Assembly: GCA_007375645.1 (NCBI GenBank) | Contig: VMER01000003.1 | Coordinates: 81,553-145,552 of the forward strand | Origin: Parcubacteria group bacterium LiPW_15 | Lineage (GTDB): Bacteria; Patescibacteriota; Minisyncoccia; UBA6257; 2-01-FULL-56-20 | Direction of reading: 5' to 3' | DNA: 64,000 nucleotides | Shown here: piece by piece, positions 1 through 64,000 of the stretch | How the letters are laid out: each line of letters begins with the position of its first letter | How positions within the stretch are numbered: position 1 is the stretch's first letter | Notes under the pieces: model-generated | Told to the model about the DNA's origin: nothing | The model's database searches: none | The model's input: only the letters and a program-made list of their open reading frames with translations | Program-made: the position numbers and the translations under genes

Positions 1-913
1 ATTTTTCCGTGGAGACTTTGGCGTCATCATAAAGCTCGGCTGAAACGATATTCGCCCGAAGACCGAAGTCTTCCGCGCGCTTCCGCATTGCGGCAAGAGC
101 CAATTCATTTGAAACTAAAGTAACGTTTTTAACTTTTTCAAAAAATCTGTCATCTTTTGGAGTTTCAATGAATTCGAATTCTTTGTCATCTATTCCGTAT
201 TTTTTTAACACATCCCGCGCGTACTCCGCCGTGCTTTCATCTTTAAAAGTCGGACCGGAAGCCACTGTCTCGTCGTGTCCGCCAGGAACGTCGGAGAATA
301 TCAATCCCACGATAGTCGCTGGATAAAAAAGCTTGGCGAGCCCCCCGCCCTTCAGGAAGGAAAGGTGTTTGCGGACCAGATTTAATTCTTGAATGCTCGC
401 GCCAGTCGGTAGAAACTTTTCGTAAAGCCTTGCGTTCTGCTCGCACTCGCTCTCCGGATAACAAAGCAAAGCGGAGCCTCCGCCGGAGACGACAACAATG
501 ACCATATCTTTTTCCGTTATGCCCGTCGCCAAATCCACGATGTGCTTCGTGGCCTCAACGTTTTGAGGCGTGGGCCTCGGATGGGTGCCCACGAGGTTTT
601 CGATAAATTCGCACTTGCCGACGGAGATATCGATAACCGCACCGCCCGTTATCTTGTTTCCCAAAACTTTTTCGAGCGCCCCGGCGGCAACGCAGGAAGC
701 CTTACCGAAACCGATTACTTTTATGGATTTAAATTTCGAGAGATCAAACTCTTCGTCTTTAATATGTAAAATGTCGCCGTGAATTTTTATGGAATTCAAA
801 ACAACCCGCTCCGTGTCTATGGCTTCAAGCCCCGCGTCCGCAATATTTAGCGCCAGTTCTCTTGCCGGGGTTGTGGCAAGCTCCGGTGCATTCTTTATCC
901 ACTTGAAGTTCAT
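1..913 (-). CDS. glycerate kinase (MOFRL / glycerate 2-kinase family), N-terminal ~304 aa; C-terminus runs off the window start
   Basis: Own translation of the minus strand starting at the ATG at 913..911: MNFKWIKNAPELATTPARELALNIADAGLEA..VIGFGKASCVAAG..VVSGGGSALL.. Motifs and layout are typical of MOFRL glycerate kinases. It is not in the ORF track because no stop lies inside the window. Confidence 0.7.
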   Translation of the reverse strand, partial: MNFKWIKNAPELATTPARELALNIADAGLEAIDTERVVLNSIKIHGDILHIKDEEFDLSKFKSIKVIGFGKASCVAAGALEKVLGNKITGGAVIDISVGKCEFIENLVGTHPRPTPQNVEATKHIVDLATGITEKDMVIVVVSGGGSALLCYPESECEQNARLYEKFLPTGASIQELNLVRKHLSFLKGGGLAKLFYPATIVGLIFSDVPGGHDETVASGPTFKDESTAEYARDVLKKYGIDDKEFEFIETPKDDRFFEKVKNVTLVSNELALAAMRKRAEDFGLRANIVSAELYDDAKVSTEK

Positions 914-922
914 CGGGTAAAA

Positions 923-1945
923 TTATTTGAGCAAATTTATCGGATTTCCGGCCGCAAACGCCTTAATAGTTTCGGCGGTGGTCGCCAAAATCTCCCCCAC
1001 ACCCTCCCTGGTATCAAAAGCGATGTGCGGCGTCAGTATCACATTCGGCATGTCCATCAGCACATGGTTTTCGTAAAGAGTTTTGTAGTCCGTCATTTCC
1101 ACCCCTCCCCGCAAAAGTTTGTCCTCGTCTTTAAGCTGGCGCTCACTTTCCAAAACATCCAGTCCGGCTCCGGCAATATCGCCCCTCTCCAGGGCGCGGA
1201 TAAGCGCGTCGGTTTCCACCAATTCCCCGCGCGCGGTATTTATGAGATACGAGTCCTTTTTCATCCAATCGATATTCTTGTTGTTGATAAGATGATGGCT
1301 TTTTTCGTTGTAAGGCGCGTGAAGAGTCAAAATATCCGCCGCGCGCATTACCGCCTCAAGTTCTGCGTATTCGAAATTCTGTTCTTTCGCAAAATTAAGA
1401 TCCGGGAACACATCGTAGGCCAGAACCTTCATTCCGAATCCGTTCGCGATCTTTATAACGTTCTTCCCGATGCGTCCTGTGCCGATAACACCCAAGGTTT
1501 TCCCGAAAAGTTCAAAGCCTTCCATTCCCTCCGTCCCCATCTCTCCCTCCAAAACGTTATGTCGGGCGGCAAAAACTTTGCGGGAAAGGTTGAGCATTAA
1601 GGCAAAAGCGAACTCAGCCACAGTGTGCGCTCCATAACCGGGAACGTTGGCCGCCAACTTTCCGCCGTCTTTTATGGCCGGAATGTCCAAATGATCGAAA
1701 CCCGTAGACCTGGTTTGTATCATTTTTGCGCTTGGCAAAAGGTCTAAGATTTCTTTTCTGACCGGGGAGTTGATAAAAACCGAGACGACCTCGCTCTCCC
1801 CGGCGAGCTTAGCGGTTTCCGGAGTTAATTTTTCAGAATAAAATCCAAGCTCATGATCCGCAAGAAGCGCGGTGAGAATATTTTTTTCCGATTCCGTAGT
1901 CTCAAAAAAAGTTATCTTCATCTCTTTAATTATAGCACCGCTCAA
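923..1945 (-). CDS. D-isomer-specific 2-hydroxyacid dehydrogenase (hydroxypyruvate reductase / glycerate dehydrogenase-like)
   Basis: 340-aa ORF with the NAD-binding motif GVIGTGRIGKNV and a catalytic-domain layout. It is adjacent to and co-directional with glycerate kinase. Confidence 0.8.
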   Translation of the reverse strand: MSGAIIKEMKITFFETTESEKNILTALLADHELGFYSEKLTPETAKLAGESEVVSVFINSPVRKEILDLLPSAKMIQTRSTGFDHLDIPAIKDGGKLAANVPGYGAHTVAEFAFALMLNLSRKVFAARHNVLEGEMGTEGMEGFELFGKTLGVIGTGRIGKNVIKIANGFGMKVLAYDVFPDLNFAKEQNFEYAELEAVMRAADILTLHAPYNEKSHHLINNKNIDWMKKDSYLINTARGELVETDALIRALERGDIAGAGLDVLESERQLKDEDKLLRGGVEMTDYKTLYENHVLMDMPNVILTPHIAFDTREGVGEILATTAETIKAFAAGNPINLLK

Positions 1946-1971
1946 ACCCTTTTGCTTCTAGATTCTATTTT

Positions 1972-3045
1972 TCACTCCAGTTTTTCTATCTTCACTCCAA
2001 TCAACCGAATAGCTTTGTGCTTCGGATTCTCGCGCTTGTCCAAAAAGGGCAAAAATAACTTCAGTGCCTCAAAGTTCAGCGTGCCAGAATCGGAGGCCGG
2101 TTCGGCAAGCGTGCGTGCGCGGGTCTTAGTGTCGAAATCCGAGAATCGCACGGTTATACCGATGGTCCGGTAGGTTTTAAACTCGCTGCGGTTAAGCCTC
2201 CCGATGACGTCTTCGGCCAGCTCTTTTATCCGCTCCACTATAAAATTAGCGTCTCGCCTGTCTTCATGAAATGTCTCTTGCTCGCCGATGGACTTGACCT
2301 CGTAATCATTACTAACCGGCGAGTCCGATTCCCCGCGCGCCTTGCGATAAAGATCTTCACCCCACTTTCCCATCAACTCTTTTGTTTTCGCGAGGGGCAA
2401 GGTTTTCAAATCTTTTATCGTTCGAATCCCGAGTTTGTTTAGCATGATTTCCGTCTTCGGCCCGATACCCGGGATCTTGCGGATATTCAAAGGCTCCATA
2501 AAACTTTCCGCTTCTTCCGGAAGAACAATAGTTAGTCCGTCCGGTTTTTGCATGTCGGAAGCAATCTTTGCGATAAGCTTGTTTGGCCCCAGGCCTATTG
2601 AGCAAGTTAGCCTTTCTCTGTCTTTCACCGCTTTTTTTATTTTCCTACAAAGCTCTTCCGCTTTTTTAAATGTCTTAGAAAAAGAAAGGTCGATGTATGC
2701 CTCATCAACACTTGCTTCTTCGACGAGCGGAGCGAATTCGCGGACTATCGCCATTATTTCTTCCGAGACGGCGCTGTATTTTCCCATGTGTCCGCCGGTA
2801 AAAACTGCTCCCGGCAGGCCTTTCTTTTTAGCCTCCTCCGAAAGACGCCAGGCGGCGGAGATGGGCAGGGCGGAGTGGATGCCGTATTTTCTTGCGGCGT
2901 AGTTGGCGGTAGAAACCACTCCCCGCCCCTTTCCGCCCTCCGGATCGGAACCGACCACAATAGGCCTGCCCTTAAAGCGCGGATTGTCCCGCTCCTCGAT
3001 GGCAGCGAAGAAAGCGTCCATGTCTAAGTGAGCGACAATTCTCAT
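1972..3045 (-). CDS. dinB: DNA polymerase IV (Y-family)
   Basis: MRIVAHLDMDAFFAAIEERDNP..; Y-family palm, fingers and little-finger layout; 357 aa. Confidence 0.85.
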   Translation of the reverse strand: MRIVAHLDMDAFFAAIEERDNPRFKGRPIVVGSDPEGGKGRGVVSTANYAARKYGIHSALPISAAWRLSEEAKKKGLPGAVFTGGHMGKYSAVSEEIMAIVREFAPLVEEASVDEAYIDLSFSKTFKKAEELCRKIKKAVKDRERLTCSIGLGPNKLIAKIASDMQKPDGLTIVLPEEAESFMEPLNIRKIPGIGPKTEIMLNKLGIRTIKDLKTLPLAKTKELMGKWGEDLYRKARGESDSPVSNDYEVKSIGEQETFHEDRRDANFIVERIKELAEDVIGRLNRSEFKTYRTIGITVRFSDFDTKTRARTLAEPASDSGTLNFEALKLFLPFLDKRENPKHKAIRLIGVKIEKLE

Positions 3046-3100
3046 AGCCCAATTCTACTACAAAAAGAAAACGGCCCCGGAGGGCCGCATCTTTACTCGT

Positions 3101-3673
3101 CTAGCGAGCAAATTCCAGAGTCGAAAGCACGGACCTAACAGTTGCAGCATCATCTCCAAAAAGCGGGCGAGGGTCGAACGAAGAATTTACGTCGCCAACC
3201 TTAAGATTGGCAATCAATAGATAGAACTTAAATCCTTTTCTCCAGGTGCTGTTGCCATAGAATTCATATTTTGCGGAACACGTACTTTGTTCGCACCCGA
3301 TGCCGGCCCATTCCAGCCCGCTCTCATTTCCGATAGAAATGTTCTTCAATACCTCTGCGGCTTTTGGAGCATTAAGGTTGCTCGCCACGGTGCGATCATA
3401 CTCACCGCGCATCTCATCAATCGTATAATCTTTCGCCACTGGGTTTATATCTTCCACTCCGAAAACAGCGGCATAACCGTTCTCGGTGACGAATCGAAGA
3501 ACGTCGCCATTAATATCCCAGGTGGGCGGATATTTGAGCTCGAATCCGTATTTTGAGTTTACATACGTACGTTCGTCTGCGCCCATTTCGTTAAGAGCCA
3601 GATACACTGCTACGCCGATAACCGCGACCACGCCAATAATTAAGAATATATTGACGGAACCTTTGTTTTTCAT
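3101..3673 (-). CDS. hypothetical membrane-anchored / secreted protein
   Basis: N-terminal TM segment (VNIFLIIGVVAVIGVAVYL), then a soluble domain (YGFELKYPPTWD..). A hairpin plus T-run terminator lies at 3055-3095. Confidence 0.5.
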   Translation of the reverse strand: MKNKGSVNIFLIIGVVAVIGVAVYLALNEMGADERTYVNSKYGFELKYPPTWDINGDVLRFVTENGYAAVFGVEDINPVAKDYTIDEMRGEYDRTVASNLNAPKAAEVLKNISIGNESGLEWAGIGCEQSTCSAKYEFYGNSTWRKGFKFYLLIANLKVGDVNSSFDPRPLFGDDAATVRSVLSTLEFAR

Positions 3674-3757
3674 AAGTTAAGTATGGAACCTTATCTTCAA
3701 AAAGCAATTCGCTCTATGTGCCCGGGGTGGAAGTCGACCCCGTACTTGCGCTAACTC

Positions 3758-4312
3758 TCAACTCGCCGGTTCCAATTCATCAAGATATTTTTCCGTGTCG
3801 GGGGTCTTCCCAGCAGCCAAAGAATCCTCTATATACTTTTTTATTTCGTCTAATTTTTTCTTGTCTACAAAATAAACTAGCACTCCGTTTTCGGTCATAG
3901 CGTCCAGGGCAGAATCAAAGCGTTCCGTCTCTATGGGGCGGACATCGCTTGTCGCATGCCATTCGCTGCGCCTCATCCCCCTGGACTCATCGCATTCAAA
4001 TTTGTCTCCCGGAAGGGTGTATATAATACCGCCCTTATCGCTGTCCCTGAATCTCTTTTCATCAGAGATAAGGATGTAGTATCTACCGCCCACTCTGCCC
4101 CTAATACTCCATGAATCATCAGGTCTGGGCCCGAGAAATGTAGCTGCAAATCCTTTATCTGGGGTTGCGAACAAAAGCTTTCCTTCTTGAAACCCGCGAG
4201 TCCGTTTATCATCCGGACTCAAAATTTCCAGATCTTCGGCCTGAGTGCCGTGATATAGAAATTCAGGTTTTTCCTTTTTAGGCTCTTTTTCTTGGCTCGT
4301 TTCTTTTATCAT
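3758..4312 (-). CDS. hypothetical protein (ORF trimmed to an internal ATG so it does not overlap tRNA-Leu)
   Basis: The ORF-track frame 3758..4435 overlaps tRNA-Leu(TAA) at its 5' end. The first ATG downstream of the tRNA is at 4312 (MIKETSQEKEPKK..LYHGTQAEDLEIL..). No family was recognised. Confidence 0.4.
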   Translation of the reverse strand: MIKETSQEKEPKKEKPEFLYHGTQAEDLEILSPDDKRTRGFQEGKLLFATPDKGFAATFLGPRPDDSWSIRGRVGGRYYILISDEKRFRDSDKGGIIYTLPGDKFECDESRGMRRSEWHATSDVRPIETERFDSALDAMTENGVLVYFVDKKKLDEIKKYIEDSLAAGKTPDTEKYLDELEPAS

Positions 4313-4316
4313 TCTG

Positions 4317-4398
4317 TGCCCGGGGCCGGACTCGAACCGGCACGCCTTTCGGCGCATCATCTTAAGTGATGTGCGGCTGCCAATTACGCCACCCGGGC
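4317..4398 (-). tRNA. tRNA-Leu(TAA)
   Basis: Reverse complement: GCCCGGGTGGCGTAATTGGCAGCCGCA-CATCA-CTTAAGA-TGATG-CGCCGAAAGGCG-TGCCGGTTCGAGTCCGGC-CCCGGGC-A. 7-bp acceptor stem, canonical anticodon loop CU-UAA-GA, long variable arm (class II), TTCGAGT T-loop. Confidence 0.8.
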
Positions 4399-4469
4399 AT
4401 ACGGGAAGTTTGACTGAATTCGTATCTGTTTTCAAGGATTGGCCGCCGGGTATATGCTAAAATCTTATT

Positions 4470-5327
4470 GTGAATTCCTTCTTCCCTTTTATTGCGGCGG
4501 TGTTGCAATCGGCGTCATACACGCTCGACAAAACAATACTCTCCGTCAAAAAGGTTTCTTTTAAAACCTACCTGGGAGTCAGCTTCCCACTTCTTTTTAT
4601 CGCGGACCTTATTATCTTCACCCTTTTCGGATTGAAAATAACTCCCGAGCTTTTCGCCGGAAACTTGGGCTGGCTCATGGGCGCGTCCATAATCCTCGCC
4701 ATCGGCTCAAATTTTATTTTCTACTTCGCCCTGGAGGAGGACACTCTCGGCGAAATTGAAACCTTCTCTCTTCTCGCCCCGATACCAACGATTATTTTTT
4801 CTAGTCTGGTTTTCCCGGACGAAAGAAATACGACTATCATCGTCCTCGCGCTCATCGCTTCCTTTGCGGTCGCGCTCACCCACGTGGAAAACTACCGGCT
4901 AAATATTAAAAAGAGGACGCTCATCATGCTCGGATGGTTTTTCTTGGCCATCCCGTTTAGCGCGGGAATCTCCAAAGTCCTTTTGGAAGTTTGGAACCCT
5001 ATCACCTTGGAACTCGTGAAGGACGGAATTATGGCCGCAGTCTTGGGCGGAATATTTTTTAAAGAGGCAAAAAAGGTCAGTAAGGAGAGCTTCCCGCTTT
5101 TTTTGGCGACCAACGGCATAAGCGCGATAGCCTGGATACTTTATTTCACGAGTTTCCAAAAGTTCGGAATCGTTTATACCGCGCTTCTTTTTTCCATCCA
5201 GCCCTCCCTAACCTATTTGTCCTCAGTGATATTCCTCAAAGAAAAATTGCGCTTAAAAAGAGTTGCCGCTTTCGCAGTGGTTCTTGCCGCCGCAGTTGCG
5301 GCGCAGATCTTAAAACCTTTGTATTAA
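4470..5327 (+). CDS. multi-pass membrane protein, possibly a DMT-superfamily (EamA-like) permease
   Basis: 285 aa with about 10 predicted hydrophobic helices, consistent with two EamA-like halves. Composition-based call only. Confidence 0.4.
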   Translation: MNSFFPFIAAVLQSASYTLDKTILSVKKVSFKTYLGVSFPLLFIADLIIFTLFGLKITPELFAGNLGWLMGASIILAIGSNFIFYFALEEDTLGEIETFSLLAPIPTIIFSSLVFPDERNTTIIVLALIASFAVALTHVENYRLNIKKRTLIMLGWFFLAIPFSAGISKVLLEVWNPITLELVKDGIMAAVLGGIFFKEAKKVSKESFPLFLATNGISAIAWILYFTSFQKFGIVYTALLFSIQPSLTYLSSVIFLKEKLRLKRVAAFAVVLAAAVAAQILKPLY

Positions 5328-5372
5328 ATTTTTTCGCTAAAAAGGCCCCTCCGCAGAGAGGCCTGGCAAGAT

Positions 5373-5714
5373 TCATTTCTCGATTGGCAGGAGTTTATGG
5401 CAGGCCTGTCCGCCATCAGCCGGCAGGTACTCTTTGCCGCAGGGGCACTTCCTGGGCAGGATGCCCATATCGTCGGCTACGTGATCCCGCCATTCCTTTT
5501 CGGCGTAGTCCGCGCCATCCCAATATCCCCGACTCTTCCAACCACAGGAACATTCCATCTGATCGTTCATGCCATCGGAAGTCATTGTCGGGACGTGCTC
5601 CGGCGCAGCGGCAGCGTTAATTGCATTCCATGCCTGGCGGTACTTTTCTCCGTTGGAGTAAGGGATATTCTTGAGAAACTGCTCCAGCGCCTCTCGAAAT
5701 TCCTTGACGTTCAT
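5373..5714 (-). CDS. hypothetical small Cys-rich (probable Zn-binding) protein
   Basis: 113 aa containing CSCGW...CPCGK...C. GGAGGTG ribosome-binding site 7 nt upstream of the ATG. A convergent terminator hairpin lies at 5336-5365. Confidence 0.5.
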   Translation of the reverse strand: MNVKEFREALEQFLKNIPYSNGEKYRQAWNAINAAAAPEHVPTMTSDGMNDQMECSCGWKSRGYWDGADYAEKEWRDHVADDMGILPRKCPCGKEYLPADGGQACHKLLPIEK

Positions 5715-6229
5715 TTCAGCGCACCTCCAGATTGCTTCTGAGCTAAGCTAGTGATAACACGCTCGAATAATCAAGTAAAGCCTACTCGAAGAAAGTGCCC
5801 CAGGAGAAATCCGGGTATGGACCCTCCAAATTGCCGAGTTTAAAAAATCTGCTATATTAAAAGCGGCGTGGTGCTGAAGTGCAACAGCGTGGGCCCGCAA
5901 ACCCACGATCCGCGTGGGGTTAAATGCCCCCGTCCACGCCTCCAATTTAAAAAACAAAACACCCTCGTTCGGGTGTTTTTCGTTTGAGGCCCGGGGAGGA
6001 GGCAGGGGCGAAGCCCCTGCACTTCCTCTATGTTTTGCTTCGCAAAAACAGATTATTGAAGGTCGGGATCTCACGCGCTCTCCGCCAGTTGGCGGATTGC
6101 TTTTCCGAACCCACGGTTCTGAATAATCTCCTCCTCGGGGAACCGAGCGCGGTTCCCCGACCCCCCTCCGCTGTTCGATTCCACGCAGCAAAAAGAAAAA
6201 CTCCCGACAAATGGGAGCTTTTCTTTTTG

Positions 6230-6301
6230 AGGCCCGGGTGGGAATCGAACCCGCGTATAATTCTTTTGCAGAGAATCGCCTTACCACTTGGCTACCGGGC
6301 C
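6230..6301 (-). tRNA. tRNA-Cys(GCA)
   Basis: Reverse complement: GGCCCGG-TA-GCCAAGTGGTAAGGC-G-ATTCT-CTGCAAA-AGAAT-TATAC-GCGGGTTCGATTCCCAC-CCGGGCC-T. Canonical loop CU-GCA-AA; discriminator U73 as expected for Cys. Confidence 0.8.
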
Positions 6302-6645
6302 AGCCTCAACTTTCTTAGATAGTTTAAGCCATTTGGCTTGTTTTTCAAACAAAAGAAAAGCGGCTCAGGGTTGAGCCGCCACGCCTCAGTCGTCAGTCGA
6401 AATGGAGTGCCCTGAATTCGTTGAGCTGGGCATCCAGGTCCAAGGACATGGAGTACACCTCCCATCACCCGCTGCATGTTCTTGCCGTCATATTCCGCAT
6501 ATACCTTGCGGACATCCTTCCCCGGCAGGACCGACACGGGATAGTCTTCATGATCGAAGGTGTCGCAGACCACAATCAGATGAGTCGCGCCATCCTTCTT
6601 CGCCTGATTAAGCCATCTCGCGATTGTCGTCTTGGTGGTCGCCAT
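6292..6645 (-). CDS. hypothetical protein; the 3' end of the ORF is doubtful
   Basis: Perfect SD AAGGAGGTG 5 nt upstream of the ATG at 6645. The ORF reads through two terminator-like hairpins (6333-6346, 6357-6376) and overlaps tRNA-Cys, so the true stop may lie upstream or there is a frameshift. Confidence 0.45.
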   Translation of the reverse strand: MATTKTTIARWLNQAKKDGATHLIVVCDTFDHEDYPVSVLPGKDVRKVYAEYDGKNMQRVMGGVLHVLGPGCPAQRIQGTPFRLTTEAWRLNPEPLFFCLKNKPNGLNYLRKLRLAR

Positions 6646-6730
6646 GGCCCACCTCCTTTTTGCCTTGCTACCCGCACCATAACGAATAACTTTCTATCTG
6701 TCAAATTCTTTCACAACCCTGCCGTAGCTT

Positions 6731-7036
6731 CTAATTTTCTAACTGGGGATCGTCCCCGCGAACCAGACCAAATTCCAGGCGAGGCATAGGTTTAATGTTG
6801 ATGGCGCGCAAAAGTTTGAACTGCAGGCGCCGGCGCTCTTCCTGGAGCATATCAAAAACTTCTTTGGCTTTTACTTCCGGGATAACGCTCACTTTAACTT
6901 TTGCCGTTTCAAGTTTTTCGGAGACCTCCACGGAAACAATGGTCACGAACGCGCCGAACTCCATATCGCGCATAAATATCTTCCCGAGCTCTTCGCGGAT
7001 AAGTTCACCAACTCTTAATTTTCTGAAAGTCTTCAT
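6731..7036 (-). CDS. rbfA: ribosome-binding factor A
   Basis: 101 aa with the RbfA KH-like fold signature (..RLEFGLVRGDDP..). Sits immediately downstream of infB, the conserved infB-rbfA order. Confidence 0.8.
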   Translation of the reverse strand: MKTFRKLRVGELIREELGKIFMRDMEFGAFVTIVSVEVSEKLETAKVKVSVIPEVKAKEVFDMLQEERRRLQFKLLRAINIKPMPRLEFGLVRGDDPQLEN

Positions 7037-7163
7037 CCCTCACCCTTGAAAGACTTTTTTATTCGACGATATAGATTTGAACATGTTGCTCGATATTAGA
7101 TTATGATTATGAAATGATTATAGAAAATAATTCTTATACAAGTCGGTCTTTCAGGGGTGAGGG
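7037..7163. promoter_or_regulatory. 18-bp inverted repeat (CCCTCACCCTTGAAAGAC / GTCTTTCAGGGGTGAGGG, one mismatch) enclosing a 91-nt AT-rich loop; it fills the entire infB-rbfA intergenic space
   Basis: Direct inspection. The arm adjacent to the rbfA ATG contains its SD-like GGTGAGGG. Confidence 0.55.
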
Positions 7164-7164
7164 A

Positions 7165-8615
7165 TTAGACTTCCTTCTTTTCTCTTATCAAAAGATGGTC
7201 GCCGACAAGCACTGCTATTGCGGAACTCATCAGCACTCCTCCTTCCTGGCCTTCGGGGATAGAGACCGCGTCTTGTTTCTTGGTCTGTAAATTGTTCACG
7301 CGTCCTTCGCCGACTTTCTTGCCTTCGCGCTGGATCTCCAGCTGCGTTTTATTTTTAAAAATTCCGGAAATAACTTTTCCGCCCACCAGTTGCTTTTCTA
7401 ATTTTATTTGATTGAAAACGGCTAGGACTTCCAAGTCTCCAATTATCTTTCCGGCCGCGGTTTCTTTCGATAGATCCTCCACCGCTTTTACGAGCTCATA
7501 GATAATTTCCGAAGAAAGGATCCTGGTCTCGCGCGCCTCCGCCAGATTCTTTGCGGCTCTGTCTAATTTTGTTTTATAAGCGACAATCGCCGCGTGAGAA
7601 GAGATCGCCATCTTCAAGTCTCCCTCGCCCACTTCGCCGACTCCCTGGTCTACAATTTTTACCGGCTTGTGAAGCGGCAAAGCTTTTAAAATTTCCGCGA
7701 TAGCTTCAAGAGAACCGGCATCCGACGCCTTCAGAAGCAACGGGAGCGAACCATCCTCGGGTTCAACCGCATTTATGGCTTTTTGGGCCGGACCAGTTTT
7801 TTTATAGTTCGAGGCGGCCTCCTCTCCGGAGAATAGATCTTCGCCGATCATCGGACTCTCTTCAAAACCGATTATCACCACGGGCGCGCCGGGCATTACT
7901 TCGTTCACCGTTTTTCCGGCGAAGTCTTCCATTATCTTTGCTTTTCCTTTGGCGGAAGCGGTCGCAATCTCATCCCCGTGGCGCAAAACTCCATCGCGAA
8001 TTATCGCGGTTACTTCTATCCCTCGATTTTTATTCAATTTACTTTCTAAAATAAATCCTCTGGCTGGAGCGGAATAATCGGCTTTGATCTCCGCGACTTC
8101 GGCGGCAAGCAAGATCAAATCCAAAAGTTTGTCCACATTTTCTCCGGTCTTCGCGGAAATCGGCTCAAAGCTGACATCGCCGCCGTAGCCCTCGAGGTAA
8201 ACGCCCGCGGCCATCAGATCGTTTTTGGTTTTCTCGATATCCGCGCCCGGCTTATCGATTTTGTTTATTGCCACCACAAAAGGAGTCTTGGTGTCGGCCA
8301 AAGTTTTAATAACTTCTTTGGTTTGCGGTTTCACGCCCTCTTCGGCGGCAACCACAAGAATGGCAAGGTCGGCGGCGTTGGCTCCGCGCTCGCGCATCTT
8401 TGAAAATGCTTCGTGTCCGGGAGTGTCTATAAACGTTATAAGTTTTCCGTTATGAGTTACCTCGTATGCTCCCACAGCCTGAGTGATTCCCCCGGCTTCG
8501 CGGGACGCGACAACAGTCTTTCGGATGCAGTCCAAAAGAGTGGTCTTTCCGTGATCCACGTGCCCCATTACTGCCACTATCGGCTGCCTAGGTTTTATAT
8601 CGTTGTTTTCAGCCA
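7165..8615 (-). CDS. infB: translation initiation factor IF-2 (short form lacking the long N-terminal domains)
   Basis: G-domain [27 protein letters not shown], then C-terminal beta-barrels. Start set at the ATG at 8615 ([12 protein letters not shown]..), which has a GGGAG SD; the ORF track extends to 8667. Confidence 0.9.
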
Positions 8616-8693
8616 TTTGCTCCCGAAGAATACCAAAAAGCATTGAAAATAACAACTTTTCGTGCAAAAAAAGCGGCCCTGAGGCCGCCTGCT

Positions 8694-9176
8694 CTATTTA
8701 GATAACTTCTTCTCGATAGCGTTCAGACGACGCACCGCGGACGCTTCGAATTCTGCCGCCAGCTTCTTGATCTCTTTACGAATCGCGCTCTTCATCTTTC
8801 TGTTACGAAAGTTGGAGGCAAGCTTTCCAAATGTGAACTGGCCCCAGAACCTGGCATCCAGATAGTCTTCCAAAGTGTGAATCCACTTCCGGTTAGTAAT
8901 CCAAAAGTCGCACGCATTCGGTCCATGTTTCTCGTCGCTGAACTCGAACTTGGAGTGGCCGCTGGCTTGCACCCTCACGACGCCCTTCTCATTCGTAATA
9001 ACGACTCGCTCCAGCCCCAAGGCAGAACCGGTAGCTATGATGAGACATTTGTCGGCGGGGAGCTCGAATTCAGCTTCGGTTACGAGCTTAGTCTTCAACT
9101 TCTTCAAGGTGCACCTCCCAGATCTCTGCGCTCGCTCAACTGGCGTCAATATAGCAAAGCCGAAATGGACCGACAA
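8694..9176 (-). CDS. hypothetical protein
   Basis: 160-aa ORF with no recognised family. Terminator hairpin at 8668-8690 (GCGGCCCTGAGGCCGC followed by a T-run on the minus strand). Confidence 0.4.
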   Translation of the reverse strand: MSVHFGFAILTPVERAQRSGRCTLKKLKTKLVTEAEFELPADKCLIIATGSALGLERVVITNEKGVVRVQASGHSKFEFSDEKHGPNACDFWITNRKWIHTLEDYLDARFWGQFTFGKLASNFRNRKMKSAIRKEIKKLAAEFEASAVRRLNAIEKKLSK

Positions 9177-9300
9177 GTATTGTCCAAACTATTTTTTTAA
9201 ACGCATTCCGAAGTCGCACATTTGGCACCAACTTTTTAGATAAAAAACCGCCGCTCCCTTTTGGGATGACGGCGGTTTTCTTTCGGCGAAAACGGCGGGT

Positions 9301-10191
9301 TTATAGATCTATATCTACATTAACCCCTCCGCGGATCTCTCCGTTCCTCCCGCGATCCTCACTTTTCGTGGAGGTCGCATCGTCATCATCGTCATCTCCA
9401 GAAAGATCATCATTGCCTATCTTAAGGTCAATTCTGATCTCACTTGAAAACCTCGCCTCCTGAGCGGCGCGCAACGCATCCTGGGCTAGATCAAAAGCGG
9501 CGCTGTAATCGGCGGCGGAGAATTTTACCTGCGCATCCGCAAGCAATTTTTCCGCGACCGAGATCTTCGCCTGCGCTTCGGCTTTGGTCGTAGTGCTTAC
9601 ACCTTGTTTGTCCAAAAATGCCTTGACCGAAGCGATAACATTAGAGGCCGCGTTAATTTTCCCTTCGGCGGAATTTTTTCCGCCTTCTGAATCTGCCTCT
9701 TCGCTTTTCTCATCGTCTTCGGCATCCACCCTTAATCTGGCGGCGTCCCGCACTTCCGAGTCAACATCGATCTTTTTACCTCCGTCTTTAATGCGGGCAA
9801 GGACTTCGCTTCGAACCCTCAATTTCGCTTCCAATTCTCCCGCTAAAGCAGCTGCCACTTTCGCATTGCCGCCATCTTTTATTTTCTCTATTCTGGCTTC
9901 TGCGGAATCGGCATGGACTTTAAAAGCTGTTCCAAGCTTGGTTTCCCAGTCCGTGCCCAGCCTGCTTTCCAACGCCAGCTTCGCAGCTTCATCCAGGCGA
10001 ACCCCGGCGAGATTCGAATCCCACGCGGCCCTGGCTTCGTCCGAAAATTTGAACGCCCCCGCGACTTTTTCGTTTATCCCGACTTTGACCGGATAGAGCG
10101 CGTCTCCCGGCAGAGAACCCTGTGCGGCGATGGAAGCTCCTCCACCTCCGCCCAAGATGACTATCAACGCTATTAATGCGCCTATTGGCAT
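9301..10191 (-). CDS. secreted coiled-coil protein, DUF5667-like, with an acidic C-terminus
   Basis: N-terminal signal/TM segment, LPGDALYPVK motif near the N-terminus, Ala/Lys-rich repeats, poly-Asp tract (DDDDDD). DUF5667 is a family common in CPR genomes. Confidence 0.5.
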   Translation of the reverse strand: MPIGALIALIVILGGGGGASIAAQGSLPGDALYPVKVGINEKVAGAFKFSDEARAAWDSNLAGVRLDEAAKLALESRLGTDWETKLGTAFKVHADSAEARIEKIKDGGNAKVAAALAGELEAKLRVRSEVLARIKDGGKKIDVDSEVRDAARLRVDAEDDEKSEEADSEGGKNSAEGKINAASNVIASVKAFLDKQGVSTTTKAEAQAKISVAEKLLADAQVKFSAADYSAAFDLAQDALRAAQEARFSSEIRIDLKIGNDDLSGDDDDDDATSTKSEDRGRNGEIRGGVNVDIDL

Positions 10192-10328
10192 GTTTTTTAT
10201 TATTTTTGGTTTATATGGGGACCCTTTACATAAGTATAGACGAATGGGTTTGAAATCTATTACAAATTCTGTTCGGACGTTTACACGATAAAATATCGAG
10301 ACGCGCGGCCATTTGGTATAATAGAGAC

Positions 10329-11333
10329 ATGGTAGAGTCGGATAAGGAAAAGAGGATAAGATTTCCGAGCGGAACTCAGGCGATATTCATCGACAAATGT
10401 CTTGAGGTATTAAATATCACAACGGCACGATTCGCCGAAATGACAGGCGTAAACCCTCGAACCGCAGCGGACTGGCGAAGAGGTAAATTTTTAATGTCAG
10501 CATATGCTGCAAAACTGATTAGCCTGAAAAGTGCAATTTCTATTCCGCCTGGCGCAAAGTCGGAATTGCGCTACTGGTATGTAAATAAGGGCGCAAAGAT
10601 GGGCGGGAAGGCAACATATAAAAAATACAGTCAGGTTGGCGGTAGCGCAGAAAACCGCAAAAAGCTTTGGCGGGAGTGGTGGGAAAAAGAAGGTAGGCTC
10701 AAAAGCAATCCTTTGTTTGCGCCCAAGCCGATTTACGAACCGAAAGCTAGCTCAACCCTTGCCGAATTTGTGGGCATTATGATGGGTGATGGATCCATAA
10801 CCAAATCACAAATAACGATAACCCTGCACCACACAGACGATCTGGCATATAGTAAATTCGTAACAAAACTGATTCAAAGACTGTTTCATGTGCAGCCTAG
10901 TGTCTATCACTCAGAAAAGAGTTCGGTCAACGACATAGTGGTTTCGCGAGTAGTATTGGTAAAATATTTAAATTCTCTTGGACTGCCGATTGGTAATAAA
11001 GTAAAGCAGCGATTCGATATTCCAAACTGGATTAAGACCAATAAAAAATTTTCTGTGGCATGCGTACGAGGACTCATCGACACCGATGGCTCCGTTTTTA
11101 ATCATCGATATTGGGTTCGAGGAAAAAGGTATTCCTATAAAAAATTGGACTTTGCCAGCGCATCACACCCACTGCTACACTCCGTATTCTTAATTATGAG
11201 AGATAACGGCCTAAACCCACGAATAACAAAAGATGGAAGAAAAATACGGTTGGAGAGAGTTGAGGACGTAGAAAAGTATTTCAAAACGTTCAAGCCAAGC
11301 AACGAAAAACATTTGAAAAGATACCAAAATTGA
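10329..11333 (+). mobile_element. free-standing double-motif LAGLIDADG homing endonuclease
   Basis: Two LAGLIDADG motifs (GIMMGDGSI and GLIDTDGSV) spaced about 100 aa apart, plus an about 130-aa basic N-terminal extension. No host gene or intron context was detected; it lies directly upstream of tRNA-Ser. Confidence 0.75.
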
Positions 11334-11353
11334 GTTAAGGTTTATCTGCAAAA

Positions 11354-11442
11354 GGAGGGGTCGGATAATGGTTATTCCAACGGTTTGCTAAACCGTGCTG
11401 CGTAACAGCGGCCTGTGGGTTCGAGTCCCACCCCCTCCGCCA
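11354..11442 (+). tRNA. tRNA-Ser(GCT)
   Basis: GGAGGGG-TC-GGATAATGGTTATTCC-A-ACGGT-TTGCTAA-ACCGT-GCTGCGTAACAGCGGCC-TGTGGGTTCGAGTCCCAC-CCCCTCC-G-CCA. Class II long variable arm; CCA is encoded. Confidence 0.8.
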
Positions 11443-11496
11443 GATTACCAAGTTTGAACTCAAGTAAAATAAGGCTTATTTTGCTAAAATAGAAAT

Positions 11497-12453
11497 ATGA
11501 AATTTGAAGAAAGCCCACAACCTAATACTGTAGAAAATTCAGAACCACGAAAAAATTTGCAACGCGCATTACATTTTGATGCTGTCGAGCTTACCCCCGA
11601 ACAAGATTTTCCAGTTAATATTCGTGTTCGGAAAGAACCGATTGAGGTTCTTGATGGCGACAATCTCGGTTCTAACTCTGTGGAAGTTAAATTTGAGAAT
11701 GAAGCTTTAGCTCTCATGGAGGAAGCGGAAAAATTAGCCGAACTCCCTGAAGAGGAACGCCTTGGGGCTCTGACAGAATTAGTCCGAAGTAAATTGAAAT
11801 ATCCATACCCTGATGTTATGGAAGCAGCTCAAGCAGAAAATCCTGAACTCAAAGAATGGTTTGAAAAACGCTTTGGTAAAAATCCAAGTATTGGAAACCT
11901 TTCACTCAACGACTTTTTAAGAAATGGTTATGGCGATTGTAAAATTATGGCGGCCGCATATCTTATTGCGGCTCAATCGGCAAAAATGAAAGGTATTTAC
12001 GCAAATAGTGGAACTAGTCTGAAAAATGTGGTGCGGCCGGATACTGGTCAGCCAGTTTTCAAGTCGGTAGAACTTGATAGAGATACAAATTCGGCTCATG
12101 CTTGGGTTGAAATTCAACTGTCTGATGGAAGATGGATTCCTGTTGATCCAACGACCAACATGACAGGTCTTGGAGAAATGATAGAAGTTTTTAGACAAGC
12201 TGGATATAATGTTCCTGTCGGCTTTAAGTCGCAAACTCCTCAAGAATTAGAACTTGAACGTGATGGTTCTTATTTTGCGCCCGGCGAAGCAGAAAAGGAG
12301 CTACACTTAAAATTAAAGATTGGAAGTGTAATGACATTCGGTAAGGGTTCCCAAACAAAAAGATTAAAAACGGATAAATTTTCTGGAAGCGTAGACTTAA
12401 ATCTTGCTTCAAGTACAGATTCAAAAAGCACAAATCTTGATTTTGTTGAATAA
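11497..12453 (+). CDS. transglutaminase-like (papain-fold) cysteine protease domain protein
   Basis: Cys-His-Asp triad context: GYGDCKIMAAAY .. SAHAWVEIQLSDGRWIPVDPT. About 120 aa of low-complexity N-terminus. Confidence 0.6.
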   Translation: MKFEESPQPNTVENSEPRKNLQRALHFDAVELTPEQDFPVNIRVRKEPIEVLDGDNLGSNSVEVKFENEALALMEEAEKLAELPEEERLGALTELVRSKLKYPYPDVMEAAQAENPELKEWFEKRFGKNPSIGNLSLNDFLRNGYGDCKIMAAAYLIAAQSAKMKGIYANSGTSLKNVVRPDTGQPVFKSVELDRDTNSAHAWVEIQLSDGRWIPVDPTTNMTGLGEMIEVFRQAGYNVPVGFKSQTPQELELERDGSYFAPGEAEKELHLKLKIGSVMTFGKGSQTKRLKTDKFSGSVDLNLASSTDSKSTNLDFVE

Positions 12454-12670
12454 GATATGTTCAGGCGGGCGCGATTTGATTAGAAAACATCACATTCAGA
12501 TTGAGTAATCTACCGCATTTTGTCCCTTGCATGATTTCGGCTTAGACACCTCAAACCATTCTGGGTGAATTTTGTAGATAGCCCTTAGTTTCTGTATACT
12601 TTTATCAAGATTCTCGAATTTGAGCCGTGTTTTCGGTTCAAACTTCGGGACATCGTCCCCGCCCTAAAAC

Positions 12671-12700
12671 AAAAATAGCCCACCAATGGGCTATTTTTGT
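12671..12700. terminator. bidirectional terminator between convergent genes
   Basis: AAAAATAGCCCA-CCAA-TGGGCTATTTTT. Confidence 0.7.
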
Positions 12701-12730
12701 TCGGGCGCGAGCAGTTCGGCTCCCATCCGC

Positions 12731-13408
12731 CTATGCGGACGGCCGCCTCTCCACGCTCTCATATAAATCTCCGCCACAGTTATCACAAGGTTCCCCTATC
12801 TCAAGCTTGATAACCTCGGCATTTCCAATATCTAACCCCGTAGACTTAGCGTGCTCGATCTTCCTGATATTCTTAAGAACCAAGCCTAGTAATGCGCCGT
12901 GAGATACGAGCACCACGTTTTTATGCTCATGATCCTTCCGATGATTGAGCAATGCTTTCATCGCCCTCTCCTCGACTTCTTCAAATGTTTCGCCCCCAAG
13001 CTCTTTATAGGGCCGGTCAAGAAAGCTACCGTATTTTTCATTTACTTCCGGAATATACATACCCTCCAGACTACCGCAATAAAGTTCCCGTAAAGATCTG
13101 TCGAGAATTATCTCAGCGCCGGTAGCTTTGGCGATTATCTCTGCCGTTTTTCTTGCGCGCACCAAATCAGAGCTCACGATCAAATCAATGTGCTTATCCT
13201 TCAAAAGGTTTGCAGTGGCTTCGGCTTGCTTTATGCCGGTTTCATTTAGGGGCATGTCGGTTTGTCCAAGTATGCGCTCCTCTTTGTTCCAATCGGTTTC
13301 GCCGTGCCGAACCAAAAACCAGTTTGATTTTATTTTCAAATCAGAATACTCCTTGCCACAGCCCATGCAAAAATAATTTGGCATGAACATATTGTACCCT
13401 TTATTCAA
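12731..13408 (-). CDS. histidine phosphatase family protein (phosphoglycerate-mutase-like) with flanking CxxC pairs
   Basis: RHG motif LVRHGETDWN and a downstream catalytic His (LVSHGALL). CMGCG at the N-terminus and CDNCGG at the C-terminus suggest a split zinc ribbon. Confidence 0.65.
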   Translation of the reverse strand: MNKGYNMFMPNYFCMGCGKEYSDLKIKSNWFLVRHGETDWNKEERILGQTDMPLNETGIKQAEATANLLKDKHIDLIVSSDLVRARKTAEIIAKATGAEIILDRSLRELYCGSLEGMYIPEVNEKYGSFLDRPYKELGGETFEEVEERAMKALLNHRKDHEHKNVVLVSHGALLGLVLKNIRKIEHAKSTGLDIGNAEVIKLEIGEPCDNCGGDLYESVERRPSA

Positions 13409-13458
13409 ACTTTAGCGATTCGGTAAAGATACGGCGAGCAGTTCTACCCCACCCCACG

Positions 13459-13492
13459 TTTTGCGAATCCCGTTTTGGGTATATATTTGTAG
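13459..13492 (+). promoter_or_regulatory. promoter-like repeat copy 1: TTGCGA-N15-TATATA within TTTTGCGAA..CCGTTTTGGGTATATATTTGTAG
   Basis: A 23-nt core identical to 15233-15256; sigma70-like -35/-10 spacing; 19 nt upstream of the ATG at 13511. Confidence 0.45.
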
Positions 13493-13510
13493 ATAGAAGC
13501 TTTTAGCCAA

Positions 13511-14680
13511 ATGAATTATCAAAAAAATATTTTCCGGCGATACGCCATTCACGCCTTTTTCCAACGCTTTGCCCAGTTTGTATTTTTTGGATTTGGTAGT
13601 TTACTGATATACACCAAAACGCAATCGGTCGTTTGGACAATACTTTTTGGGCTTCTGGGAACAGTCACGAATATCGGAATATTATTATTCCCGCATTGGT
13701 GGTGGAGATGGTTGGCACAAAAGAATTTACAACAAGCGATGATTGTCGGGATGTTGCTTTTTGCTGTCGCTGATTTCGGAATATATTATTTGCCGACAGA
13801 TATTCATAATTTCAGTGTTTTTCTGATGCTTCTTGCGATTCTGCACTCTTTTGGAAACCAAATTTATTGGGCTCCTTCTAATGCTATATTTTTCAATGCC
13901 CTTGGATCGCTTGATTCTCCCGGAAAATACAGCGGGATTATGTCGATCGTCGAGATGATCAGTGCTACATTGGCCGGTGTAGCTGGATTACTCTTGAGTG
14001 ATCCGGCCCGCTTTCTATATCTATGGCCGCTCGGTGGCACCGTGCTCCTTTTAAGTATTTTGCCATTATTGGGGTTACATATTTCTTTTGAGGATCACCT
14101 TTCAACCATTCAAGGATTCAAAAAACTTTCGCTTTCGGCGATTCTCGCGAATATAAATCCCGATCATCGGTTTCAGATCACCGCTATTCCGCTTCTTTTA
14201 GTCTTTCTCTTTAAATCCTTAAATGTCTCTATTTGGATTACCGGCATCACATTTCTTGCGTCCGTGTTGATATCGTATATTGCGGGAAGATATAAGGACA
14301 GTAGCCGTCCTTTTCCTTATATCATTGCAACTATCAGCTTAGGATTGATGTGGATTTTATACGCTTTTGCGAAAACCCCACTCATTTTTATCCTTCTGGG
14401 CGTTGGAGTTCAACTCGCATCGCTTATGCTTGATGTGGGACGCGAAGCTCGCCTGGGACGAGAGGTGGTAAATTCCGGCAATCCGTTAAACACTGCTTTT
14501 GCGATTGAGTGCTCCAGGGCAATTGGAGGAACAATCAGTTTTTCTGTTTTGCTTGTGGTATATCTTATTTATGGTCCAACTGCGCAATTATTTCTGGCAC
14601 TTGGAGTTATTTTTATATTACCAAGGGCACGGTATGCAATCGGGAATATAGACGGCGCGCTCCACTCGCCGCGGGCATAG
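13511..14680 (+). CDS. multi-pass membrane transporter (MFS-like)
   Basis: 389 aa with about 12 hydrophobic helices in a two-halves architecture. Composition-based call. Confidence 0.45.
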   Translation: MNYQKNIFRRYAIHAFFQRFAQFVFFGFGSLLIYTKTQSVVWTILFGLLGTVTNIGILLFPHWWWRWLAQKNLQQAMIVGMLLFAVADFGIYYLPTDIHNFSVFLMLLAILHSFGNQIYWAPSNAIFFNALGSLDSPGKYSGIMSIVEMISATLAGVAGLLLSDPARFLYLWPLGGTVLLLSILPLLGLHISFEDHLSTIQGFKKLSLSAILANINPDHRFQITAIPLLLVFLFKSLNVSIWITGITFLASVLISYIAGRYKDSSRPFPYIIATISLGLMWILYAFAKTPLIFILLGVGVQLASLMLDVGREARLGREVVNSGNPLNTAFAIECSRAIGGTISFSVLLVVYLIYGPTAQLFLALGVIFILPRARYAIGNIDGALHSPRA

Positions 14681-14691
14681 ACATAAGAAAT

Positions 14692-14726
14692 ATGGCAAGC
14701 GAAATTTTCTATACGATTCAATAAAG
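14692..14726 (+). repeat. 35-nt direct repeat copy 1 (ATGGCAAGCGAAATTTTCTATACGATTCAATAAAG)
   Basis: Perfect copy of 15621-15655. Here it lies just after the stop of the MFS-like gene and out of frame with it. Confidence 0.7.
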
Positions 14727-14945
14727 AAGTGGCGGACTACGGCGAGCACGGCCCGCCAGGTCGGCGACTTTCTGCCGTGAATCTGCCGTCAAAGAAAAAT
14801 GGGTTATAGTTCAAACATTGGAATTTACACTCCGTCTTGCTCTTGAGACACAAAGGAGTCCCAATTAATAAAAACCAAGAGCCCCAAATTATCCAGCAAT
14901 AAAAGGTCGATTGGATAATATAACTCAATTTTTATCACACTCCTT

Positions 14946-15134
14946 ATGGACAAAAATGAAGACGACAAGCTCACCCTAACCGCGGATGAGAGGTATTGGT
15001 TGGAGCGAAGCCCGCGAAGAAGGAAATGGGATGAGTGGGGCTCCCCGGTCGGATTAAGTCTTGGTTGGGCTATATTCATAGTCTCAATCGGATTCTTTCT
15101 CTACCTTCTGCACCTGGCGGGACTCCTAGGCTAG
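14946..15134 (+). CDS. small hypothetical membrane protein (62 aa)
   Basis: C-terminal TM helix, followed by a strong bidirectional terminator at 15143-15175. No clear SD. Confidence 0.3.
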   Translation: MDKNEDDKLTLTADERYWLERSPRRRKWDEWGSPVGLSLGWAIFIVSIGFFLYLLHLAGLLG

Positions 15135-15142
15135 CGGATCCT

Positions 15143-15175
15143 AAAAACCGGCTTTTATAAAAGCCGGTTTTTAGT
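15143..15175. terminator. bidirectional terminator
   Basis: AAAAACCGGCTTTT-ATA-AAAGCCGGTTTTT. Confidence 0.7.
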
Positions 15176-15222
15176 TATAAGGTTTGGGAAGCGAACTCAC
15201 CAACAAAAGCGGAATGCTCGGT

Positions 15223-15256
15223 TTTTGCGAACGCCGTTTTGGGTATATATTTGTAG
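15223..15256 (+). promoter_or_regulatory. promoter-like repeat copy 2 (TTGCGA-N15-TATATA)
   Basis: Same 23-nt core as 13470-13492; 5 nt upstream of the ATG at 15261. Confidence 0.45.
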
Positions 15257-15260
15257 GTAT

Positions 15261-15653
15261 ATGAATCGAAAAAACTGGATTGCACTTTTGGCGGCCTTAA
15301 TCGTAATCTCAGCCGGAGCAGTGGTTTATTTTGCTATCGGCAACAAAACGACACCGCCCCAAACCGTGACCGCATCAATGTGGCCGGATGTTAAGAGTTT
15401 TGATGTGGCCGATAAAACTTTCGAGGCTAAGGATTTGAACACGGGCGAAAAAATTAAGGTCTTAACTGACGCCTCTACGAAGTATTACAAAATAGTCTAC
15501 GAAGCACCCTCCCCGAGTGATTATTTTGATTTTCAGAGCCTATATTCCTTGCTTAAAAATTGGGAAGGGCCGACCTGGCGCTTCACCCTCAATGGAACCG
15601 TCCAGAATGACGGTTCCATAATGGCAAGCGAAATTTTCTATACGATTCAATAA
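15261..15653 (+). CDS. hypothetical membrane-anchored protein; its last 11 codons are the 35-nt repeat (…MASEIFYTIQ*)
   Basis: ATG at 15261 (MNRKNWIALLAALIVISAGAVVYF..). The ORF-track start at 15225 is a TTG inside the promoter repeat. Confidence 0.45.
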   Translation: MNRKNWIALLAALIVISAGAVVYFAIGNKTTPPQTVTASMWPDVKSFDVADKTFEAKDLNTGEKIKVLTDASTKYYKIVYEAPSPSDYFDFQSLYSLLKNWEGPTWRFTLNGTVQNDGSIMASEIFYTIQ

Positions 15654-15655
15654 AG
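15621..15655 (+). repeat. 35-nt direct repeat copy 2
   Basis: Identical to 14692-14726. Here it is in frame and supplies the C-terminal 10 aa and the stop codon. Confidence 0.7.
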
Positions 15656-15701
15656 GCATAGAGAGAGGTAATACCCACCCCAACTTCGCCATCCTGAATC
15701 C

Positions 15702-16186
15702 ATGCCCGACGACCCCGAAAAACACTTTCAAGTTGCCCTGGAAGCCAAACTCAAAAAGTTCGGCGTGTGGTTTAACTTTATCGAGAAACCGGAGTCCACA
15801 ATACATACCGCGGACGCGGCAGGTATAACCGGAATCGAGCTTCACCGGATCTCAAAGAATCTAATGGCCCAAACGAATGATGGGCGCTACGCGGCGCTAA
15901 TCGTGCCCGGAGATATGCGCGTGGACTACAAAGCGGCGGCCAAGCTCCTCGACGCAAAAAATATCAGCCTAGTCCCGTTCGCTGAGGCGCACAAAATAAG
16001 CGGTATCCCCCAGGCGGAACGCCATCTATCGGCTACGAGAAAAAAGTGGAAGTTATTTTGGACGAAGAGCTCACCAAATACGAAACGTTTTATTGCGGAG
16101 GAGGTTCGACCAGAATGCTCTTAGAACTAAAACGAGACGACGTCATCAAGGTGAATAACGCGAAAGTCGGAAAGATATCGCAATAA
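15702..16186 (+). pseudogene. YbaK/ProX-type aminoacyl-tRNA deacylase, frameshifted at a C5 run (16007-16011)
   Basis: The first frame gives ..IHTADAAGITGIELHRISKNLM..ALIVPGDMRVDYKAAAKLL. The conserved C-terminus (..GIPPGGTPSIGYEKKVEVILDEEL..FYCGGGSTRMLLEL..) continues in the +1 frame to the TAA at 16184-16186. Adding one C restores a full-length protein. Confidence 0.65.
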
Positions 16187-16209
16187 CAATAATTAACCGT
16201 TAAATCCAC

Positions 16210-16461
16210 GTGAACAAAAAAGAAATTGTCGGCGGTGTCGTGCACAAATTGCCGCCAGATTTGCGAGACGCTCTTATTTCAACGCCCGCGGCGCTCAAGT
16301 TGTGGAACGATATCACACCATTGGCACGCAATGAGTGGATATGCTGGGTTACATCCGGTAAAAAAATAGAAACGAGAGGTATCCGTATCGAAAAGGCACT
16401 CTCAAAGCTTAAGGGCGGAATGCGCAGGCCCTGTTGTTGGGCGGGCTGTATTCATCGCTAA
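16210..16461 (+). CDS. YdeI/OmpD-associated family protein (bacteriocin-protection-like)
   Basis: KLPPDLRDALISTPAALKLWNDITPLARNEWICWVTSGKKIETRGIRIEKAL matches the family pattern. Confidence 0.6.
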   Translation: MNKKEIVGGVVHKLPPDLRDALISTPAALKLWNDITPLARNEWICWVTSGKKIETRGIRIEKALSKLKGGMRRPCCWAGCIHR

Positions 16462-16523
16462 AATTAAAAAGGGCGCCACCATTGGTGACGCCAGGGAACC
16501 CGTCGAAGGTGCTTGTTTGCCGC

Positions 16524-16919
16524 TTAAGAGTTCGGAGCCTGCTCCGCGAAGAAGTCGCAGAGCTCCTTTATCTTGGCGTTGGGGACAGCCACGTCGGCGG
16601 CTTCGAGAAGGGCTGGAAGGGCTTTGTAGACGTCGGGAACACTCCGATAGTGGAAATTGAGTTCCGAGTCGAAGTCGACAAAGTCCCTATCACCAAACCT
16701 CACGAAAACGTCATCCTTCCCGAAGGATCGATGCTTGCCGGCGACGAACGAAAGCGGGATGCTCTCGCCGACGGGCACGCTGAAAATCACTGCCCCCACC
16801 CTCCAGCGCTGTCCCGATCTCTGCACCAGCGACAGCAAGGCGGGGAGCATGCGCTTGACGAACCTGCTCTTCCGATCGTTCTCCTCGATCCCCGCATCGA
16901 TCTTTTCGATGTCGTACAT
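16524..16919 (-). CDS. hypothetical protein in a GC-rich patch
   Basis: AAGGAG ribosome-binding site 5 nt upstream of the ATG at 16919. The overlapping ORFs in other frames are judged spurious. Confidence 0.4.
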   Translation of the reverse strand: MYDIEKIDAGIEENDRKSRFVKRMLPALLSLVQRSGQRWRVGAVIFSVPVGESIPLSFVAGKHRSFGKDDVFVRFGDRDFVDFDSELNFHYRSVPDVYKALPALLEAADVAVPNAKIKELCDFFAEQAPNS

Positions 16920-17079
16920 ACCATTCTCCTTCCATGTCTGAATGGCCTGTCGGCCTCCGGAATTGCACCGGCGAACTATGACAAACGTCCGCGAACATTG
17001 TATAAATATGGCAACGATTCGTCAACATAAACGCTTCGACTCTTTTGTTGGATTTCTAAAAATGAATTAATCTAAAGCA

Positions 17080-17607
17080 ATGAACAATCCCTCAAGCAAC
17101 AAAGGCTCCGTAAATATAATCCTGGTCATAATAATCGTTCTCTTATTAGGCACGGTCGGCTACCTTGCGACGAGAACTCCCTCCCCTCTCCCCGCGCCGG
17201 CAAATGAGGCTCCTGACTACAACGCGAATGAGAATAAAATAATAAGCGACCTCCTTTCATCCTGGGTTGCGACCCAAGCTAAGTTCGCGATAAAAGCGAG
17301 CGAGAGCGGAACCTACAATCAACCGAACAAAGTTCAATTCATCGCCTCCACGACCTTGCTCGTCCACTATGACGACGGCCTAGTTGATCACATTTCTGTA
17401 TTGCGATACCAAAACGGCACGCTTACCGAACTCAAGAATGTCGGAGTTATGAGCACAATGCCCCAAGACGCATGGCAAGCACTCGTCGATGTTTACGGCG
17501 ACAGTAAATATCCGGTCGGTAGCTACACGACCAACGTTTTTAGAAACGGCAAGGGAATAGAATATCCCGAGCTTACAAAGGTGCCGGAAAATATTTTTGT
17601 GAGATAA
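17080..17607 (+). CDS. hypothetical secreted / membrane-anchored protein
   Basis: N-terminal TM segment (VNIILVIIIVLLLGTVGYL). Its stop overlaps the next start (ATAATGG). Confidence 0.5.
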   Translation: MNNPSSNKGSVNIILVIIIVLLLGTVGYLATRTPSPLPAPANEAPDYNANENKIISDLLSSWVATQAKFAIKASESGTYNQPNKVQFIASTTLLVHYDDGLVDHISVLRYQNGTLTELKNVGVMSTMPQDAWQALVDVYGDSKYPVGSYTTNVFRNGKGIEYPELTKVPENIFVR

Positions 17608-17924
17608 TGGAAAACTCTTCTTCTGATGCTCCGAAAAAATTAGGCTACCAACGGCTTTTGGACATGTCTGCTTTCCCGGAAGAACAACGCAAAGAAGCTA
17701 TCGGGGCGATAATCGCCGAACTTCAGAATCGCAAAGAAAATCCAAACGAGTTTTACGCAAAGTTCGGATCGGACCAAACCGCCTCAAAAATCATCCTTGA
17801 GTTGGCTCACGAAAATAGCTTTAAGGCGGAAAATATCAACAAAGTGGGAAATCCTAGCGGCAAAGACCGCAAAGCCATATACGATCTTGTGAATAAAAAA
17901 GTAGATTTTTTGTTGTGGAGATAA
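17607..17924 (+). CDS. hypothetical protein (105 aa), translationally coupled to the upstream gene
   Basis: TAA/ATG overlap at 17604-17609. Confidence 0.45.
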   Translation: MENSSSDAPKKLGYQRLLDMSAFPEEQRKEAIGAIIAELQNRKENPNEFYAKFGSDQTASKIILELAHENSFKAENINKVGNPSGKDRKAIYDLVNKKVDFLLWR

Positions 17925-18041
17925 TAAATCCGTAAGCGACCGGCAAATACTTTTGTTGAGTTCCAGAGAACGAAATAAACTTGACTGTTCGGTAAGTTTG
18001 TATTATTCTTCTCGAGGTTCAAAACAACTGAAGGAGAGTGT

Positions 18042-18377
18042 ATGAAGGACGTACCGCGAGTCGACCAAGACGCCCCGTTCGGCTGCATCACCGAGGGCTG
18101 TAAGGGTGTCGTCGTTTTCCAAAGCACGCGCCTCACAGACGAGGCCGGCAAGGTCACGAGAACCAGGCCCAGGATCGTGAGCGGCGGGTGGCTCATCGAA
18201 CCGTACCCCGAGCCGAACTGGATTGGCAGATACAGCAACCCGATGCTTCAGGCGGAACGTAACGAATACAACGCCGTCCCGAAAAGCGCGATCTGTCCGC
18301 ACTGCCGAAAGGCGGACAAGTTCGCCGAGGACATCCGAGCGGGAGTCATCCTCGTCACCGAAACGCTCTCCTGCTGA
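18042..18377 (+). CDS. hypothetical zinc-ribbon protein (CxxxxC...CxxC) in a GC-rich patch
   Basis: GAAGGAGAG SD 6 nt upstream. Strong terminator at 18401-18424 (CCCCGACC..GGTCGGGG followed by TTTTT). Confidence 0.5.
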   Translation: MKDVPRVDQDAPFGCITEGCKGVVVFQSTRLTDEAGKVTRTRPRIVSGGWLIEPYPEPNWIGRYSNPMLQAERNEYNAVPKSAICPHCRKADKFAEDIRAGVILVTETLSC

Positions 18378-18477
18378 CAAAAGCACCCTCCCCTTTCCCG
18401 CCCCGACCCAGGTCGGGGTTTTTAGTTCTAAAATCTCAGGCAAAGCCCGTGGATTCGACAAGCTCACCACACAAAGA

Positions 18478-20013
18478 TCACGCAAAGCCAGGGAAAAAGT
18501 CTACCCTGATCCTCCGGCCGGGCACGCCAGTCTTTTTTAAATTGTCTTCGAAACTTGTCGTCATAGAGCGCGGGCCGGAAACATAAAAAGTTCTGTCCTT
18601 GAAGTCCGGCACTTCTTTGACGATGAGCGCCATGTCCACTATTCCTACGGGTCCCGCCCAACCCTCCGGAACATTAGGGGAATCGGAAATACAATAAATT
18701 GTTTTTATGCCAAGTTTTTCTTTTGCTTCTTCAAAAATATCCATATAGGCAAACTCTTTTGGACTCTTCGCAGAATAGATAATAGTGATGTCCCGTTTTT
18801 CATTCCGATCCAAAAGATATTTGATCATACTCCTGAAAGGCGTGACACCGATGCCTCCGGCGATAAAAACCAGCTTTTTGTTCTTGTTCCCGGGCAGAAT
18901 AAAATCTCCCGCCAGATTGGAGGCGGCGATAGTGTCTCCGGGCTTCAGAGCCGAAAGATATTTTTTGAAACTGCTGGGCTTGGGATAGAACTTCACACCC
19001 ATTCTTATCTCGTTTTCCGTAGGTGAAGAAGCGAGAGTGAAATATCTGCGATTCCCCCGGGAATCCGGTTTCTCCCCTTTTAACGTCCACTCCAAATATT
19101 GTCCCGGACGAAAATTAATTTTCTTATCGGTCGTGAAAACAAAGTCATAAATATCCGCGCCGATCTCCTTAACTTCTTTAAGCCGCAAAACCTCTTTCCA
19201 TTTTGGGCTCACAAAATATGAAAAAACATTCCCAACCAGAAGCGCCACCTCCGGCGTGAAATAAACGCCCAGAATATTTATGTTTGAAGCGAAAAGCGCA
19301 CCGACCAAGACACCATAGATAAGTCGGGGAACGCGAGTGGGCGGAGTGGTTAAGGGCTCGGTGAGCATCACAAAGGCAAAGAAAAATGTCGGGGTATAGA
19401 GCGCGGCTTTCCCGAGCGAAACAAGCGGATCGCCTATCCCTGACGTTGTAAGAACGATGGAGGTCGCGGCGGCAATAAAAAACGCGGCTATCATCCCCTC
19501 CCGCTGAATCTTCCTAACTATCAAAAGTCCTCCAAAAAATATGAGAGGTGAAAGCGAAAGGCTCCTGCCGACCCACCAGGTTGCTGACTGGTTTACCACG
19601 AGGGCTGTCAACGCCACCGCCAAGGCGGCAGGATTAAATAAATGTTTTTTGCCTATCGCAAAAATGAACTTGGAAGCCATTGCAAAAATCGGTGCCCAAA
19701 TAAGAATCGGCAAAACAGACGTGTCCAGCGGAAACAGTGTCGCTGGCGGAACAATGATAAGCGCAAGGATAAGAGCAGTGATATAAACGGATTCCGTGTT
19801 GTCGTGCGCTTCAAAAACGCGAACGAATATAAAATTAACAGCATAAGAAATAATCAGCATAAGCGCGGCTGAGGTGAGAAGCGAGAGAGGATTGTGCGGC
19901 AATATCCCCGCCGCACTGAAAATTACCGCAAAACCCAAGAGGCCAGAAAGATAGTAAAGCACGAGGCGATACATGGTTATGCGATTCAGAAAGTTATCGA
20001 TATGGTTAAACAT
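18478..20013 (-). CDS. polytopic membrane protein with a C-terminal ferredoxin-NADP reductase-like FAD/NAD(P)-binding domain
   Basis: About 10 N-terminal TM helices. C-terminal RRYFTLASSP (FAD-binding RxYS/T motif) and LVFIAGGIGVTPFRSM (NAD-binding) motifs. Confidence 0.55.
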   Translation of the reverse strand: MFNHIDNFLNRITMYRLVLYYLSGLLGFAVIFSAAGILPHNPLSLLTSAALMLIISYAVNFIFVRVFEAHDNTESVYITALILALIIVPPATLFPLDTSVLPILIWAPIFAMASKFIFAIGKKHLFNPAALAVALTALVVNQSATWWVGRSLSLSPLIFFGGLLIVRKIQREGMIAAFFIAAATSIVLTTSGIGDPLVSLGKAALYTPTFFFAFVMLTEPLTTPPTRVPRLIYGVLVGALFASNINILGVYFTPEVALLVGNVFSYFVSPKWKEVLRLKEVKEIGADIYDFVFTTDKKINFRPGQYLEWTLKGEKPDSRGNRRYFTLASSPTENEIRMGVKFYPKPSSFKKYLSALKPGDTIAASNLAGDFILPGNKNKKLVFIAGGIGVTPFRSMIKYLLDRNEKRDITIIYSAKSPKEFAYMDIFEEAKEKLGIKTIYCISDSPNVPEGWAGPVGIVDMALIVKEVPDFKDRTFYVSGPRSMTTSFEDNLKKTGVPGRRIRVDFFPGFA

Positions 20014-20191
20014 TTTATTTAGGATAGCATTTAAAGTCGATGGTCATAGCCGCCATCGATAGAATAGTCTTCAAAAATCCCGCAAGGCACCGATAAAACA
20101 TGCTTAATTATACGTTTAAAATTTATTTTTTGGCCATCTCCCCCAACAGACCCCTTTCCATTCCCCGCCCGCTCGCTATACTCTTACATAA

Positions 20192-20665
20192 ATGAAGAAA
20201 TTCGTCGTTTTGCTTCACAATATCCGCTCCCTGCACAACGTGGGCTCGATTTTCCGAACCGCGGACGCGGCCGGAATAGATAAACTCTACCTTTGTGGAA
20301 TAACCCCAACGCCTTTAAATGTTTTTGGCCGGCCGGAAGAAAAACTTGCCAAGGTCGCCTTGGGTGCGGAAAAATATATCCCTTGGGAGAAAGCTCGCTC
20401 GACCGCAAAAATCATCGATGCGCTCAAAAAAGATGGCTTCACCATTCTGGCTCTCGAACAATCCAAAAACTCTACTCCCTACGGAAAATATAAATCTAAA
20501 AAAACCGAATGTGTTGCGTTGGTCTTGGGAAACGAAGTTAAGGGGTTGCCCGCAGGAATTTTAAAAAAGTGCGACAAAATCTTGGAAATACCGATGCGAG
20601 GCCGAAAAGAATCTTTGAATGTTTCCGTGGCGTTCGGAATAGTCACGTTTGAGTTAATAAAATAA
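20192..20665 (+). CDS. SpoU/TrmH-family RNA 2'-O-methyltransferase (minimal, TrmL-like size)
   Basis: 157 aa with motifs NVGSIFRTADAAG, LVLGNEVKGLP and IPMRGRKESLNVSVAFGIV. Terminator at 20663-20690. Confidence 0.75.
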   Translation: MKKFVVLLHNIRSLHNVGSIFRTADAAGIDKLYLCGITPTPLNVFGRPEEKLAKVALGAEKYIPWEKARSTAKIIDALKKDGFTILALEQSKNSTPYGKYKSKKTECVALVLGNEVKGLPAGILKKCDKILEIPMRGRKESLNVSVAFGIVTFELIK

Positions 20666-20707
20666 AAGGCGGCCCCTGGGGGCCGCCGAGTCGAAGAGCT
20701 GACGAAG

Positions 20708-21087
20708 CTACTGCTCGAGGAACTTGAGAGCGAGCTCTCCGGCCCGCGGATTGTCGCGACTTACGACCGCCGCCACCTCACGCCTGATGGAACTCCGGAG
20801 AAAGACCAGTGGATATTCGGTTTCTCCAGAACTCCTCCGGACCCAGACCAGGACTGAGGTTCTCCGGTTTTCGGCGCGAAGGATCAGGGACACCCGTCCA
20901 TCTGCGGTTTCGAGGAAATCTCCTCTCTTCGCCGCAAGAACCTCGCCCATGAGAAGCTCTACTTTCGCCTTTTCGGCCACGGGCAAGGCCTCATAAGCCT
21001 TCTGCTGTTCCTCTCCCACGGCGTTCATTTTGAGAATCGTCCAAACGAAGAATACTGCCGCACCCATCAGGACCGCCGCCAGGACTT
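20708..21087 (-). CDS. hypothetical membrane-anchored protein
   Basis: GGAGG SD 9 nt upstream of the ATG at 21087 (MKAKVLAAVLMGAAVFFVW..); the ORF track extends to 21163. GC-rich. Confidence 0.4.
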
Positions 21088-21218
21088 TCGCTTTCATCTC
21101 TCTATTCCTCCAGTTTTCATTCCGCATTTCGCGGAGATTTATGCTGGCAATATTATATCGCAAAACTCAAAAAAGTCAATCGCTGCGGGAAAGATCCTTT
21201 CCCGAGGTATAATGATAA

Positions 21219-21695
21219 TTGTTAATGAATAAAAAAGTGCTATATCTTTCGGTTTTTATAATATCTTTTTTGGTCATCTTCGCGGGGTTGTATTGGTTTT
21301 TTATAAAATCCAAATCCGGTCCGCTTAAAACGGCGGAAATTACAGTCGGCTCGCAAACATTTTCCGTGGAAATCGCGGACACTTTAAAAAGCCGCACCCA
21401 AGGTTTATCTGGCCATGCGCCGCTTGGCGATACGACGGGAATGTATTTTTCTTTCCCCATCAAAGCCAAATATTCTTTTTGGATGAAAGATATGGCCTAT
21501 CCCTTGGATATAATTTGGATAGCGGACGGAAAAGTCCTTGGCACGAGCGAAAACACACCCGTTCCCCAAAGCAACAACATTCTAAACCTACCCACTTATT
21601 CCCCGCCTCAGGCGATAGACTCGGCGCTGGAGTTGAACGCCGGTTCGGTTAAGAAATTCGGGATTCAAGTTGGCGATCCGGTTACCTTAAAGTGA
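21219..21695 (+). CDS. DUF192 domain protein
   Basis: FSVEIADTLKSRTQGLSG..GMYFSF..MKDMAYPLDIIWIADGKVLG..ALELNAGS matches the DUF192 pattern; N-terminal TM segment. Confidence 0.65.
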   Translation: MLMNKKVLYLSVFIISFLVIFAGLYWFFIKSKSGPLKTAEITVGSQTFSVEIADTLKSRTQGLSGHAPLGDTTGMYFSFPIKAKYSFWMKDMAYPLDIIWIADGKVLGTSENTPVPQSNNILNLPTYSPPQAIDSALELNAGSVKKFGIQVGDPVTLK

Positions 21696-22385
21696 CCACT
21701 TGGCCGCAGAGAAAATAAGCGTTGCGAGAATAAACAGAAAAGAAACGTAAAGCAGTATCTTGTTCGTTTTTAGCTTGTCTTCAATATACGAAAGGAACCA
21801 TTCGAACAGAATAAAGGCAATCATGATGACCAGCGCGGACTGTGAGAGATAATCGAGCGGCAAAAATCCGGCGATTGTCGCGACCTCCCAAAGGATGAAA
21901 GACATCACGCCCAAGGCCAGCGGATGCTTGGCGTGTGATTCTTCCAAAATGAGCAAGAATCTTTTCGCGAGAAAATAGAAAAGCCCGGCAAAGACTAAAG
22001 TTTTAATCGGCATCCAAGGCGACCAGGCATCCAACCCTCCGTAAAGCAAAAGTCCGGCCATAATAAGAATGCCGAAGATCATAAGCGTCGAGGCGGAGCG
22101 GCGGTCGATGAACACAAGTTCTTTTAAGCCCAAGATGAGAAAAAATATTAATCCCAGCCCCGCACCCACGAGCGTGGTCTGTCCCAAAAAATGGGCGAGA
22201 ATAAATGCGGAAGCCAGCGGCAATCCCATCCAACGCGCCCTGAAGAGTGACGAAAAATAAAACACGCCGCCCAAGACCCAGGCGATCCACTCCGGGAGTA
22301 AGACCCATGCGGCCACAACAACCAGGGCTTTAAATACTAAAGACCAATGTATTCCCTTTGAAATTAACTTTAACTTTTCCACCAT
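21687..22385 (-). CDS. hypothetical polytopic membrane protein
   Basis: 232 aa with about 7 hydrophobic helices; its N-terminus overlaps the C-terminus of clpB. Confidence 0.4.
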   Translation of the reverse strand: MVEKLKLISKGIHWSLVFKALVVVAAWVLLPEWIAWVLGGVFYFSSLFRARWMGLPLASAFILAHFLGQTTLVGAGLGLIFFLILGLKELVFIDRRSASTLMIFGILIMAGLLLYGGLDAWSPWMPIKTLVFAGLFYFLAKRFLLILEESHAKHPLALGVMSFILWEVATIAGFLPLDYLSQSALVIMIAFILFEWFLSYIEDKLKTNKILLYVSFLFILATLIFSAAKWSL

Positions 22386-24972
22386 CTTTTAGTTCTCCGC
22401 GGATTATTTTATCGGCCAACGCGTCAAGAATCGTTTTCTGGATGAGGCGTTTTAGGGGGCGAGCTCCGAAGTCCGGGCTCCAGCCTTCTTCCGCCAAGTG
22501 CCTCTTCGCGGCTGCGTCTATTACTATTCTAATATTTTTTTCGGCTAAACGCTCCTCCACCTCTTTAAACTGCAGATCAACGATGGATTCGATGTCTTTG
22601 AGCCTTAATGGATTGAAGATGACTATTTCATCTATGCGGTTCAGAAACTCCGGACGAAAATCTTCGCGAAGCGCTTCGTTTATTTTGTCTTTATAGTCTT
22701 CCTCTTCGCGCTTTAGCCTCTTTTCGTCGGTCGTAGCGAAACCGATCTTCGACATAGCCGCCACAAATTCGCTGCCGACATTCGAAGTCATGATAATAAT
22801 GGAGTTTTTGAAGTTCACGGTCTTGCCCTTGCTGTCGGTAAGCCTACCGTTGTCAAGCACCTGCAAGAGGATATTAAAAACCTCCGGATGCGCCTTTTCT
22901 ATCTCGTCAAAAAGAATGACGCTGTAGGGCCTGTGGCGGATAGTTTCGGTGAGCTGACCGCCCTCTTCGTGACCGACATAGCCCGGAGGCGAACCGATAA
23001 GGCGCGAAACCGCGTGTCGCTCCATATATTCGGACATATCCACGCGAATCAAGGCCTTCTCGTCGTTGAACATGAATTCCGCCAAGGCTTTCGCAAGCTC
23101 GGTCTTACCCACGCCGGTGGGACCCAGGAACATAAAGGAGCCCAAAGGACGGTTGGCGTCGGAGAGTCCGGCCCTGGCACGTCGAAGGGCCCTCGCAATG
23201 GCCGAAACGGCTTCCGCTTGCCCGACCACCCGGGTGTGCAGAACTTCTTCGATTTTCATTAATTTCTCGCTTTCTGTTTCGAGCATGCGATTTAAGGGAA
23301 CTCCGGTCCATTTGGAGACCACCGCGGCCACGTCTTCTTTATCTACCGCATCTTTAAGAAATTTCCACGCGTCGTCTTTTCCTTTTTTTGGTTTGTTCGC
23401 CCCAAAATATTTCTTCTCGAAAATTTCGAAGTCTTTCTGTGCCTGAGGGAGTTCGCCGTAAATTATCTGCGCCACACGCTCCAAATTACCATCGCGATCG
23501 GCCACTTCCGATTCACGCTTTAGGTTTTCTATTTTTCTCCTGAGTTCGTGAAGATTTTCGAATTTTATTTTTTCGCTGTGCCATTGGGCGGAAAGCTCGT
23601 CGTTTCGCTCTTTCAAGCTCTTCAGTTCTTTTTCTATCGCCTTCACGCGCACGGCGTGTTTTTCTCCCTTCTCTTTGGAGAGAGCCTGTTTTTCGACTTC
23701 CAATCTACCGACCTCTCGACGGATCTTATCTATTTCTTTCGGCAAACTTTCGGTTTCCAATCTCCTCGCTGCCGCGGCTTCGTCTATCAAGTCCACTGCC
23801 TTATCCGGCAGAAACCTGTCGCTGATGTAACGCGCGGAAAGATTAACGGCCTCCACTATCGCCTCGTCGGAGATTCTGAGTCCGTGATGTATCTCGTATT
23901 TTTCTTTAAGACCCCTCAAGATCGCGATCGAATCTTCGATTGAAGGTTCTTCCACCATGATCGGCTGGAATCTTCGCTCCAGGGCCGCATCTTTTTCTAT
24001 GTGCTTTTGATATTCACGGATGGTTGTCGCGCCGATGGTATGCAATTCGCCGCGAGCAAGCGCGGGCTTCAATAAATTAGAAGCGTCTATTGCTCCTTCG
24101 GCCGCACCGGCACCGACGATAGTGTGGATCTCGTCGATGAACAGGATCATTTTGCCGGAAGCATTCTTAATTTCTTTCATAAAGGCCTTCATGCGGTCTT
24201 CAAATTCGCCGCGGAATTTCGTTCCGGCGATAAGCGAACCCAGATCAAGCATCACCACTTCTTTGCCTTTGAGGGGCTCGGGCACATCCCCAGCCACAAT
24301 TCTTTGGGCCAACCCTTCGACAATAGCGGTCTTGCCGACGCCCGGCTCTCCGATGAGACAAGGATTGTTTTTGGTGCGCCGCGAAAGCACCTGCATCACC
24401 CGGCGTAATTCTTCTTCGCGGCCGATAACTGGATCCAATTCTCCGGCGCGCGCCCGCTCGGTCATATTAATGGCGTATTTTTCGAGAACTTGGAATTTAG
24501 ATTCCGGAGTCTCGTCGGTAATGCGAGTAGAGCCTCTCAAATGTGCCAAAATTTTGAAAATGGACTCGCGACGGACGCCGAATTTGGAGAGAAGCGCATT
24601 CGCATCGGATGGAACCTCCAAAAGCGCCAGAAGCATATGTTCGCAGGAAACAAATTCGTCTTTTTGCTGGGCAGCCATCTTCGCGGCCTGATCCAAAATC
24701 TTCATAAGCTCCTGGGAAAGATAAAGCTGGCTCACATTCGCGACCGTGACCATCTTGGGAAGAGTGTCGAGCGCCATATCTATCTCGTCTATCAGCATAT
24801 CGGTGCTAACCCCCGCCTTTTGAAGCGTCGGGACGACAAGCGAGCTTTGGTCTTCCAAAAGCGAAAGCAAAAGGTGCAAGCCTTTTAATTCGCCGTGATT
24901 TCGTTCCGCCGCCACTTCTTGCGCGCGTTGTAACGCCTCTTGAGCCTTGATAGTAAATCTGTGATTTGCCAT
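22330..24972 (-). CDS. clpB: ATP-dependent chaperone ClpB
   Basis: Clp N-domain, two AAA+ modules ([16 protein letters not shown]) and a long coiled-coil middle domain. ATG at 24972 ([14 protein letters not shown]..); the ORF-track start at 25026 is a TTG. Confidence 0.9.
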
Positions 24973-25072
24973 TTGTTTATTATAGCAGGCAAACAAAGAT
25001 TGGCAATCTCGAGACAGGACTGCCAATCGGCGGGAAATAGAAAGCCGCTGCGGATGCAGCGGCTGAGATACC

Positions 25073-25696
25073 CTAGGAGGCGAACCACCTTTGAACCGTT
25101 AACCTAACGCATTCGACTTCCCGTCCTGACACGAGCCCCTGAAGCACGTCAGGCAGAAGCTCCGAGTCTTCCCGAGTAGACAGGATAGCAACCGGCAACA
25201 TTATCCCCTCGTAAGGGATCTCATGCTTCTTGGGGTCGGTGAGAAAATGCCCCGGAATCGTATAAGAAAGGTTTTGCATCCTCTCTCCGCACCGGCGCCA
25301 CCATTCACGGAAGTCCTTGAGTGGAACGGCTTCGCGCCATTCCCTCATTCCGGCGGCCGAAAAAAGGTTTATCTCGATCCCTATGTGGCTAATGGGTACC
25401 ATCTCGCATCTGTCCGAAACCCTTCCTCGCCTTTCGAGTTTAAGCTGAGTCGAATTTGAGGTTTCTCTCAAAATCTTCAAGAGCTCTGTGAGCGTGAGGC
25501 GCGCCAACGCATCGCCCCGCACGCGCAGCAGAATCCCGACATCATCAAGCCTGAACTTGGAAGTAATTCTCTTCCGGCATCCCGCCGGCCTCTCCCTGTG
25601 AGAATCAAAACCCGGCGACCAAAAACCGATGAGAGGGAGGAATTTGAGAACAGCTAGGGACGAAAGAACCTCGACAAGACTTGGGTCGTGGAACAT
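25073..25696 (-). CDS. hypothetical protein
   Basis: 207 aa with no recognised family. Terminator-like hairpins lie downstream (25007-25038; 25051-25075). Confidence 0.4.
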   Translation of the reverse strand: MFHDPSLVEVLSSLAVLKFLPLIGFWSPGFDSHRERPAGCRKRITSKFRLDDVGILLRVRGDALARLTLTELLKILRETSNSTQLKLERRGRVSDRCEMVPISHIGIEINLFSAAGMREWREAVPLKDFREWWRRCGERMQNLSYTIPGHFLTDPKKHEIPYEGIMLPVAILSTREDSELLPDVLQGLVSGREVECVRLTVQRWFAS

Positions 25697-25923
25697 ATGA
25701 TCCTCCTTCTTGGATTCAAAGAACGTATTTCGGAAGACATAAAAAACCTCTTCCGAGGGAGAGGTTTTTTATTTAAGATTCCGGCTTAATCTAAAAACTA
25801 TCTTCCTCGGGAGGGGTTTTGTGACTAAATTGGAAGAAATATCGTTTGGATACTGCCATTTGTATATAAAACGCAGGCTAACAAAAAAGGTTACACGGGG
25901 GGGCGATGGAGCTCGCTCGAACC

Positions 25924-27192
25924 TTACTGCGGCCGTTTTCCAAGCACAACCTTAAACTCCATCTCCTTTCCTCCTCTCGCTATCTTTAAGGTCACCGTGT
26001 CGCCGGGATTATATTCGGAGATGAGCGCGAGCAGAGAATTATTTTCGTCTATCTTTTTTCCGTTCACTTCCAAAATTATATCTTCCGCCAAGATACCGGC
26101 TTTCTCCGCCGGAGAATCTTTGGCAATGGCCGGACCGTCATCGCCTCCGCGGACAAGCGCGCCATGATCCGCAGCCAAATTTTGTTTCTTGGCCAGGTCG
26201 GCGGTGATAGTCATGCTTCGGACTCCGAGGTAAGCGGTCTGGATCTCACCTTTGGTTTTTACCGAACTTATAGCGCGCTTGGCGCGGTTAATCGGAATCG
26301 CAAAACCGATGCTCTGCGCATCGTTGGCCATCGCCGTGTTTATGCCGATAACCTCTCCGCGCAAGTTGAGAAGCGGACCGCCGGAATTGCCCGGGTTAAT
26401 GGCCGCGTCTGTCTGAATCACGCCGGCCAAAGTTTCCGCACCCACAGAGGAACCGGAAGCGGTGATGGTGCGTGAAAGGCCGGAAATAACCCCGACGGAG
26501 ACGGTGTTCCTGAATTCCCCCAAAGCATTGCCGATAGCTATTGCCGTCTGGCCAAGCTCAATGGAATCGGAGTCACCCAGCGTGACGGTCGGAAAACCGT
26601 TTCCGCTGATCTTTAAAACCGCGAGATCTTGAGTCGGGTCTATCGCAACTATGGTCGCTTCGTGCTTTTCACCCTCGCTCGTAAAGACCGTGTAAGAAGC
26701 GGTTTTGTCGGAAGCCACATGCTTATTGGTGATGATAAGCCCTTCGGAAGTGATAATGAAACCGCTCCCGCCACCCACTTCTTGGAGCTGTTTCTTCCCT
26801 TTGTCGCAGGGCACGGAAAACTGCGGCATGTCTCCAAAAAATTGCCGGAACTCGAGCGGAAGATCAGAGAATGGACTTGCGCCCGGACAGGATTCCAACA
26901 CGGGCACATTTTTGGAAATAGTTATGGCCACGACTGCGGGCGAAGCCTTTTTTACCGCGGCGACAACCGCATTTTCATAATCTCCGGCCGGCTTGTAGAG
27001 AGGTACCGGATTCTTATTCCCCTCGGAGTTATTCGTTTCGGCATTCGGCAAAGTTCCGCCTTTAAACGGAGAGGTGATGCTATTCCAAAGATCGCCCCAG
27101 ACGCTAGCCCGGACAACATCGGCTTCCCCGACAATTATTACAACCGCCACAACTACCACTAAAATTCCCAAAATTTTAATTTTTTCTTTCAT
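25924..27192 (-). CDS. htrA: HtrA/DegP-family serine protease with a PDZ domain
   Basis: Trypsin-like catalytic motif GNSGGPLLN, C-terminal PDZ domain, N-terminal TM segment. Confidence 0.85.
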   Translation of the reverse strand: MKEKIKILGILVVVVAVVIIVGEADVVRASVWGDLWNSITSPFKGGTLPNAETNNSEGNKNPVPLYKPAGDYENAVVAAVKKASPAVVAITISKNVPVLESCPGASPFSDLPLEFRQFFGDMPQFSVPCDKGKKQLQEVGGGSGFIITSEGLIITNKHVASDKTASYTVFTSEGEKHEATIVAIDPTQDLAVLKISGNGFPTVTLGDSDSIELGQTAIAIGNALGEFRNTVSVGVISGLSRTITASGSSVGAETLAGVIQTDAAINPGNSGGPLLNLRGEVIGINTAMANDAQSIGFAIPINRAKRAISSVKTKGEIQTAYLGVRSMTITADLAKKQNLAADHGALVRGGDDGPAIAKDSPAEKAGILAEDIILEVNGKKIDENNSLLALISEYNPGDTVTLKIARGGKEMEFKVVLGKRPQ

Positions 27193-28396
27193 ATTTTTTT
27201 ATCTCTTTAATTAATTTTAATATGTCCGGCTTCTTCGTGTCTCTGCCGAAGCTGATCCGCAAACTTCCCCTCGCGCGCTCCTCCGAGTAGCCCAGGGCGA
27301 GAATGACATGCGACGGCTCCGCGCTCCGGCTTCTACAGGCGGAACCCGCGGAAACTGCAAAACCGGCCAAATCCAGGCGGGTTAATAGTTCCTCCGCTCG
27401 GCGGCCCGGAAGATTTATATTGGCAACGTGAGGCAGCGTTTGTTTTTTGTTCGCCGTCCCATTTATAGATACGTTCGGAATCGCCTTTTTGGTTTCGCCG
27501 AGGAAATATGCCTTTAATCCCTCGACTCTTTCGGCTTCTTTGGCCCTCATTCCGGTAGTTATCTTCACCGCCTCCCCGAATCCAACGATGGCCGCAACGT
27601 TTTCCGTGCCCGAACGAAGTCCAAATTCCTGAGCGCCCCCGGAAATGATGGGCTCCAGACCGCTCCTCTCTTTTATATACAGAACGCCTGCGCCCTTAGG
27701 CCCGTATATTTTCTGCGAGGAAAGGGTCATAAGATCGATTCCAAGCCCACTCACATTACAGTCTATATATTGAAAAGCTTGGGCGGCATCGGTGTGAAAC
27801 AAGGGATAGAATGTAGAACCTGAAGTATAGAATTTAGAATTCTTTTTGAATTCGGAGATTATTTCGGCGAATTTAGCGACGGGCTGAATGGTGCCGATTT
27901 CGTTATTGCCGAGCATCACGGAAACCACCGCGGTCCTCTCGTCCAATTTCTCGCGCAAGATCTCTTCACGCACAAATCCGTTTTTATCTACCGGCAAACA
28001 AACGACTTCCGCTCCCTCGCCAAGAAGTGCGCGGGCGGACTCCAAAACAGACTCGTGCTCTATGGCTGAGACAATTATTTTCGGTTTTCCTTTTATTCCG
28101 TTCTTTTTAAAATATTTTTTGGCCCCTAGAAACGCGCCTTTGATCGCCAGGTTGTTCGCCTCTGTCGCGGAACCGGTAAAAATTATCTGGCGAAAATCCG
28201 CACCAAGTTCCCGCGCGATAATATCCCTCGCCTTATCTACTGCGGTTATCGCTTCCTGGCCGAAGGAATGAAGGCTCCCGGCATTGCCGAATTTTTCGGA
28301 AAAATACGGCAACATCGCCCCCAGAACTTTTTTGTCCACCGGAGCGGAGGCCGCGTAATCGAAATAATAACGTTTCATATCTACTTTATATGCCAT
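27176..28396 (-). CDS. cysteine desulfurase (class-V aminotransferase, IscS/NifS-like)
   Basis: PLP-fold motifs, a SSHK-like region, and a C-terminal active-site Cys region (SAGSACRS). 406 aa. Confidence 0.8.
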   Translation of the reverse strand: MAYKVDMKRYYFDYAASAPVDKKVLGAMLPYFSEKFGNAGSLHSFGQEAITAVDKARDIIARELGADFRQIIFTGSATEANNLAIKGAFLGAKKYFKKNGIKGKPKIIVSAIEHESVLESARALLGEGAEVVCLPVDKNGFVREEILREKLDERTAVVSVMLGNNEIGTIQPVAKFAEIISEFKKNSKFYTSGSTFYPLFHTDAAQAFQYIDCNVSGLGIDLMTLSSQKIYGPKGAGVLYIKERSGLEPIISGGAQEFGLRSGTENVAAIVGFGEAVKITTGMRAKEAERVEGLKAYFLGETKKAIPNVSINGTANKKQTLPHVANINLPGRRAEELLTRLDLAGFAVSAGSACRSRSAEPSHVILALGYSEERARGSLRISFGRDTKKPDILKLIKEIKKYERKN

Positions 28397-28502
28397 AAGC
28401 CGACAAAAATCTACACGAGGGCTTCTCTGGGCAAAAAGTCATCCAAAAAAACCACTCACCCACCTGCTTATTTATCCCTGCGCATTTTTCCGCCCTCCAC
28501 AC

Positions 28503-28532
28503 ATTAACTGCTTTGATATATCAAAGCAGTTA
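28503..28532. promoter_or_regulatory. 30-bp perfect palindrome TTAACTGCTTTGATA|TATCAAAGCAGTTAA at the 3' end of the TrpR-like gene
   Basis: Direct inspection; it shares the 22-bp core CTGCTTTGATATATCAAAGCAG with 28956-28995. Confidence 0.6.
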
Positions 28533-28946
28533 ATCAAACATCCAGATCCTGCCATATTTTGTCTTTTTGTAATGCCCGCTCCTCCTTGGCCTATTACCGG
28601 CTCCTGAGACATTTTTCTCCGCGCCGGTAACCTTCCGCTCTTGGTTCCCGAGATAGCTTTCGTAGGTTTTGCCATCCAACACTCTTTTGATACGGCTGAC
28701 TGTTTGGGAGGAAACCCAAAACTTTTTGCCTATATCCCGATAGCTATTCCCGGAAACAACAGACTCCAGCACGGCTACCCGCAACACGAGGTCATGCCGC
28801 TCTTTATCGGTCACAAACAATCGCAGAAGATCGGGGCGAGCAGAAATCATTTTCCAGCAGACAATTTCCCACTCCTTTCGCGAAGAAAAATCTTCCGGAT
28901 TCGGCAAATTGATTTTTCCGGCGCGCTGATTTCTTGTTCCTCCCAT
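28530..28946 (-). CDS. TrpR-like DNA-binding protein (YerC/YecD family)
   Basis: ERHDLVLRVAVLESVVSGNSYRDIGKKFWVSSQTVSRIKRVL matches the TrpR/YerC helix-turn-helix region. Confidence 0.6.
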   Translation of the reverse strand: MGGTRNQRAGKINLPNPEDFSSRKEWEIVCWKMISARPDLLRLFVTDKERHDLVLRVAVLESVVSGNSYRDIGKKFWVSSQTVSRIKRVLDGKTYESYLGNQERKVTGAEKNVSGAGNRPRRSGHYKKTKYGRIWMFD

Positions 28947-28955
28947 GCACTAATC

Positions 28956-28995
28956 ATACCACCACTGCTTTGATATATCAAAGCAGTGGTGGTAT
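28956..28995. promoter_or_regulatory. 40-bp perfect palindrome ATACCACCACTGCTTTGATA|TATCAAAGCAGTGGTGGTAT, 10 bp upstream of the TrpR-like start
   Basis: Direct inspection; the position implies an autoregulatory operator overlapping the promoter and ribosome-binding site. Confidence 0.6.
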
Positions 28996-29115
28996 GCGGA
29001 TTCAAATGTAATGGGCAGAATACAATGTGCGGGGGGGGTACATCGTGCAGAATGCACAGAATACGCGCGGAATGCACGGCAAAAAAACAGCAAAAAACAA
29101 TGATGAGGGCGGGGG

Positions 29116-29694
29116 TTAAAAAAGCGGCGCGGTAACCGTCTTGGGCGCAAAGCGAACCTTGTTAACTTCGCCGGTTTTCTTGTTTGGCACCAAGAGCTCC
29201 TTTTCTTTTAAGTAGAGATCATAAAGCTGTTTGGTCAATTCCACGTCCTTCAAACAATATTTTTTTAGCTCATCGATCTTTCCCTCCTCATACAGTCCGA
29301 TAGCTTCGGAACCGTGGCCGGTCTTTCCGACTCCCAGGTTCGCTTCGGCGAGCCGCGAAAGACTGATCCTCTCACCGGTGGCCATTTCTATCTCGTGCAA
29401 CAGATCCACCCGTTCTTTCTGCCAAAGGTCCAGTCCCTCCTGGTTAAGCTTTTGGAAATAAAGATTTAGGACCGGAGTGTCGTAGCGGTTGGAAGAGAAC
29501 CCGACAATACGCGCGCTTTTTTTGAAAAGTTCGGCGAGTTTGTCCATCTCGGTTTCTTCATAGCAGTAATATTTGTCCTCCAAATAGGAATAAACTCCGA
29601 CCACGGAAATTTTTAAGGCGCCGTAATTATCCCAGCCCACGCCCGGGGAGGTAAAAAAATTCTGGGTTTCTATGTCGAAAACAAGAGTATCCAT
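29116..29694 (-). CDS. RNase H-like / DnaQ-like 3'-5' exonuclease domain protein
   Basis: VFDIETQNF (Exo I-like DxE), YDTPVLN, then a C-terminal acidic/Lys-rich region. Confidence 0.5.
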   Translation of the reverse strand: MDTLVFDIETQNFFTSPGVGWDNYGALKISVVGVYSYLEDKYYCYEETEMDKLAELFKKSARIVGFSSNRYDTPVLNLYFQKLNQEGLDLWQKERVDLLHEIEMATGERISLSRLAEANLGVGKTGHGSEAIGLYEEGKIDELKKYCLKDVELTKQLYDLYLKEKELLVPNKKTGEVNKVRFAPKTVTAPLF

Positions 29695-29744
29695 ATAATC
29701 TTTTCTTGGCTGGTAGTCTATAACTTAAGACCCCAAAAAGCAAT

Positions 29745-30260
29745 TTAGGAGGTGTGCCTGTCGGCGGCGGAAGAAGCGGCGTAGCTCATAGGCTTTGTCT
29801 GGGGAACAAAGTTGTTTCCCAAAATCATTCCCACCACTTCCTGGAACATGGTCTTTGTGTCCCCTTCCTTGCCCACATCCGCGTGAACCTCAAAACTCCA
29901 CTTCGGAACCTCGTCCTCCGGAAGATTCTTTTCTTCCACCTGCAAAGCGGCGAGGATGTCTCGCGCCGCATCAATAGAGATCAAAACTTCGCGGATTATC
30001 CTGTCGCGCAAAGTGTGAAACGGACCGTCATCCATATTCCGCCAAAAATAACGCGCGCCGCGCCCCACGCGATGAACCACCACCGCGGTCACCAGATTGG
30101 CGTGCTTGGTCGCTCCCGAAAGCTCGGAGTCCGTGCCTACGGAAATTTTATAAAAATTATCGGGCACTTCTTTCATGTACGAAAAAATCTCGAGGATAAG
30201 CTCTTTAACTTCCAGCATTTGTCCGTTCGCCGTTTTGAATTTCGCGTCCATGAGTCCCAA
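29745..30260 (-). CDS. YkuK/DUF458-like (RNase H-like fold) protein
   Basis: ISVGTDSE..NLVTAVVVHRVGRGARYFW resembles the YkuK family (FVGSDSQ..). Recalled from memory, not searched. Confidence 0.4.
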   Translation of the reverse strand: MGLMDAKFKTANGQMLEVKELILEIFSYMKEVPDNFYKISVGTDSELSGATKHANLVTAVVVHRVGRGARYFWRNMDDGPFHTLRDRIIREVLISIDAARDILAALQVEEKNLPEDEVPKWSFEVHADVGKEGDTKTMFQEVVGMILGNNFVPQTKPMSYAASSAADRHTS

Positions 30261-30496
30261 TATACGCGCGTTCTAAAGAGAACGTCAACCCTGTAGTAGA
30301 ATTTCGTTCACGCTTGCCGGTTTTAAAAAGTATTTACGAAAAAATCTCTTGGAAGACTAATTGGCGAAGATCTCCGCAAAATTGTTGAACCGCGTGACAA
30401 AATCGAACGAAATTTCACTACGGGGTCAAATATTTGCGAGATAAAACCCTTTTTGCTAATATCAAAGAAGCTCCTGCTGAGCAGAAGGGAGGGTTA

Positions 30497-30517
30497 ATGA
30501 AGAAGACCGCCACGTAG
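30497..30517 (+). other. 6-codon sORF (MKKTAT) with a perfect SD, inside a promoter-to-terminator unit
   Basis: TTGCGA-N17-TAATAT at 30434-30462, GGGAGGG 5 nt upstream of the ATG at 30497, and a rho-independent terminator at 30575-30603. Confidence 0.35.
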
Positions 30518-30593
30518 ACGAAGCGGCCGATTCAGAAGACACGACCCAAGCCCAGAAAGCAACCCATGAACCGGCCTCCCCCTCGCGGGGAGG

Positions 30594-31487
30594 TCATCTT
30601 TTTATTGAATACCTTACCTCGCGCAACAGATCGCCTAATTCCTTTTTTGTTTTTGCCTCCGCATTGAATCTCAAGAGCGATTCGGTATTCGAGGGGCGGA
30701 CGTTGAACCAGAAGTCTTTTGCCTCCACGCTTAATCCATCCAAGGTCGAAACCTTCCCGCGCCTCATATAGATCTTCTTTATTTTGGCGATAATTTTGCC
30801 GGCATCTTTGACTTTGAAATTCAGTTCGCCCGAAGAATAGTGCTTGGGCAGGGAATCCAGCCACCCGGAAAGTTTCTGCCCCCTCTTTTTGAGGGCGGAA
30901 ACACAAGAAGCGAATTCGATCAGGGCCCGAAGCGCGGAATCGTAATGAGCTCTCCGCTTGCCGAAGGAAAACTCGAAATAATAGTGGCCGGATGGTTCCG
31001 CCGCAAACTTTGCGTGAGCCACCCGCATCTTCTGTTTTATAAAATAGTGGCCAACGGGACTCCATCGGATATTTTTCGGACTCAACGCTTTCCGCCAAGT
31101 CCAGCCGGAAGCCGGGGTTACAACAAAGGGCGGTTTGAAGTTCCTTGAGATAAGAAGCGCCGCCGCATCCGGACTTACGCTCCGCCCCAGATCATCCACG
31201 AAAAAGATCCTGTCCCCATCCCCATCAAATACTGCTCCGAAATCCGCACCCAACTTTTTAACGGCGCGGGAAAGTTCTCTTTCCGAATGCGCCCCCATCG
31301 GATCCGGACCATGCGCCGGAAAATTGCCGTCGGGAATGCCATTCAGGATCTTCAGCTTAAGGCGCGTTCCGCCTAAAACTTTTAGGATCGGACCGGCGCT
31401 TCCGTCGGAGGCATCGGCGACCGCGAAAACAGTCTTCGTCGGACGAAAGAATTTTAAAAGGTACGCGGCGTAATCGCGATAGGTCAT
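30594..31487 (-). CDS. phosphoglucomutase/phosphomannomutase family, C-terminal part (domains II-IV)
   Basis: ..VFAVADASDGSAGP..GIPDGNFPAHGPDP..FDGDGDRIFFVDDLG.. Its start overlaps the upstream ORF's stop (ATGA) at an A6 run. Confidence 0.7.
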   Translation of the reverse strand: MTYRDYAAYLLKFFRPTKTVFAVADASDGSAGPILKVLGGTRLKLKILNGIPDGNFPAHGPDPMGAHSERELSRAVKKLGADFGAVFDGDGDRIFFVDDLGRSVSPDAAALLISRNFKPPFVVTPASGWTWRKALSPKNIRWSPVGHYFIKQKMRVAHAKFAAEPSGHYYFEFSFGKRRAHYDSALRALIEFASCVSALKKRGQKLSGWLDSLPKHYSSGELNFKVKDAGKIIAKIKKIYMRRGKVSTLDGLSVEAKDFWFNVRPSNTESLLRFNAEAKTKKELGDLLREVRYSIKR

Positions 31488-31888
31488 TTTTTAGCGGCTC
31501 TTTTCTGAACCATTTTCCAAATATCTTTCCCGCTTATGGGTTCGGCATTCGCGCCGACCGCTTTAATGCCGTTGTATTCCTTGGGGTTGTGCGAGGCGGT
31601 CACCATCACACCGCCTTTGGCGCCCACCCGATTGACCAGAAAATACAGAAGCGGGGTGGTTATAAGGCCAACCTTGATAAGCGTTATCTTGGAATCGTTT
31701 TTATCCAATCCGCGGATGACGGCCCGGTAGAGTTTGGGTGAGCTTTTGCGCGCGTCATGGCCCACAACTATTTCTCCGGAACGGAAATGCGCGGCCAAAA
31801 CTCCGGAAATTATCTCCGCGTTTTTTTCATTTATCTCTTTGGGATATTTCCCCCGAACGTCGTAGGACTTAAAAATAGATTTATCCAC
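31484..31888 (-). CDS. phosphoglucomutase/phosphomannomutase family, N-terminal domain I with the active-site Ser
   Basis: GGVMVTASHNP phosphoserine loop. Adding one A at the A6 run (31487-31492) fuses it in frame with 30594..31487 to give an about 432-aa protein. Confidence 0.7.
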   Translation of the reverse strand: MDKSIFKSYDVRGKYPKEINEKNAEIISGVLAAHFRSGEIVVGHDARKSSPKLYRAVIRGLDKNDSKITLIKVGLITTPLLYFLVNRVGAKGGVMVTASHNPKEYNGIKAVGANAEPISGKDIWKMVQKRAAKK

Positions 31889-31982
31889 GAGTTAATTATA
31901 TAACATCTCCCGGCTATCCAATATTTTGATAAAAAAAGTGGGGAGGCAACGTGCCTCCCCGAATGGGACTGACTGACGACCC

Positions 31983-32546
31983 TTACGCCTCCTCGTCCAC
32001 GATCGACGACGACTCCGCCGGCCCCTCGGGGTCCTCGGGAACCTCGACGGCCTCGGGGACGTCGGGGGTCTCGGGAGGGCCAGAGAAGAGCGCGACGAGT
32101 CCGTGGAGCTCCGCGATCTCGCGCTTGAACTTGCCGATGGACTCGTACTCCGTGGCGACCTTCGCCTTGAGCCACTCGATGCTGGCGCTGGCCTCCTTGA
32201 TCCGCTCCTCGCTCCTCCGGTGATACTCGAAGAGATTAGTGATCCTCCCGTCCACGTCCTCGGCCACCACGTTCTGGAATCCGAGGACACCCACGACGAC
32301 CCCCAAGACGGTGCTCGCGCCGTCCGCGTTCTTCACGAACTTGGCAGCGGCGAACGCCTCCCGGAGGCCGAAGCGCTTCAGGTTGTTCGCGTAGGCGATG
32401 CCCTCCGCGAACTTCACGTCGGCCAGCTTGATCTTCTCGTCCAGCGTCTTCTGGTTGAAGGCTTCCTTCTGGAACTTCAGCAGCAGGCCGGTGGCAAAGA
32501 GCATGACGGCGACGGTGAGAAGGACGGAAATGACGATGGGAAACAT
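31983..32546 (-). CDS. hypothetical membrane-anchored protein (weakly LemA-like) in an about 65 % GC patch
   Basis: N-terminal TM segment and an acidic C-terminal tail. Terminator at 31925-31958 on the minus strand. The many overlapping ORFs in other frames are judged spurious. Confidence 0.4.
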   Translation of the reverse strand: MFPIVISVLLTVAVMLFATGLLLKFQKEAFNQKTLDEKIKLADVKFAEGIAYANNLKRFGLREAFAAAKFVKNADGASTVLGVVVGVLGFQNVVAEDVDGRITNLFEYHRRSEERIKEASASIEWLKAKVATEYESIGKFKREIAELHGLVALFSGPPETPDVPEAVEVPEDPEGPAESSSIVDEEA

Positions 32547-32761
32547 GACTGGGGACCCTCCTTGTGCGGCTGTTGCCGCCTTGTTTTTTTGGATATCCGG
32601 TCTCGGCTTTGTGCCTCCACCGATTATCCAAGACTGGCAGAATTATAACCGATTAAACTTTTTTGTCAATACTTAAGCCCCGGGCCGATTAGCAAACCAG
32701 CCCTTTTTTGATTAGAATGTTATATAGAGAACCAAACACGGGTTCATTTTAGCTGCCACTA

Positions 32762-34861
32762 ATGTCCAAAAAGAAAAACAAAGAGAAAAGGATAGCAAGA
32801 GAAACGGAGGAAAGAGAAGAGTCCGACCGCCTCCATCCGCACACCAAAGAAAGCATCTGGGCCATAGTCTACGCGGGGCTAGGCGTAATTCTCGCCCTCG
32901 CGGGATTCCACACGGCCGGGCCGGCGGGAGAATTCCTGCTTTCTATCCTCACTAAGCTCTTCGGCATCGGCTACTATTTTCTGCCCCTTGCCCTTTTTGC
33001 TCTTGCGGCGATATTTTTGATATCTTCGAAACGCAGACTTATCGGTATAACCTCGCTTGGCGTCGGACTCGCAGTCCTCTCGCTTTTGGGACTCATCGAC
33101 ATATTCTACGTGGGACAGGGCGGATATCTGGGCATGACCCTCGGCGCCTTAAAATATCTTTTCGGATCCGCCGCGGCTGCCGTTATAAATGTCGGGATAT
33201 TCTGCATCTCGATACTCGTGGCAATGAATTCATCCATTAAATTCGACTGGTTCAAGAAAAAAGAAGACGAAGAAGAAATCGAAATACCGGAAGAACCCGA
33301 AGAAGAGCAAGAGGAAATAGAAAAGGAGGAAAAGCATCAAGAAAAAGAAGCGGAAGAAGAGGAAGAAGTAGAAGTGAAGGAAGCGCCGTCCCGATTCAAT
33401 ATTTTACCGAGCAAAAAATTCGTCGCGCCGAAAGTGGAAAATTATAATTTCCCGCCGCTTTCGCTTTTACAATCTAGCGTGGAGAAGCCGACCACCGGAG
33501 ACTTGCGCGCGAACGCCAACATTATTAAGCGCACGCTTGAGAGTTTCGGCATCTCCGTGGAAATGGGCGAAATAAATATCGGCCCCAAAGTTACCCGCTA
33601 CACCTTAAAACCTGCGGAAGGAATGAAGCTCTCCCGTATCACCGCCCTAGGACAAGATCTAGCCTTGGCTTTGGCGGCGCACCCCATACGCATTGAAGCT
33701 CCTATCCCCGGCAAATCTCTGGTCGGCATTGAAGTGCCGAATAAAGCCGCGGCGCTCGTCCGCCTCGGGAGCCTTATGAGCTTTAAAGATTTTTCCGGAG
33801 GCGGAGAATTGTCTTTCGCCCTCGGGCGGGATGTGACCGGAGAACCGATCTTCGCGGATATCGCCAAGATGCCCCACATATTGGTTGCGGGCGCCACCGG
33901 TTCCGGAAAATCCGTGGTCATTCACTCCATTCTTATTTCCATGCTTTATAAGAATAGCCCGGCAACCTTGCGGCTTATCCTTGTCGATCCGAAACGCGTG
34001 GAACTTTCCGCATACGCCGGACTCCCCCACTTGATCAGTCCGGTTATCACCGAGAACAAAAAGGCGATGAGCGTTTTTCGCTGGGCTCTTTCGGAGATGG
34101 ATCGCCGCTATGATGTGCTCCAAAAAGCCGGTAACCGTGACATTAAAAGCTACAACGCTTCGCACAAAGACGAAATATTACCGAGCATTCTTATTGTCAT
34201 CGACGAGCTGGCCGATTTGATGAGCACTTATGGACGCGAAGTTGAGGGCGCCATTGTGCGTCTGGCCCAAATGGCCCGCGCCACGGGAATTCACCTGGTG
34301 CTGTCGACCCAGCGCCCCTCGGTAGAGGTCATTACCGGGCTAATTAAAGCCAACATCCCCGCCCGCGTAGCACTCCAAGTCGCAAGCCAAATAGACTCTC
34401 GCACGATTCTTGACTCTGCCGGAGCGGAAAAACTTTTGGGCGGCGGAGATCTCCTATTCACCTCCGCGGAACTTTCTAAGCCCCGCCGCATCCAGGGTTC
34501 GTACGTTACCGAATCGGAAATAAATAAAGTTGCCGATTTCATCCGCGAGAATAACGAAGCGATGCTCTCAATCGGCGAATTGAACGTTGCTCCGGGAACC
34601 ACCGCACCGGAGAGCCAAGGCGAAGGAACATCAGACCCGTTCGACGCTTACCTTGAAGATGATTCCGATGAGTTGTACGATGAGGCCGTACGGGTGGTTT
34701 CCGAAGCCCAAAAGGCTTCGGCCTCGCTCCTGCAGCGCCGCCTTCAGGTAGGCTATGCCCGGGCCGCAAGACTATTGGACATAATGGAAGAGAAGGGGGT
34801 GATAGGCCCCGGAAACGGCGCAAAGCCCAGAGACGTGTTCGTGGAGAAGCCCGTCGACTAA
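32762..34861 (+). CDS. ftsK: DNA translocase FtsK/SpoIIIE
   Basis: N-terminal TM helices, an acidic linker, Walker A (GATGSGKS), and the C-terminal gamma winged-helix (..LLQRRLQVGYARAARLLD..). Confidence 0.85.
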   Translation: MSKKKNKEKRIARETEEREESDRLHPHTKESIWAIVYAGLGVILALAGFHTAGPAGEFLLSILTKLFGIGYYFLPLALFALAAIFLISSKRRLIGITSLGVGLAVLSLLGLIDIFYVGQGGYLGMTLGALKYLFGSAAAAVINVGIFCISILVAMNSSIKFDWFKKKEDEEEIEIPEEPEEEQEEIEKEEKHQEKEAEEEEEVEVKEAPSRFNILPSKKFVAPKVENYNFPPLSLLQSSVEKPTTGDLRANANIIKRTLESFGISVEMGEINIGPKVTRYTLKPAEGMKLSRITALGQDLALALAAHPIRIEAPIPGKSLVGIEVPNKAAALVRLGSLMSFKDFSGGGELSFALGRDVTGEPIFADIAKMPHILVAGATGSGKSVVIHSILISMLYKNSPATLRLILVDPKRVELSAYAGLPHLISPVITENKKAMSVFRWALSEMDRRYDVLQKAGNRDIKSYNASHKDEILPSILIVIDELADLMSTYGREVEGAIVRLAQMARATGIHLVLSTQRPSVEVITGLIKANIPARVALQVASQIDSRTILDSAGAEKLLGGGDLLFTSAELSKPRRIQGSYVTESEINKVADFIRENNEAMLSIGELNVAPGTTAPESQGEGTSDPFDAYLEDDSDELYDEAVRVVSEAQKASASLLQRRLQVGYARAARLLDIMEEKGVIGPGNGAKPRDVFVEKPVD

Positions 34862-34867
34862 AAGAAA

Positions 34868-35539
34868 ATGGAAAACGAATCCTTCAATATATTCCTCGGG
34901 GAGAAACTCCGGGATAAAAACATATCTATCGAAAAACTTTCGGAGCTTTCCGGAATTTCTATCAAGTATCTGGAAAATATGCTCAAAGGCGACCCGGAGC
35001 AACTTCCGCCGGCGCCATATCTCCGGGGTTATTTCGTTAAGCTTGGAGAAATTCTAAATTTTGACGGAGAAGAGATTTGGAAAACTTGGAATGTCAACGG
35101 GGAAGCCAAAAGGTCCGGCTCCGGCGATCGCCTGCCGGAAAACAGATTCGCGCGAAAGCCGATGGCAAAATACATCTGGCTTTCCATAATTCCGGCGCTT
35201 TTAATAATTTATTTTACAACGCAGTTGCCGCATATTTTTGGTACGCCCCTTCTTTATATCGAATATCCCAAAACCAACCCCACAACCTCTTTGACCGACC
35301 GGGTAACAATAAGCGGCACACTACAGAACGGAAAAGAACTATACATAAACAATGAGATGATTTCGGTGGAAGACAGCGGCGCCTGGGAGAAGGGCGTGCT
35401 TCTGCAGTCCGGACAGAACAACATAGAAATTCGGGCTAAAAAGTTTCTGGGGCGCGAGATAGTGGTGGAAAAACAGATATTCTACGAAGCTCCGGCAAAC
35501 GCCACGACAACCGCCAGCTCTACCCAAAAAACTCCGTAA
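34868..35539 (+). CDS. RodZ-like HTH (HTH_25-type) membrane protein
   Basis: N-terminal HTH with LPPAPYLRGYFVKLGEIL, then a single TM segment (YIWLSIIPALLIIYF), then a C-terminal periplasmic domain. Confidence 0.55.
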   Translation: MENESFNIFLGEKLRDKNISIEKLSELSGISIKYLENMLKGDPEQLPPAPYLRGYFVKLGEILNFDGEEIWKTWNVNGEAKRSGSGDRLPENRFARKPMAKYIWLSIIPALLIIYFTTQLPHIFGTPLLYIEYPKTNPTTSLTDRVTISGTLQNGKELYINNEMISVEDSGAWEKGVLLQSGQNNIEIRAKKFLGREIVVEKQIFYEAPANATTTASSTQKTP

Positions 35540-35593
35540 AACCGGGGTTTTTTGGTGTTTAAGCGCCGCGTTCCGCCGTGCTATAATTGCCTT

Positions 35594-36640
35594 ATGGCGC
35601 AAAAAAAATCTAAAGAAAAGGAAGTGGCAGGAGGCAAAGAGGGCATTGAATCTTTGATGCAATCCCTTCAAGAAAAATTCGGCGAAGGGGCGATAATGAC
35701 GCTCGGCGAGGCGAGACGGACTAATGTGTCCGTCATTCCCACCGGCTCTTTCTCCCTGGATATGGCGCTCGGGACCGGCGGACTCCCCCGCGGGAGGATC
35801 GTAGAAATATTCGGACCGGAATCTTCGGGAAAAACCACGCTGGCTCTTAATGTCGTAGCTCAGGCGCAAAAACAAGGAGGCCGGGCGGCCTTCATCGACG
35901 CGGAACACGCGCTTGATCCGGAATACGCGAAAAAACTCGGCGTTAAGATAAACGATCTTTTGATCTCCCAGCCGGATAACGGCGAAGACGCGTTAAACAT
36001 TTTGGAAAGTTTGGTTCGCTCCGGAATAATCTCGGTCGTGGTCGTGGACTCCGTCGCCGCCCTGACCCCGAAAGCGGAAATCGAAGGCGAGATGGGCGCA
36101 CCGCACATGGCGCTCCAGGCCAGAATGATGGGCCAGGCGCTCAGGAAATTAACCGCTATCGCCGCCAAAGGAAACACACTCATAATTTTCATCAATCAGA
36201 TCCGCATGCAGGTCGGAGTTTTCTTCGGAAACCCGGAAACTACTCCCGGCGGCAGAGCTCTAAAGTTCGGCTCATCGGTTCGCATCGATATCAGGAGAAT
36301 CGCCCAGGTTAAAAAGGGAGACTTGGTCATCGGCAACCGCGTGAAAGCGAAGGTTGTAAAAAATAAAGTTGCCGCACCGTTCAGGGAAGCGGAGTTCGAT
36401 ATTCTTTTCGGCTCCGGTATTTCTTACGAGGGCGATGTATTGACCGCGGCTATCACAAAAGGCGTAGTCACAAAATCCGGCAACACCTATTCATTTGAAG
36501 GCGAGAAACTCGGCGTCGGAATGGAGGCCTCAAAAGAAAAATTGAAAGAGGAAAAGAAGCTCTTGACCGAGATAAAACAGAAGACGATCAAGGTAATGGA
36601 GGGCGCAGATGCAACTCCAAAGGAAGAAGAGGCTGAATAA
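35594..36640 (+). CDS. recA: recombinase RecA
   Basis: [12 protein letters not shown] Walker A and the L1/L2 loop context. ATG at 35594 ([10 protein letters not shown]..). Bidirectional terminator at 36654-36685. Confidence 0.9.
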
Positions 36641-36653
36641 CTGGAACCAAATA

Positions 36654-36685
36654 AAAACACCCCGATCCGGATCGGGGTGTTTTTA
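36654..36685. terminator. bidirectional terminator after recA
   Basis: AAAAACACCCCGATC-CG-GATCGGGGTGTTTTT. Confidence 0.7.
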
Positions 36686-37684
36686 TAATCTCAAGAGCGC
36701 GGTTTTGAATGCGTCTTCGGAAGAGGCGATCACCAGATACCCCCCGCTGTTCAGGCCATATACGAATTCGGCAGGCTTCCCCTCAAAACCAAGTTTGCGC
36801 ACAGGCAATCCAGAGATCTGCGCATCCTCAAAGGCGGCGTCCCTCGCTCCCGGAGAGATCACGAACAAGGAATCAATAAAGTTATTTTCCGTCTCGAATT
36901 TGGCCACATCGCCTCCGACCAAAAGAGCATTGACTCCGGGCTTTAACTTCAAGATTATACCCGGCCAGACTCCCGCAGAATCTTTATAGACAAAAGAGGT
37001 AAAATCCGCCTCAAAATCAGATTGTAAAATATTCTTAGCCGAAAAATTTACTCCAAGCGCAGAGAGAAAGTCCGAAAACGCCAAATATTCGCCGGCCCGA
37101 TTTTTAAACTGCGTTTCGGTTATCGTGCCGGTAGCAAATCTAAAAGCCTCTTTCCACTGTTCCATTGTTGAGAGACCCGTGCTCTCAACCGGCAAAATAG
37201 GAAGGACCATATCGGGTTGAATCATGAAAAAAGTTTTGTGCGTCAACCTGCCGGTTTGCGCAGTAGGCTGAGACTGTCCCGTAGTCGTGGCTACAGCACC
37301 CCCTCCGACTGTGCCGGGCTTCTCCCCATTTTTAGAGACAAGGATAGGCAGAAAATAACCGACCGCAAAAAGCACAAGCGCGCCACCAACGCCCAAGAGA
37401 ACATATTTTAAGGTTTTGCTTTTTGGCGCGGTGCCCGAATCCGCAGAAACATTAGACTCCGGCGCCATCCCCTCTCGCGGAACAGAAAGCGATATTTTCC
37501 CGGAAATACCCAAAAGACCGCCGCCCTTGCCGATAGATTCTATATCGCTCGCCATCGTCCGCATTTTAATTTCCAAACTGGAAGGCGGAAGGTGCGGCAC
37601 GGATGTTGCGCCGAGGGTCGGATCATTCGGATCTCTGGGTTGTACCGGTTCAAATTCCTCCATTGCCTTAATTCTACCATACAA
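36683..37684 (-). CDS. hypothetical membrane-anchored secreted protein
   Basis: About 100 aa of cytoplasmic N-terminus, a TM segment (YVLLGVGGALVLFAVGYFLPILV), and an extracellular domain. Confidence 0.45.
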   Translation of the reverse strand: MYGRIKAMEEFEPVQPRDPNDPTLGATSVPHLPPSSLEIKMRTMASDIESIGKGGGLLGISGKISLSVPREGMAPESNVSADSGTAPKSKTLKYVLLGVGGALVLFAVGYFLPILVSKNGEKPGTVGGGAVATTTGQSQPTAQTGRLTHKTFFMIQPDMVLPILPVESTGLSTMEQWKEAFRFATGTITETQFKNRAGEYLAFSDFLSALGVNFSAKNILQSDFEADFTSFVYKDSAGVWPGIILKLKPGVNALLVGGDVAKFETENNFIDSLFVISPGARDAAFEDAQISGLPVRKLGFEGKPAEFVYGLNSGGYLVIASSEDAFKTALLRL

Positions 37685-37736
37685 AAATCCGCCCGACGCG
37701 AAAGCGTTTGGAGCGGATCTTTGAAAAATTCGCTAT

Positions 37737-39863
37737 TTAGTTTTCGTTAAGCCGCTTCAAGGATAATCCAATTCTCCCTTCTTCCGCGCGGATGACTTTT
37801 GCACGCACGAAATCGCCTAGTTTTACGACTTCGTCCACGGTCTTAACAAAACCGTCTTTAAGCTCGGAAACGTGGATCATTCCGTCCATGCCTCCGCCCA
37901 AGTCCACGATCGCGCCGAATTCCATTATCTTAATAATGTTTCCTTCGACGATATCGCCCACTTTAATGTCGCGGGTTATCATATTTATTTCTTCGAGAGC
38001 GGCGTTAAGCGAAGCCTGATCGGAGCTCCCCACGGAAACCGCGCCATCCTCTTCGATATCGATGCCCGCGAGTTTGTATTTCTCGATGAGACCGTTGATG
38101 ACTTTGCCTCCGGGGCCGATGAGGGCGCCGATCTTTTCCTTGCTGATTCTGATACGCACGACTTTCGGCGCATACTTGGAAATTTCTTTCCTGGGTTCGG
38201 GAATTATTCCCTTAATAACATCAAGTATCTGGAGTCTTGCGGCTTTGGCCTGAGCCAAAGTTTTCTCCGCCATCTCGAGGGTCAGTCCTTCGAGCTTCAC
38301 GTCCAATTGGATGGCATTGATGCCGTCCTTGGTTCCGGCAACTTTAAAATCCATGTCGCCGTAGTGGTCTTCCGGACCCTGGAGGTCGGTCAAAACTTTA
38401 TAGTCTCCTTTGTCGTTGGACATAAGTCCCATCGCTATTCCGGCAACCGGTTTTTTTATCGGCACACCCGCATCCATCAAAGATAAGGTGGTCGCACAAA
38501 CGGTAGCCATCGAAGAAGAGCCGTTCGAAGAAAGAATTTCGGAAACCACGCGAATGGTATATGGGAATTCATCTGCAGTCGGAAGAACGGGAAGAACGGC
38601 TTTGAGGGCCAATGCTCCGTGGCCGATCTCGCGCCTTCCCGGAGTGCCCAAGCGGCCGGTCTCTCCGACGGAATACGGCGGAAAGTTATAGTGCAGCATG
38701 AACCTGCGTTTGCCGTTCGTCTCCATGGTCTCGATAACCTGTTCTTGTCCCGGAGGAGCAATGGTGGTTATGGCCAAAGCCTGAGTATTGCCGCGCACGA
38801 AGAGTCCGGAGCCGTGAGTGCGCTCGAAAAGTCCGACTTCGCCGTCCAACGGACGAATCTCATCCATCTTGCGGCTATCGGGACGGAGTTCTTTTTCTAG
38901 AATATTTTTATGAACCAAATTATCGATAACGGTCTCGAAAAGATGCTCCACCGTCATCTTATTCAGATCCTCAAACTTGGATTCAAGCTCGGCGGTGAGT
39001 CCGGCCTTCAAACTGGCAAGCCGGCGTTCGCGCTCAACTTTGTCGAGCGGATGCGAACCATCGCGCGGAGTAAGATGCGGGTAAACCGCTTCGTAAGCCT
39101 TCCCTTCCATATACGATTCCACAGCGGAGACAAGCGCCGGATCGGGTTCTGCCAACTTAACATCGGCTTTCGGCTGGCCCAATTCCGCTACCAATTTTTT
39201 CTGGAAAGCCACGAGAGTGTCCACCGCGTTCATTCCGAGTTTCAAGGCTTCCAAGGCATCCGCCTCCTGGGTATCGGAACCGCTCATCTCGATCATGTTG
39301 AGCTTCCCGGCCGGTCCGGCGACAAACGCTTCCATTTCTACATTCTGGGAGTTTAATTCTATCTGCGAAGGATTCACAACAAATTTACCGCCGATCTTCC
39401 CGATGCGGACTCCGGCTGCCGGTCCGTTCCAAGGAATGTCGGAGATGGCCAAGGCGGCGGAAATCGCCAAGAGCCCCAGCTGTTCCGGTTCGTTTTCTTC
39501 ATCGAGCGCAAGCACGGTCACGATAACCTGTATATCGCGGCGAAGGCGCTGATCGAAAAGCGGACGGATGGTGCGGTCGATTATGCGGCCGGCAAGCACA
39601 GCTTCTTCGGAAGCCTTGCCTTCGCGGCGCACGTAGCGGCTGCCCAATATCTTTCCTGCGGCATAAAATCTTTCTTCATAATCAACCTTGAGGGGCATGT
39701 AGTCTCCCTCGGTGTCTTCTCCGGACATTACCACAGTCGCCAAAACCACGGTTTCTCCGCACTTGGCCATGACCGCGGCGTTAGCCTGTTCGGCAATGGA
39801 CGAAACTTCTAGGGTTATCTTTTTACCTCCGAGTTCAACCTCGTATGTTTTTCTTTTTATCAT
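37737..39863 (-). CDS. pnp: polyribonucleotide nucleotidyltransferase (PNPase)
   Basis: Two RNase PH domains and C-terminal KH and S1 domains; 708 aa. Confidence 0.9.
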   Translation of the reverse strand: MIKRKTYEVELGGKKITLEVSSIAEQANAAVMAKCGETVVLATVVMSGEDTEGDYMPLKVDYEERFYAAGKILGSRYVRREGKASEEAVLAGRIIDRTIRPLFDQRLRRDIQVIVTVLALDEENEPEQLGLLAISAALAISDIPWNGPAAGVRIGKIGGKFVVNPSQIELNSQNVEMEAFVAGPAGKLNMIEMSGSDTQEADALEALKLGMNAVDTLVAFQKKLVAELGQPKADVKLAEPDPALVSAVESYMEGKAYEAVYPHLTPRDGSHPLDKVERERRLASLKAGLTAELESKFEDLNKMTVEHLFETVIDNLVHKNILEKELRPDSRKMDEIRPLDGEVGLFERTHGSGLFVRGNTQALAITTIAPPGQEQVIETMETNGKRRFMLHYNFPPYSVGETGRLGTPGRREIGHGALALKAVLPVLPTADEFPYTIRVVSEILSSNGSSSMATVCATTLSLMDAGVPIKKPVAGIAMGLMSNDKGDYKVLTDLQGPEDHYGDMDFKVAGTKDGINAIQLDVKLEGLTLEMAEKTLAQAKAARLQILDVIKGIIPEPRKEISKYAPKVVRIRISKEKIGALIGPGGKVINGLIEKYKLAGIDIEEDGAVSVGSSDQASLNAALEEINMITRDIKVGDIVEGNIIKIMEFGAIVDLGGGMDGMIHVSELKDGFVKTVDEVVKLGDFVRAKVIRAEEGRIGLSLKRLNEN

Positions 39864-39996
39864 TTTATTTTTATTTTGCTTCCGGCCGAGAGATTAACGA
39901 ATTCTGAGCAGAGAACCTGATTCTCTATTCACAATTCATTAATCCGACCCATGCGAAGCGCTTTGTTTTATCTTTTAGCTGCGCCTGACCAAAGAA

Positions 39997-40545
39997 CTAC
40001 TTTCGGATAATGCTTTTTGGGATCGTCTCAATGTTGGTGAATTTGTCCGCGGACTCATGCAATTTGGACGAAGCGCTCTTTCCGAAAGCCGCCACCTCCA
40101 CATAAACTCCTTTTCCCCATTTTAAAAATTCGACCAGGGGGATAAAGTCGCCGTCACCGGTCACAAGAACCACGACGTCCAATGAATCGGCCATGCGAAT
40201 GGCATCTACCGCCATTCCCACATCCCAATCCGCCTTCTTGGTTCCGTCGGCCCACATCTGAAGATCTTTCATCCGGAGTTCCAGTCCCGCCTTCTCGAGT
40301 GCTTCAAAAAAAGAAGCCTCCGTGGAAAGGGACCTTGCCCCTTCGGGACGAGCAGCTTCAGCCGGCGTTCCTTCGCTTTTGACCACATAGGCAATAGCGC
40401 GAATAAGCTCGCGTCCATCCACGAGGTTTTTCATCAGTTCCGCGTAGTTAACGCGGCCGCGATACATGTTGCGCGCAGAATGATACAGGTTTTGGACATC
40501 TATAAAGATTCCGACCCGTTGATTCGCGTAGCGCGTGTTTGCCAT
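39997..40545 (-). CDS. NYN/LabA-like (PIN-like) domain protein
   Basis: GIFIDVQNLYHS .. VVLVTGDGDFIPLV acidic-residue pattern of the NYN/LabA family. Confidence 0.65.
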   Translation of the reverse strand: MANTRYANQRVGIFIDVQNLYHSARNMYRGRVNYAELMKNLVDGRELIRAIAYVVKSEGTPAEAARPEGARSLSTEASFFEALEKAGLELRMKDLQMWADGTKKADWDVGMAVDAIRMADSLDVVVLVTGDGDFIPLVEFLKWGKGVYVEVAAFGKSASSKLHESADKFTNIETIPKSIIRK

Positions 40546-40549
40546 TGGT

Positions 40550-40816
40550 TTACTTCTTGAGATCCAGCTTCTTCAAAAGCTTCTCGTACTTTTCCGGCTC
40601 TTTCTTTTTCATATAAGCCAGGAGCTTGCGGCGCTGACTCACCATCTTTAAAAGACCGCGGCGGGAATGATTGTCCTTGGCGTGCTTCTTCAAATGAGCG
40701 GTAAGCTCGTCGATCTGCTTCGAAAGTACCGCGATCTGAACACCGGCAGAACCGGTATCCTTATCATGCGCGGCGTGTTCACCTATTACTTTTGTCTTAG
40801 TTCGCTTGGAAAGCAT
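40550..40816 (-). CDS. rpsO: 30S ribosomal protein S15
   Basis: 89 aa from the ATG at 40816 (MLSKRTKTKVIGEHAAHDKDTGS..HLKKHAKDNHSRRGLL..). The ORF-track N-terminal extension is rejected. Confidence 0.85.
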   Translation of the reverse strand: MLSKRTKTKVIGEHAAHDKDTGSAGVQIAVLSKQIDELTAHLKKHAKDNHSRRGLLKMVSQRRKLLAYMKKKEPEKYEKLLKKLDLKK

Positions 40817-41102
40817 AGGCCTATAATACAGCGCTTTTGCTTTTTTTGCAAGTATTTTTAAAAGATCCGCCCCCAAATACGAAAATGGAGCCCCCGTGGG
40901 GCTCCGTGTGTTGGCTCGCTGAAGGCGAGCAGAATTTGATCAGCCGTAAGGCCGATTTTGGCTAGCTATTTTGGAATCATTGGGCTGACTTAATACTAGC
41001 ATCTAACCTGTCCGGCGCAATCGGGGGGGGTGTGGACAACTTTTTTGCCTAGCTCTCTCGGGAACGCGGTTCGCTTATCCTGCGAAAGCGCCCACTGCGC
41101 TC

Positions 41103-41122
41103 CCTGCCTGCCGGCAGGCAGG
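41103..41122. repeat. palindromic repeat copy A: CCTGCCTGCC|GGCAGGCAGG, followed 3 nt later by GGCGAAGCG
   Basis: Direct inspection; the same 20-bp palindrome occurs at 45298-45317 and a degenerate copy at 57682-57711. Confidence 0.6.
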
Positions 41123-41268
41123 TCGGCGAAGCGACCTTGGCGACACCTAGCCTAGCGGGGCTCCGAGGGCCCCTGCCGAAAACAAAACTCGTTGGGGGGG
41201 TTGGGGCAGAAAGCAAACTCGCGCGAAACGATCCTCCTGTCGCAAAATATTAGTGCTAGAATATATAC

Positions 41269-42153
41269 ATGGCTTCGCTTGATAGGCTTTTTACCGATTA
41301 TCTTAATTACCTGGAGATAGAGAAAAACCGCTCGGTTAAAACCCGGGAAAATTATGAACAGTACCTCAAGCGATTTTTCGCCTTCGCCAAACCGAAATCC
41401 CCCGAAGACATCACTGAGGAATCGGTTCGTTCTTTCCGGGTGGCGCTCTCGAGAGAAAACATCAAAAAAATAACCCAGGGCTACTACGCGATAGCGATAA
41501 GGAATTTTTTGAAATATCTCGCGAAACGCGACGTCCTCTCTTTAGCTCCGGATAAGATCGAACTCCCGAAAATGAACCGGCGCGACATTGAGGTTGTGGA
41601 ATACAAAGATATGGAACGCCTGCTCACGCCTCCCAAAGACCCGAATCTCCGGGACTTAAGAGATTGGGCGATACTCGAAACTCTTTTTTCCACGGGACTG
41701 CGCGTTTCCGAGATCTGCTCTTTGGACCGGTACCTGGACCTGGAACGCGGAGAGTTCTCGGTGCGCGGCAAGGGCGAAAAGATACGAGTCGTGTTCCTTT
41801 CCGACGGCGCACGGCGCGCGATTAAAATGTATTTGGACAAAAGAACGGATGCGGATCCGGCGATGTTTGTGAGCCTTACCAAGAATGGCGCTGTCTTGGG
41901 ACGCATAATCCCCCGCGCGGTGCAAAGACTCATCGATACCCGCGCCAAACGCGCCGGTATCGGCAAACACGTTCATCCCCACGAGCTCCGGCACAGCTTC
42001 GCGACAGACTTACTTATAAACGGAGCGGATATCCGGGCGGTGCAGGAGATGCTCGGGCATTCCAATATTGCGACCACGCAAATCTACACCCACCTGACCA
42101 ATAAGGAGCTCAAAGACGTCCACAAATCTTTTCACGGCAGACGGAGAAAATGA
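41269..42153 (+). CDS. tyrosine recombinase, XerC/XerD family
   Basis: N-terminal SAM-like domain; C-terminal R..HxxR..Y catalytic residues (HPHELRHSFATDLL .. TQIYTHL). Confidence 0.8.
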   Translation: MASLDRLFTDYLNYLEIEKNRSVKTRENYEQYLKRFFAFAKPKSPEDITEESVRSFRVALSRENIKKITQGYYAIAIRNFLKYLAKRDVLSLAPDKIELPKMNRRDIEVVEYKDMERLLTPPKDPNLRDLRDWAILETLFSTGLRVSEICSLDRYLDLERGEFSVRGKGEKIRVVFLSDGARRAIKMYLDKRTDADPAMFVSLTKNGAVLGRIIPRAVQRLIDTRAKRAGIGKHVHPHELRHSFATDLLINGADIRAVQEMLGHSNIATTQIYTHLTNKELKDVHKSFHGRRRK

Positions 42154-43568
42154 AGATTATTCCCGGCCTCAGAACCTTGCGCTCTGATTTTATTAGAACC
42201 GCGGCTTGGATCTTGTGCGCAGTCGCCATATTTGTTTTTTTGGTAGCCTCAGCAGAAGTTCTCCGCACGAATGCCATCTTTGATTATGGCGAGGGGGTTG
42301 TTTTGAATCTGGCCAAGAACTTAATGGACAAGGGCACATATTTTTTCGACATAAACCACCCGCCCTTTATTCACGGAGTTTATCCCCCAATTTTCCCCCT
42401 GCTCATTTCGCTCGCCTGGCACAGCGCTCCTCCGCTTTTGTTCGGACGCCTGCTTTCGTTTGTCGCGGCTTTGGCCTCGGCATTCGTCCTGTATAAATTG
42501 CTTCGGGGAAAAATTGCAGCCGAACCGTCGGCTCAGCTGGCAATCATATTTTTGACTTCTTGGTTCATGATCTCCTTCGCTCCAATTTTAAGAATAGATA
42601 CCTTGGCGGTATTCCTTAGCCTCGTGGGAATCTATTGTTTTTTAAATCTCGGCTCCCGCTTTTGGATATCGGGCCCGATATTCATTCTGGCTTTCTACAC
42701 CAAGCAAACCGCCATCATTGCTCCGATCGCCGTTCTTCTCTGCCTGGCGGCCGGTCAAAATTGGAAGAAACTCGGAGTTTTCTCGGCATCTTATCTTCTG
42801 CCGCTCGCCGTATCATTTTTCACAATAAACGCGGCGACTGCGGGCCAGTTTGCGTTGCACCTTTTTACCTATAACAACATCGCCCTCAACTGGACGCACA
42901 TCTGGGGTGGATATGCCGCTTTTTCCCTGAGCTGTCTCCCTCTTTTCGCACTGCTGGTTTTGAACTCCGGGAAAAAAGAACTTTCTTTCTTCCACATATA
43001 CTTTTTCCTGTCCTTTCTGTCGCTTTTTTCTTTCGCAAAACCGGGCGCAAGTTCAAATTACTTCATCGAACCCCTTGCCGCGCTGATCCTATTGATCGGT
43101 TACCTCTTATCTGCCGACCAAAGAAGCAGTGTCCTCGGAAAAAGTTATTTGCGGACGGAGATATTTTTTTCCGCGCAGCTTATCCTCTCCATGCTGGTAT
43201 TCTTTAATTTTCTCGCAAGCCCCTTAAGTCCGCCGAAACCCACCCAGGAAATGGTGATTCGGGAGATAAACAACGCGCCGCCGGGAGAAATATTGAGCGA
43301 GGAAATAGGATATTTGGTTCTGGCGGGTAAAGACGTGCATCTTGAACCCTTCCAATTCTCACGGCTCGCAAAAGAGGGGCGCTGGGATGACTCCCCGCTT
43401 ATAAAGGATTGTGAAGCCAGTAAATTCTCACTGGTCTGGGCGGGGCCGAGGATCTTGAGCTTGCCGAACTTGGCCGGATGCCTCAATCGATTCTACGCGC
43501 GCCAAACCCTGCCCGGAGGATATTTTCTATATACGAAGAAATCGGCTCCGCCCTCCGCTTCCTTATAG
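42150..43568 (+). CDS. large polytopic membrane protein, putative GT-C-fold glycosyltransferase (ArnT/PMT-like)
   Basis: 472 aa with at least 11 TM helices. Its start overlaps the xerC stop. Architecture-based call. Confidence 0.4.
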   Translation: MKIIPGLRTLRSDFIRTAAWILCAVAIFVFLVASAEVLRTNAIFDYGEGVVLNLAKNLMDKGTYFFDINHPPFIHGVYPPIFPLLISLAWHSAPPLLFGRLLSFVAALASAFVLYKLLRGKIAAEPSAQLAIIFLTSWFMISFAPILRIDTLAVFLSLVGIYCFLNLGSRFWISGPIFILAFYTKQTAIIAPIAVLLCLAAGQNWKKLGVFSASYLLPLAVSFFTINAATAGQFALHLFTYNNIALNWTHIWGGYAAFSLSCLPLFALLVLNSGKKELSFFHIYFFLSFLSLFSFAKPGASSNYFIEPLAALILLIGYLLSADQRSSVLGKSYLRTEIFFSAQLILSMLVFFNFLASPLSPPKPTQEMVIREINNAPPGEILSEEIGYLVLAGKDVHLEPFQFSRLAKEGRWDDSPLIKDCEASKFSLVWAGPRILSLPNLAGCLNRFYARQTLPGGYFLYTKKSAPPSASL

Positions 43569-44954
43569 GACCGGACAACTGAACCCGTAAGTGCATCCCG
43601 CTTCAAGCGCGAAACTCAAAATTACGAGCAGTAAGACTGCCGCCAATTGCCATGGCTTCTTTATTTTTTTCTCCAAGAGCCAGCAAAGGAGTCCCACGGA
43701 AAAAATAAGTCCCGGAAAATAATGATAGAGGAACGTGCTCCTGTTGACTGCGGAAAAATACGGCGCGAGCGAAGCAAAATATCCGGCGAAAAGCAGGAAT
43801 GGAATTTTGATATTTTCCCCATCCAGGATATCCCCTTTTTGTTTATACCGTTTGTAAAAACCCGCGAGCAACCAAAGAAATGCGTATAGGGCGGCCGCGG
43901 AACCCAGGAACCACACTGCGTAGTTTCCGACCAAGACCAGGTTGCCAGTTTTCTCTTTGGAGTCGAAATAGAGCATGGATTTTTTGGCGATAGGCCACTC
44001 GTACCAGCTGCTCTGCAGCGGATGATCTTTGGCTCCGTAAAGATAGCCGCTAAGGCCGGCATCTATGTCCTGCAGAAACGCCGCCCCGCCGTATAAAGTT
44101 TTTTTGAGCGCAGAAAAATTTTCGATGGAGATCCTGTCTTTTGCGCCCAAAAGTTTTCTCGCCAGATTTATATTGTCGGCAAGCGGAAACACCGCGAAGT
44201 TTAAAAGATATATAACGCAAAGCGTGGCAATGGCGGAGAAGAAAAACTTTATGGCTCGCGAAACCCTCTCCTTGTTCATTCTTGCCAAGATGAGATCGGC
44301 CACGATAACGCCCAAAAATGAAACGGTCATGAGTTTTACCGAAAAGGCCAGTCCCAGAAATACTCCGGCCAGGGCAACGTGTTTTTTCCCTTCAAGATAA
44401 AGCGCGAGCGCAATGAATCCGAGCGTCAAATACATGCCGTTCATAAGGATGAGCTTGGTCTCAAGGAGCAAGGCGTTGTCGAACACCAAGAACGCCGCGC
44501 CAAGAAGCGCGGTTATGTCGCTGAGTTTTAGAGTTTTCAAAAACACGAAAAAGGCCAGCGGGAGAAGAAGCCCGAAAAGCGAAGAAATTATACGAAGCAA
44601 AATGTAAGGAAATTTCCCGTATGTATCCGGCCGATAGGCCATGTCCACTTTAAATTCATTCCCGGGAGTGCTGGTAACGGTAAAAGAAACGAACTCCACG
44701 GAACCGGCGAACGGATTTCCCGAAGCCACGAGCGCAGCTCCATAGATCATCTTGCCGAGCGGAGGATGAATATCGAAGTACGCGACGTTCTTTGCGTAGT
44801 CGGCCGCGTAAGTGGAAAAGTGCGCCTCATCGAAAACCGGCTCTGCCGGATAAGAAGCGCGATAGAGATGAAGCCCTAAATTGATCAGGGTTAAAACCCC
44901 AAGAATTATTGCTATCGTCTTTCTGCTGAGTTCTTTGTGAATCCAAGAATTCAT
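43563..44954 (-). CDS. GT39 / PMT-family (dolichyl-phosphate-mannose protein mannosyltransferase-like) membrane glycosyltransferase
   Basis: N-terminal loop motif DEAHFSTYAADY..FDIHPPLGKMIYGA (the DE...HPPL signature). ATG at 44954, with a GGAG SD, chosen to avoid the tRNA overlap of ORF-track 43563..45152. Confidence 0.6.
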   Translation of the reverse strand: MNSWIHKELSRKTIAIILGVLTLINLGLHLYRASYPAEPVFDEAHFSTYAADYAKNVAYFDIHPPLGKMIYGAALVASGNPFAGSVEFVSFTVTSTPGNEFKVDMAYRPDTYGKFPYILLRIISSLFGLLLPLAFFVFLKTLKLSDITALLGAAFLVFDNALLLETKLILMNGMYLTLGFIALALYLEGKKHVALAGVFLGLAFSVKLMTVSFLGVIVADLILARMNKERVSRAIKFFFSAIATLCVIYLLNFAVFPLADNINLARKLLGAKDRISIENFSALKKTLYGGAAFLQDIDAGLSGYLYGAKDHPLQSSWYEWPIAKKSMLYFDSKEKTGNLVLVGNYAVWFLGSAAALYAFLWLLAGFYKRYKQKGDILDGENIKIPFLLFAGYFASLAPYFSAVNRSTFLYHYFPGLIFSVGLLCWLLEKKIKKPWQLAAVLLLVILSFALEAGCTYGFSCPVL

Positions 44955-44994
44955 AGTGTATTTTCTCCGCCTAAGTGCGTCCCGTACAAAGTGC

Positions 44995-45060
44995 TGGGGG
45001 CGGGAGTTGAACCCGCACGCCTTGCGGCGCTGGCTCCTAAAGCTAGTGCGCCCTCCCACC
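44995..45060 (-). pseudogene. tRNA-Leu(TAG)-derived remnant (anticodon arm to 3' end retained, D-arm and 5' acceptor lost)
   Basis: The reverse complement ..GTGGGAGGGCGCA-CTAGC-TTTAGGA-GCCAG..GCGGGTTCAACTCCCGC.. aligns to the 3' two-thirds of the adjacent tRNA-Leu but cannot form an acceptor stem or D-arm. Confidence 0.35.
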
Positions 45061-45065
45061 TCTTG

Positions 45066-45150
45066 TGCCCGGGGGGAGATTTGAACTCCCATGATCTTGC
45101 GATCGCTAGCTCCTAAAGCTAGTGCGTATAGCCAGTTTCGCCACCCGGGC
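45066..45150 (-). tRNA. tRNA-Leu(TAG)
   Basis: Reverse complement: GCCCGGG-TG-GCGAAACTGGCTATACGC-A-CTAGC-TTTAGGA-GCTAG-CGATCGCAAGATCATG-GGAGTTCAAATCTCC-CCCGGGC-A. Class II long variable arm. Confidence 0.8.
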
Positions 45151-45297
45151 AATATCCCACCTTGTTGTTCAATTTATAATTTACCACAGAAATGCCCGAA
45201 GGGTGGGAGGGTAAATCTGCCAACTTGCCCCGTCAAAGCGAAGCTTATTCGGGGTTTCGCCACCCCAGCACTTTGAACGGGATAAATTTGCCATTTC

Positions 45298-45317
45298 CCT
45301 GCCTGCCGGCAGGCAGG
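45298..45317. repeat. palindromic repeat copy B: CCTGCCTGCC|GGCAGGCAGG, followed 35 nt later by GGCGAAGCG
   Basis: Direct inspection; in the same orientation as copy A. Confidence 0.6.
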
Positions 45318-45533
45318 GCCACCTGCTCGCCTCGCTATGGCTTCGGCGAAGCGGGCTCACTTTGACCATTCTATCCCAAAAAAAGCGATAACAAAATCTG
45401 CCGACACGGAAAATTGACTTCTGCCGTAAATTCGATATATTACAGACAGCAACCTGCGCGAAAGGAGGCGCGCGTCAAAACCGACCCAAGCCCCGCCGAA
45501 CAACGCTCAAAAACCCGAATGGGAGAAACGACC

Positions 45534-45761
45534 ATGGGATTCTTCTCGAAAAGCGAGTCCGAACGGTCCGCCGAACTCACAGGATACCGCTCCGACGGGA
45601 TCAAGGATGGGGTTTCCGGCAGGACCGACCCCCCCCACACGATCGGCGTTCTCGACCACCTGCTTCTCCGGGACAACTTCATCGAAGAGCTCCAGAAAGA
45701 CAACCAGGCCTACGCTGACGGCAACGCCATCGGCACAGCCGTAAGGAGCTCCCGGGAATAA
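45534..45761 (+). CDS. small hypothetical protein (75 aa), first gene of the GC-rich island
   Basis: GGGAG SD 8 nt upstream of the ATG at 45534 (MGFFSKSESERS..). The ORF track extends to 45414. Confidence 0.35.
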   Translation: MGFFSKSESERSAELTGYRSDGIKDGVSGRTDPPHTIGVLDHLLLRDNFIEELQKDNQAYADGNAIGTAVRSSRE

Positions 45762-45959
45762 CCCAAAATAGTTAGATATTTACTTGCGCATTTGCCCTTT
45801 GAGGCCCCCAAATCGGGGGTTTTGTTTTACTTGACTTTTTAAACATTTGGTGATATAATTTGGGCACTTGAGCGTAAAGCTCGAGCTCGCCATTTAACAA
45901 CGCGGCGGGGACGAAATCCCGCGCCGCTTCACGAGAACGAAAGAGAGAAGGAGTTTGTC

Positions 45960-47105
45960 ATGAAGAAAGACGACAAGGACAAGAAGGGCGAAGAAAAGAA
46001 GGAGGCGAAGAAGACCGGCGGATGGATCGGAAAGATCATCCGAAGCCTGATCCTCTTCCTCATCTGCACCCTACCGCTCTTGGGCGCAATCGCCTGGTGG
46101 GCGGGAATCGCGGCGGCCGTTGACGCGGCTGTCATCATCCTGGACCTCTTCATCCTGTTCCTGATCGGCAGGTTCGCGTATCGGGCCACCAAGGAGACCT
46201 TCTTCGGCGTCCCGCCGAACCAGGCCGCCATCATCGCGCGCCAGTGGTTTTCCGACGCAACTCCGGTACGAACCGGACGCGTCGTGACCCAACGGGACTT
46301 CCTGCCAGTGATCAAGATGGCAGCAAAGATCCCTTGGGCCGATCAAGCCCAGTTCGTGGAGCTCAAGGAGAAAACTCTGGACTTCACGGCCAAGGTCATC
46401 GCCATGGACGGGATGTCTATCAACATCTCGGGGACCTTGGCCTATGTTCCGGACTTCTGTATCCTGGACGCCGGCGGCGTTCCCGTCTTCGGGACCACCA
46501 CCGAAGCGGATATCGTCACGAAGGCGAGAGCGATTGCCAAGAACAAGATCGGAGCGGTCGGCAATGTGACCGACTCGGACACCATTCTCCAGAGTCTCCC
46601 AACCATCGACCAGATGCTCAAAGGAGTTATGCAGACTTCGCAGCTCCCCCACCTTCACATTCCGGGCGGGGACACTGTCCCCGCCAAAGACCTGGTCAGC
46701 TTCTACGCTGCGAACTGGAAGGCCATCGACGAGCAGATCAAGCTGCACAACGCCGCGGCGGCCGAACACTCCGACCTGGAACTCACCAACGGCATCGACA
46801 TCCGTTGGGTGAAGACCGAGTCGCCAGCCCTCTCGGCCGAAAGCCAGAAGGCCAAGGACGAGAAGGCCCGGGTGGCCGCCATCCAGAAGGGGCATGCCAA
46901 TGCCACGGCCATGGTCAAGCAGTTCATGACGGATGTTCCCAAGGCGAGTTCGGCGGCTGCGATCAATTTCGTTGCGCAGGAACTCTATCGGGACAACACG
47001 ACCCGAGTGATCAACTCGGTGGAAACATCCGAGGGAGCTGGCGCCGAAGGGCTCCTCGCTCTCGCGGCCGCGAATCTCGGCAAAGCTGCCGGAAAGGGGA
47101 AGTAA
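45960..47105 (+). CDS. SPFH / band-7 (stomatin-flotillin-like) domain membrane protein
   Basis: AAGGAG SD. N-terminal Lys/Glu-rich tail and two TM helices, then a ..PVRTGRVVTQRDFLPVI..DQAQFVELKEKTLDFTAKVIAMDGMSINISGTLAYV..GIDIRWVKTESPAL..AQELYRD pattern that fits an SPFH core followed by a coiled-coil; Ala-rich C-terminus. Confidence 0.5.
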   Translation: MKKDDKDKKGEEKKEAKKTGGWIGKIIRSLILFLICTLPLLGAIAWWAGIAAAVDAAVIILDLFILFLIGRFAYRATKETFFGVPPNQAAIIARQWFSDATPVRTGRVVTQRDFLPVIKMAAKIPWADQAQFVELKEKTLDFTAKVIAMDGMSINISGTLAYVPDFCILDAGGVPVFGTTTEADIVTKARAIAKNKIGAVGNVTDSDTILQSLPTIDQMLKGVMQTSQLPHLHIPGGDTVPAKDLVSFYAANWKAIDEQIKLHNAAAAEHSDLELTNGIDIRWVKTESPALSAESQKAKDEKARVAAIQKGHANATAMVKQFMTDVPKASSAAAINFVAQELYRDNTTRVINSVETSEGAGAEGLLALAAANLGKAAGKGK

Positions 47106-47106
47106 G

Positions 47107-47649
47107 GTGAGAGGAAACGCTTCCGCCAACACCCCAAGGGGCAGGAAAGGTGGGAGTGTCATCTACCTCATCGCCTTCCTCTTGCTTGCCGCAGCGATCG
47201 CCTTCGCGGCAGTGAAAGTCTTTTCCGTCATCAACTCGATGGCCAGGTCGGCCGTCACCACGGTCGACGACCGCCTGGGAGTCGAGAAGGCCCTGGCGAA
47301 CATTCCGGGGTCCCACTCCGCGACCAAGGTCAAGCGCCCGGCGCCCTGCTCGGGGATGAATAAGGTCGATCTCGGCTGGTACGACAAGGCGTACCACGAG
47401 AGCGCGGCCGTGTCCCTGCCGCGCGGATGCGCGGTGATGGTCGAGGTTCACCCCGACCCGGCCGCGAGGATCTCTTTCCGGTTCGACAACGGACCGAAGA
47501 ACGATCTCGGCGTCGCGACCAAGAGCAAGTCGTGGCTCATCAAAGCGGGGGACGTTCCCCCATCCATCGACACAGCGAAAGACTACGTGTTTTGGTTCTG
47601 GGACCCCAAAGGCCAGAGCCACCTCGTTCTCCGCGCTGACCGTCTCTAG
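47107..47649 (+). CDS. hypothetical membrane-anchored protein (possible partner of the SPFH protein; NfeD/YqiJ-like by position only)
   Basis: GTG start 1 nt after the upstream stop; a single N-terminal TM segment. Strong terminator at 47682-47708. Confidence 0.4.
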   Translation: MRGNASANTPRGRKGGSVIYLIAFLLLAAAIAFAAVKVFSVINSMARSAVTTVDDRLGVEKALANIPGSHSATKVKRPAPCSGMNKVDLGWYDKAYHESAAVSLPRGCAVMVEVHPDPAARISFRFDNGPKNDLGVATKSKSWLIKAGDVPPSIDTAKDYVFWFWDPKGQSHLVLRADRL

Positions 47650-47681
47650 TTCGTTCAGCTCTTCGCCCCGTATCGGGGCAG

Positions 47682-47708
47682 CCCGGCCTCACGGCCGGGC
47701 TTTTTTAA
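47682..47708 (+). terminator. rho-independent terminator ending the GC-rich island
   Basis: CCCGGCC-TCAC-GGCCGGG followed by TTTTTT. Confidence 0.75.
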
Positions 47709-47775
47709 TACAATAAAAACAAAACCCGCCCGAGCATTTAGCTTGGACGGGTTTTTAAATTCTTGTTAACGGATC

Positions 47776-48192
47776 TTAGTAGCCAACAATGCTCCTTACG
47801 AAGCCGGGCAAGATCGTAGCCAAGAGAGCGACGGCCATAGCCACTACCGCGTAAAGCAACATGTGGCTAGCCTTGCTCACCTTTTCCGGATCACCTCCGG
47901 CAGTAAGATACACGAAGGCGGCATAGATGACCATTATGATGGCAAGCACCCAAAAAGCCCATTTGATGAGCCCGAGCACAGTGCCCTCGATGAAACTCGT
48001 GACGCCCGTGAGGCTTCCGAATGTTCCGCTACCCTGGCCGATCGGCTCGGTTACTATCGCACCGGCAAACAACGGGGCGAGAAGCAATCCGGCGCTGACC
48101 GCGAGTATGAGTGAACCTTTGATTGATTTCTTCATAGTGTAATTCGAGAAGACTCGACCTTTCAATGATTCCAGTTTAGCACAAATATCCAA
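47776..48192 (-). CDS. VirB2/TrbC-like (T4SS pilin-like) small membrane protein
   Basis: Signal peptide, then two hydrophobic helices joined by the turn YLTAGGDPEKVSKAS. Confidence 0.5.
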   Translation of the reverse strand: MDICAKLESLKGRVFSNYTMKKSIKGSLILAVSAGLLLAPLFAGAIVTEPIGQGSGTFGSLTGVTSFIEGTVLGLIKWAFWVLAIIMVIYAAFVYLTAGGDPEKVSKASHMLLYAVVAMAVALLATILPGFVRSIVGY

Positions 48193-48208
48193 GTAAATAA
48201 ATCAAAAC

Positions 48209-48595
48209 CTACTGATTTATGATGTCCGTGATGAGAGACACAACGGATCGGGAGATAAGCACCACCGCAAAACCTATCGCGGAATAGAGAACTGTCTTTC
48301 CTCCGGTCTTTACTTTTTCTGGATCACCCCCGGCGGTCAATATTTGAAATCCTCCCCAAAGAACCATTATGGAAGTAAGGGGAATCGCTATATAGAAAAT
48401 CAGATCCATTATTTTTACGAGTATGCAATCCAGCTGTCCGCAAGTGCCGAAGGGACTGAGATCTTTGAGATCGATAACCTGTTCCCCGCTCGGCGGGAGA
48501 GTCATATCGCCGCTAGCGGCCATCACATATCCTCCGACAGCCAGAAGCGACAAGGTTATACCGACAAAAACAATCGTGCTTATTTTTTTACCCAT
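48209..48595 (-). CDS. VirB2/TrbC-like (T4SS pilin-like) small membrane protein
   Basis: ILTAGGDPEKVKTGGK turn between two helices. The likely start is the ATG at 48595 (MGKKISTIVFVGITLSLLAVGG..); the ORF track extends to 48700 across a large hairpin. Confidence 0.5.
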   Translation of the reverse strand: MGKKISTIVFVGITLSLLAVGGYVMAASGDMTLPPSGEQVIDLKDLSPFGTCGQLDCILVKIMDLIFYIAIPLTSIMVLWGGFQILTAGGDPEKVKTGGKTVLYSAIGFAVVLISRSVVSLITDIINQ

Positions 48596-48608
48596 TTGTT
48601 TAAGTTTA

Positions 48609-48673
48609 CCCCCACACCTAACGAAGAACAAGAAGCCGTTTGCGGATAAATTTTTCGTTAGGTGTGGGGGTTT
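48609..48673. promoter_or_regulatory. 18-bp perfect-stem hairpin (ACCCCCACACCTAACGAA / TTCGTTAGGTGTGGGGGT) with a 29-nt loop, immediately upstream of the pilin-like start at 48595
   Basis: Direct inspection; the arm next to the ATG contains the G-rich SD-like sequence. Confidence 0.5.
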
Positions 48674-48704
48674 ACCCCAACTGCGTCCCGCTAAGAACAA
48701 GATT

Positions 48705-49211
48705 CTATTGTGCGCGGAAAACGCTTTGGCAAAAGCTTAACGGCACGTACTCCCTGTCACCGTCGGACGCCAAAGACGATATAGATATCTTAAGCTTGCA
48801 GAGTTCCTGCTTGCCGGCCCCCAAAATTGCGAAAAGAGAGTTTTCTGCCGCACTCCTTCCAGCCGAAGAGGCCGAAAGATCCATTGCGATCTCAAAGCCG
48901 CTATCCGCTCGATAATAAAGAATGTCGTATCCCGCGGCCCGAGAAACAAGCACTGCTCCGCTCTCCGGTATCGCCGCCTTAGCAGTTTTATAAAAGTTGT
49001 TCACCCAAACTCCCCCGCCGGGACCCTGAAGCAAAATCCTTTCGGAACTCGGCGCGAGAGGAAACGCTTCCGCGATAGACGCTTGCCCCATTGGGCCGCC
49101 TTGCCTATCCGCCGGGCGAAAAACCAAAAGAGCCACGACGAATAAACTCCCGGCAGCGACAACAGCCAATAATTTTAAAAAGATTAGTTTCATTTGAAAA
49201 AAATTCCACAA
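48705..49211 (-). CDS. hypothetical secreted protein, paralog A (…VWVNNFYKTAKAA…)
   Basis: N-terminal signal/TM segment. Shares the NFYKTA motif block and overall architecture with 49190..49738. Confidence 0.45.
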   Translation of the reverse strand: MWNFFQMKLIFLKLLAVVAAGSLFVVALLVFRPADRQGGPMGQASIAEAFPLAPSSERILLQGPGGGVWVNNFYKTAKAAIPESGAVLVSRAAGYDILYYRADSGFEIAMDLSASSAGRSAAENSLFAILGAGKQELCKLKISISSLASDGDREYVPLSFCQSVFRAQ

Positions 49212-49738
49212 AAACTAAGCTTGGCTGGATCGGCTTTCGGCATCGACACGCTAACGGTAAGCCGACAAGCGTCCGCGCGGGAGATCCCCAAGCGGTCAAT
49301 AAGGTCTTTTTCCGCCTCAAGCCTTGTCTTCTGATCTTCAACTCTAACCACAATATCGAAACTCCCGTCGTAAATGGAATAATCCAGCTCGTATTTTTCG
49401 GAAAAAAAGATCACTACTTGGTTTTCCTCGACAACGGCAACCGCGGTTTTATAAAAATTTTTCACCTTAATACCGCCGGTTGGAGTTGAGATCGTGAATG
49501 TATCTCCGGCGGGCGAACCCGCGGGCAAAGAAACCTGCCCGCCCGCGCCTCCCAAGAAATCCATATTCTGCTCTTTGTCTCCGCCCAAAACCGGAACCTC
49601 CGACTCGGTAACCGCCGGAGATTCGGGACGGTTTTTGAACCAAATGATGCCGGCGTAAACCAGACCCACAGCCACCAGCACGGAAAGAACGATTAAGATC
49701 TTCTTCATTTTATTAGTTCCTGTCGCAACCCGCCGCAC
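49190..49738 (-). CDS. hypothetical secreted protein, paralog B (…IKVKNFYKTAVAV…)
   Basis: N-terminal signal/TM segment; paralogous to 48705..49211; overlaps its neighbours by a few codons. Confidence 0.45.
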   Translation of the reverse strand: MRRVATGTNKMKKILIVLSVLVAVGLVYAGIIWFKNRPESPAVTESEVPVLGGDKEQNMDFLGGAGGQVSLPAGSPAGDTFTISTPTGGIKVKNFYKTAVAVVEENQVVIFFSEKYELDYSIYDGSFDIVVRVEDQKTRLEAEKDLIDRLGISRADACRLTVSVSMPKADPAKLSFCGIFFK

Positions 49739-50540
49739 TTACGTGAACGTGTGTAGCGTCGGCGCAGCCAACTTTTTGACCGGCCGCGTTTTCACAACGC
49801 GCGCCGCCGGATTTTGCACCGCACTGATTAGCCGCAGAAACGATAGCTTCGAAATATTTTGCCTTATCGCTGCCGCTCTTCCCGGCTCCGCCATAGTCCA
49901 CCGCCAAAGCGCCGTCGCTGCCGGATGAACCGCCGTAATGGCAGGAGTTTTTCGTGTGGCTGCACCTACCGCTCGGCTCGCATCCCGGAGTTCCTCTCGT
50001 ATAGTTGCACGATGAATGATCTATATCGTACGTGAATTTGCTGCCGGGTATGGAGCCGACTTTCCCCTGGATACAGCCCATTACATTCTGCAGCTCCGAA
50101 GAATTTCTTGCCGGATAAGCAGTATTGTTTTTCTGCGCCAAAGTTTGAGGATCACATTTTGCTCCGCAAGTTATTGTCGGCTCGCAGGTTGCCCTGGGAT
50201 CTAGGCTTGAACATACGCCATCGCAATCCTCAGTTTTAAAACAACTGTCTCCCACCGCCGCTCCGTCCACCTTACAGGCATATTGCGGCACCTCTCCCGC
50301 CGTCGTACTCGTGGGCGAGACGATTTGGCTCAACTTCGGTATCTGAAGGATGGTAAGCTCTGGATTAATGGTGTTTAGAATGACAAAGGCACCTCCCAGA
50401 AGTACCAGTCCCCAAAGAGCCTGGGTTATCTGGTCTTTGGCATCGCTTATGACTCCAGGATTACCCTGAGAAGCAGTCCACTTTATACCTGCATAGAGGA
50501 GGCTCAGAAAAATGAGCGTTAAAAAAACTTTTTTCTTCAT
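49713..50540 (-). CDS. secreted protein with a pilin-like N-terminal helix/turn and a Cys-rich (more than 20 Cys) C-terminal domain
   Basis: ATG at 50540 (MKKKVFLTLIFLSLLYAG..), 2 nt after the upstream stop. ..WTASQGNPGVISDAKDQI.. turn and second helix, then a CxxC/CDG-rich domain of about 200 aa. Confidence 0.45.
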   Translation of the reverse strand: MKKKVFLTLIFLSLLYAGIKWTASQGNPGVISDAKDQITQALWGLVLLGGAFVILNTINPELTILQIPKLSQIVSPTSTTAGEVPQYACKVDGAAVGDSCFKTEDCDGVCSSLDPRATCEPTITCGAKCDPQTLAQKNNTAYPARNSSELQNVMGCIQGKVGSIPGSKFTYDIDHSSCNYTRGTPGCEPSGRCSHTKNSCHYGGSSGSDGALAVDYGGAGKSGSDKAKYFEAIVSAANQCGAKSGGARCENAAGQKVGCADATHVHVSAAGCDRN

Positions 50541-50541
50541 T

Positions 50542-50997
50542 TTATTTACAACGTATCTCCGACCAGCTGGACTGCTGCATATTCGCAACCGTCGGGAACG
50601 TCCAACCGATAAGAGAAAAGAAAGTATTAACAATAATAAACGCACCGACCGTGATGGCGATTCCTATAACCGTCGAAAGAAGCATCTTCCTGGCGTCGCT
50701 CACTTCAGTCGCGTTTCCCCTGGCAAGCATTATCCGCACACCGCCCCAGATGAGAAAAAGTGGCGCGATGATATAGATGGCAATGGTCATCGCCATTTTT
50801 ACGATGTTCTGCCCGGTTACCAACAGATCGCAAAAACTCGTGCATTGGGGCAAAGCCGAACCCGGCTGCGGCGAACCGCTGCAAGAAACTATCGGCCCCC
50901 AATACGGAGAAAAAGCTCCGGCGGAAGCAAGTGCAGGCACAAGCAAGGAGGCGAAAATCAAAGCAAGAGCCGGTATCGCGAAATATATTTTCCTCAT
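50542..50997 (-). CDS. VirB2/TrbC-like (T4SS pilin-like) small membrane protein
   Basis: Signal peptide, a short Cys-containing segment, then two helices joined by IMLARGNATEVSDARKM. Confidence 0.5.
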   Translation of the reverse strand: MRKIYFAIPALALIFASLLVPALASAGAFSPYWGPIVSCSGSPQPGSALPQCTSFCDLLVTGQNIVKMAMTIAIYIIAPLFLIWGGVRIMLARGNATEVSDARKMLLSTVIGIAITVGAFIIVNTFFSLIGWTFPTVANMQQSSWSEIRCK

Positions 50998-51035
50998 TGG
51001 TATTTGTTAAATTTTTACTCCCTGATGGCTAGTTT

Positions 51036-52322
51036 CTATCTGAGCGCAGTCACGCCGTCCTCCGCTTCCTTGAGCGCCTGAGCGGAATCTTTTTGTCCAG
51101 AGACAACAGCCGAGATGGCACTCGTAAATATTTCTTTTATCTTATCATAATCTGGCGTATACCAAGACCGGGCGATAAGCGATTGTTTAACAAAAACTCC
51201 AAGGTCGGGGTCGTTCAGGTTGCTCGCGATTATCGAACGGAGCGCCGGAGGACGGCCGGTAACGCCAAGATAAGAATACGAACCGGAATCTTGCGCGGCT
51301 ACAAAATTTATAAAATCCCAAGCGCCTGCGGAATATTGGCTCTGCTTGGACACCGCGAGCCCCCAGTAATTCGGATATGCGGCGGTCGTGCTTGCGGATA
51401 TCTGCGGAACCGGAGCGATAGAAAATCTGAGATACGGGCTGACTCTTTTTATATCCGCGACATCGTTCGAATAGGCGAAAGCCATTGCGGCCTTCCCCCC
51501 GGCAAAAGCGTTCAGGGAATCCTGCTGTGCTTCATTCCAGGTGTAATTTGAATCTCCGGGGTTAGAAAAAGAAAGATAAAAATTGAAGGCTTGGGAACCC
51601 GAAGAATTCTTGCCGCCCGCGAACGAAGCCCCCGACAGATCCTGGTTCCACATCTTGGTCCCGTTTTGGATCATTATCATGTTTAAAATATCGGTCGCGT
51701 AATCTACGCTCTTTTCGGAACCGCCGATAGCCGCGCCGGCGATTTGGATCTGGGTTTTTTCGTTCAACACCCTAAGCTTGTTCGAATCATCCGCAAATTC
51801 CTGCCAGGTAGACGGCGGAGAGACAATCAGCGTCCGGTCAAACATGTCCAGATTGTAGACTAGCGCCAAAGTATCTATATATAGTGGAAGCGCATAGACC
51901 GTTCCGTTTATGGAAAAATCTTCGGCCACAACGGAGGGATATAGTTGATTCAAATTATTAACGTTCATGACTTCTTGGCCTACGGGAACGATCAGATTAG
52001 CAAGTTTGGCCAAAGAGCGATTGGATACATAAAAAATGTCCGGTCCCCGTTGCGCCGCCAAGGCTTTTATAAGTTCGCTTTCGTAATTCGCCGGATCGAT
52101 CTTAACGTAGCTGATGGAGGAAGCGTTGTTGTGAAGCTTGTTATAGGCCTCGATAGCGCCGCCAAAACTATTTGCTCCGTCCACGCCCCAGATCGTAAGT
52201 TTCGGCGCGGCGGTTCCGCCGACCGGTCCTTTGGAACCTAAGGTCAGTATTAAAATCACGCCGATAACCACCAAGGCTATCACGCCGATAACTATCATTT
52301 TCCCTTTTGACATCGGTTGCAT
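51036..52322 (-). CDS. extracellular solute-binding protein, ABC-transporter family 1 (sugar-binding-like); no permease or ATPase nearby
   Basis: N-terminal TM/signal segment; 428 aa with a two-lobe SBP_bac_1-like layout. Its start abuts the gyrA stop. Confidence 0.65.
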   Translation of the reverse strand: MQPMSKGKMIVIGVIALVVIGVILILTLGSKGPVGGTAAPKLTIWGVDGANSFGGAIEAYNKLHNNASSISYVKIDPANYESELIKALAAQRGPDIFYVSNRSLAKLANLIVPVGQEVMNVNNLNQLYPSVVAEDFSINGTVYALPLYIDTLALVYNLDMFDRTLIVSPPSTWQEFADDSNKLRVLNEKTQIQIAGAAIGGSEKSVDYATDILNMIMIQNGTKMWNQDLSGASFAGGKNSSGSQAFNFYLSFSNPGDSNYTWNEAQQDSLNAFAGGKAAMAFAYSNDVADIKRVSPYLRFSIAPVPQISASTTAAYPNYWGLAVSKQSQYSAGAWDFINFVAAQDSGSYSYLGVTGRPPALRSIIASNLNDPDLGVFVKQSLIARSWYTPDYDKIKEIFTSAISAVVSGQKDSAQALKEAEDGVTALR

Positions 52323-54752
52323 TTAGAGGATCGCTATAGCGGCAAGCTTGTCGCCGGACTTCAGATCCATCACTCTCACTCCCTGCGCGGACCGTCCGGT
52401 CTTTCTCACCCCGCTAAGCTCGGTTCTGATGACCTGGCCTTTTTGAGAGAGAGCGAAAAGGTCTTCTTCTTCGTAGACTATGCGGCTGGCGATAAGCTTT
52501 CCGGTCTTCGCAGTGATATTCGCGGTTTTTATTCCGCTGCCTCCGCGATTCTGAACTTTGTATTCGGATAACGTCGTTTGCTTTCCGAAACCGTTTGCCA
52601 TTAACACCAGCACATTCGTCTTCTTCGCATCTACTCCTTTATTGATTATATCAAAGCCGGCGACAGAATCGTCTTTCTTGAGCTTAATGGCGCGCACACC
52701 GGCCGCGGTCCTGCCCATCGGCCTGGCCTGTGATTCCTTAAAGCGGATGGACTGTCCGCCTTCGGTGGCCATGAGTATCTCATCCGATCCGCTTGTTAAT
52801 CTGGCCCACTTTAGGAAGTCGCCCTTCTTAAGCGAAATGGCGATAATTCCGGTGCGGCGGATGTTCGCGAAATCCTGAAGCGGAGTTTTCTTTATAAGTC
52901 CGTCCTTGGTAGCCAACACCAGGAATTTGGCATCTTCTTTTTTGGCGGAATAAGTAACGATAGCCGCGATCTTCTCCTCCGAAGGCATCTCTAGGAAATT
53001 GTGGACCGCCCTGCCTTTTGAGGTTCGGCTCGCCGCGGGGATCTCGTGAACTTTGGTTTGGAAAACCCGGCCGTGATCGGTAAAGAAAAGAACTTGGTCG
53101 TGGGTGTGGGCGCTCACAAACTGCGTCAGGAAGTCTTCTTCCTGAACGTCGGAACCGATAAGCCCTTTGCCTCCGCGCCGCTGGCTCGAGAAGGTGTCCG
53201 GTGGAAGCCTCTTAATATATCCTCCCGCGGAGAGGGTTATCATCGCTTCTTCCTGCGGGATAAGATCTTCGTCGGTCATGGTGGTCAGCCCCACGGGAAC
53301 CACCTCGGTGCGGCGCTTATCGCCAAACTTTTCCTTAAGATCTTTAATCTCCTGCTTGATTATCGCAAGCATTTTAGTCGTGCTTTTCAAAATTAGCTCA
53401 AGCTCTTTAATGAGTGCGAGCTTCTCTTTGAGCTCATCTTCTATTTTTTGTCTTTCGAGAGCAGCCAAAGTCTGTAAGCGCATTTCCAAAATCGCGTTCG
53501 CCTGAATCTCGGTGAGCTTAAAGCCCTTTATTAAATTCGCCCTGGCGTCATCGCGATCCTTGGACTTCTTGATGGTCTGAATAACTTTATCAATGGAACC
53601 GAGCGCCTTGTGCAAGCCTTCCAATATGTGGGCCCGCTCCTTGGCTTTTTTGAGATCGAATTCCGTTCTTCGGCGAACCACTATCTTTCTGTAGGCAAGA
53701 TATTCGACGAGAATATCGCGAAGCGACAAAGTTCGCGGAACCAATCCGTTTTCCACCAGCGCCACCATGTTCAAATGAAAATCTTTTTGGAGATTGGTGT
53801 GTTTATAAAGTTGGTTCAGAACTTTTTGCGGGGCGGCATCATTCTTGAGTTCGATAACCACGCGCAAGCCCTCGCGGTCGGATTCGTCGCGCAGGTCCCT
53901 GATACCTTCGATCTTTTTATCCACTACAAGTTCGGCTATCTGCTTCACCATCTCCGACTTGTTGACCATGTAGGGGATCTCGGTAATCACAATATCATAT
54001 TGATCTTTCTTTCTTTCCTCTATGGTCGCCTTGGCGCGGGTAACGACCGCACCGCGGCCGGTGCGATAAGCTTCTTTAATGGCTTTTTCGTCAAAAATTA
54101 CTCCGCCGGTCGGGAAATCCGGTCCTTTCACGAATTTCAAAAGATCGTCTACCGTGGCATCGTCATTGTCCGCCAAATAAAGTATCGCGTCCGCGATCTC
54201 GCCCAAGTTGTGCGGAGGAATACTGGTGGCCATACCGACCGCGATACCGAGAGTCCCATTTAAAAGCAAATTCGGAAGTTTGGCGGGTAAAACGCTGGGC
54301 TCAACCTTCGTCGCATCATAGTTCGGCACCCAATCCACGGTTTCTTTTTCAATATCCGTAAGCATCTCCCCGGAAATTTTTGCGAGCTTGGCCTCGGTAT
54401 AGCGGTGAGCGGCAGCTGCGTCGCCATCGATGGAACCGAAGTTTCCTTGGCCGAATACCAGCGGATAGCGCAAAGAAAAATCCTGGGCCAGGCGCACCAT
54501 GGTGTCGTATATCGCGGAATCTCCGTGCGGATGGTATTTGGCCATCACGTCTCCGACTACGGTCGCGCTCTTTCTGAACCTGGAGCTGTAATCCAGCCCG
54601 CTTTCCCACATAGACCAAAGAATGCGGCGCTGCACAGGCTTCAAGCCGTCGCGGACATCCGGCAAGGCGCGCGAAATTATCACGGACATCGCGTAGTCCA
54701 GATATGAATCCTGAAGCTCTTTGGTTATTTCTCTTTTTTGTATCTCGGACAT
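52323..54752 (-). CDS. gyrA: DNA gyrase subunit A
   Basis: N-terminal ..[14 protein letters not shown].. with active-site Tyr context, then C-terminal beta-pinwheel repeats; 809 aa. Confidence 0.9.
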
Positions 54753-54798
54753 AGCTTGGTAGGTAGTGGTTAGTAAATAGTTATTAGAAGCTTATTCT

Positions 54799-55005
54799 TT
54801 ATTTCTTGGCCGATTTTATTATTTCGTTAAAGCCCCGTCCGATATCCTTGAAAACTGAATCTGTCGGCGCATTCGCGTTGCCCGGAAAGAAAAAGATTAT
54901 CCAGAAAATTGCGACTACTACCGTTACGATTATCGCCGCCCAAACGGTTATTTTCCTTTTTTCCTCCGGAGACTTCTCGCGGAGTTTTACAATGAATCCG
55001 CTCAC
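54799..55005 (-). CDS. small hypothetical membrane protein (68 aa)
   Basis: One TM helix (VWAAIIVTVVVAIFWIIFFF). Confidence 0.3.
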   Translation of the reverse strand: MSGFIVKLREKSPEEKRKITVWAAIIVTVVVAIFWIIFFFPGNANAPTDSVFKDIGRGFNEIIKSAKK

Positions 55006-55009
55006 GTTG

Positions 55010-55576
55010 TTATTTTTCTTGAAGGACCACCAGCTCTATCTTTCCTCGCTCCAGATCTTTCTTCTTGCACACGAACTTTTCCTGTAATTCCACCTTTTTT
55101 TCGAAAGCTTTCCCGAGTTCGTTCACGTTGCCGTAGCGGGAAGGGATTACCACCGCCGGCTCAAGCTGTTTCGCGAGCTTATCGGCATCCTCGGGGGAGA
55201 GATACTTTCCTTTCTCCGCGGGCAATATCAATATGTCCGGCTCTTCCAGGCGCTCCAATACCTCTACTGGAGGAATTTTTTTGGCGTCACCCAAGATCGC
55301 AATCTTAATTCCTTCCATCGTGACGAGATACGCGGTGCGAACTTTATTCCCGCTCGATTCCTCTGGAATTTGCGCGCCGACTATTTCTATGCCGTGCGCT
55401 TCGTATTCGCCGGGAAAATTAATAGTGTCCTGCGAAAAAACTTCTCCTTCTTTTAATTCCGAAGAAGTAAAAAGATAAACGTCCGCCTTAAGCCGATTTC
55501 CTTCCGGGTCGATAAGAAGAGAGATCTCCCCGCTCTGTAGTCGGAGGGTTCCATTGCCGAAGTAGTTGATTACCAT
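55010..55576 (-). CDS. MBL-fold-like hydrolase (degenerate metal-binding motif)
   Basis: ..SLLIDPEG..DVYLFTSSE.. in the position of HxHxDH. Size and secondary-structure pattern fit Lactamase_B_3-like proteins. Confidence 0.35.
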   Translation of the reverse strand: MVINYFGNGTLRLQSGEISLLIDPEGNRLKADVYLFTSSELKEGEVFSQDTINFPGEYEAHGIEIVGAQIPEESSGNKVRTAYLVTMEGIKIAILGDAKKIPPVEVLERLEEPDILILPAEKGKYLSPEDADKLAKQLEPAVVIPSRYGNVNELGKAFEKKVELQEKFVCKKKDLERGKIELVVLQEK

Positions 55577-55878
55577 GAAAAATTAATTAGTAGCCCCGAC
55601 GCTTTGGTCGGGGTCCCGACCTCCGTCGTACGGAGCGTCGGGATTGATGACCACAAGAAATAGTTAGTCGTTAGTAGTGGGCAGAAATGTAACCCTAAAG
55701 CTCATTAATTGTAGCAAAAAAATAGGTCGTTTACCAGCCCCCTACTTGCCAAAAACCCATGCAATTGTTAGTATTTTTGCACCCTCCAAGCTTCATAAGA
55801 AGTCTGGCGGGCAAGCTTGCTAACCCCGCCTCGTCAGCGCCGGAAGCAAGTAAGATAAATCCAAATAAAAACGACCAA

Positions 55879-56982
55879 ATGTTCAAAGAAATCATCGAAA
55901 AGGCCACTAACCCGGCCCTTTCTCAGCTTTTGAAGAATGAGCTCTCCTGGATCAGCAGATTCCGGGAAGGCGACGTCTTGGAAGCTACTTTAATAAAAAA
56001 GACCCGCAGGTACGGCTTCTTCGACCTTGGAAAGTTCGGAACCGGCATCGTGTTCGGAGCCGAGCTCTCTAACGCCAAGGCCGCGCTTAAGTCCATGGAG
56101 CCCGGAGATAAGATTCCGGCCCGCGTGGAAGCTATCGAAGGCTACCTCGGCTACGTCGAACTCTCGCTCTCCGAAGCCGGCAAACAGAAGCTTTGGCAGC
56201 AAGCCAAAGATCTCGAAGAGTCCGGTGAACTCGTAAAAGTAAAAGTCACCGCCGTTAACCAGGGCGGGATTGTCGCCGATATGTTTGGCCTTAAGGCTTT
56301 CTTGCCCGTTTCTCAGCTCGCCCCGAATCATGTTCCGGAAAATTCTGAAGGCGATAAGCAAAAACTTATCGAAGATCTGAAGAAGATGATCGGCGAGGAA
56401 CTCTCCGTCAAAGTCATAAACGTTAACCCGAGGAATAACAAGCTTATTATCTCCGAACGGGAAAGCTCTGCCCCGTCCGCGAACATTAAAGAATTATTGT
56501 CCAAGTATGAAGTTGGTCAGACCGTAGACGGCGTTGTCTCCGGCATTGCGGACTTCGGCATCTTTATCCGCTTTGCGGACAACCCGGAAATCGAAGGTTT
56601 GGTCCACATCTCCGAGATCGACCATCGGCTTATTGATAACCCGAAAGAAGTTATCAAACTCGGCGAGAGCGTGAAAGTAAAGATTTTGGATATCAAAGAA
56701 GGCCGCGTATTCCTCTCGCTCAAGGCCCTCAAAGCCGATCCGTGGACCAGTGTTTCCGAAAAATACCATTCCGGCGACGTGGTGACCGGAACCGTTTACA
56801 AGTTCAACCCGTTCGGCGCCATCGTTGAATTCGAAGACGGCATCCAGGGCATGATCCACATTTCCGAATTCGGAGGCTTGGAAGAAATGAAAAAAGAGTT
56901 GGAACTTAAGAAATCCTACAAATTCGAAGTTTCGTCCCTGAAGCCGGAAGAGAGAAGGATGATTCTGAAAATGAAGAAGTAA
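55879..56982 (+). CDS. rpsA: 30S ribosomal protein S1 (short, four S1 domains)
   Basis: Repeated S1 OB-fold units (GDVLEATL.., GELVKVKVTAV.., GQTVDGVVSGIADFGIFIRF.., GDVVTGTVYKFNPFGAIVEF..). ATG at 55879 (MFKEIIEKATNPAL..); the ORF track extends to 55759. Confidence 0.8.
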   Translation: MFKEIIEKATNPALSQLLKNELSWISRFREGDVLEATLIKKTRRYGFFDLGKFGTGIVFGAELSNAKAALKSMEPGDKIPARVEAIEGYLGYVELSLSEAGKQKLWQQAKDLEESGELVKVKVTAVNQGGIVADMFGLKAFLPVSQLAPNHVPENSEGDKQKLIEDLKKMIGEELSVKVINVNPRNNKLIISERESSAPSANIKELLSKYEVGQTVDGVVSGIADFGIFIRFADNPEIEGLVHISEIDHRLIDNPKEVIKLGESVKVKILDIKEGRVFLSLKALKADPWTSVSEKYHSGDVVTGTVYKFNPFGAIVEFEDGIQGMIHISEFGGLEEMKKELELKKSYKFEVSSLKPEERRMILKMKK

Positions 56983-57051
56983 AAAACTTCCGACTCTATC
57001 AAAAAACCGCCCGACACTAATGCGTTTAGGGCGGTTTTTTTATTAAATTAT

Positions 57052-57357
57052 TTATTTCGCCTCCTCTCCGAGAATTATTTTTTTCTTTTGCTCGGGAGTC
57101 ATGGCCTCAATGAAGGAATCGATCCCGCTCTTGGGGATGGCGCCAACATATCCCATTTTCGCGTAAGCATCGGCAAGCATATCTATGGCATATGCCTCCA
57201 GTTTTTTTCTCGCCTCCTCCTCGGCCGAGCTATTAATCTCTTCAAGCTTTTTGTTCCTTTCCACATCTGCAGCCTCTGCCGCTAGACGAGCTTCTCGCGC
57301 CCACTCCGCCTCCGGCTCTTCTTGCTGTTCTAAATCAGGACGTTCTGGATTATTCAT
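57052..57357 (-). CDS. hypothetical acidic coiled-coil protein
   Basis: 101-aa ORF that is Glu/Ala-rich. Confidence 0.4.
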   Translation of the reverse strand: MNNPERPDLEQQEEPEAEWAREARLAAEAADVERNKKLEEINSSAEEEARKKLEAYAIDMLADAYAKMGYVGAIPKSGIDSFIEAMTPEQKKKIILGEEAK

Positions 57358-57487
57358 TTGTTTTTGATTTTACCTTTTTTTAATAATGACCCTCGTGAGC
57401 ACTTGAAGTCAAGGAAAATAGATCTGCTGTTTTTGGTTTTAGGGTGCCCCGTAAAATCGCGTGGCGATCACGGGGCTGTCACGTGAT

Positions 57488-57512
57488 AAAAAACCCGCCG
57501 GAGCGGGTTTTT
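57488..57512. terminator. bidirectional terminator
   Basis: AAAAACCCGC-CGGA-GCGGGTTTTTT. Confidence 0.7.
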
Positions 57513-57521
57513 TATTTTACG

Positions 57522-57575
57522 TGGTGCCGGGCCCCAGAGTCGAACTGGGCACGCCTGCCTCTTCCAAAGGCAAAT
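57522..57575 (-). pseudogene. tRNA 3'-half fragment (anticodon-arm-like region, T-arm, acceptor 3' strand and CCA) with no matching 5' half
   Basis: The reverse complement ..TGCCT-TTGGAAG-AGGCA-GGCGTG-CCCAG-TTCGACT-CTGGG-GCCCGGC-A-CCA has a perfect T-arm plus acceptor plus CCA, but no complementary GCCGGGC 5' strand or D-arm is found within 100 nt. Confidence 0.35.
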
Positions 57576-57681
57576 TGGACTATATCACCTCCCTTGTCAG
57601 CGCTCATGCGGACAGTCGGGAGTCGGGCGCTTCGCCTAAATCATTTCTGATCGGCTACTCCTTTAAAGGATAGTCTCTACA

Positions 57682-57711
57682 CCTGCCTACGCTTTCGCTC
57701 CGGCAGGCAGG
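57682..57711. repeat. degenerate copy C of the CCTGCC..GGCAGGCAGG palindromic repeat (left arm interrupted), with an inverted GGCGAAGCGCC 60 nt away
   Basis: Direct inspection. Confidence 0.45.
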
Positions 57712-57948
57712 CCTTCCACCTATACAAATGGTTAGCTTGCTTGCAATCCGTAGCTTTAGCGAAGGATTGGCTCGGGATTGTTTGCCTTGCGGCAAGTTTT
57801 CCCCGAATTCACCCGATTTTTCAATCCGCATTTCTGCGGAAAGCCCCAAAGATTATTTAGGGCAGCGCTCTACCGATGAGCTAGCCCGGCAGCTAATTGC
57901 TCCCACACAGGATAACAAAGCTGCTTTTACATTTCAACAACAAATAAC

Positions 57949-58476
57949 CTATGCCCCGAAAGAACTGCTTTCGTACAAAAAAACCTGGTCCTCCTTTTTA
58001 ATGGGCTCTACCCCTTGAAAGCCGTAGGCATTGGCAACCACTCTCGCGCCGAGCCTAAGTTCCTTTTTTATTTTTGGCACCAATGCGCGCATTATGTGCG
58101 GCAGCGTGAAAACCGTAACCACATCGAATTCGCCGAGGTCGGCCTTCCAAAAACTTTCTCCATGGATGAAGGCTCTTTCTTGAAGCCCAAGCTTTTTAAT
58201 TTTTCTCCGCGAAAACCAAACCAGCAACGGATTTATCTCGTAGCCGTGGGATTCCATTCCATCCTTGGCAAATGCTATCACTATTTTCCCATTTCCCGAG
58301 CCCAGGTCCACAATTCTTTCTCCGGGCTTGGCTTCGGCTAACTTTTTTATTATTTCCACATTATTATCCCCGGTCGGCGCGTATATCGCCCCGCTAATCA
58401 TTGGCCGGACTAGAAGATAAAAAACTATCGCAAAGAAAATGAATGCGAACGATAGGATCAATATACCCAAGATCAT
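57949..58476 (-). CDS. class I SAM-dependent methyltransferase with an N-terminal TM anchor
   Basis: Motif I VDLGSGNGKIVIAFAKDG; 175 aa. Confidence 0.65.
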   Translation of the reverse strand: MILGILILSFAFIFFAIVFYLLVRPMISGAIYAPTGDNNVEIIKKLAEAKPGERIVDLGSGNGKIVIAFAKDGMESHGYEINPLLVWFSRRKIKKLGLQERAFIHGESFWKADLGEFDVVTVFTLPHIMRALVPKIKKELRLGARVVANAYGFQGVEPIKKEDQVFLYESSSFGA

Positions 58477-58550
58477 GGTGCCCCCGGAGGGAATCGAACC
58501 CCCATCAAAGCCTTAGAAGAGCCTTGCTTTATCCATTAAGCTACGAGGGC
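58476..58550 (-). tRNA. tRNA-Arg(TCT)
   Basis: Reverse complement: GCCCTCG-TA-GCTTAATGGATAAAGC-A-AGGCT-CTTCTAA-GGCTT-TGATG-GGGGGTTCGATTCCCTC-CGGGGGC-A-CCA. Canonical loop CU-UCU-AA; the anticodon stem and acceptor contain G-U pairs. Confidence 0.7.
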
Positions 58551-58603
58551 GCTTTGGACGGTTTGATAATAAAACAAAAGTGCGATAATTTAAAGGTCTA
58601 ACA

Positions 58604-58674
58604 CGGGCCGTAGTATACCGGTAGTACGTCTGCTTTGGGAGCAGATAGACCGAGTTCGATTCTCGGCGGCCCGA
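58604..58674 (+). tRNA. tRNA-Pro(TGG)
   Basis: CGGGCCG-TA-GTATACCGGTAGTAC-G-TCTGC-TTTGGGA-GCAGA-TAGAC-CGAGTTCGATTCTCG-GCGGCCCG-A. G37 after the anticodon, as expected for Pro. Confidence 0.75.
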
Positions 58675-58687
58675 CAAAACTGAATAC

Positions 58688-58759
58688 GCGCGCTTAGCTC
58701 AGTGGTAGAGCGACTGTTTTACACACAGTAGGTCGAGGGTTCGATCCCCCCAGCGCGCA
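58688..58759 (+). tRNA. tRNA-Val(TAC)
   Basis: GCGCGCT-TA-GCTCAGTGGTAGAGC-G-ACTGT-TTTACAC-ACAGT-AGGTC-GAGGGTTCGATCCCCC-AGCGCGC-A. Confidence 0.8.
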
Positions 58760-58806
58760 CAAATAGATATCCAAAGAAATCTAAAAATAGAGACGAGAGA
58801 AATAAT

Positions 58807-59508
58807 ATGGTTCCTCAAAAACTTAAAGAAGCATATTTTAAACACCGCCTATGGATACTATTATTGTTAATAGCCTTTGTTCTTTTTCTCGTTGTTTTGG
58901 TGCCTATATTAATTTGGGTTCCGATTTCAAAAATATTCACCGACCCGGAAAGTATCAAAGTCTTCGTTTTATCGTTTGAAAAATGGGCCATTCTTGTCTA
59001 TGTTCTGCTGAGCATCATTGTCGTTGTTGCTCCTCCGCTGCCCAATGAGATCGTTCCGATCGCCGGAGGTATTATTTTTGGATTTTGGGAAGCGTTGATT
59101 TTTGGGCTTCTTGCCAGAATTATCGGCTCATCTATCAATTACTGGCTTGGCACAAAAATCAGAAAAGGAATTTACATTAAATTGATCAGCGAGGAAGAGC
59201 AGGAGAGGCTGAAAAAGCACACGGAAAAGATTGGGTGGCAAACCGTTTTTATTTCTCGTTTTCTGCCAAGCACCGATACTGACTTGATAGCATATATTTC
59301 GGGCATAGCAAAAATGAATTATCTGCCCTTCATTGTTGCATCCTTTTTTGGAATGCTGGTTCCTGTTTCGGCTACCATTTTTATTGGGGCATCTTTGCTT
59401 ATAAATAAATATTTATTTTTCTCGCTCGTGGCTTTTTACATAATCGGAATGTTGTTCGCGCCAAAGATTATTAAGAAGGCATTCCGGCCTAAAATCCGAA
59501 TCTCTTAA
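58807..59508 (+). CDS. DedA / TVP38-TMEM64 family membrane protein
   Basis: ..NEIVPIAGGIIFGFWEALIFGLLARIIGSSINYWLG.. matches the DedA core. AT-rich (about 38 % GC). Confidence 0.65.
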   Translation: MVPQKLKEAYFKHRLWILLLLIAFVLFLVVLVPILIWVPISKIFTDPESIKVFVLSFEKWAILVYVLLSIIVVVAPPLPNEIVPIAGGIIFGFWEALIFGLLARIIGSSINYWLGTKIRKGIYIKLISEEEQERLKKHTEKIGWQTVFISRFLPSTDTDLIAYISGIAKMNYLPFIVASFFGMLVPVSATIFIGASLLINKYLFFSLVAFYIIGMLFAPKIIKKAFRPKIRIS

Positions 59509-59635
59509 GTGCATTTGCCGCCGAAGAAAACTCGAAATTATGAGCGGCGTGATTTCGCTTGCCGCTCGGAGGGGCACAGCTGCGAAAATCGGCTATACTA
59601 TATTTAGCAGATATAAAATCTAAGGGAGGTGCGAG

Positions 59636-60229
59636 ATGCTTTTTGCACAAGTCTTAATGCTCTCTGGCGGATTGCTTCTCGCTAGTCCGCCAAACATAAC
59701 TCTGGAGAACAATCCTCTAAAGGGCAGTGTCGAAGCTATGCGTTATCAAAACGCGACGCTCGACAAACTTGGATTCCCGCGCATAAAAACGGAGGCCGAC
59801 ATCAGGAATCTATACCTGGCTGGAAAACTGGTTCGGGTCCCTAGCACCGGAAAGGGCTATTACCTGGGTCCGAAGGTGCGCGCGGAAACAAGATTCCTCT
59901 ATCCGCATGCGTTCAGCTATCTGAAATGCCGAGCCGAGGAATACCGCGGACGTTTCCACAAGAGCCTCAAGATCACCACGCTCGCAAGAACGGGAGCGAT
60001 GCAAGCCCGCCTCAAGCGATTGCGGATAAGCTCCGCCGACGCGAACGCGAGCGAGATGCAATCCGGCCACCTGGCCGGCGTCGCTTTCGACATCTCTCTT
60101 AAGGGGATGACGCAAAAAGAGATCGCCTTCCTTACCGAACGCTTCGTCCATGATAGCGCGGATGGCAAGACGCTCGTGTTCCTTGAGCTCTGGTCCAGGA
60201 ACTTTCACGTCACGGTGTTCAAGGAATGA
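59636..60229 (+). CDS. secreted M15/VanY-like (LAS-superfamily) peptidase-like protein
   Basis: GGGAGG SD and a signal peptide. SGHLAGVAFD resembles the SxHxxGxAxD zinc-binding motif of D-Ala-D-Ala carboxypeptidases. Terminator at 60232-60258. Confidence 0.4.
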   Translation: MLFAQVLMLSGGLLLASPPNITLENNPLKGSVEAMRYQNATLDKLGFPRIKTEADIRNLYLAGKLVRVPSTGKGYYLGPKVRAETRFLYPHAFSYLKCRAEEYRGRFHKSLKITTLARTGAMQARLKRLRISSADANASEMQSGHLAGVAFDISLKGMTQKEIAFLTERFVHDSADGKTLVFLELWSRNFHVTVFKE

Positions 60230-60256
60230 TGCCCCGGCCGGTGGTCGGGGTCTTTT

Positions 60257-60745
60257 TTATGGTCTTTCTAATTCCAAAAACCTATGCGCCGGATCATTCC
60301 CCTCCCCGCTCCTCGAAAAAACTATTTTGGAAAATTCGCTATAGTCCGGGAAAAATGTGTCCGCCGGTTTTTCTCCCTCAATTTCAGTCAGATACAATTT
60401 ATCGGTCAGAGGTAACGCCTGCCGATATACTTCTCCGCCGCCAATGACAAAAATTTCTTCTGCGCCGGTGTTCCTCGCCGCCTCAAGCGCCTCTTCAAGA
60501 GAACTGCATACGAAGCAACCGTCTTTTTGGTAATCCGGCTGTCGACTCAAAATTATATTCACGCGATTCGGCAGGGGTCGGCCAATGGACTCGAAGGTCT
60601 TTTGGCCCATTATTATCGGATGCCACGTGGTCAATTCTTTGAATCTCTTCAGATCCTCGGAAATGCGCCAAAGGAGCTGGCCTTTTAATCCCAACCCTCG
60701 ATCCTTTTTCTGGATTGCGGCGATTATGCTTATTTTTGCACCCAT
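60257..60745 (-). CDS. folA: dihydrofolate reductase
   Basis: ..ISIIAAI..LGLKGQLLWRISEDLKRFKELT..IMGQKTFESIG..FVIGGGEVY.. ATG at 60745 (MGAKISII..). Confidence 0.85.
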   Translation of the reverse strand: MGAKISIIAAIQKKDRGLGLKGQLLWRISEDLKRFKELTTWHPIIMGQKTFESIGRPLPNRVNIILSRQPDYQKDGCFVCSSLEEALEAARNTGAEEIFVIGGGEVYRQALPLTDKLYLTEIEGEKPADTFFPDYSEFSKIVFSRSGEGNDPAHRFLELERP

Positions 60746-60789
60746 ATTTGTTGTTTGACCCTCCAGGTTCACTTAATTATACTCAACCT

Positions 60790-61431
60790 ATGCGAAAGCG
60801 CCCAACCAAAACCAAGTCACCGTCCAAAAAGAAAAGGTCCGGAGTTGATCTTTCGCCGATCCTGAACTCAAAGACGAATATAGAGTTTCGTTTTATTCCG
60901 GATGAAAAAACTTTGGCGCAAACCGTTGCCCAATGTAAACTCCGCGGTCTAACGGTAGTCCTAACCCAAGGAGTATATGATCTCATCCACGAAGGCCACG
61001 CCAAATATCTGGAAGCTGCAAAATCTTATGGCGACATTCTGATTGTGGGCGTAGATTCCGACGAACTGACCAGAAAACGCAAAGGGCCAAACCGCCCCAT
61101 TGTGCCGCAGGAGGAGAGGATAAAAATGCTATCTCATTTGCGCCATGTTGATATTGTGACCATCCGCGAGGCACATCAAGACATCGGCGATTTGATCCGC
61201 CTTATTCGACCCGACGTACTCGTTACGTCTTCCAGCACCGAAGATTTTAAAAAAGATCTCCAGGCCAATAAATATGCCGAATATTGCGAGCGGATAGTCA
61301 CTCTGCCGCCGCAGGCCACAACGACTACCAGCGCAAGGATCCGAAATCTAACAATTGAAGGGGCTGAAAAGCTTGCCAATGAAGTTCGCCGGCTTACCCA
61401 AAATTTCCTAAGAGAGATCAGAGAGTCATGA
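60790..61431 (+). CDS. cytidylyltransferase-like nucleotidyltransferase (HldE domain II / TagD-like)
   Basis: GVYDLIHEGHAKYLEAAKSYGDILIVGVDSDE ((H/T)xGH motif) and a basic N-terminal tail. Confidence 0.6.
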   Translation: MRKRPTKTKSPSKKKRSGVDLSPILNSKTNIEFRFIPDEKTLAQTVAQCKLRGLTVVLTQGVYDLIHEGHAKYLEAAKSYGDILIVGVDSDELTRKRKGPNRPIVPQEERIKMLSHLRHVDIVTIREAHQDIGDLIRLIRPDVLVTSSSTEDFKKDLQANKYAEYCERIVTLPPQATTTTSARIRNLTIEGAEKLANEVRRLTQNFLREIRES

Positions 61432-62261
61432 GTGAATATTCTGTCGTCTCTTATATACCCGCCATTCATCGAGGGTATTTGGATTTTTTTAAAAAATATC
61501 CCGGAACGCTTTACGTCCTGGGGCCCGATTTTGTTTTGGAGACTCCTCGCATGGAGCGGGATATTCGCGCGCTTACGCCGCTTGAAATAAAAGATGCCGT
61601 TGGCGGGTTAAATATATTTTCCAAAATAATCATACTGGACCGCGCCACCCTACCCGGCTTGCTGGCCGACCCCAACCCGATCATAGCCCCCGACGAGGAT
61701 GTTAATCGACAGTTTTTTGAGACCTATTTGCCCGACAAAAAAATAACCTTAGTCCCTGTTTTTCTGCGCTGGGACAAACAGATCTCCACCAAGGAATTCG
61801 AGGTTCCGCCGGACAGGATCATTTCCGAGAGCGACTTTGACACGGAGATGATTGGGAGTGCTTTTAAAGAAGCTACCAAAAGTCCCGACTGGTGGCGTCA
61901 AATCGGCGGCGTGATAGTCAAAGACGGCAAACCGATCCTCTTCGGACATAACCGGCCATTGCCCTCGGAATATACCCTTAACGCTTTTGGCGACCCGCGC
62001 AGCAACTTTGATGCCGGAATAAATATAGAGCTTTCCAAGTTTATCCACGCCGAAGCCGGACTTATTGCCGAAGCCGCCAAAAAGGGTATTGCCCTAGAAG
62101 GGTCTTCCATCTATACCTCCACATTTCCGTGTCCTGCCTGCGCAAAATCCATTGCCGCCGCCGGCATAAAAAAAGTTTATTACTCGAAAGGATACTCTCT
62201 CTTGGATGCCGAAGATATTTTGAAATCCGTCGGAGCTGAAATTATTTTAGTAAAATTCTAG
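61428..62261 (+). CDS. dCMP / cytidine deaminase-family protein with an about 150-aa N-terminal extension
   Basis: C-terminal HAEAGLIAEAAKKG .. PCPACAKSI zinc-binding deaminase motifs. Its start overlaps the upstream stop. Confidence 0.65.
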   Translation: MSEYSVVSYIPAIHRGYLDFFKKYPGTLYVLGPDFVLETPRMERDIRALTPLEIKDAVGGLNIFSKIIILDRATLPGLLADPNPIIAPDEDVNRQFFETYLPDKKITLVPVFLRWDKQISTKEFEVPPDRIISESDFDTEMIGSAFKEATKSPDWWRQIGGVIVKDGKPILFGHNRPLPSEYTLNAFGDPRSNFDAGINIELSKFIHAEAGLIAEAAKKGIALEGSSIYTSTFPCPACAKSIAAAGIKKVYYSKGYSLLDAEDILKSVGAEIILVKF

Positions 62262-62707
62262 CCAATCCTCGTCATTATCGGTTCACGATCTTTTTCCCTG
62301 CTGCCCGCAGAAACCAAATTGGCGTGTAGGTGAGTAACGCTTGCACCGGTTAGCGCCGTATCGCCGAACCGGAAAAGGAAAGCCCCGCCCTCAATGTTCC
62401 GATTCTTAATTATAAATCGGATCAGGTCTTGCAGTTCGGACCAGGCTTCATTCGTTATTTCCTCAAATCTTTGAATGTGTTTCTTGTGGACAAAAAGAAC
62501 GTGATGCTTGGCCCCTTTGTATGGATACATGTTGTCGGTAAGCAGCCAAAAATCCCCTTCCTTCAGGATCGGGTTTTTATGATATTTGGTTAAGTTCTCG
62601 GGACAAAATGGGCAAACCCCGTCCTTCTTTATGTCGTCGATGACTTTTCCGTAAACACCATCGGGCCGATAACTTGTGTTGTTCGGATCAACAAATAATT
62701 CTGTCAT
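62258..62707 (-). CDS. HIT-family (histidine triad) protein
   Basis: VTHLHANLV His-triad motif and an upstream CPFC zinc-binding motif. Confidence 0.7.
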   Translation of the reverse strand: MTELFVDPNNTSYRPDGVYGKVIDDIKKDGVCPFCPENLTKYHKNPILKEGDFWLLTDNMYPYKGAKHHVLFVHKKHIQRFEEITNEAWSELQDLIRFIIKNRNIEGGAFLFRFGDTALTGASVTHLHANLVSAGSREKDREPIMTRIG

Positions 62708-62708
62708 T

Positions 62709-63605
62709 TTAGATCGGTGTTGGAATCAACATCTTCGGATGCGGTTCGTAGTCGCTAAGCGCAAAGTGCTCCGGCCGAAATTCAAAAATATCGTTGATGG
62801 CTGGATCAAGGGCAACGGTCGGTAAACGCCTCGGTTCGCGCGCGAGCAATTCCTTCACTTTTTCGTATTGGCTCTCGTAAATGTGAACGTCGGAGAATGT
62901 ATAGACCACCTCCTTCAGCGAATAGCCGATAACCTGCGCGAGCATCATTCCGAACGCGGCATACTGAATGATGTTAAAGGGAACGCCCACCGGCAGATCG
63001 CTGCTCCGTTGAAAATGGTGGATAATGATTTCTTTGGCCTCCGGAAACGCCAGAACATGTATCCAGCCATGGCAGGGCGCTACCACGACTTTGCGGGTGA
63101 GCCCGGAATGCTGAAGCGTATATTGCGGTATCCATGGAGAGATAAAATGGGTTCGCAAATACGGTCTTTCTTTTACCTGCTGAACCAAATGTTTTATTTG
63201 ATTAAACGGCTCTCCTTCTTTGGTCGGAAATGACGCCCAAGCGGCGCCATAGGAGCCATCCCCCAAGTCTCCCTCCGGCAGGCCAAAAATGTCGCACTTT
63301 TCTTTAGTGACCCACCTCTTCCACCAACCGCAGCCGAATTTCTCCAATTCCGTCTGCGTGCGGGCACCATGTAAAAAAGCAATGTGTTCGGCGAGCGCTC
63401 CCTTAAACATTGAGCCGGACAGGTCTCTCTCGGTTATAACGGGAAAACCATTGTCCATCGAATAACGAAGTTGTTGACCCACCAACATTTTGGCTTTTTC
63501 GCCGTGGATCGGCAGGACTTCCCGCCCCTCTTCCATTATCTTGCGAAGCAGATCCTGATATTGTGAGTCCGGGGTTCTTTCCCCATATGGCTTGATGGTT
63601 GGCAT
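62709..63605 (-). CDS. thyA: thymidylate synthase (ThyA type)
   Basis: Active-site ..VVAPCHGWIHV.. and ..GVPFNIIQYAAFGMMLAQV.. motifs. Confidence 0.9.
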   Translation of the reverse strand: MPTIKPYGERTPDSQYQDLLRKIMEEGREVLPIHGEKAKMLVGQQLRYSMDNGFPVITERDLSGSMFKGALAEHIAFLHGARTQTELEKFGCGWWKRWVTKEKCDIFGLPEGDLGDGSYGAAWASFPTKEGEPFNQIKHLVQQVKERPYLRTHFISPWIPQYTLQHSGLTRKVVVAPCHGWIHVLAFPEAKEIIIHHFQRSSDLPVGVPFNIIQYAAFGMMLAQVIGYSLKEVVYTFSDVHIYESQYEKVKELLAREPRRLPTVALDPAINDIFEFRPEHFALSDYEPHPKMLIPTPI

Positions 63606-63687
63606 GAATCAATTGTAATCGTTTTTTGGTGCGAGCCAAAATATTCGATTTTTCTCCGAAAAATAGACTGCGGGCGGTCACGCAACA

Positions 63688-64000
63688 CTACCGTTGGTTC
63701 AATTTATAAAAATTCTCGAAAAGCTTAGCCGCCAGTATCGGCCCGGTGCCGCCCGGAGTCGGGGTGTAAAACGCGAGCCGCGCATCGTCCGAAATAGCGC
63801 CCAAGACATCCAAGTCCCCGGATGTTTTTCCTTCGTTATTTTTGGAATAGCCAAAGTCGATGACCCCAGCGCCGTCTTTCAGTATTTCCGGTCGCACAAG
63901 TCCGGGCTTTCCTGTTCCCAAAATTACCAGGTCTGCTTTTTTTAGGTCCGCAAGATCGTTTCCCTCTTTGAGAATAATAAGTTCTTTACACCGGCCGGAG
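63688..64000 (-). CDS. folD: methylenetetrahydrofolate dehydrogenase/cyclohydrolase, C-terminal part; the 5' part lies beyond the window end
   Basis: ..KPGLVRPEILKDGAGVIDFG..TPTPGGTGPILAAKLFENFYKL matches the FolD C-terminus. The frame is open to the window edge. Confidence 0.75.
   Translation of the reverse strand, partial: SGRCKELIILKEGNDLADLKKADLVILGTGKPGLVRPEILKDGAGVIDFGYSKNNEGKTSGDLDVLGAISDDARLAFYTPTPGGTGPILAAKLFENFYKLNQR

Follow-up and report, generated by a model that had tools for sequence, protein, structure and literature searches.

A transporter gene between the ends of a duplicated gene: a probable recombination relic in a tRNA-linked insertion of a Parcubacteria genome

The window, a 64,000-nt stretch of DNA from the Parcubacteria (CPR) metagenome-assembled genome LiPW_15, contains a tRNA-Ser(GCT) gene that is followed by a 3.3-kb insertion and then by two resident genes, X and B (Table 1). 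The insertion comprises a transglutaminase-like gene, a histidine phosphatase gene (for which the public call starts at 13384) and gene A, which is enclosed by a 5' block, P, and a 35-mer, R (ATGGCAAGCGAAATTTTCTATACGATTCAATAAAG); second copies of both, P' and R', accompany gene B. The two R copies are identical at 35/35 positions (shuffled sequences lead one to expect 0 matches) and the two P copies, of 37 nt, at 34/37. Both pairs are in direct orientation (P and P' 1764 nt apart, R and R' 929 nt apart), are longer than any other direct-repeat family in the window and occur nowhere else within it, with two copies each. The original prediction that two unrelated genes have a promoter-like 5' block and a 3' 35-mer in common is borne out by the location of both pairs, and the 35-mer indeed lies out of frame after the first gene and in frame at the end of the second. 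Its reading of P required correction: the pattern as written, with an N4 gap, has no match, the actual gap being 2 nt (TC vs CG), and TTGCGA stands 13 nt rather than 15 nt from TATATA, the 15-nt distance being that to TATATT.

Table 1. Features of the tRNA-Ser locus, by position in the 64-kb window.
Feature	Position	Strand	Basis or remark
tRNA-Ser(GCT); 3' end is the insertion point	11354..11442	+	ARAGORN, Rfam tRNA
Left imperfect direct repeat, CCGCCAGATTACCAAGTTT	11437..11455	+	relatives' homology stops at 11455
Strain-specific insertion, 3.3 kb	11456..14752	.	junction alignment with relatives
Transglutaminase-core-like gene, insertion cargo	11497..12453	+	Pfam PF01841
Motif GGTTCAAACTTCGGGACATCGTCCCCGCC	12633..12662	+	also bounds another insertion, in relative L012, on its right
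m1 (GCGAGCAGTTC...)	12707..12730	+	just outside phosphatase gene 3' end
Histidine phosphatase family gene	12731..13408	-	Pfam PF00300, 5e-51; NCBIfam
m2, copy of sequence after B stop, abuts P	13431..13458	+	shuffle tests
P, second copy of gene B promoter block, before gene A	13459..13495	+	repeat comparison, relatives
Replacement segment (gene A and its own flanks)	13496..14691	+	38 homologs of A; hydrophobicity
Gene A, divergent MFS-type transporter, 389 aa	13511-14680	+	homology
R (last 10 codons of B, stop and 2 nt), relic	14692..14726	+	identity, folding, frame
m3, post-B-like (AAGTGGCGGACTACGGCGAGCACGGC), insertion right end	14727..14752	+	alignments
Right imperfect direct repeat, CCGCCAGGTCGGCGACTTT	14753..14771	+	relatives' homology resumes at 14753
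Gene X, 62-aa small membrane protein	14946..15134	+	91 homologs, widespread in Patescibacteria
Strong hairpin terminator after X	15141..15174	+	fold z = -4.4; conserved in relatives
P', gene B native promoter block	15223..15259	+	10 related contigs have the identical 37-mer 5' of B
Gene B, 130 aa, N-terminal membrane helix and OB-like beta-barrel	15261..15653	+	
R', gene B native 3' end, last beta-strand	15621..15655	+	homolog alignment, codon variation, AlphaFold model
m4, post-B sequence	15656..15691	+	relatives' homology stops at 15680

Both P' and R' are native to gene B, P' comprising its promoter region and a very short leader, R' its last ten codons plus the stop. Relatives' contigs carry one copy each of P and R, always around gene B, and distant B homologs have the R-type coding sequence with P absent. 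The conserved C-terminal beta-strand of the protein (ending in GSIMASEIFYTIQ before the stop) is encoded by R', and an R-type C-terminus is kept, with synonymous changes, in all 8 other gene-B homologs and in 2 more from GTDB genomes; among the B homologs, 11/11 third codon positions of R vary, along with three first and three second positions. In the AlphaFold model of B, this tail is the final strand (residues 120-129; block pLDDT 86-92). C-terminal tail swapping, as had been proposed, is not what is seen, MASEIFYTIQ being the native, conserved end of the B family and lying out of frame for A. An apparent case of tandem gene-B paralogs in the related contig L008 was also set aside, the second 130-aa gene there being unrelated to B.

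A promoter role for P would follow from its position and the perfect conservation of its core. The P blocks sit 1-15 nt before start codons, and P' also lies downstream of the hairpin after X, which separates X from B's promoter and is the real terminator of the locus. The P site was not called in a sigma-70 consensus scan, and neither spacing of TTGCGA (13 nt to TATATA, 15 nt to TATATT) falls within the 16-18 nt expected between sigma-70 hexamers; the copy before gene A differs by 2 substitutions from the form in relatives. Clustered AvrII, NheI and BamHI sites at 15125-15143 were considered as a possible mark of an engineered construct and were attributed to chance (L002 reads GCTAGCAGATCC, and TAG is the stop codon of X).

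The insertion is strain-specific and is located at the tRNA. It is absent from at least six related contigs (L013, L014, L016, L017, L018 and L020; about 89-95% nucleotide identity), and relatives, in which the X-B unit directly follows the tRNA, join window position 11455 to 14753 with a 19-nt overlap. An outgroup of 82% identity likewise has tRNA-Ser immediately before X, the ancestral downstream neighbour of this tRNA. The GC content of the insertion is 0.38-0.49, mostly about 0.40-0.43, and the 19-nt direct repeats at its borders are identical at 13/19 positions, with an exact core of 7 nt (CCGCCAG), a degree of identity that would suit att sites and microhomology alike. The genes called at window positions 5261-25653, which include those of the island, have no recorded integrase or recombinase domain, and none was found in the scanned ORFs of the relatives' insertions; a LAGLIDADG gene adjoins the region. 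The presence of GGTTCAAACTTCGGGACATCGTCCCCGCC at the end of the L012 insertion suggests that the window's insertion is composite.

Gene A aligns end to end with homologs of about 390 aa and is thus intact, start and stop codons of its own included. An exhaustive HMMER search yielded 38 homologs, the best with 41% identity over the full length, and thereby removed the impression of an ORFan left by a word-indexed search that had returned gene A alone; MFS_1 is matched by 3/9 members of the family, and about 11 hydrophobic segments are present. The gene is accompanied by just 15 nt of its own flank on the 5' side and 11 nt on the 3' side, beyond which R begins, in frame +2 relative to A. The order P then R and their strand are those of the source gene B, with R not translated as part of A, and tblastn of B against the island recovers the R-encoded tail only. 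The notion that the N-terminus of A (MNYQKN) was copied from that of B (MNRKN/MNQKN) was rejected on its alignment with A's own family. When folded as RNA, the 35-mer gives an MFE of 0 kcal/mol (z = +1.1, worse than shuffles), an Rfam scan returned only the tRNA plus chance matches and none for R, and a scan for intrinsic terminators (GC-rich hairpin plus U tract) did not call it. A portable terminator or 3' stabiliser, another of the early suggestions, is therefore not supported by the unstructured 35-mer, and R behind gene A is presumably a neutral, inert remnant.

The short sequences designated m extend these resemblances beyond P and R. The 28-nt m2 resembles the sequence after B both in L002 (10/2000 shuffles) and in the window (66/2000 shuffles), and m1 has an exact 11-mer in common with position 13434. 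The 26 nt following R (m3) have the 11-mer TACGGCGAGCA in common with 13430-13440, and R together with m3 aligns to the L002 B tail and post-B sequence through GCCCGCC; a hairpin spans m3 and the right direct repeat (14727-14771). Were the B unit to have existed in tandem or as a circle, a tail-to-head junction such as that at m2 and P would be expected. The early description of the flanks as unrelated is therefore not entirely accurate, given the similarity at 13431-13458 and the post-R TACGGCGAGCA. Within the post-B sequence, CCCACCCCAACTTCGCCA resembles the tRNA-Ser 3' end (7/500 shuffles), and in L019 the sequence at the tRNA 3'-end position finds its best window matches in m2 and m1, followed by true tRNA 3' ends. 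Short m repeats also bracket the phosphatase gene. Two further candidates were dropped for want of significance: a degenerate stretch (13406-13430) considered as a further copy of R, which is collinear with m2 and not significant alone, and an m-like repeat 5' of P' in relatives.

Searches elsewhere yielded P only in the company of gene B. The P core has 0 matches in GTDB species representatives (among which LiPW_15 itself apparently is not included) and 1 match, B-linked, in JGI metagenomes; P core and R core each have 0 matches in IMG/VR, and P with other cargo was found in none of these three collections. A species with other cargo (DUF1428) after X has neither P nor R, and the many copies in varied contexts that characterize dispersed repeat elements (REP/MITE-like) are not seen. 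The portable P-gene-R cassette originally envisaged thus finds no other cargo, and relatives have P and R once each, around B.

The arrangement is most probably a recombination relic and not a new portable cassette system; recombination as its origin, as first suggested, is upheld. It is probable that a second copy of the B unit lies in the tRNA insertion, with its body replaced by the transporter gene and with P and R as its surviving ends. This copy would have consisted of promoter, gene and about 28 nt following and would have been located in the 3.3-kb insertion at the tRNA-Ser(GCT) 3' end; the 361-nt body of B within it would then have been swapped for the intact MFS-type transporter gene, the replacement carrying almost no flanking DNA and amounting to the displacement of a gene whose promoter was left in place. 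As befits the relic of a duplicated gene, the repeated pieces are native to their source and retain its order and orientation, and the gene that replaces the body is intact and unrelated. Duplication presumably preceded replacement, and the perfect identity of R would reflect either recency or gene conversion from R'. Since the B coding body in the second copy appears to have been replaced by A, gene A is probably transcribed from the B-type promoter and so probably co-regulated with B. Several observations sit less comfortably with a relic. A near-exact swap of one ORF for another, with a working promoter retained and foreign flanks of just 15 and 11 nt, is unusually tidy for illegitimate recombination; the hexamers in P depart from sigma-70 spacing; a single duplication fits poorly, because R is identical at 35/35 positions and P at 34/37 and the sequence after R is sharply unlike that after R'; and the m repeats that bracket the phosphatase gene hint at a more regular, site-directed process.

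An assembly artefact, the concern attached to the original prediction, is unlikely in view of other assemblies of the region. Since the sequence comes from a metagenome assembly and related strains are found together in similar samples, two strain variants might have been joined, but such a join is the least credible of the alternatives. The ENA contig (name prefix k139) is identical to the window over 20 kb, and the repeats, at 35-37 nt, are below the read length and below a k of 139. An independent Logan contig (SRR8863432) matches 8.2 kb up to the repeat, with 100% identity to window 6497-14721, and ends 30 nt inside R, as is to be expected of a k=31 graph at a true 35-nt repeat (we take 31 and 139 to be the respective assembler k values); the gene order is the same under NCBI locus tags 708, 709 and 710. 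Nearly as implausible is a functional role for the 35-mer in ending transcription, in stabilising the mRNA or as a translated mini-ORF (MASEIFYTIQ). Its perfect conservation and initial ATG might be adduced in favour, but it lacks secondary structure and an Rfam match, shows unconstrained synonymous variation among B genes and follows no other gene anywhere searched. The repeats might also persist because they work as switches: a crossover at P and P' would delete A and X, one at R and R' would delete X and B, and the population would come to be mixed, with a transporter state and a gene-B state. Their direct orientation, their spacing of 1764 and 929 nt and the perfect identity of R, as expected of recombining copies, would accommodate this, yet the idea remains improbable, given that deletion variants are without evidence (three assemblies agree where they overlap), that 35-37 nt is the lower limit for homologous recombination and that a deletion would be irreversible.

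Somewhat less remote, though still unlikely, is a modified version of the cassette idea, in which P...R plus m are the conserved ends of small, integrase-less modules that stack at tRNA-Ser-like sites, with B, A and the phosphatase as alternative cargo. Three gene units in a row have direct m repeats at their borders (12707, 13434, 14742 and post-B), no part of the window is closer to the L019 sequence at the tRNA 3'-end position than m2 and m1, the post-B sequence resembles the tRNA-Ser 3' end (7/500 shuffles), and different insertions in relatives fall at exactly the two boundaries. Against this, R is B coding sequence and its peptide is conserved in distant homologs that lack P and m, and R is therefore not a generic element end. 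Integrase and recombinase domains are not recorded for the called genes of 5261-25653 and were not found in the scanned ORFs of the relatives' insertions, neither the R-like stretch before m2 nor, in relatives, the m-like one before P' reaches significance, and the second copy exists in one genome only. A related proposal, slightly more doubtful again, is that the m repeats (GCGAGCAG..CCCCACCC), which look like decayed tRNA-Ser 3' ends, serve as recombination sites at which Parcubacteria stack integrase-less modules beside tRNA-Ser, B-derived P and R being reused as a backbone.

The relic of a duplicated and replaced B unit may be compared with several known systems. Gene displacement in situ, or promoter capture by a horizontally acquired gene, is a concept reportedly described by Omelchenko et al. 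in 2003; here, too, an unrelated gene has taken over the expression setting of a resident one, and what is left of the displaced gene betrays the event. The present case differs in that the displaced gene is intact about 0.9 kb away, so that a redundant duplicate was overwritten, and in that the replacement took place within a tRNA-linked insertion and was trimmed almost exactly to the ORF. With tRNA-associated genomic islands, the locus has in common the insertion at a tRNA 3' end, imperfect direct repeats, absence from close relatives, cargo of mixed function and signs of tandem accretion, whereas its 3.3 kb are few, no integrase is found on the island or nearby, and the core of exact repetition measures just 7 nt, which makes microhomology-mediated joining an equally good mechanism.

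Likeness to integron cassettes is superficial, consisting of different ORFs that share a promoter on the 5' side and an element on the 3' side, in direct orientation. Here there is no IntI, nor a recombinase domain in the neighbouring genes; R is without an attC-like imperfect palindrome or fold (MFE 0 kcal/mol) and is the coding sequence of a specific gene; and only two units are present. In the minimal mobile elements of Neisseria, alternative cargo is exchanged between conserved flanks by homologous recombination. These likewise have unrelated cargo between short conserved flanks, but as alternative alleles at one locus across strains, whereas here both versions lie side by side in one genome and relatives have B only.

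No new class of mechanism is represented here unless the idea of modules bounded by m repeats holds; if true, that reading would describe a new type of integron-like cassette array, located in the CPR. The locus also counsels caution, in that short perfect repeats common to unrelated genes, though they may look like regulatory or mobile elements, can prove to be pieces of a gene. As a probable relic of a duplicated and overwritten gene unit, it offers a clean natural example of a tiny-genome CPR bacterium wiring in a newly acquired transporter, the gene for which was placed within the promoter surroundings of a resident gene's duplicate, at a tRNA-linked hot spot that varies among related strains.

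The original prediction that two unrelated genes of LiPW_15, a Parcubacteria (CPR) MAG, share a 5' block and a 35-mer was upheld, and the sharing is real and non-random. The 35-mer (ATGGCAAGCGAAATTTTCTATACGATTCAATAAAG) occurs exactly twice (none expected by chance), as R behind the MFS-type transporter gene (gene A) and as R' at the end of gene B; the 5' block precedes gene A as P and gene B as P' (34/37 identical), and no direct-repeat family in the 64-kb window is longer than these two. A frame check likewise agreed with the prediction, as R begins 11 nt past the gene A stop codon in frame +2 and R' closes gene B in frame; the variable gap in the 5' block is 2 nt rather than the proposed 4 nt, and the pattern as written matches nothing. 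Mis-assembly is unlikely to account for the arrangement, since an ENA contig is identical to the window along 20 kb and a Logan contig (run SRR8863432), 100% identical to window positions 6497-14721, stops 30 nt into the 35-mer. As the Logan contig presumably derives from a k=31 graph and the other assembly from k=139, such a break is expected of a k=31 graph that meets a genuine 35-nt repeat, and a mis-join via 35-37-nt repeats in the k=139 assembly is not plausible.

Features of the window, and of contigs of related strains (L002, L012, L019) where named
Feature	Position	Sequence or remark
LAGLIDADG-like ORF	10329-11333	334 aa
tRNA-Ser(GCT)	11354-11442	3' end is the insertion point
Left boundary repeat	11437-11455	CCGCCAGATTACCAAGTTT
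Insertion	11456-14752	3.3 kb
Right boundary repeat	14753-14771	CCGCCAGGTCGGCGACTTT
Relatives' single copy of boundary repeat		CCGCCAGATTGGCAACTTT
L012 end motif	12633-12662; L012 1535-1563	GGTTCnAACTTCGGGACATCGnCnCCGCC
'm' repeats	12707-12717, 13434-13444, 13430-13440, 14738-14748; L002 631; L019 1-36	GCGAGCAGTTC / TACGGCGAGCA, then C-rich run
Stretch preceding P	13431-13458	GCGAGCAGTTCTACCCCACCCCACG, 28 nt
P, P'	13459-13495, 15223-15259	37 nt
Half-sites in P block	13457-13484, 15222-15248	CGTTTTGCGAA, CGTTTTGGGTA
Foreign segment between P and R	13496-14691	
Gene A	13511-14680	389 aa
R, R'	14692-14726, 15621-15655	35 nt
Right-junction hairpin	14727-14771	
Gene X	14946-15134	62 aa
AvrII, NheI, BamHI sites	15125-15143	CCTAGGCTAGCGGATCC
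Gene B	15261-15653	130 aa
YbaK/tRNA-editing-domain gene	15702-16124	
24-nt palindrome	28507-28530, 28964-28987	ACTGCTTTGATATATCAAAGCAGT
138-aa ORF	28530-28946	minus strand
22-nt palindromic repeat	41101-41122, 45296-45317	TCCCTGCCTGCCGGCAGGCAGG
tRNA-Leu	45065-45150	

R' belongs to gene B itself, because the C-terminal end ..GS[IV][ML]A[SND]EI[FY]Y[TQ]IQ* is common to all members of this very small family (8 other clusters and 2 GTDB loci), is constrained at the protein level and forms the last beta-strand in an AlphaFold model. Across seven DNA sequences of the last 11 codons, third positions vary in 11/11, first positions in 3 and second positions in 3, so the constraint acts on the protein and not on a conserved DNA element. 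In the model, with pLDDT averaging 77 and mostly >80 in the extracellular domain, residues 120-129 pair with strand 106-114; the protein has a single N-terminal membrane helix and a weakly OB-fold-like domain (CusF and CcmE matches, E ~1e-3). Tail swapping is thus not borne out, the tail being native to gene B and outside the gene A reading frame, and a terminator or stabiliser role fares no better, the folded 35-mer having an MFE of 0 and no RNA family match. The proposed mini-ORF likewise finds no support.

P', in turn, appears to be a lineage-specific promoter region of gene B, since it is identical in the closest relative lineage and absent upstream of distant homologs. In ten contigs of that lineage (gene B 81% aa identity), gene B is preceded by the gene X hairpin terminator and by P' of identical sequence (TTTTGCGAATGCCG..GTAGGTA); distant homologs keep the coding tail and have unrelated upstream sequence. 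The putative promoter role follows from the location behind a strong terminator (z = -4.4), the start codon 1 nt (gene B) or 15 nt (gene A) downstream and the perfectly conserved core; canonical sigma-70 spacing, as originally proposed, is not found in P'. The P block also holds two direct half-sites 14 nt apart, overlapping the -35 and -10 regions, which may be a regulator binding site. Gene X encodes one C-terminal membrane helix and has 91 matches across Patescibacteria, repeatedly just downstream of tRNA-Ser. The restriction sites adjoining at its end were rejected as a cloning scar and attributed to chance, given that their conservation does not extend to L002 and that TAG is the gene X stop codon.

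Comparison with related contigs indicates that 3.3 kb are inserted at the 3' end of tRNA-Ser(GCT), because in L013, L014, L016, L017, L018 and L020 (~89-95% nucleotide identity) window position 11455 is joined directly to 14753. There, tRNA-Ser(GCT) is followed ~190 nt later by gene X and then gene B, and in an 82%-identity outgroup tRNA-Ser likewise immediately precedes gene X. An imperfect 19-nt direct repeat marks both edges of the insertion, whose cargo comprises a transglutaminase-core-like gene, P-gene A-R and, on the minus strand, a histidine-phosphatase gene; no integrase lies on the insertion or is recorded among called genes at 5261-25653. L012, L015 and L019 hold different sequence at the same point. 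The window insertion is probably composite, because the motif forming the right end of the otherwise unrelated L012 insertion is internal here, and at least two stacked modules are suggested. Gene A itself is an intact, divergent MFS-type transporter gene with its own start and stop, as judged from full-length relatives, MFS_1 (Pfam) matches in 3/9 family members and ~11 hydrophobic segments. An exhaustive HMMER search returned 38 relatives, the best 41% identical over residues 3 to 380 of about 390; homologs back the 389-aa ORF over public calls, which begin at internal start codons 67-80 codons late (within 13511-13750) and yield 309 or 322 aa. The foreign segment comprises this ORF flanked by 15 nt on its 5' side and 11 nt on its 3' side, and replaces 361 nt of gene B.

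Several further features surround these loci. The right junction of the insertion folds into an imperfect hairpin (insertion-side AAGTGGCGGAC..GCGAGC with host-side GCCCGCC..GTCGGCGACTT; z = -2.3 for a 101-nt region; U tract absent). Immediately upstream of the tRNA-Ser hot spot lies a free-standing LAGLIDADG-like ORF (HTH-like N-terminus and LAGLIDADG_3), conserved across relatives (L014 has a 244-aa variant), which could be a break source driving local variability. Directly after the sequence following the gene B stop codon (post-B), relatives carry a 3.5-kb insertion (L002 624-4200; L012 2480-5300; equivalent to window 15680/15685) encoding a LexA/S24-like and a ThsB-type TIR protein, possibly for anti-phage defence; the window has a YbaK/tRNA-editing-domain gene there instead, which L002 lacks. 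Elsewhere, two copies of a perfect 24-nt palindrome flank a 138-aa ORF, and an exact 22-nt GC-rich palindromic repeat recurs 4.2 kb apart, its second copy near tRNA-Leu.

The 28 nt preceding P are homologous to post-B sequence (10/2000 shuffles score as high against relatives' post-B, 66/2000 against the window's), and post-B sequence therefore abuts the gene B promoter in a tail-to-head junction, the order expected of a [P-B-R-postB] unit in tandem or circular form. The 26 nt following R share TACGGCGAGCA with that stretch and align further with the relatives' post-B up to and including GCCCGCC, a stretch that overlaps the CCGCC core at the right boundary. A further copy of GCGAGCAGTTC at 12707 puts this 11-mer on both sides of the phosphatase gene; together, the 'm' repeats (short direct repeats) bracket this gene and the P-gene A-R unit and also occur after gene B. 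The first 36 nt of L019, which occupy the position of the tRNA 3' end in L015, have as their two best window-wide matches the 'm' sites at 12707 and 13431-13458, followed by real tRNA 3' ends, and window post-B resembles the tRNA-Ser 3' end (7/500 shuffles). The tRNA end may have given rise to the 'm' repeats as att-type copies that have since decayed, a suggestive reading that is not established. A third R copy at 13406-13430 (not significant alone) and an 'm'-like stretch before P' in relatives (not significant) were set aside.

The portable P-gene-R cassette of the original prediction is not supported by the relatives, in which P and R occur once each, always around gene B. The P core has 0 matches in GTDB representatives and in IMG/VR and one in JGI metagenomes (the gene B locus of L012), the R core has 0 in IMG/VR, and a species with a DUF1428 gene after gene X has neither P nor R. 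We consider it likely, instead, that a second copy of the gene B unit in the tRNA-Ser-proximal insertion had its coding body overwritten by an incoming transporter gene, with R left over. Such a copy would have arisen by tandem duplication or a circular intermediate and ended up in the insertion; its coding body, being redundant, could be overwritten, variants keeping P before the new ORF would be expressed and retained, and R would be the remainder at the other replacement junction. The perfect identity of R (35/35, against 34/37 for P) suggests either that the event was recent or that gene conversion from R' took place. That the 'm'-bounded units record a site-directed module-stacking process seems improbable, and that the repeats serve as deletion switches more improbable still.

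Three oddities remain, namely that one ORF was replaced by another in so trimmed a form, that R is perfect and that the 'm' repeats come without any integrase, and because of them a more systematic process retains a low probability. The arrangement is nevertheless explained by known processes, namely tRNA-gene island insertion, duplication and promoter capture through in situ gene displacement, and represents a tidy example of these in a CPR genome rather than a new kind of element.

Follow-up and report, generated by a model that had tools for sequence, protein, structure and literature searches.

Paired palindromes at the gene of a TrpR-like protein in Patescibacteria and their reading as its own binding sites

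What is the role of two long, perfect palindromes that enclose the gene of a small DNA-binding protein, one ahead of its start codon and the other across its stop codon? The question arises from a 64-kb stretch of DNA (hereafter the window) from Parcubacteria bacterium LiPW_15, an ultra-small groundwater bacterium. To our knowledge, how transcription is controlled in the Candidate Phyla Radiation (CPR), whose members cannot yet be grown alone, is almost unknown, and the literature we searched had nothing relevant on the motif or on TrpR-like regulators of the CPR. Here we describe a regulator family, the binding motif that 20 independent loci predict for it and the architecture of its promoter, with probable leaderless transcripts; all three lend themselves to testing in vitro or in a heterologous host, with no need to grow the organism itself.

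The upstream palindrome, O1 (CATACCACCACTGCTTTGATATATCAAAGCAGTGGTGGTATG, positions 28955-28996), is a perfect palindrome of 42 bp (40 bp in a first-pass annotation of the same DNA) that ends 8 nt, not 10, before the ATG at 28946 and is centred at about -29.5 relative to that codon. The downstream palindrome, O2 (ATTAACTGCTTTGATATATCAAAGCAGTTAAT, 28503-28534), is equally perfect over 32 bp (previously 30), contains the stop codon at 28530-28532 and has its centre 122 bp upstream of the start of the next gene (28396). Common to both is a stretch of 24 bp instead of 22 (ACTGCTTTGATATATCAAAGCAGT, at 28507-28530 and 28964-28987), and each holds the 18-bp core of the site family described below (GCTTTGATATATCAAAGC at 28967-28984 in O1, and 28510-28527 in O2). 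The gap between the two is 420 bp (formerly 424) and the centre-to-centre distance 457 bp; sequences outside O1 and O2 differ from each other. The pair, its shared core and the overlap with the stop codon had therefore been recognised correctly, and the measurements are revised here. A search of the window for other copies of the core, proposed at the time as a check, returned none: allowing up to 3 mismatches, the 22-mer core matches O1 and O2 alone in 64 kb and has 0 matches in 100 of 100 shuffled sequences, and the more general motif GCTWTG-N6-CAWAGC is likewise confined to these two sites in the window.

The enclosed gene (28530-28946, minus strand) has ordinary base composition and encodes a TrpR-like helix-turn-helix protein of 138 aa; the TTG at codon 14 could be an alternative to the ATG as start. 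Around it lie genes for RNase H-like proteins and, downstream, for a class-V aminotransferase (cysteine-desulfurase-like) and HtrA. The protein matches the Pfam family Trp_repressor (PF01371) over residues 37-93 with 33.1 bits (cut-off 27). Apart from a weak match to HTH_28, no other Pfam match and no catalytic domain were found, and precomputed PF01371 hits are also present on its relatives. Its earlier description as TrpR/YerC-like holds at the level of the Pfam family and no further: the equivalog model for TrpR (TIGR01321) scores 21.9 bits, far under the cut-off of 67.25, and that for YerC/YecD, which is HisR (TIGR02531), 15.9 bits against 42.2, ruling out TrpR proper and YerC/HisR as its identity. 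An exhaustive HMMER search recovered 120 representative clusters at E<=1e-3, with proteins of about 125-155 aa, and all named members are Patescibacteria; a word-indexed search with the single protein returned only the query itself. Conservation extends over residues of about 12-136; near the N-terminus it includes the motif SRKEWE-x2-CW, and at the other end a basic tail that closes with an RTKYG beta-hairpin.

The AF2 model of the protein (pLDDT 82) has a helix-turn-helix and a C-terminal beta-hairpin. Its best Foldseek matches in the PDB are TrpR (6fal and 1tro), followed by the putative TrpRs 3frw, 3g1c and 3kor, and the top 33 are all TrpR or putative TrpR, with probabilities of 0.92-1.0, target TM scores of 0.47-0.61 and weak E-values of about 1e-2. 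TrpR chains are extended and form an intertwined dimer in crystals, a shape that may have lowered the scores of a monomer. As modelled, the protein has a TrpR-like, all-helical fold.

E. coli TrpR offers itself as one comparison, being of the same Pfam family and predicted fold, and likewise a small helix-turn-helix protein with a palindromic operator (predicted in our case) over its own promoter. Arg56, invariant in the family, aligns with an Arg in helix C of TrpR. There are also differences. The 138-aa protein is about 30 residues longer, with the conserved motif and tail just described, its sites have the half-site GCTWTG with a 6-bp spacer where the TrpR operator has GNACT, no trp genes lie near it, and a second site past the stop codon is universal in its family. 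At this locus we found no operator of the TrpR type, with GNACT/CTAG half-sites and control of trp/aro genes. The palindrome ends had been likened to the trp operator; we reject this resemblance because the TTAAC flank on which it drew is present at O2 only and conserved in no relative. A similar site geometry is seen for HisR, the TrpR-family histidine repressor (YerC in B. subtilis), which binds cacTTTA-N6-TAAAgtg (PMC9413887), with half-sites 6 bp apart as in GCTTTG-N6-CAAAGC here. In the part of that study available to us, autoregulation is given for about half of the HisR genomes, HisR sites form a coherent metabolic regulon, whereas the dispersed sites of the present family flank unrelated genes, and a 3' site of hisR is not mentioned, unlike the family studied here (PMC9413887). 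No his genes were found in the family loci.

The distribution of the palindromes ties them to the protein. Each of the 20 distinct family loci examined has palindromes of the same family on both sides of the gene, one ahead of the start codon and one behind the stop codon, 10 loci of the main family and 3 of a divergent subfamily having been found by protein alone and 7 more by a DNA-only scan; the downstream palindrome of one locus (L137) is cut by a contig end. One site is placed at the promoter and the other 0-100 bp past the stop codon, and the core sequence varies between bracketed loci around the consensus RSY-GCTWTG-N6-CAWAGC-RSY. In nine protein-anchored loci the flanks of the gene, 3.5 kb in all, contain 20 sites and the other 99.6 kb contain 1, an enrichment of about 570-fold. 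Under strict distance limits bracketing is seen for 11 of 15 family genes and for 3 of 630 other ORFs, these three being spurious ORFs within non-coding arrays. Every pair of sites spaced 450-610 bp apart encloses a family gene. Scanning a genome collection with the window's 20-mer added one informative locus, in Zambryskibacteria (L002), and two probable chance matches in unrelated bacteria (L003 and L004). Because the same arrangement surrounds all 20 relatives examined, the protein itself is almost certainly what binds the palindromes, and as predicted from sequence this assignment is strongly supported. The comparative conservation that the first-pass annotation had suggested examining is thus borne out, and, with the enrichment at gene flanks and the position of O1 over the promoter, lends strong support to its proposal of an operator pair belonging to the enclosed regulator.

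The half-sites also change along with the protein. Main-family members have the recognition helix SPQTIS and half-sites GCTATG or GCTTTG, and the divergent L134, L136 and L137 have SPGTIS or SPSTIS with GCTAYC, GCTACT or GCTACC; on the basis of these three divergent loci, site specificity appears to track the recognition helix. This co-variation bears on the idea that some different factor binds the sites and has in the TrpR-like gene no more than its most consistent target, as the existence of dispersed sites far from any family gene might suggest. We consider that idea improbable, given also that the site geometry fits TrpR-family motifs, that the sites are so strongly concentrated at the TrpR-like gene, and that gene contexts differ between lineages with no other conserved neighbour.

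The same variation in context between distant lineages would be expected if the gene and its palindromes formed a tiny mobile cassette, the palindromes serving as terminal repeats or recombination sites, and an identical central hexamer in both sites of one locus, seen in 9 of 9 main-family protein-anchored loci, is what crossover sites would show. We nevertheless regard this second proposal of the first-pass annotation as very improbable. The protein has no catalytic domain and no recombinase as constant neighbour. Synteny is kept within sub-lineages (the window with L005, L009 with L132, and L131 with L135), and the downstream neighbours of the gene are shared with L005 even though that relative is only 47% identical. 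The gene is present as a single copy in 64 kb, its GC content is ordinary and no target-site duplication is visible, and neither motif nor protein occurs in the viral contigs, phage records and plasmid records searched. A MITE- or IS-like unit was rejected on the two sites only in 64 kb, their differing outer sequences and the lack of a transposase-type catalytic domain.

A promoter scan identified a -35-like hexamer TTGATA (28976-28981, minus strand), formed by the centre of O1 itself, followed after a 17-nt spacer by TATGAT (28958-28953), together 10 of 12 matches. A TG ahead of the -10 (TGgTATGAT) makes this an extended -10 element (TGGTATGAT, 28953-28961, minus strand). It lies on the gene's strand and is the sole promoter-like site in 28000-29600. 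Four bases of its -10 hexamer fall within O1, in the outer arm, and the hexamer is 6 nt away from the ATG at 28946, which implies a leaderless mRNA. The same layout of -10, 6 nt and ATG recurs in L010, L066 and L118, the distance from upstream core to ORF-called start is 19-20 nt in 7 of 12 loci, and most relatives have a -10-like hexamer a few nt (1-13) past the upstream core. In sequence terms, the overlap of O1 with the predicted core promoter and the register kept in relatives are those of an autoregulated gene.

Since O1 covers the -35 and the spacer of a predicted extended -10 promoter that would yield a leaderless mRNA, autorepression is the best reading of the locus. We propose that a dimer of the 138-aa TrpR-fold protein binds O1 and O2 as its cognate sites and probably represses its own gene from O1. 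The protein would be a dimeric DNA-binding member of a TrpR-fold branch with only Patescibacteria among its named members. The promoter in O1 would start a leaderless mRNA at or beside the ATG, and a dimer bound about the centre of O1 would exclude RNA polymerase, so that the protein would limit its own synthesis by negative autoregulation.

For O2, the most likely roles are bridging or looping with O1, a roadblock or hairpin, or both. It might co-operate with O1 across the gene, over the 457 bp between centres, or it might end the transcript, as a bound roadblock or as a hairpin, and so insulate the cysteine-desulfurase-like and HtrA genes. Looping between O1 and this 3' site is possible; the centre-to-centre distances across loci (457, 466, 477, 462, 463, 510, 475, 533 and 555 bp), as read from site coordinates without formal computation, have no common helical phase that we noted. 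No promoter, terminator or T-run/U-tract is predicted at O2, which is followed by GTGTGGAGGGCGG. Phage lambda provides a comparable layout. There OR and OL lie either side of cI-rex, 2.4 kb apart, CI bound to them co-operates by looping, and both control outward lytic promoters. The present locus has the same order of promoter operator, repressor gene and second operator downstream, and departs from lambda in the lack of a predicted promoter at O2, the shorter separation of about 460 bp, an unrelated protein fold and the absence of phage context.

Both palindromes would also fold into very stable hairpins, whose stems measure 19 bp for O1 and 14 bp for O2 (regional z-scores -5.5 and -3.4), and they could in principle act at the level of RNA, as terminators, stabilisers or elements of translational control, unrelated to DNA binding by the encoded protein. 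O2 would sit in the 3' end of the mRNA, arm changes in the site family are compensated and of the transition type, resembling stem evolution, and the central 4 nt vary as a loop would. We give this explanation little credence. O1 lies upstream of, and overlaps, the -10 and is therefore outside the mRNA made from the predicted promoter. Nor was an intrinsic terminator called at either palindrome: O2 is without a U-tract, and the canonical terminators of the window look different, being built of A-run, stem and T-run. One would not expect a generic terminator to enclose members of a single gene family at 20 of 20 loci, nor its half-site to change along with a recognition helix. Rfam 15 has no match at gathering score in 28300-29200; at a permissive threshold microRNA hairpin models reach 22-28 bits against cut-offs of 56-100, and these sub-threshold matches are false positives due to hairpin shape.

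In the window the only two sites flank the gene. The related genomes tell a broader story. The exact 18-mer occurs in at least 120 metagenome stretches, and among the matches listed only about 12 carry a family gene. There, among the matches listed, sites stand alone, in abutting pairs or in arrays with as many as 16 copies. The 16-site array, in L020, spans 2.2 kb directly against the 3' end of a family gene, and arrays of 4-6 sites are found in L023, L030, L051, L064, L072 and L075. Mosaic arrays exist as well, and sites are interleaved with a second hairpin motif. Outside the family loci the sites adjoin unrelated housekeeping genes, some between convergent genes, or form non-coding arrays. 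A coherent regulon was ruled out, as Pfam scans of 113 flanking ORFs gave no recurrent family or function. The presence of copies by unrelated genes and in arrays means that the sites are not only autoregulatory operators. Most dispersed sites are not promoters either, as only about 6% of flanks have a -10 at +2, and a general -10 after them was rejected. Intergenic sites favour convergent over divergent placement (23:5 against a background of 86:82), a bias that shrinks to 12:4 (p=0.08) once duplicates are strictly removed and is therefore a trend only. Many identical palindromes scattered away from regulated genes had been named beforehand as the outcome that would speak against an operator. 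Such scatter is absent from the 64-kb window and partly present in the related genomes, where it widens the operator reading and does not overturn it.

The dispersed sites have a further property. Self-complementarity is kept site by site, with 24 compensated double changes versus 19 single ones across the 120 loci listed, and asymmetry at the W position is seen in 0 of 195 sites among the same matches. The central 4 nt tolerate variation. Beyond the 18-mer extra pairing is found only at positions +4 to +6, and covariation in the three flanking bases was rejected, their complementarity of 0.51-0.61 being at chance level for two-letter RSY positions. At O1 and O2 perfect symmetry over 42 and 32 bp extends well past an 18-24-bp dimer footprint. 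A simple protein-DNA model does not predict that each site be individually self-complementary, and this property suggests either that hairpins or cruciforms form or that the arms are corrected by template switching. Taken with the dispersed copies, it means that something beyond a simple operator pair may be at work.

One way to accommodate these features is to regard the palindromes as mainly dispersed self-complementary repeats and the TrpR-like protein as their dedicated binder with a genome-wide structural role, for instance in protein-dependent termination, in insulation, in the organisation of the nucleoid or in a centromere-like capacity; the copies at its own gene would then be a by-product or a dosage sensor. 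The abundance of the exact 18-mer away from family genes, the common arrays, the assorted housekeeping flanks, the convergent placement and the compensated changes all favour such a role. Set against them are the window's 64 kb without sites beyond the two at the gene, the protein-anchored loci, where 99.6 kb outside the gene flanks contain a single site, the weakening of convergent bias on strict de-duplication, and the fixed, operator-like register of the upstream site with -10 and ATG. We consider it unlikely that this is the main function, and it would in any case extend the operator model instead of excluding it.

Known repeat systems give this idea some shape. REPs are dispersed imperfect palindromes present in hundreds of copies per genome, and RAYT genes, which encode HUH/Y1 (IS200-like) transposase-like enzymes, are flanked by copies on both sides. 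The relatives studied here similarly have dispersed intergenic palindromes, a protein gene flanked by copies, and mosaic arrays, and the window has the two flanking copies only. The protein differs in having a TrpR-fold helix-turn-helix without an HUH/Y1 domain, and the palindromes in being perfect and seemingly sparse, at 1 per about 100 kb outside the gene flanks of protein-anchored loci. In the SopB-sopC system of the F plasmid and in ParB-parS, a helix-turn-helix gene is directly followed by one or many palindromic sites, and the 16-site array after the family gene in L020 resembles sopC. Neither a ParA-type ATPase neighbour nor a ParB fold is present here, however, and sites are found over the promoter too, as well as one at a time along the chromosome. 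We put forward only tentatively, and as a somewhat doubtful proposal, that RSY-GCTWTG-N6-CAWAGC-RSY sites are Parcubacteria-wide dispersed self-complementary elements and that the always-bracketed TrpR-like protein is their keeper, in the manner of REP/RAYT or SopB/sopC. Three features go beyond textbook autoregulation, namely the universal post-stop site, the strict self-complementarity and, in related genomes, copies that are dispersed or gathered in arrays, and they may point to a genome-wide role of the protein. Were this so, a plain helix-turn-helix protein would provide protein-dependent termination, insulation or chromosome organisation in minimal genomes.

Upstream of O1, the first-pass annotation had also remarked on short GCAGAATRCA repeats. 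We found no link between these and the palindromes: they are absent from the syntenic relative L005, Tandem Repeats Finder reported nothing at 29016-29076, and the G8 run between them (29031-29038) has no tie to the palindrome system that we could find. SRGAATRCR matches 9 times in the window as a whole, a number that chance would give. The local cluster is nevertheless real, with four of the nine matches lying within 61 bp on one strand (29016-29076, plus strand).

A 138-aa ORF in the Parcubacteria genome LiPW_15 (28530-28946, minus strand) lies between two perfect palindromes. The upstream one, O1 (28955-28996, 42 bp, CATACCACCACTGCTTTGATATATCAAAGCAGTGGTGGTATG), stands 8 nt from the ATG, and the downstream one, O2 (28503-28534, 32 bp, ATTAACTGCTTTGATATATCAAAGCAGTTAAT), contains the stop codon; their centres are 457 bp apart and they have a 24-bp core in common, ACTGCTTTGATATATCAAAGCAGT. 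The first-pass annotation had seen both palindromes and slightly underestimated them (40 and 30 bp, with a 22-bp core). We think it rather probable that the enclosed TrpR-fold protein binds both as its cognate sites, with O1 as its autoregulatory operator and O2 as a conserved 3′ site.

LiPW_15 is a metagenome-assembled Candidate Phyla Radiation genome in which the 138-aa protein is annotated as hypothetical. The protein scores above the cut-off of Pfam Trp_repressor (33.1 bits, cut-off 27) and far below the NCBIfam cut-offs of the TrpR equivalog (21.9 bits, cut-off 67) and the YerC/YecD equivalog (15.9 bits, cut-off 42). In its AlphaFold2 model (pLDDT 82) a C-terminal beta-hairpin comes after six helices; Foldseek ranks E. 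coli TrpR and three putative TrpRs (3frw, 3g1c and 3kor) as the best PDB matches, with a probability of 1.0 and weak E-values. The protein therefore represents a new branch within the TrpR family, orthologous to neither TrpR nor HisR. An exhaustive HMMER search (E<=1e-3) matched 120 representative clusters, nearly all of them 125-155 aa long and aligned over residues ~12-136; members with a named source are all Patescibacteria, for example Brennerbacteria and Liptonbacteria. Three blocks are conserved: an N-terminal P-x6-SRKEWE-x2-CW, a helix-turn-helix SYRxIGxELWLSPQTISxIKK and a basic tail with RTKYGxxYxP at its end.

Looking up thirteen family proteins on sufficiently long contigs gave thirteen distinct loci including the window (loci fetched from other genomes or metagenomes carry L numbers). 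In each of them one perfect palindrome precedes the start and another follows the stop, the downstream copy of L137 being cut by the contig end; the first-pass annotation had suggested checking whether the palindromes are conserved. Upstream and downstream sites have the same core in L005 (GCTATGCTATAGCATAGC-type, four copies in the whole locus), L132 (GCTATGCTATAGCATAGC), L131 (GCTATGACATGTCATAGC, 34 bp upstream and 24 bp downstream), L133 (ACTATGACATGTCATAGT, 38 and 24 bp) and L135 (GCTATGATATATCATAGC). The upstream site is GCTATGATGCATCATAGC in L007, with a 36-bp version 4 nt past the stop, CGCTATGCTATAGCATAGCG in L010, with a 34-bp version downstream, and ACTATGCTATAGCATAGT in L009, with AAGCGCTATGCTATAGCATAGCGCTT downstream. 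The sites share the consensus GCTWTG-N6-CAWAGC, flanked by degenerate RSY. In these eight loci and the window, gene flanks totalling 3.5 kb hold 20 sites, against 1 in the 99.6 kb elsewhere, and the central hexamer is identical between both sites of a locus in 9/9 cases. Bracketing could also mark a mobile cassette moving the regulator gene, and the palindromes had indeed been read alternatively as terminal inverted repeats of a tiny mobile unit. We regard this as very improbable: synteny is kept within sub-lineages (the window with L005, which has aminotransferase, HtrA and ClpB downstream; L009 with L132; L131 with L135), the composition is ordinary, there is one copy in 64 kb, the protein has no catalytic domain, and viral, phage or plasmid collections gave no matches.

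The genes neighbouring the regulator gene are all on the minus strand. Between 28000 and 29600 only one sigma-70-like promoter was seen, on that same strand and within O1. Its -35-like hexamer TTGATA (28981-28976) occupies the centre of O1 and is followed, after a 17-nt spacer, by the extended -10 element TGgTATGAT (hexamer 28958-28953); the predicted promoter matches at 10/12 positions, with the extended -10 TG. Because the -10 hexamer is only 6 nt from the ATG, a transcript from this promoter would be leaderless and O1 would be centred near -29.5. Judging by established repressor positions, an operator centred there should block RNA polymerase. The ATG has no Shine-Dalgarno sequence in front of it. 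The same layout of -10, 6 nt and ATG recurs in L010, L066 and L118 (start at the seventh codon), and a -10-like hexamer (TATGAT, TATAAT, TATACT, TATGCT or TATGGT) follows the upstream core by 1-13 nt in most relatives. Genes in the fetched loci were called crudely, as longest ORFs; the upstream core ends 19-20 nt from the called start in 7/12 loci compared for this distance, and also 19 nt from it in the locus L118/L091 once its start is moved to the seventh codon. As an autoregulatory operator, O1 would cover the -35 element and spacer of the leaderless promoter. O2, which has no -10 element, U-tract or terminator call, would be a second site at the gene's 3′ end, conserved family-wide; it probably co-operates with O1, or serves as a bound roadblock or hairpin ending the transcript ahead of the genes for a cysteine-desulfurase-like protein and HtrA. 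Upstream of the regulator gene, a 169-bp spacer also holds four SRGAATRCR motifs on one strand (29016-29076) and a G8 run (29031-29038), both noticed earlier. The motifs are clustered locally, but their number in the whole window is at chance level, no tandem repeat was called at 29016-29076, and they are not conserved in L005, the closest relative.

In three divergent members (L134, L136 and L137) the RTKYG tail is missing, and the recognition helix reads SPGTIS or SPSTIS where the main family has SPQTIS. Their genes are bracketed too, by half-sites that differ from those of the main family: GCTACC, GCTTCC and GCTATC in L134, GCTACT in L136 and GCTACC in L137. GCTA is the constant part (L134 also has GCTTCC), and positions 5-6 vary along with the Gln. 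Direct readout by the enclosed protein predicts such co-variation of recognition helix and half-site, for which these three loci are suggestive, not proof. The co-variation opposes binding of the sites by a different factor, which we consider improbable. It would also be left without explanation if the palindromes were purely RNA hairpins, as would the bracketing of one gene family and the position of O1 relative to the -10 element; a U-tract is missing as well, and we give this possibility an equally small chance. The operator pair proposed in the first-pass annotation is favoured by sequence anatomy, conservation and the suggestive three-locus co-variation; binding of the protein to its sites, repression and any looping are inferred from these.

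Scanning metagenome contigs with GCTATGCTATAGCATAGC gave at least 120 stretches, a set that is biased toward one core sequence and includes related contigs; many matching contigs bear groundwater-project names. By local HMM search a family gene is present in ~12 of these stretches and is bracketed wherever present. Among the matches listed, every site pair 450-610 bp apart encloses a family gene, pairs 100-230 bp apart are non-coding arrays, and the only other bracketed coding ORFs are of 51 aa (L002) and 89 aa (L079); under strict distance rules 11/15 family genes are bracketed versus 3/630 other ORFs, the latter being spurious ORFs within arrays. The two palindromes of L002 (6579-6827, a Candidatus Zambryskibacteria MAG) are 222 bp apart around its Cys-rich, non-family ORF, which has no significant Pfam match; an extended -10 element follows the first.

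Earlier it had been suggested to search for further copies. Within the 64 kb, the 22-mer with up to 3 mismatches has none beyond O1 and O2 (100 shuffles gave 0 matches), but dispersed copies and arrays occur in related metagenome loci. Most sites among the matches listed are singletons, and their fetched loci contain no family gene. No gene family recurs next to them among the matches listed; the neighbours include GatB, ATP synthase, TruD, a penicillin-binding protein, IF-2 and ribosomal protein L21. Intergenic sites in these matches are convergent rather than divergent at 23:5 versus a background of 86:82, and at 12:4 (p=0.08) after strict de-duplication and array removal. In L020 (1-2233) an array of 16 palindromes in 2.2 kb, with units of 88-126 bp and C-rich, G-poor spacers, directly abuts the 3′ end of a family gene, reminiscent of sopC. 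Such copies and arrays might be the main function, as a repeat-plus-keeper system; we find this unlikely, and it would extend the operator model without contradicting it. Some sites form abutting doublets, such as GCTATGACGCGTCATAGC directly followed by GCTATGCTATAGCATAGC. Their sites are exactly 18 bp apart (L011 5611-5646, L043 1387-1422, L067 1264-1299, L080 5382-5417 and others), a spacing that would put two dimers side by side, and their central hexamers differ, ACGCGT or ACATGT standing beside CTATAG. A second conserved hairpin motif, CCCCGTAAAATCGCTACGCGATCACGGGG or CCCCGTAAAATCGC-N-GCGATCACGGGG, alternates with GCTATG..CATAGC palindromes in mosaic arrays, with 26 copies in 13 metagenome loci (L016, L020, L023, L036, L051, L064, L071, L083, L107, L117, L119, L124 and L126).

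Each site is also symmetric in itself. Among the matches listed, none of 195 consensus-arm sites is asymmetric at the W position, 24 sites are changed identically on both arms (ACTATG..CATAGT, GTTATG..CATAAC or GCTGTG..CACAGC), and 19 have a one-arm change only, nearly always a transition. Symmetric variants and consensus sites coexist in single genomes (L005, L009, L040, L046), so the variants are not lineage-wide specificity changes. The W-position symmetry and both-arm changes therefore mean that sites are kept self-complementary individually, which points to one of two causes: selection on a hairpin or cruciform, or template-switch correction of quasi-palindromes in replication, a known mutational process. 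The perfect symmetry over 42 and 32 bp in the window, longer than a dimer footprint, fits this.

TrpR and HisR (YerC), both repressors of the TrpR family, regulate their own genes and have palindromic operators of 18-20 bp. PMC9413887 gives the HisR motif as cacTTTA-N6-TAAAgtg, which has the same geometry of half-site, 6-bp spacer and half-site as the LiPW_15 family sites. Several elements are new: the proteins form a distinct TrpR-family branch with extra N- and C-terminal modules, its named members all Patescibacteria; every locus carries a second site past the stop codon; the central hexamers agree within each locus; each site is strictly self-complementary; and copies also occur dispersed and in arrays. 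Text searches on the site motif and on TrpR-like regulators of these bacteria turned up nothing.

Other features of the window were recorded. A group I intron (Rfam RF00028, 56 bits, 57555-57868) splits a tRNA-like gene (57517-57905, minus strand) with exons GCCGGGCTAGCTCATCGGTAGAGCGCTGCCCT and GGCAGGCGTGCCCAGTTCGACTCTGGGGCCCGGCACCA; it looks like a tRNA-Phe(GAA) interrupted in the anticodon loop, and ARAGORN made no call for it. The second hairpin motif occurs once in the window, just past the tRNA terminator (57453-57474, plus strand). A different perfect palindrome, CC(C)TGCCTGCCGGCAGGCAGG(G), is found twice, 4.2 kb apart (41103-41122 and 45297-45318), and may be another repeated site; CCTGCCTGCCGG is also present within the intron. 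A phosphoglucomutase-like gene (30594-31888, minus strand) is split into two ORFs with a 4-nt overlap, domain I at 31484-31888 and domains II-IV at 30594-31487, and an independent ENA assembly has the identical two-ORF call. A local GC peak (0.65 at 32000-32499, versus ~0.49 around) coincides with the Pro/Glu/Ser-rich low-complexity end of an ORF.

Follow-up and report, generated by a model that had tools for sequence, protein, structure and literature searches.

The 64,000-nt stretch of Parcubacteria DNA analysed here (the window) contains two identical 20-bp palindromes that enclose a recombinase gene and two glycosyltransferase genes, which raises the question whether the palindromes are the ends of a mobile cassette or something that arrived independently of these genes. 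The first-pass annotation left two readings side by side, the attL/attR scars of an integrative cassette and a REP-like dispersed family with a preference for tRNA neighbourhoods. We found that the REP-like reading is nearer the truth. The two palindromes are probably separate members of a dispersed family of 20-bp perfect-palindrome insertions that is non-coding, non-autonomous, selfish and REP- or RPE-like.

The 20-mer CCTGCCTGCCGGCAGGCAGG, here called PAL, occurs exactly at 41103-41122 (copy A) and at 45298-45317 (copy B), as first annotated, and none of 100 shuffled sequences gave a match (0 by chance). It is built of two 10-bp halves, CCTGCCTGCC|GGCAGGCAGG, and has the form (CCTG)2.5(CAGG)2.5; counting the flanking C and G, copy B is a 22-bp palindrome. 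No further PAL with up to three mismatches was found in the window. The identity shared by A and B is restricted to 22 nt (TC plus the palindrome), and their flanks are unrelated. Both copies recur in an independent megahit contig, L171, that matches the window at 100% identity over 14.3 kb; they are therefore not assembly artefacts. Copy A lies in the 452-nt divergent spacer between rpsO and xerC, in a mosaic with other small hairpins and 146 nt upstream of the xerC ATG, while strains L162 and L164 carry a 24-nt variant of it with one additional CCTG unit. Copy B has a rearranged tRNA-Leu locus on one side and the promoter of a 75-aa ORF on the other; folded as RNA, it gives a 9-bp stem closed by a 4-nt loop. 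Neither copy was flagged by a scan for intrinsic terminators, T-runs are absent beside both, and an Rfam search of the two spacers gave only sub-threshold chance matches (best 15 bits, E > 0.1).

The tRNA-Leu locus next to copy B (44992..45269, minus strand) proved to be nested, as judged by ARAGORN, Rfam, sequence and fold. An outer tRNA-Leu(TAG) is split in its D-loop into a 5' fragment (45269-45254) and a remainder (45050-44992), and the insert of about 200 nt holds a complete, different tRNA-Leu(TAG) at 45150-45065. The fold comprises the acceptor, T and anticodon arms of the outer gene together with the inner cloverleaf (z = -3.7). Copy B had been described as abutting the tRNA-Leu and its remnant; it is indeed 28 nt from the 5' fragment, but the intact tRNA-Leu is 148 nt away.

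A third, degenerate copy had been proposed at 57682-57711. What lies there, on the minus strand, is a PAL-like hairpin, CCTGCCTGCCGG-AGCGAAAGCGT-AGGCAGG, with 12 + 7 matching bases and 11 nt between them; it can be parsed as CCUGCCUGCCGG-AGCGAAAGCGU-AGGCAGG, with a GAAA-capped insert at its centre. This copy C belongs to a group I intron, where it lies in a peripheral extension of the P6 region that appears as a 72-nt insertion in the Rfam alignment. It is possibly a decayed or nested member of the PAL family, and no more than a decayed relative in the hairpin of an intron. PALs that are nested or altered at their centre are common at other loci. The intron (294 nt, 57858-57565, minus strand; RF00028, 56 bits against a gathering score of 50) interrupts a tRNA-Phe(GAA) at 57522..57890 (minus strand) between U33 and G34. 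When spliced, the exons 57890-57859 and 57564-57522 give a canonical tRNA-Phe in ARAGORN, and the supposed orphan tRNA 3' half at 57522-57575 is thus the 3' exon of this gene. The window does contain three copies of the motif GGCGAAGCG, which lie on one side of A, B and C at distances of 2, 27 and 46 nt. Since a count of three was reached in 19 of 100 shuffles, it is the co-location and not the number that is unusual. The claim that A and B are co-oriented is weak, because GGCGAAGCG sits in a different small hairpin at each of the three copies. By itself, a perfect palindrome cannot define an orientation.

PAL is by no means restricted to this locus. The exact 20-mer, by which alone the sites were ascertained, was found at at least 120 GTDB species loci, each a separate genome record, in at least 120 metagenome contigs and in 35 viral stretches, whereas two kinds of control palindrome (inside-out and composition-matched) had no viral match each. 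Among the GTDB matches listed, the titles include CPR lineages, Bacteroidota, Omnitrophota, Planctomycetota, Verrucomicrobia, Elusimicrobia, Thermodesulfovibrionales, delta- and Gammaproteobacteria, Bdellovibrionales and Chloroflexi. PAL thereby spans no fewer than ten bacterial phyla, besides phage contigs. PAL is also present in the cultured Bacteroidota Winogradskyella echinorum, Flagellimonas yonaguniensis, Longitalea luteola, Aquiflexum lacus, Aestuariivivens sediminis and Agriterribacter humi, which opens the question to experiment. Across hundreds of loci in many phyla and phage contigs, PAL is a discrete unit with unrelated flanks, and the neighbouring bases show a weak preference only (A/G at -1, T/G at +1). 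Its GC content is 80%, against a median of 42-43% for the loci. The number of copies per genome is apparently low among the loci listed. The copies cluster locally, with 26 additional ones (up to one mismatch) in 1.18 Mb around those ascertained, where controls gave about none. Besides such clusters, PAL varies by point-mutation decay and by CCTG-unit changes in length. No protein family recurred within about 4 kb of PAL, and the sequence was not found in the literature searched. The family is apparently undescribed.

How PAL enters DNA can be read from sites that are available both empty and filled. Phage contigs L174, L175 and L176 have a tRNA-Met with syntenic flanks and no PAL, and in L146 and L123 the same tRNA-Met carries exactly 20 additional bp, the PAL, with no target duplication. 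Despite the insertion, the gene can be folded as tRNA-Met, PAL then forming a long variable arm. Paralogous empty copies were also found in L005, L006 and L084 and in the hairpin family of L142. At every site with an empty counterpart, the difference is exactly the 20 bp of PAL, and no target-site duplication accompanies it. Insertions fall in the loops of foldable DNA or where loop meets stem: at hairpin loops and palindrome centres (L080, L026, L020, L068, L149), in the D-, variable, anticodon and T-loops of tRNAs, in terminator-like hairpins, and in the centre of other PALs (L019, L043, L022). In keeping with the proposed tRNA preference, a tRNA gene lies within 200 nt of PAL at 12 of 127 sites in the genome set and 7 of 127 in the metagenome set (about 3-4 expected), and several sites are inside tRNA genes or tRNA fragments. 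PAL departs from the REP-like description in that it is not genome-specific and occurs in coding genes as well.

Within protein genes, PAL was read as LPAGRQ, in a single frame, in all 12 proteins identified by Pfam or PDB (FtsK, S6, ScpB, GatB, RmlB, ATP synthase alpha/beta, SecA, PheS, P-type ATPase, PurH, class II aaRS and GH115). It survives in frame in essential genes. In GatB and RmlB, the peptide falls in loops that are variable relative to the PDB homologues. PAL amounts to seven codons when the junction base is included. In-frame copies need a net gain of 21 nt, compared with 20 nt in the empty-site comparisons.

Taken together, we propose that PAL would be moved in trans as a single-strand hairpin into target DNA that is transiently single-stranded and folded. 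The mover may possibly be a reaction of the "peel and paste" kind, carried out by an HUH/Y1 transposase of the IS200/IS605 or RAYT type; alternatively, and somewhat less likely, broken hairpin tips would capture the self-complementary 20-mer. Copy A is an old insertion in the xerC-rpsO spacer that has stayed intact in a diverged relative, and copy B lies in variable DNA upstream of a tRNA-Leu gene that was itself disrupted and replaced. Local effects, such as an RNA hairpin or insulation between divergent promoters, would be secondary. Several features weigh against this explanation. No protein family recurs beside PAL; PAL is a single, untagged sequence across phyla at low copy, unlike the lineage-specific, high-copy REP/RAYT systems; in-frame copies gain 21 nt where the empty sites indicate 20; the exclusive LPAGRQ frame does not follow from it; and a repeat of 7 nt is enriched in the flanks.

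A further point against it could instead mean a host function. An exact PAL is found upstream of xerC at the equivalent place in the relative L158/L167, so that copy A is perfect about 130-146 nt from the gene in two lineages while the spacer is 80% identical (about 1% by chance). PAL might accordingly be a cis site kept by selection, whether bound by a conserved dimeric protein such as the Xer/FtsK machinery (as an operator, or a site like dif, parS or KOPS) or acting as a conserved RNA hairpin. Each 10-bp half-site would correspond to one helical turn, the half-site GGCAGGCAGG(G) is similar to the KOPS of E. coli, GGGNAGGG, and in L239 a cluster of four PALs lies immediately upstream of ftsK. 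A dif site measures some 28 bp, has one Xer-binding arm (..ATAA / TTAT..) on either side of a 6-8 bp spacer, and is present in single copy at the GC-skew switch. The dif-like site that had been suggested to be sought here did not emerge, as PAL is unlike the Xer-binding arms, a search for ATAA-N6-TTAT-type sites stayed at chance, and PAL occurs at least twice here and hundreds of times elsewhere. The cumulative GC skew is monotonic through the window, which therefore holds no terminus. No gene family is linked to PAL, no Rfam family matches either spacer, PAL differs in presence between related phages, and it splits tRNA genes and the sequences of 12 different proteins, besides lying within copies of itself. 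We thus consider a selected cis site unlikely.

Improbable to a similar degree is that PAL is the footprint or solo-end pair of a DDE cut-and-paste transposon, whose terminal inverted repeats would begin with CCTGCCTGCC, which would duplicate 7 bp of target and would leave 10 + 10 bp after excision or internal deletion. Abutted tips of such repeats would yield the two inverted halves. Moreover, flank repeats of 7 nt (6 or more of 7 matching) are commoner than chance, at 15 of 167 sites against about 0.4-1 expected and at 4 of 127 in a replicate, the signal peaks at exactly k = 7, and the heptamer tandem arrays that surround many PALs could be repeated duplications. The filled and empty pairs, on the other hand, differ by 20 bp with no duplication, a period-7 array yields a 7-nt "duplication" wherever an insertion falls, and footprints should differ in length. 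The 1.2 Mb of loci contained no long element with PAL halves at its ends, and all solo halves were degenerate PALs. The flank repeat hints at a second mode of insertion or a different mechanism.

Far less probable still is the cassette itself, that is, a circle with xerC and two glycosyltransferase genes that integrated by a tyrosine-recombinase crossover within PAL. Pfam confirmed the gene content between A and B: a Xer-family tyrosine recombinase of 294 aa (41269..42153, plus strand; Phage_integrase and SAM-like domains), a GT-C-like gene of 472 aa (42150-43568, plus strand), the protein of which has homologues of merely 37-39% identity at the nearest, and a PMT/GT39 gene of 463 aa (43563-44954, minus strand). 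All three are context and lie outside the element. Identical copies on either side of a recombinase gene, a tRNA-Leu remnant at one end and glycosyltransferase genes that form an indel relative to L167 are what such a cassette would leave. In L167, however, where the xerC product shares 93.5% aa identity with that of the window, tRNA-Leu(TAG) follows directly after xerC, and the GT-C and PMT genes and the second PAL are all missing. As L167 keeps copy A and xerC, the indel consists of the glycosyltransferase genes alone and runs from the xerC 3' end to tRNA-Leu; the segment from 41.1 to 45.3 kb does not come and go as a unit, and the PAL pair does not bound a mobile unit. Copy A predates the indel. 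Upstream of its tRNA-Leu, which resembles the variable arm of the outer gene, the DNA of L167 is unrelated to that of the window. Nor does xerC look like an integrase borne by an element. Its product scores best with the NCBIfam models XerC, XerA and XerD, passes the equivalog cut-off of XerA (235.7 bits; cut-off 220) and stays below those of XerC and XerD; in the relative, the gene is syntenic with rpsO-pnp-recA-ftsK, and no paralogue was found within the window. Judged by sequence, it is a housekeeping-type Xer gene. Tyrosine recombinases or Xer-like genes were near PAL at 2 of 155 other loci, PAL lies elsewhere inside essential genes and tRNAs, and the 22 nt shared here have a symmetric core that confers no directionality.

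A de novo origin from recurrent inverted CCTG/CAGG microsatellite junctions, or a library or assembly artefact, is the least credible reading: the arms are indeed tetranucleotide repeats that vary by whole CCTG units and Logan contigs break at copy A, but inside-out halves lacked the viral matches of PAL, the host loci are AT-rich and free of CCTG microsatellites, and PAL is found in isolate genomes and complete chromosomes, and on contigs whose naming (tig..., contig_...) points to other assemblers. It also occupies an orthologous position in diverged strains, stays in frame within essential genes and exists in degenerate form.

Overall, our data discard an attractive but mistaken account, that of a glycosylation cassette borne by Xer, and correct two annotations, the intron-split tRNA-Phe and the nested, disrupted tRNA-Leu. 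If the family is as it appears, a 20-bp sequence would be a genetic parasite that spreads horizontally across phyla, and this calls for an enzyme that recognises no more than a hairpin and is either widely shared or widely transferred. The natural insertions of PAL would also mark where tRNAs and essential proteins tolerate additional sequence, with 7-residue loop insertions in AtpA, SecA, FtsK, GatB, PheS and others, and would account for short LPAGRQ indels and odd tRNAs with long variable arms in the annotation of MAGs. It is conceivable, at somewhat less than even chances, that PAL is the smallest mobile DNA yet seen, devoid of coding capacity, inserted in trans into loops of folded single-stranded DNA with no duplication of the target, and identical across at least 10 phyla and phages, in tRNAs and, in one frame, in essential proteins.

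Several known systems share features with PAL. Like dif sites and the att sites of integrative elements that target tRNA genes, it appears here as a short repeat that has a tyrosine recombinase and a partially duplicated tRNA gene in its vicinity; unlike them, it fails the empty-site test for the segment that it bounds, has no similarity to Xer arms and occurs in many unrelated contexts. MITEs such as Correia/NEMIS are likewise non-autonomous and moved in trans, but are at least 50 bp long with terminal inverted repeats and target-site duplications. The halves of the 20-bp PAL are inverted repeats and the 7-nt flank repeat is enriched, whereas empty sites lack a duplication and a parent element was not found. 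The "peel and paste" transposition of IS200/IS605 also proceeds with no target duplication, through single-strand hairpins and on the lagging-strand template. It needs two different ends and a target tetranucleotide, whereas PAL is one symmetric 20-mer whose flanks share no conserved motif.

Mitochondria provide further parallels. PstI palindromes reportedly flank tRNA genes in the mitochondria of Neurospora, a description said to be that of Yin, Heckman and RajBhandary from 1981. These elements, the GC clusters of yeast mitochondria and the hairpins of sponges are, like PAL, short GC-rich palindromes in AT-rich genomes that lie near tRNA genes and in introns, form nested insertions and have no coding capacity. 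They are organellar, species-specific and high in copy number, whereas PAL is borne by bacteria and phages and is identical across distant hosts. In sponge mitochondria, the repetitive elements have been described as hairpin-forming (PMC2800124).

The Rickettsia palindromic elements (RPE) lie in frame in functional genes with a fixed reading frame, as PAL does with LPAGRQ. They were reportedly described by Ogata and colleagues in 2000. RPEs are 100-150 bp long and confined to Rickettsia (RPE-1 to RPE-8), while PAL is 20 bp, unrelated in sequence and found across phyla. With the REP/BIME elements and their Y1 HUH transposase RAYT, PAL has in common a GC-rich palindrome of 20-40 bp that is mostly intergenic, lacks a target duplication, occurs singly, clustered or in mosaics with other small hairpins, and presumably serves as a single-strand hairpin substrate; its 20-bp perfect palindrome with a 9-bp stem is a hairpin of the REP kind. 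REPs are lineage-specific, reach tens to hundreds of copies per genome, are extragenic by definition and are tagged by GTAG or CGTC. PAL, in contrast, is devoid of such a tag and is one sequence across phyla and phages, placed also within tRNA and protein genes.

The 20-bp perfect palindrome CCTGCCTGCCGGCAGGCAGG, hereafter PAL, is present in two exact copies, at 41103-41122 (copy A) and 45298-45317 (copy B), as the first-pass annotation had reported. Apart from these the window holds no site with up to three mismatches, and none arose in 100 shuffles. Both PALs recur in a second contiguous assembly of this genome (L171), which matches the window at 100% identity over 14.3 kb. Copy A lies in the 452-nt divergent spacer between the ATG-started, 88-aa gene rpsO (S15; 40550-40816, minus strand) and the tyrosine recombinase gene xerC (41269-42153, 294 aa), and copy B between a minus-strand tRNA-Leu locus and the sigma-70-like promoter of a 75-aa ORF. 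Neither copy has a T-tract or was called terminator-like in a terminator/promoter scan, and Rfam at permissive thresholds gave chance-level matches alone for both spacers, none of them credible. In a local alignment of the two spacers the shared stretch ended at 22 nt.

The degenerate, inverted third copy (copy C, 57682-57711) had been placed beside an orphan tRNA 3' half. We found that this half is the 3' exon of an intron-split tRNA-Phe(GAA) gene (57522-57890, minus strand), whose exons 57890-57859 and 57564-57522 splice to a canonical tRNA. The 294-nt group I intron (57858-57565, minus strand; RF00028, 56 bits) sits between U33 and G34; ARAGORN missed the gene, which was revealed by the Rfam intron model alone. 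Copy C is a hairpin within this intron, CCUGCCUGCCGG-AGCGAAAGCGU-AGGCAGG, and its membership in the PAL family is at most putative. Outside the palindrome, no extended homology was found among A, B and C. The window has three occurrences of the motif GGCGAAGCG, at 2 (A), 27 (B) and 46 nt (C) from the copies, and each is part of a different small hairpin (GCTTCG-G-CGAAGC at B, GGCG-AAG-CGCC at C). Near A, the window retains one arm of a long hairpin, GGCGAAGCGG...CCGCTTCGCC, that a groundwater relative (L158) has in full.

PAL is widespread. With sites ascertained by the exact 20-mer alone, the GTDB species genomes yielded at least 120 loci, every one from a separate genome record. According to the record titles, the matches listed belong to many CPR lineages, Bacteroidota (six isolates, also megabase contigs), Omnitrophota, Planctomycetes, Verrucomicrobia/PVC, Elusimicrobia, Thermodesulfovibrionales, delta- and Gammaproteobacteria, Bdellovibrionales and Chloroflexi. 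PAL was also found in at least 120 contigs of the JGI and ENA metagenomes and in 35 stretches of IMG/VR; INPHARED phages and PLSDB plasmids gave partial, chance-level matches and no full PAL. Chance occurrence is negligible, since PAL is an 80%-GC 20-mer in loci whose median GC is 42-43% among the matches listed. Two control palindromes, one with the halves inside-out and one built from a composition-matched tetranucleotide, had zero viral matches each. A literature search with the 20-mer, its 14- and 15-mer cores and its translation LPAGRQ found no occurrence in the library covered, and keywords gave analogies alone.

Comparison of filled and empty sites demonstrates that PAL is an insertion. 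Three phage contigs (L174, L175, L176) carry a tRNA-Met(CAT) gene with syntenic flanks and without PAL, while in the same gene of L146 and L123 PAL stands between ...CCACGAGG and TCGCCGG, which lengthens the variable loop by exactly 20 bp and duplicates nothing. The filled gene still folds in ARAGORN, with PAL as a predicted long variable arm. Empty paralogous copies also exist within genomes, among the repeat units of L005 and L006 and in L084, where a tRNA-Ser fragment has PAL and the intact gene does not. A phage hairpin family (L142) has five empty members, and its filled ones bear PAL at the loop/3'-stem junction. An empty site for copy B was sought in the JGI metagenomes by a flank pattern with a variable gap, which had zero matches of any kind. 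To find relatives for site B and copy C, ORF75, the methyltransferase and the 101-aa ORF were matched as exact proteins, and these matches led to the same genome alone.

Long ORFs run through PAL as well, and all 12 proteins identified by Pfam or PDB translate it as LPAGRQ, with a probability of about 6e-6 under a random frame. These mostly essential proteins are FtsK, ribosomal protein S6, ScpB, GatB, a dTDP-glucose dehydratase with a nested double PAL, ATP synthase alpha/beta, SecA, PheS, a P-type ATPase, PurH, a class II aaRS and GH115 (loci L014, L048, L054, L105, L022, L218, L261, L188, L272, L216, L284 and L209). In GatB and RmlB the segment lies in variable loops relative to solved homologues. 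An in-frame PAL requires a net gain of 21 nt, whereas the non-coding comparisons show exactly 20; of the 16 coding cases tallied by eye, 15 have a purine directly before PAL.

PAL recurrently lands in foldable sequence, in its loops or at its loop/stem junctions. PAL occurs at the centre of pre-existing palindromes (CCCGGTTTC|GAAACCGGG in L080; also L026, L020, L068, L149) and of other PALs (L019, L043, L022, L126/L148). Within tRNA sequences it is seen at the D-loop/3' D-stem junction (L016, L038, L086, L100, L153, L252 twice, L258), the anticodon stem/loop junction (L107), the T stem/loop junction (L214) and the variable loop (L146). Among the matches listed, PAL has a tRNA gene no more than 200 nt away at 12 of 127 sites in the genome set and 7 of 127 in the metagenome set; the tRNA density of the loci themselves predicts 3-4. 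Moreover, tRNA arm motifs within 45 nt were found at 14 of 294 sites (5 expected), which is an undercount. In a recurring architecture, a 5' tRNA half ending at the anticodon loop bears PAL at the D-loop/3' D-stem junction, and an intact gene of the same isoacceptor follows 15-60 nt downstream (L031, L258, L084, L252). The wider list of unrelated genomes with PAL-tRNA fragments also includes L016, L038, L100, L153 and L214; in L214 a 3' T-arm piece takes the place of the 5' half, and in L153 the fragment adjoins a large serine recombinase.

In the window this theme is represented by copy B, which lies next to a split tRNA-Leu. The "tRNA-Leu and remnant pair" described there does contain a real remnant, but the locus is nested, one gene inside another. 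The outer tRNA-Leu(TAG) (minus strand; acceptor GCUGGGG/CCCCAGC) is made up of two pieces, the remnant (45050-44992) and 16 nt at 45269-45254, and is split in the D-loop by an insert of about 200 nt holding a complete, different tRNA-Leu(TAG) at 45150-45065. The inserted DNA also contains repeats, one inverted (ACCCTCCCACC/GGTGGGAGGG) and others direct (CAAG(A)GGTGGGA). The predicted RNA fold of 44992-45269 recovers the outer acceptor, anticodon, variable and T arms (z = -3.7), with the inner cloverleaf in the outer D-loop. A third allele of this tRNA-Leu occurs in the relative L167. Elsewhere in the window (3717-3745 vs 4315-4343), the 3' end of tRNA-Leu(TAA) has a 76% identical tRNA 3'-end-like counterpart about 600 nt from the gene, which may be a further tRNA remnant or an att-type duplicate.

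In 1.18 Mb around the ascertained PALs, further copies numbered 12 (exact), 14 (one mismatch) and 20 (two mismatches), against about zero for controls. Because PAL clusters locally, two copies 4 kb apart and a degenerate third in the window are typical. PAL is often part of short tandem 'word' repeats, frequently heptamers, that form long imperfect hairpins (L155:3916-4142; L122:10450-11800; L102, L051, L059, L036), and at the end of one viral contig at least 10 PAL-like units of 21 nt stand in tandem. Its arms differ by whole CCTG units; strains L162 and L164 share the spacer of copy A with one arm longer by one unit. The G runs of this spacer (41023-41030, 41195-41201) also differ in length among strains, L162/L164 included (for example 8 vs 6), and together these differences are promoter-proximal simple-sequence length variation. 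Logan contigs of SRR8863432 (starts of L001 and of L159/L168) break exactly at copy A and overlap by the palindrome alone, unlike a megahit contig that runs through it; the break could stem from reduced coverage at the hairpin or from heterogeneity in its repeat units. In a 32%-GC contig, L239, four exact PALs lie within 1.5 kb (987-2469) directly upstream of ftsK-...-recA (2585-6643), and copy A is likewise a few kb from ftsK, recA and xerC. This nearness is probably a coincidence, although the PAL half-site is similar to KOPS-like G-rich motifs.

We have shown that a discrete 20-bp palindrome, common to several phyla, is gained as a unit and without target duplication, and that it prefers foldable DNA, is tolerated in frame and clusters locally. 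We infer that PAL is moved in trans. The candidate we tentatively put first is a single-strand 'peel and paste' reaction of the HUH/Y1 type (IS200/IS605, RAYT-REP), which would act on folded lagging-strand or phage single-stranded DNA. Such chemistry fits because duplication is absent and the targets are hairpin loops. The PAL-rich contigs L239 and L155 offered no candidate enzyme, only ordinary chromosomal (FtsK, RecA, EF-P) or phage genes. Somewhat less plausibly, breaks in extruded hairpin tips could take up the self-complementary 20-mer as a blunt duplex, a route that would also permit occasional +21 events.

A DDE transposon footprint with a 7-bp duplication is improbable. A 7-nt flank repeat (at least 6/7 matching) is in excess at exactly k = 7 (15/167; replicate 4/127), but many PALs lie within heptamer tandem arrays, where any insertion point would appear duplicated. 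PAL halves were also considered as termini of a long element; none was found, and solo halves are degenerate PALs. We give as little credence to a conserved protein-binding site. Bases next to PAL are biased in both data sets (A/G at -1, T depleted; T/G at +1, A depleted); its flanks are otherwise unrelated from site to site, with no conserved 'master' context. An all-vs-all BLASTP of 3,194 ORFs from 155 loci revealed no recurring PAL-linked gene family, and the largest clusters were phage structural genes common to related viral contigs.

The suggestion that A and B are the attL and attR of a xerC-glycosyltransferase cassette was rejected. The GT-C-like gene lies directly 3' of the recombinase gene, overlapping its stop codon, and is followed by the convergent PMT/GT39 gene (actual start 44954). 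Relatives from other samples were found by exact-protein match to S15. In a groundwater lineage (L158, L167, L172; xerC 93.5%, recA 97%, spacer 80% identical to the window), an exact PAL stands about 128 nt upstream of xerC and tRNA-Leu(TAG) directly follows xerC; the glycosyltransferase genes and the second PAL are absent, and the DNA upstream of the tRNA is unrelated to the window's. The indel between the lineages is thus the glycosyltransferase pair alone and copy A is older, so the 41.1-45.3 kb segment does not come or go as a unit. The recombinase, whose best NCBIfam models are XerC, XerA and XerD and which scores above the XerA cut-off, has no paralogue in the window and behaves like a host Xer. 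Dif-like motifs showed no excess over chance, and cumulative GC skew is monotonic across the window. It is on these grounds that the cassette reading falls. Near PAL, Xer or tyrosine recombinases were present at 2 of 155 loci. A and B are best viewed as passengers with no sign of mutual recombination; 20 bp is short for RecA-dependent recombination.

A further indel of about 0.9 kb relative to window 40817-41268 results from a 219-aa ORF with a perfect TTGACA-17-TATAAT promoter, which L167/L172 have between the PAL spacer and rpsO (4460-5119) and the window lineage lacks. From 45.9 to 48 kb, and on to about 49.7 kb, GC is 59-61% compared with about 49% elsewhere. This segment may be a genomic island, because that side of tRNA-Leu is not common to L167; neither Pfam nor NCBIfam matches its ORFs of 381 and 180 aa, which are followed by two T4SS-pilin-like genes. 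A second perfect palindrome, ACTGCTTTGATATATCAAAGCAGT (24 nt), is identical at 28507-28530 and 28964-28987 and flanks a 138-aa TrpR-like HTH gene (28530-28946, minus strand). An IS200-like unit was rejected, as the enclosed gene is no transposase; the pair is probably the TrpR-like protein's operator pair or paired hairpins.

Cross-phylum sequence identity and size would make PAL remarkable if its mobility is confirmed. Of the REP-like family with a tRNA preference that the first-pass annotation had offered, the dispersal and the tRNA excess stand, but PAL departs from REPs in tag, lineage specificity, extragenic location and, apparently, copy number. It probably differs from MITEs, given its size and the lack of a parent element among the loci searched, and it differs from Rickettsia palindromic elements in size and lineage. 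REPs, Rickettsia palindromic elements and the mitochondrial GC clusters and PstI palindromes nevertheless work similarly and also prefer tRNA flanks and introns, and we file PAL among such small selfish palindromic repeats.
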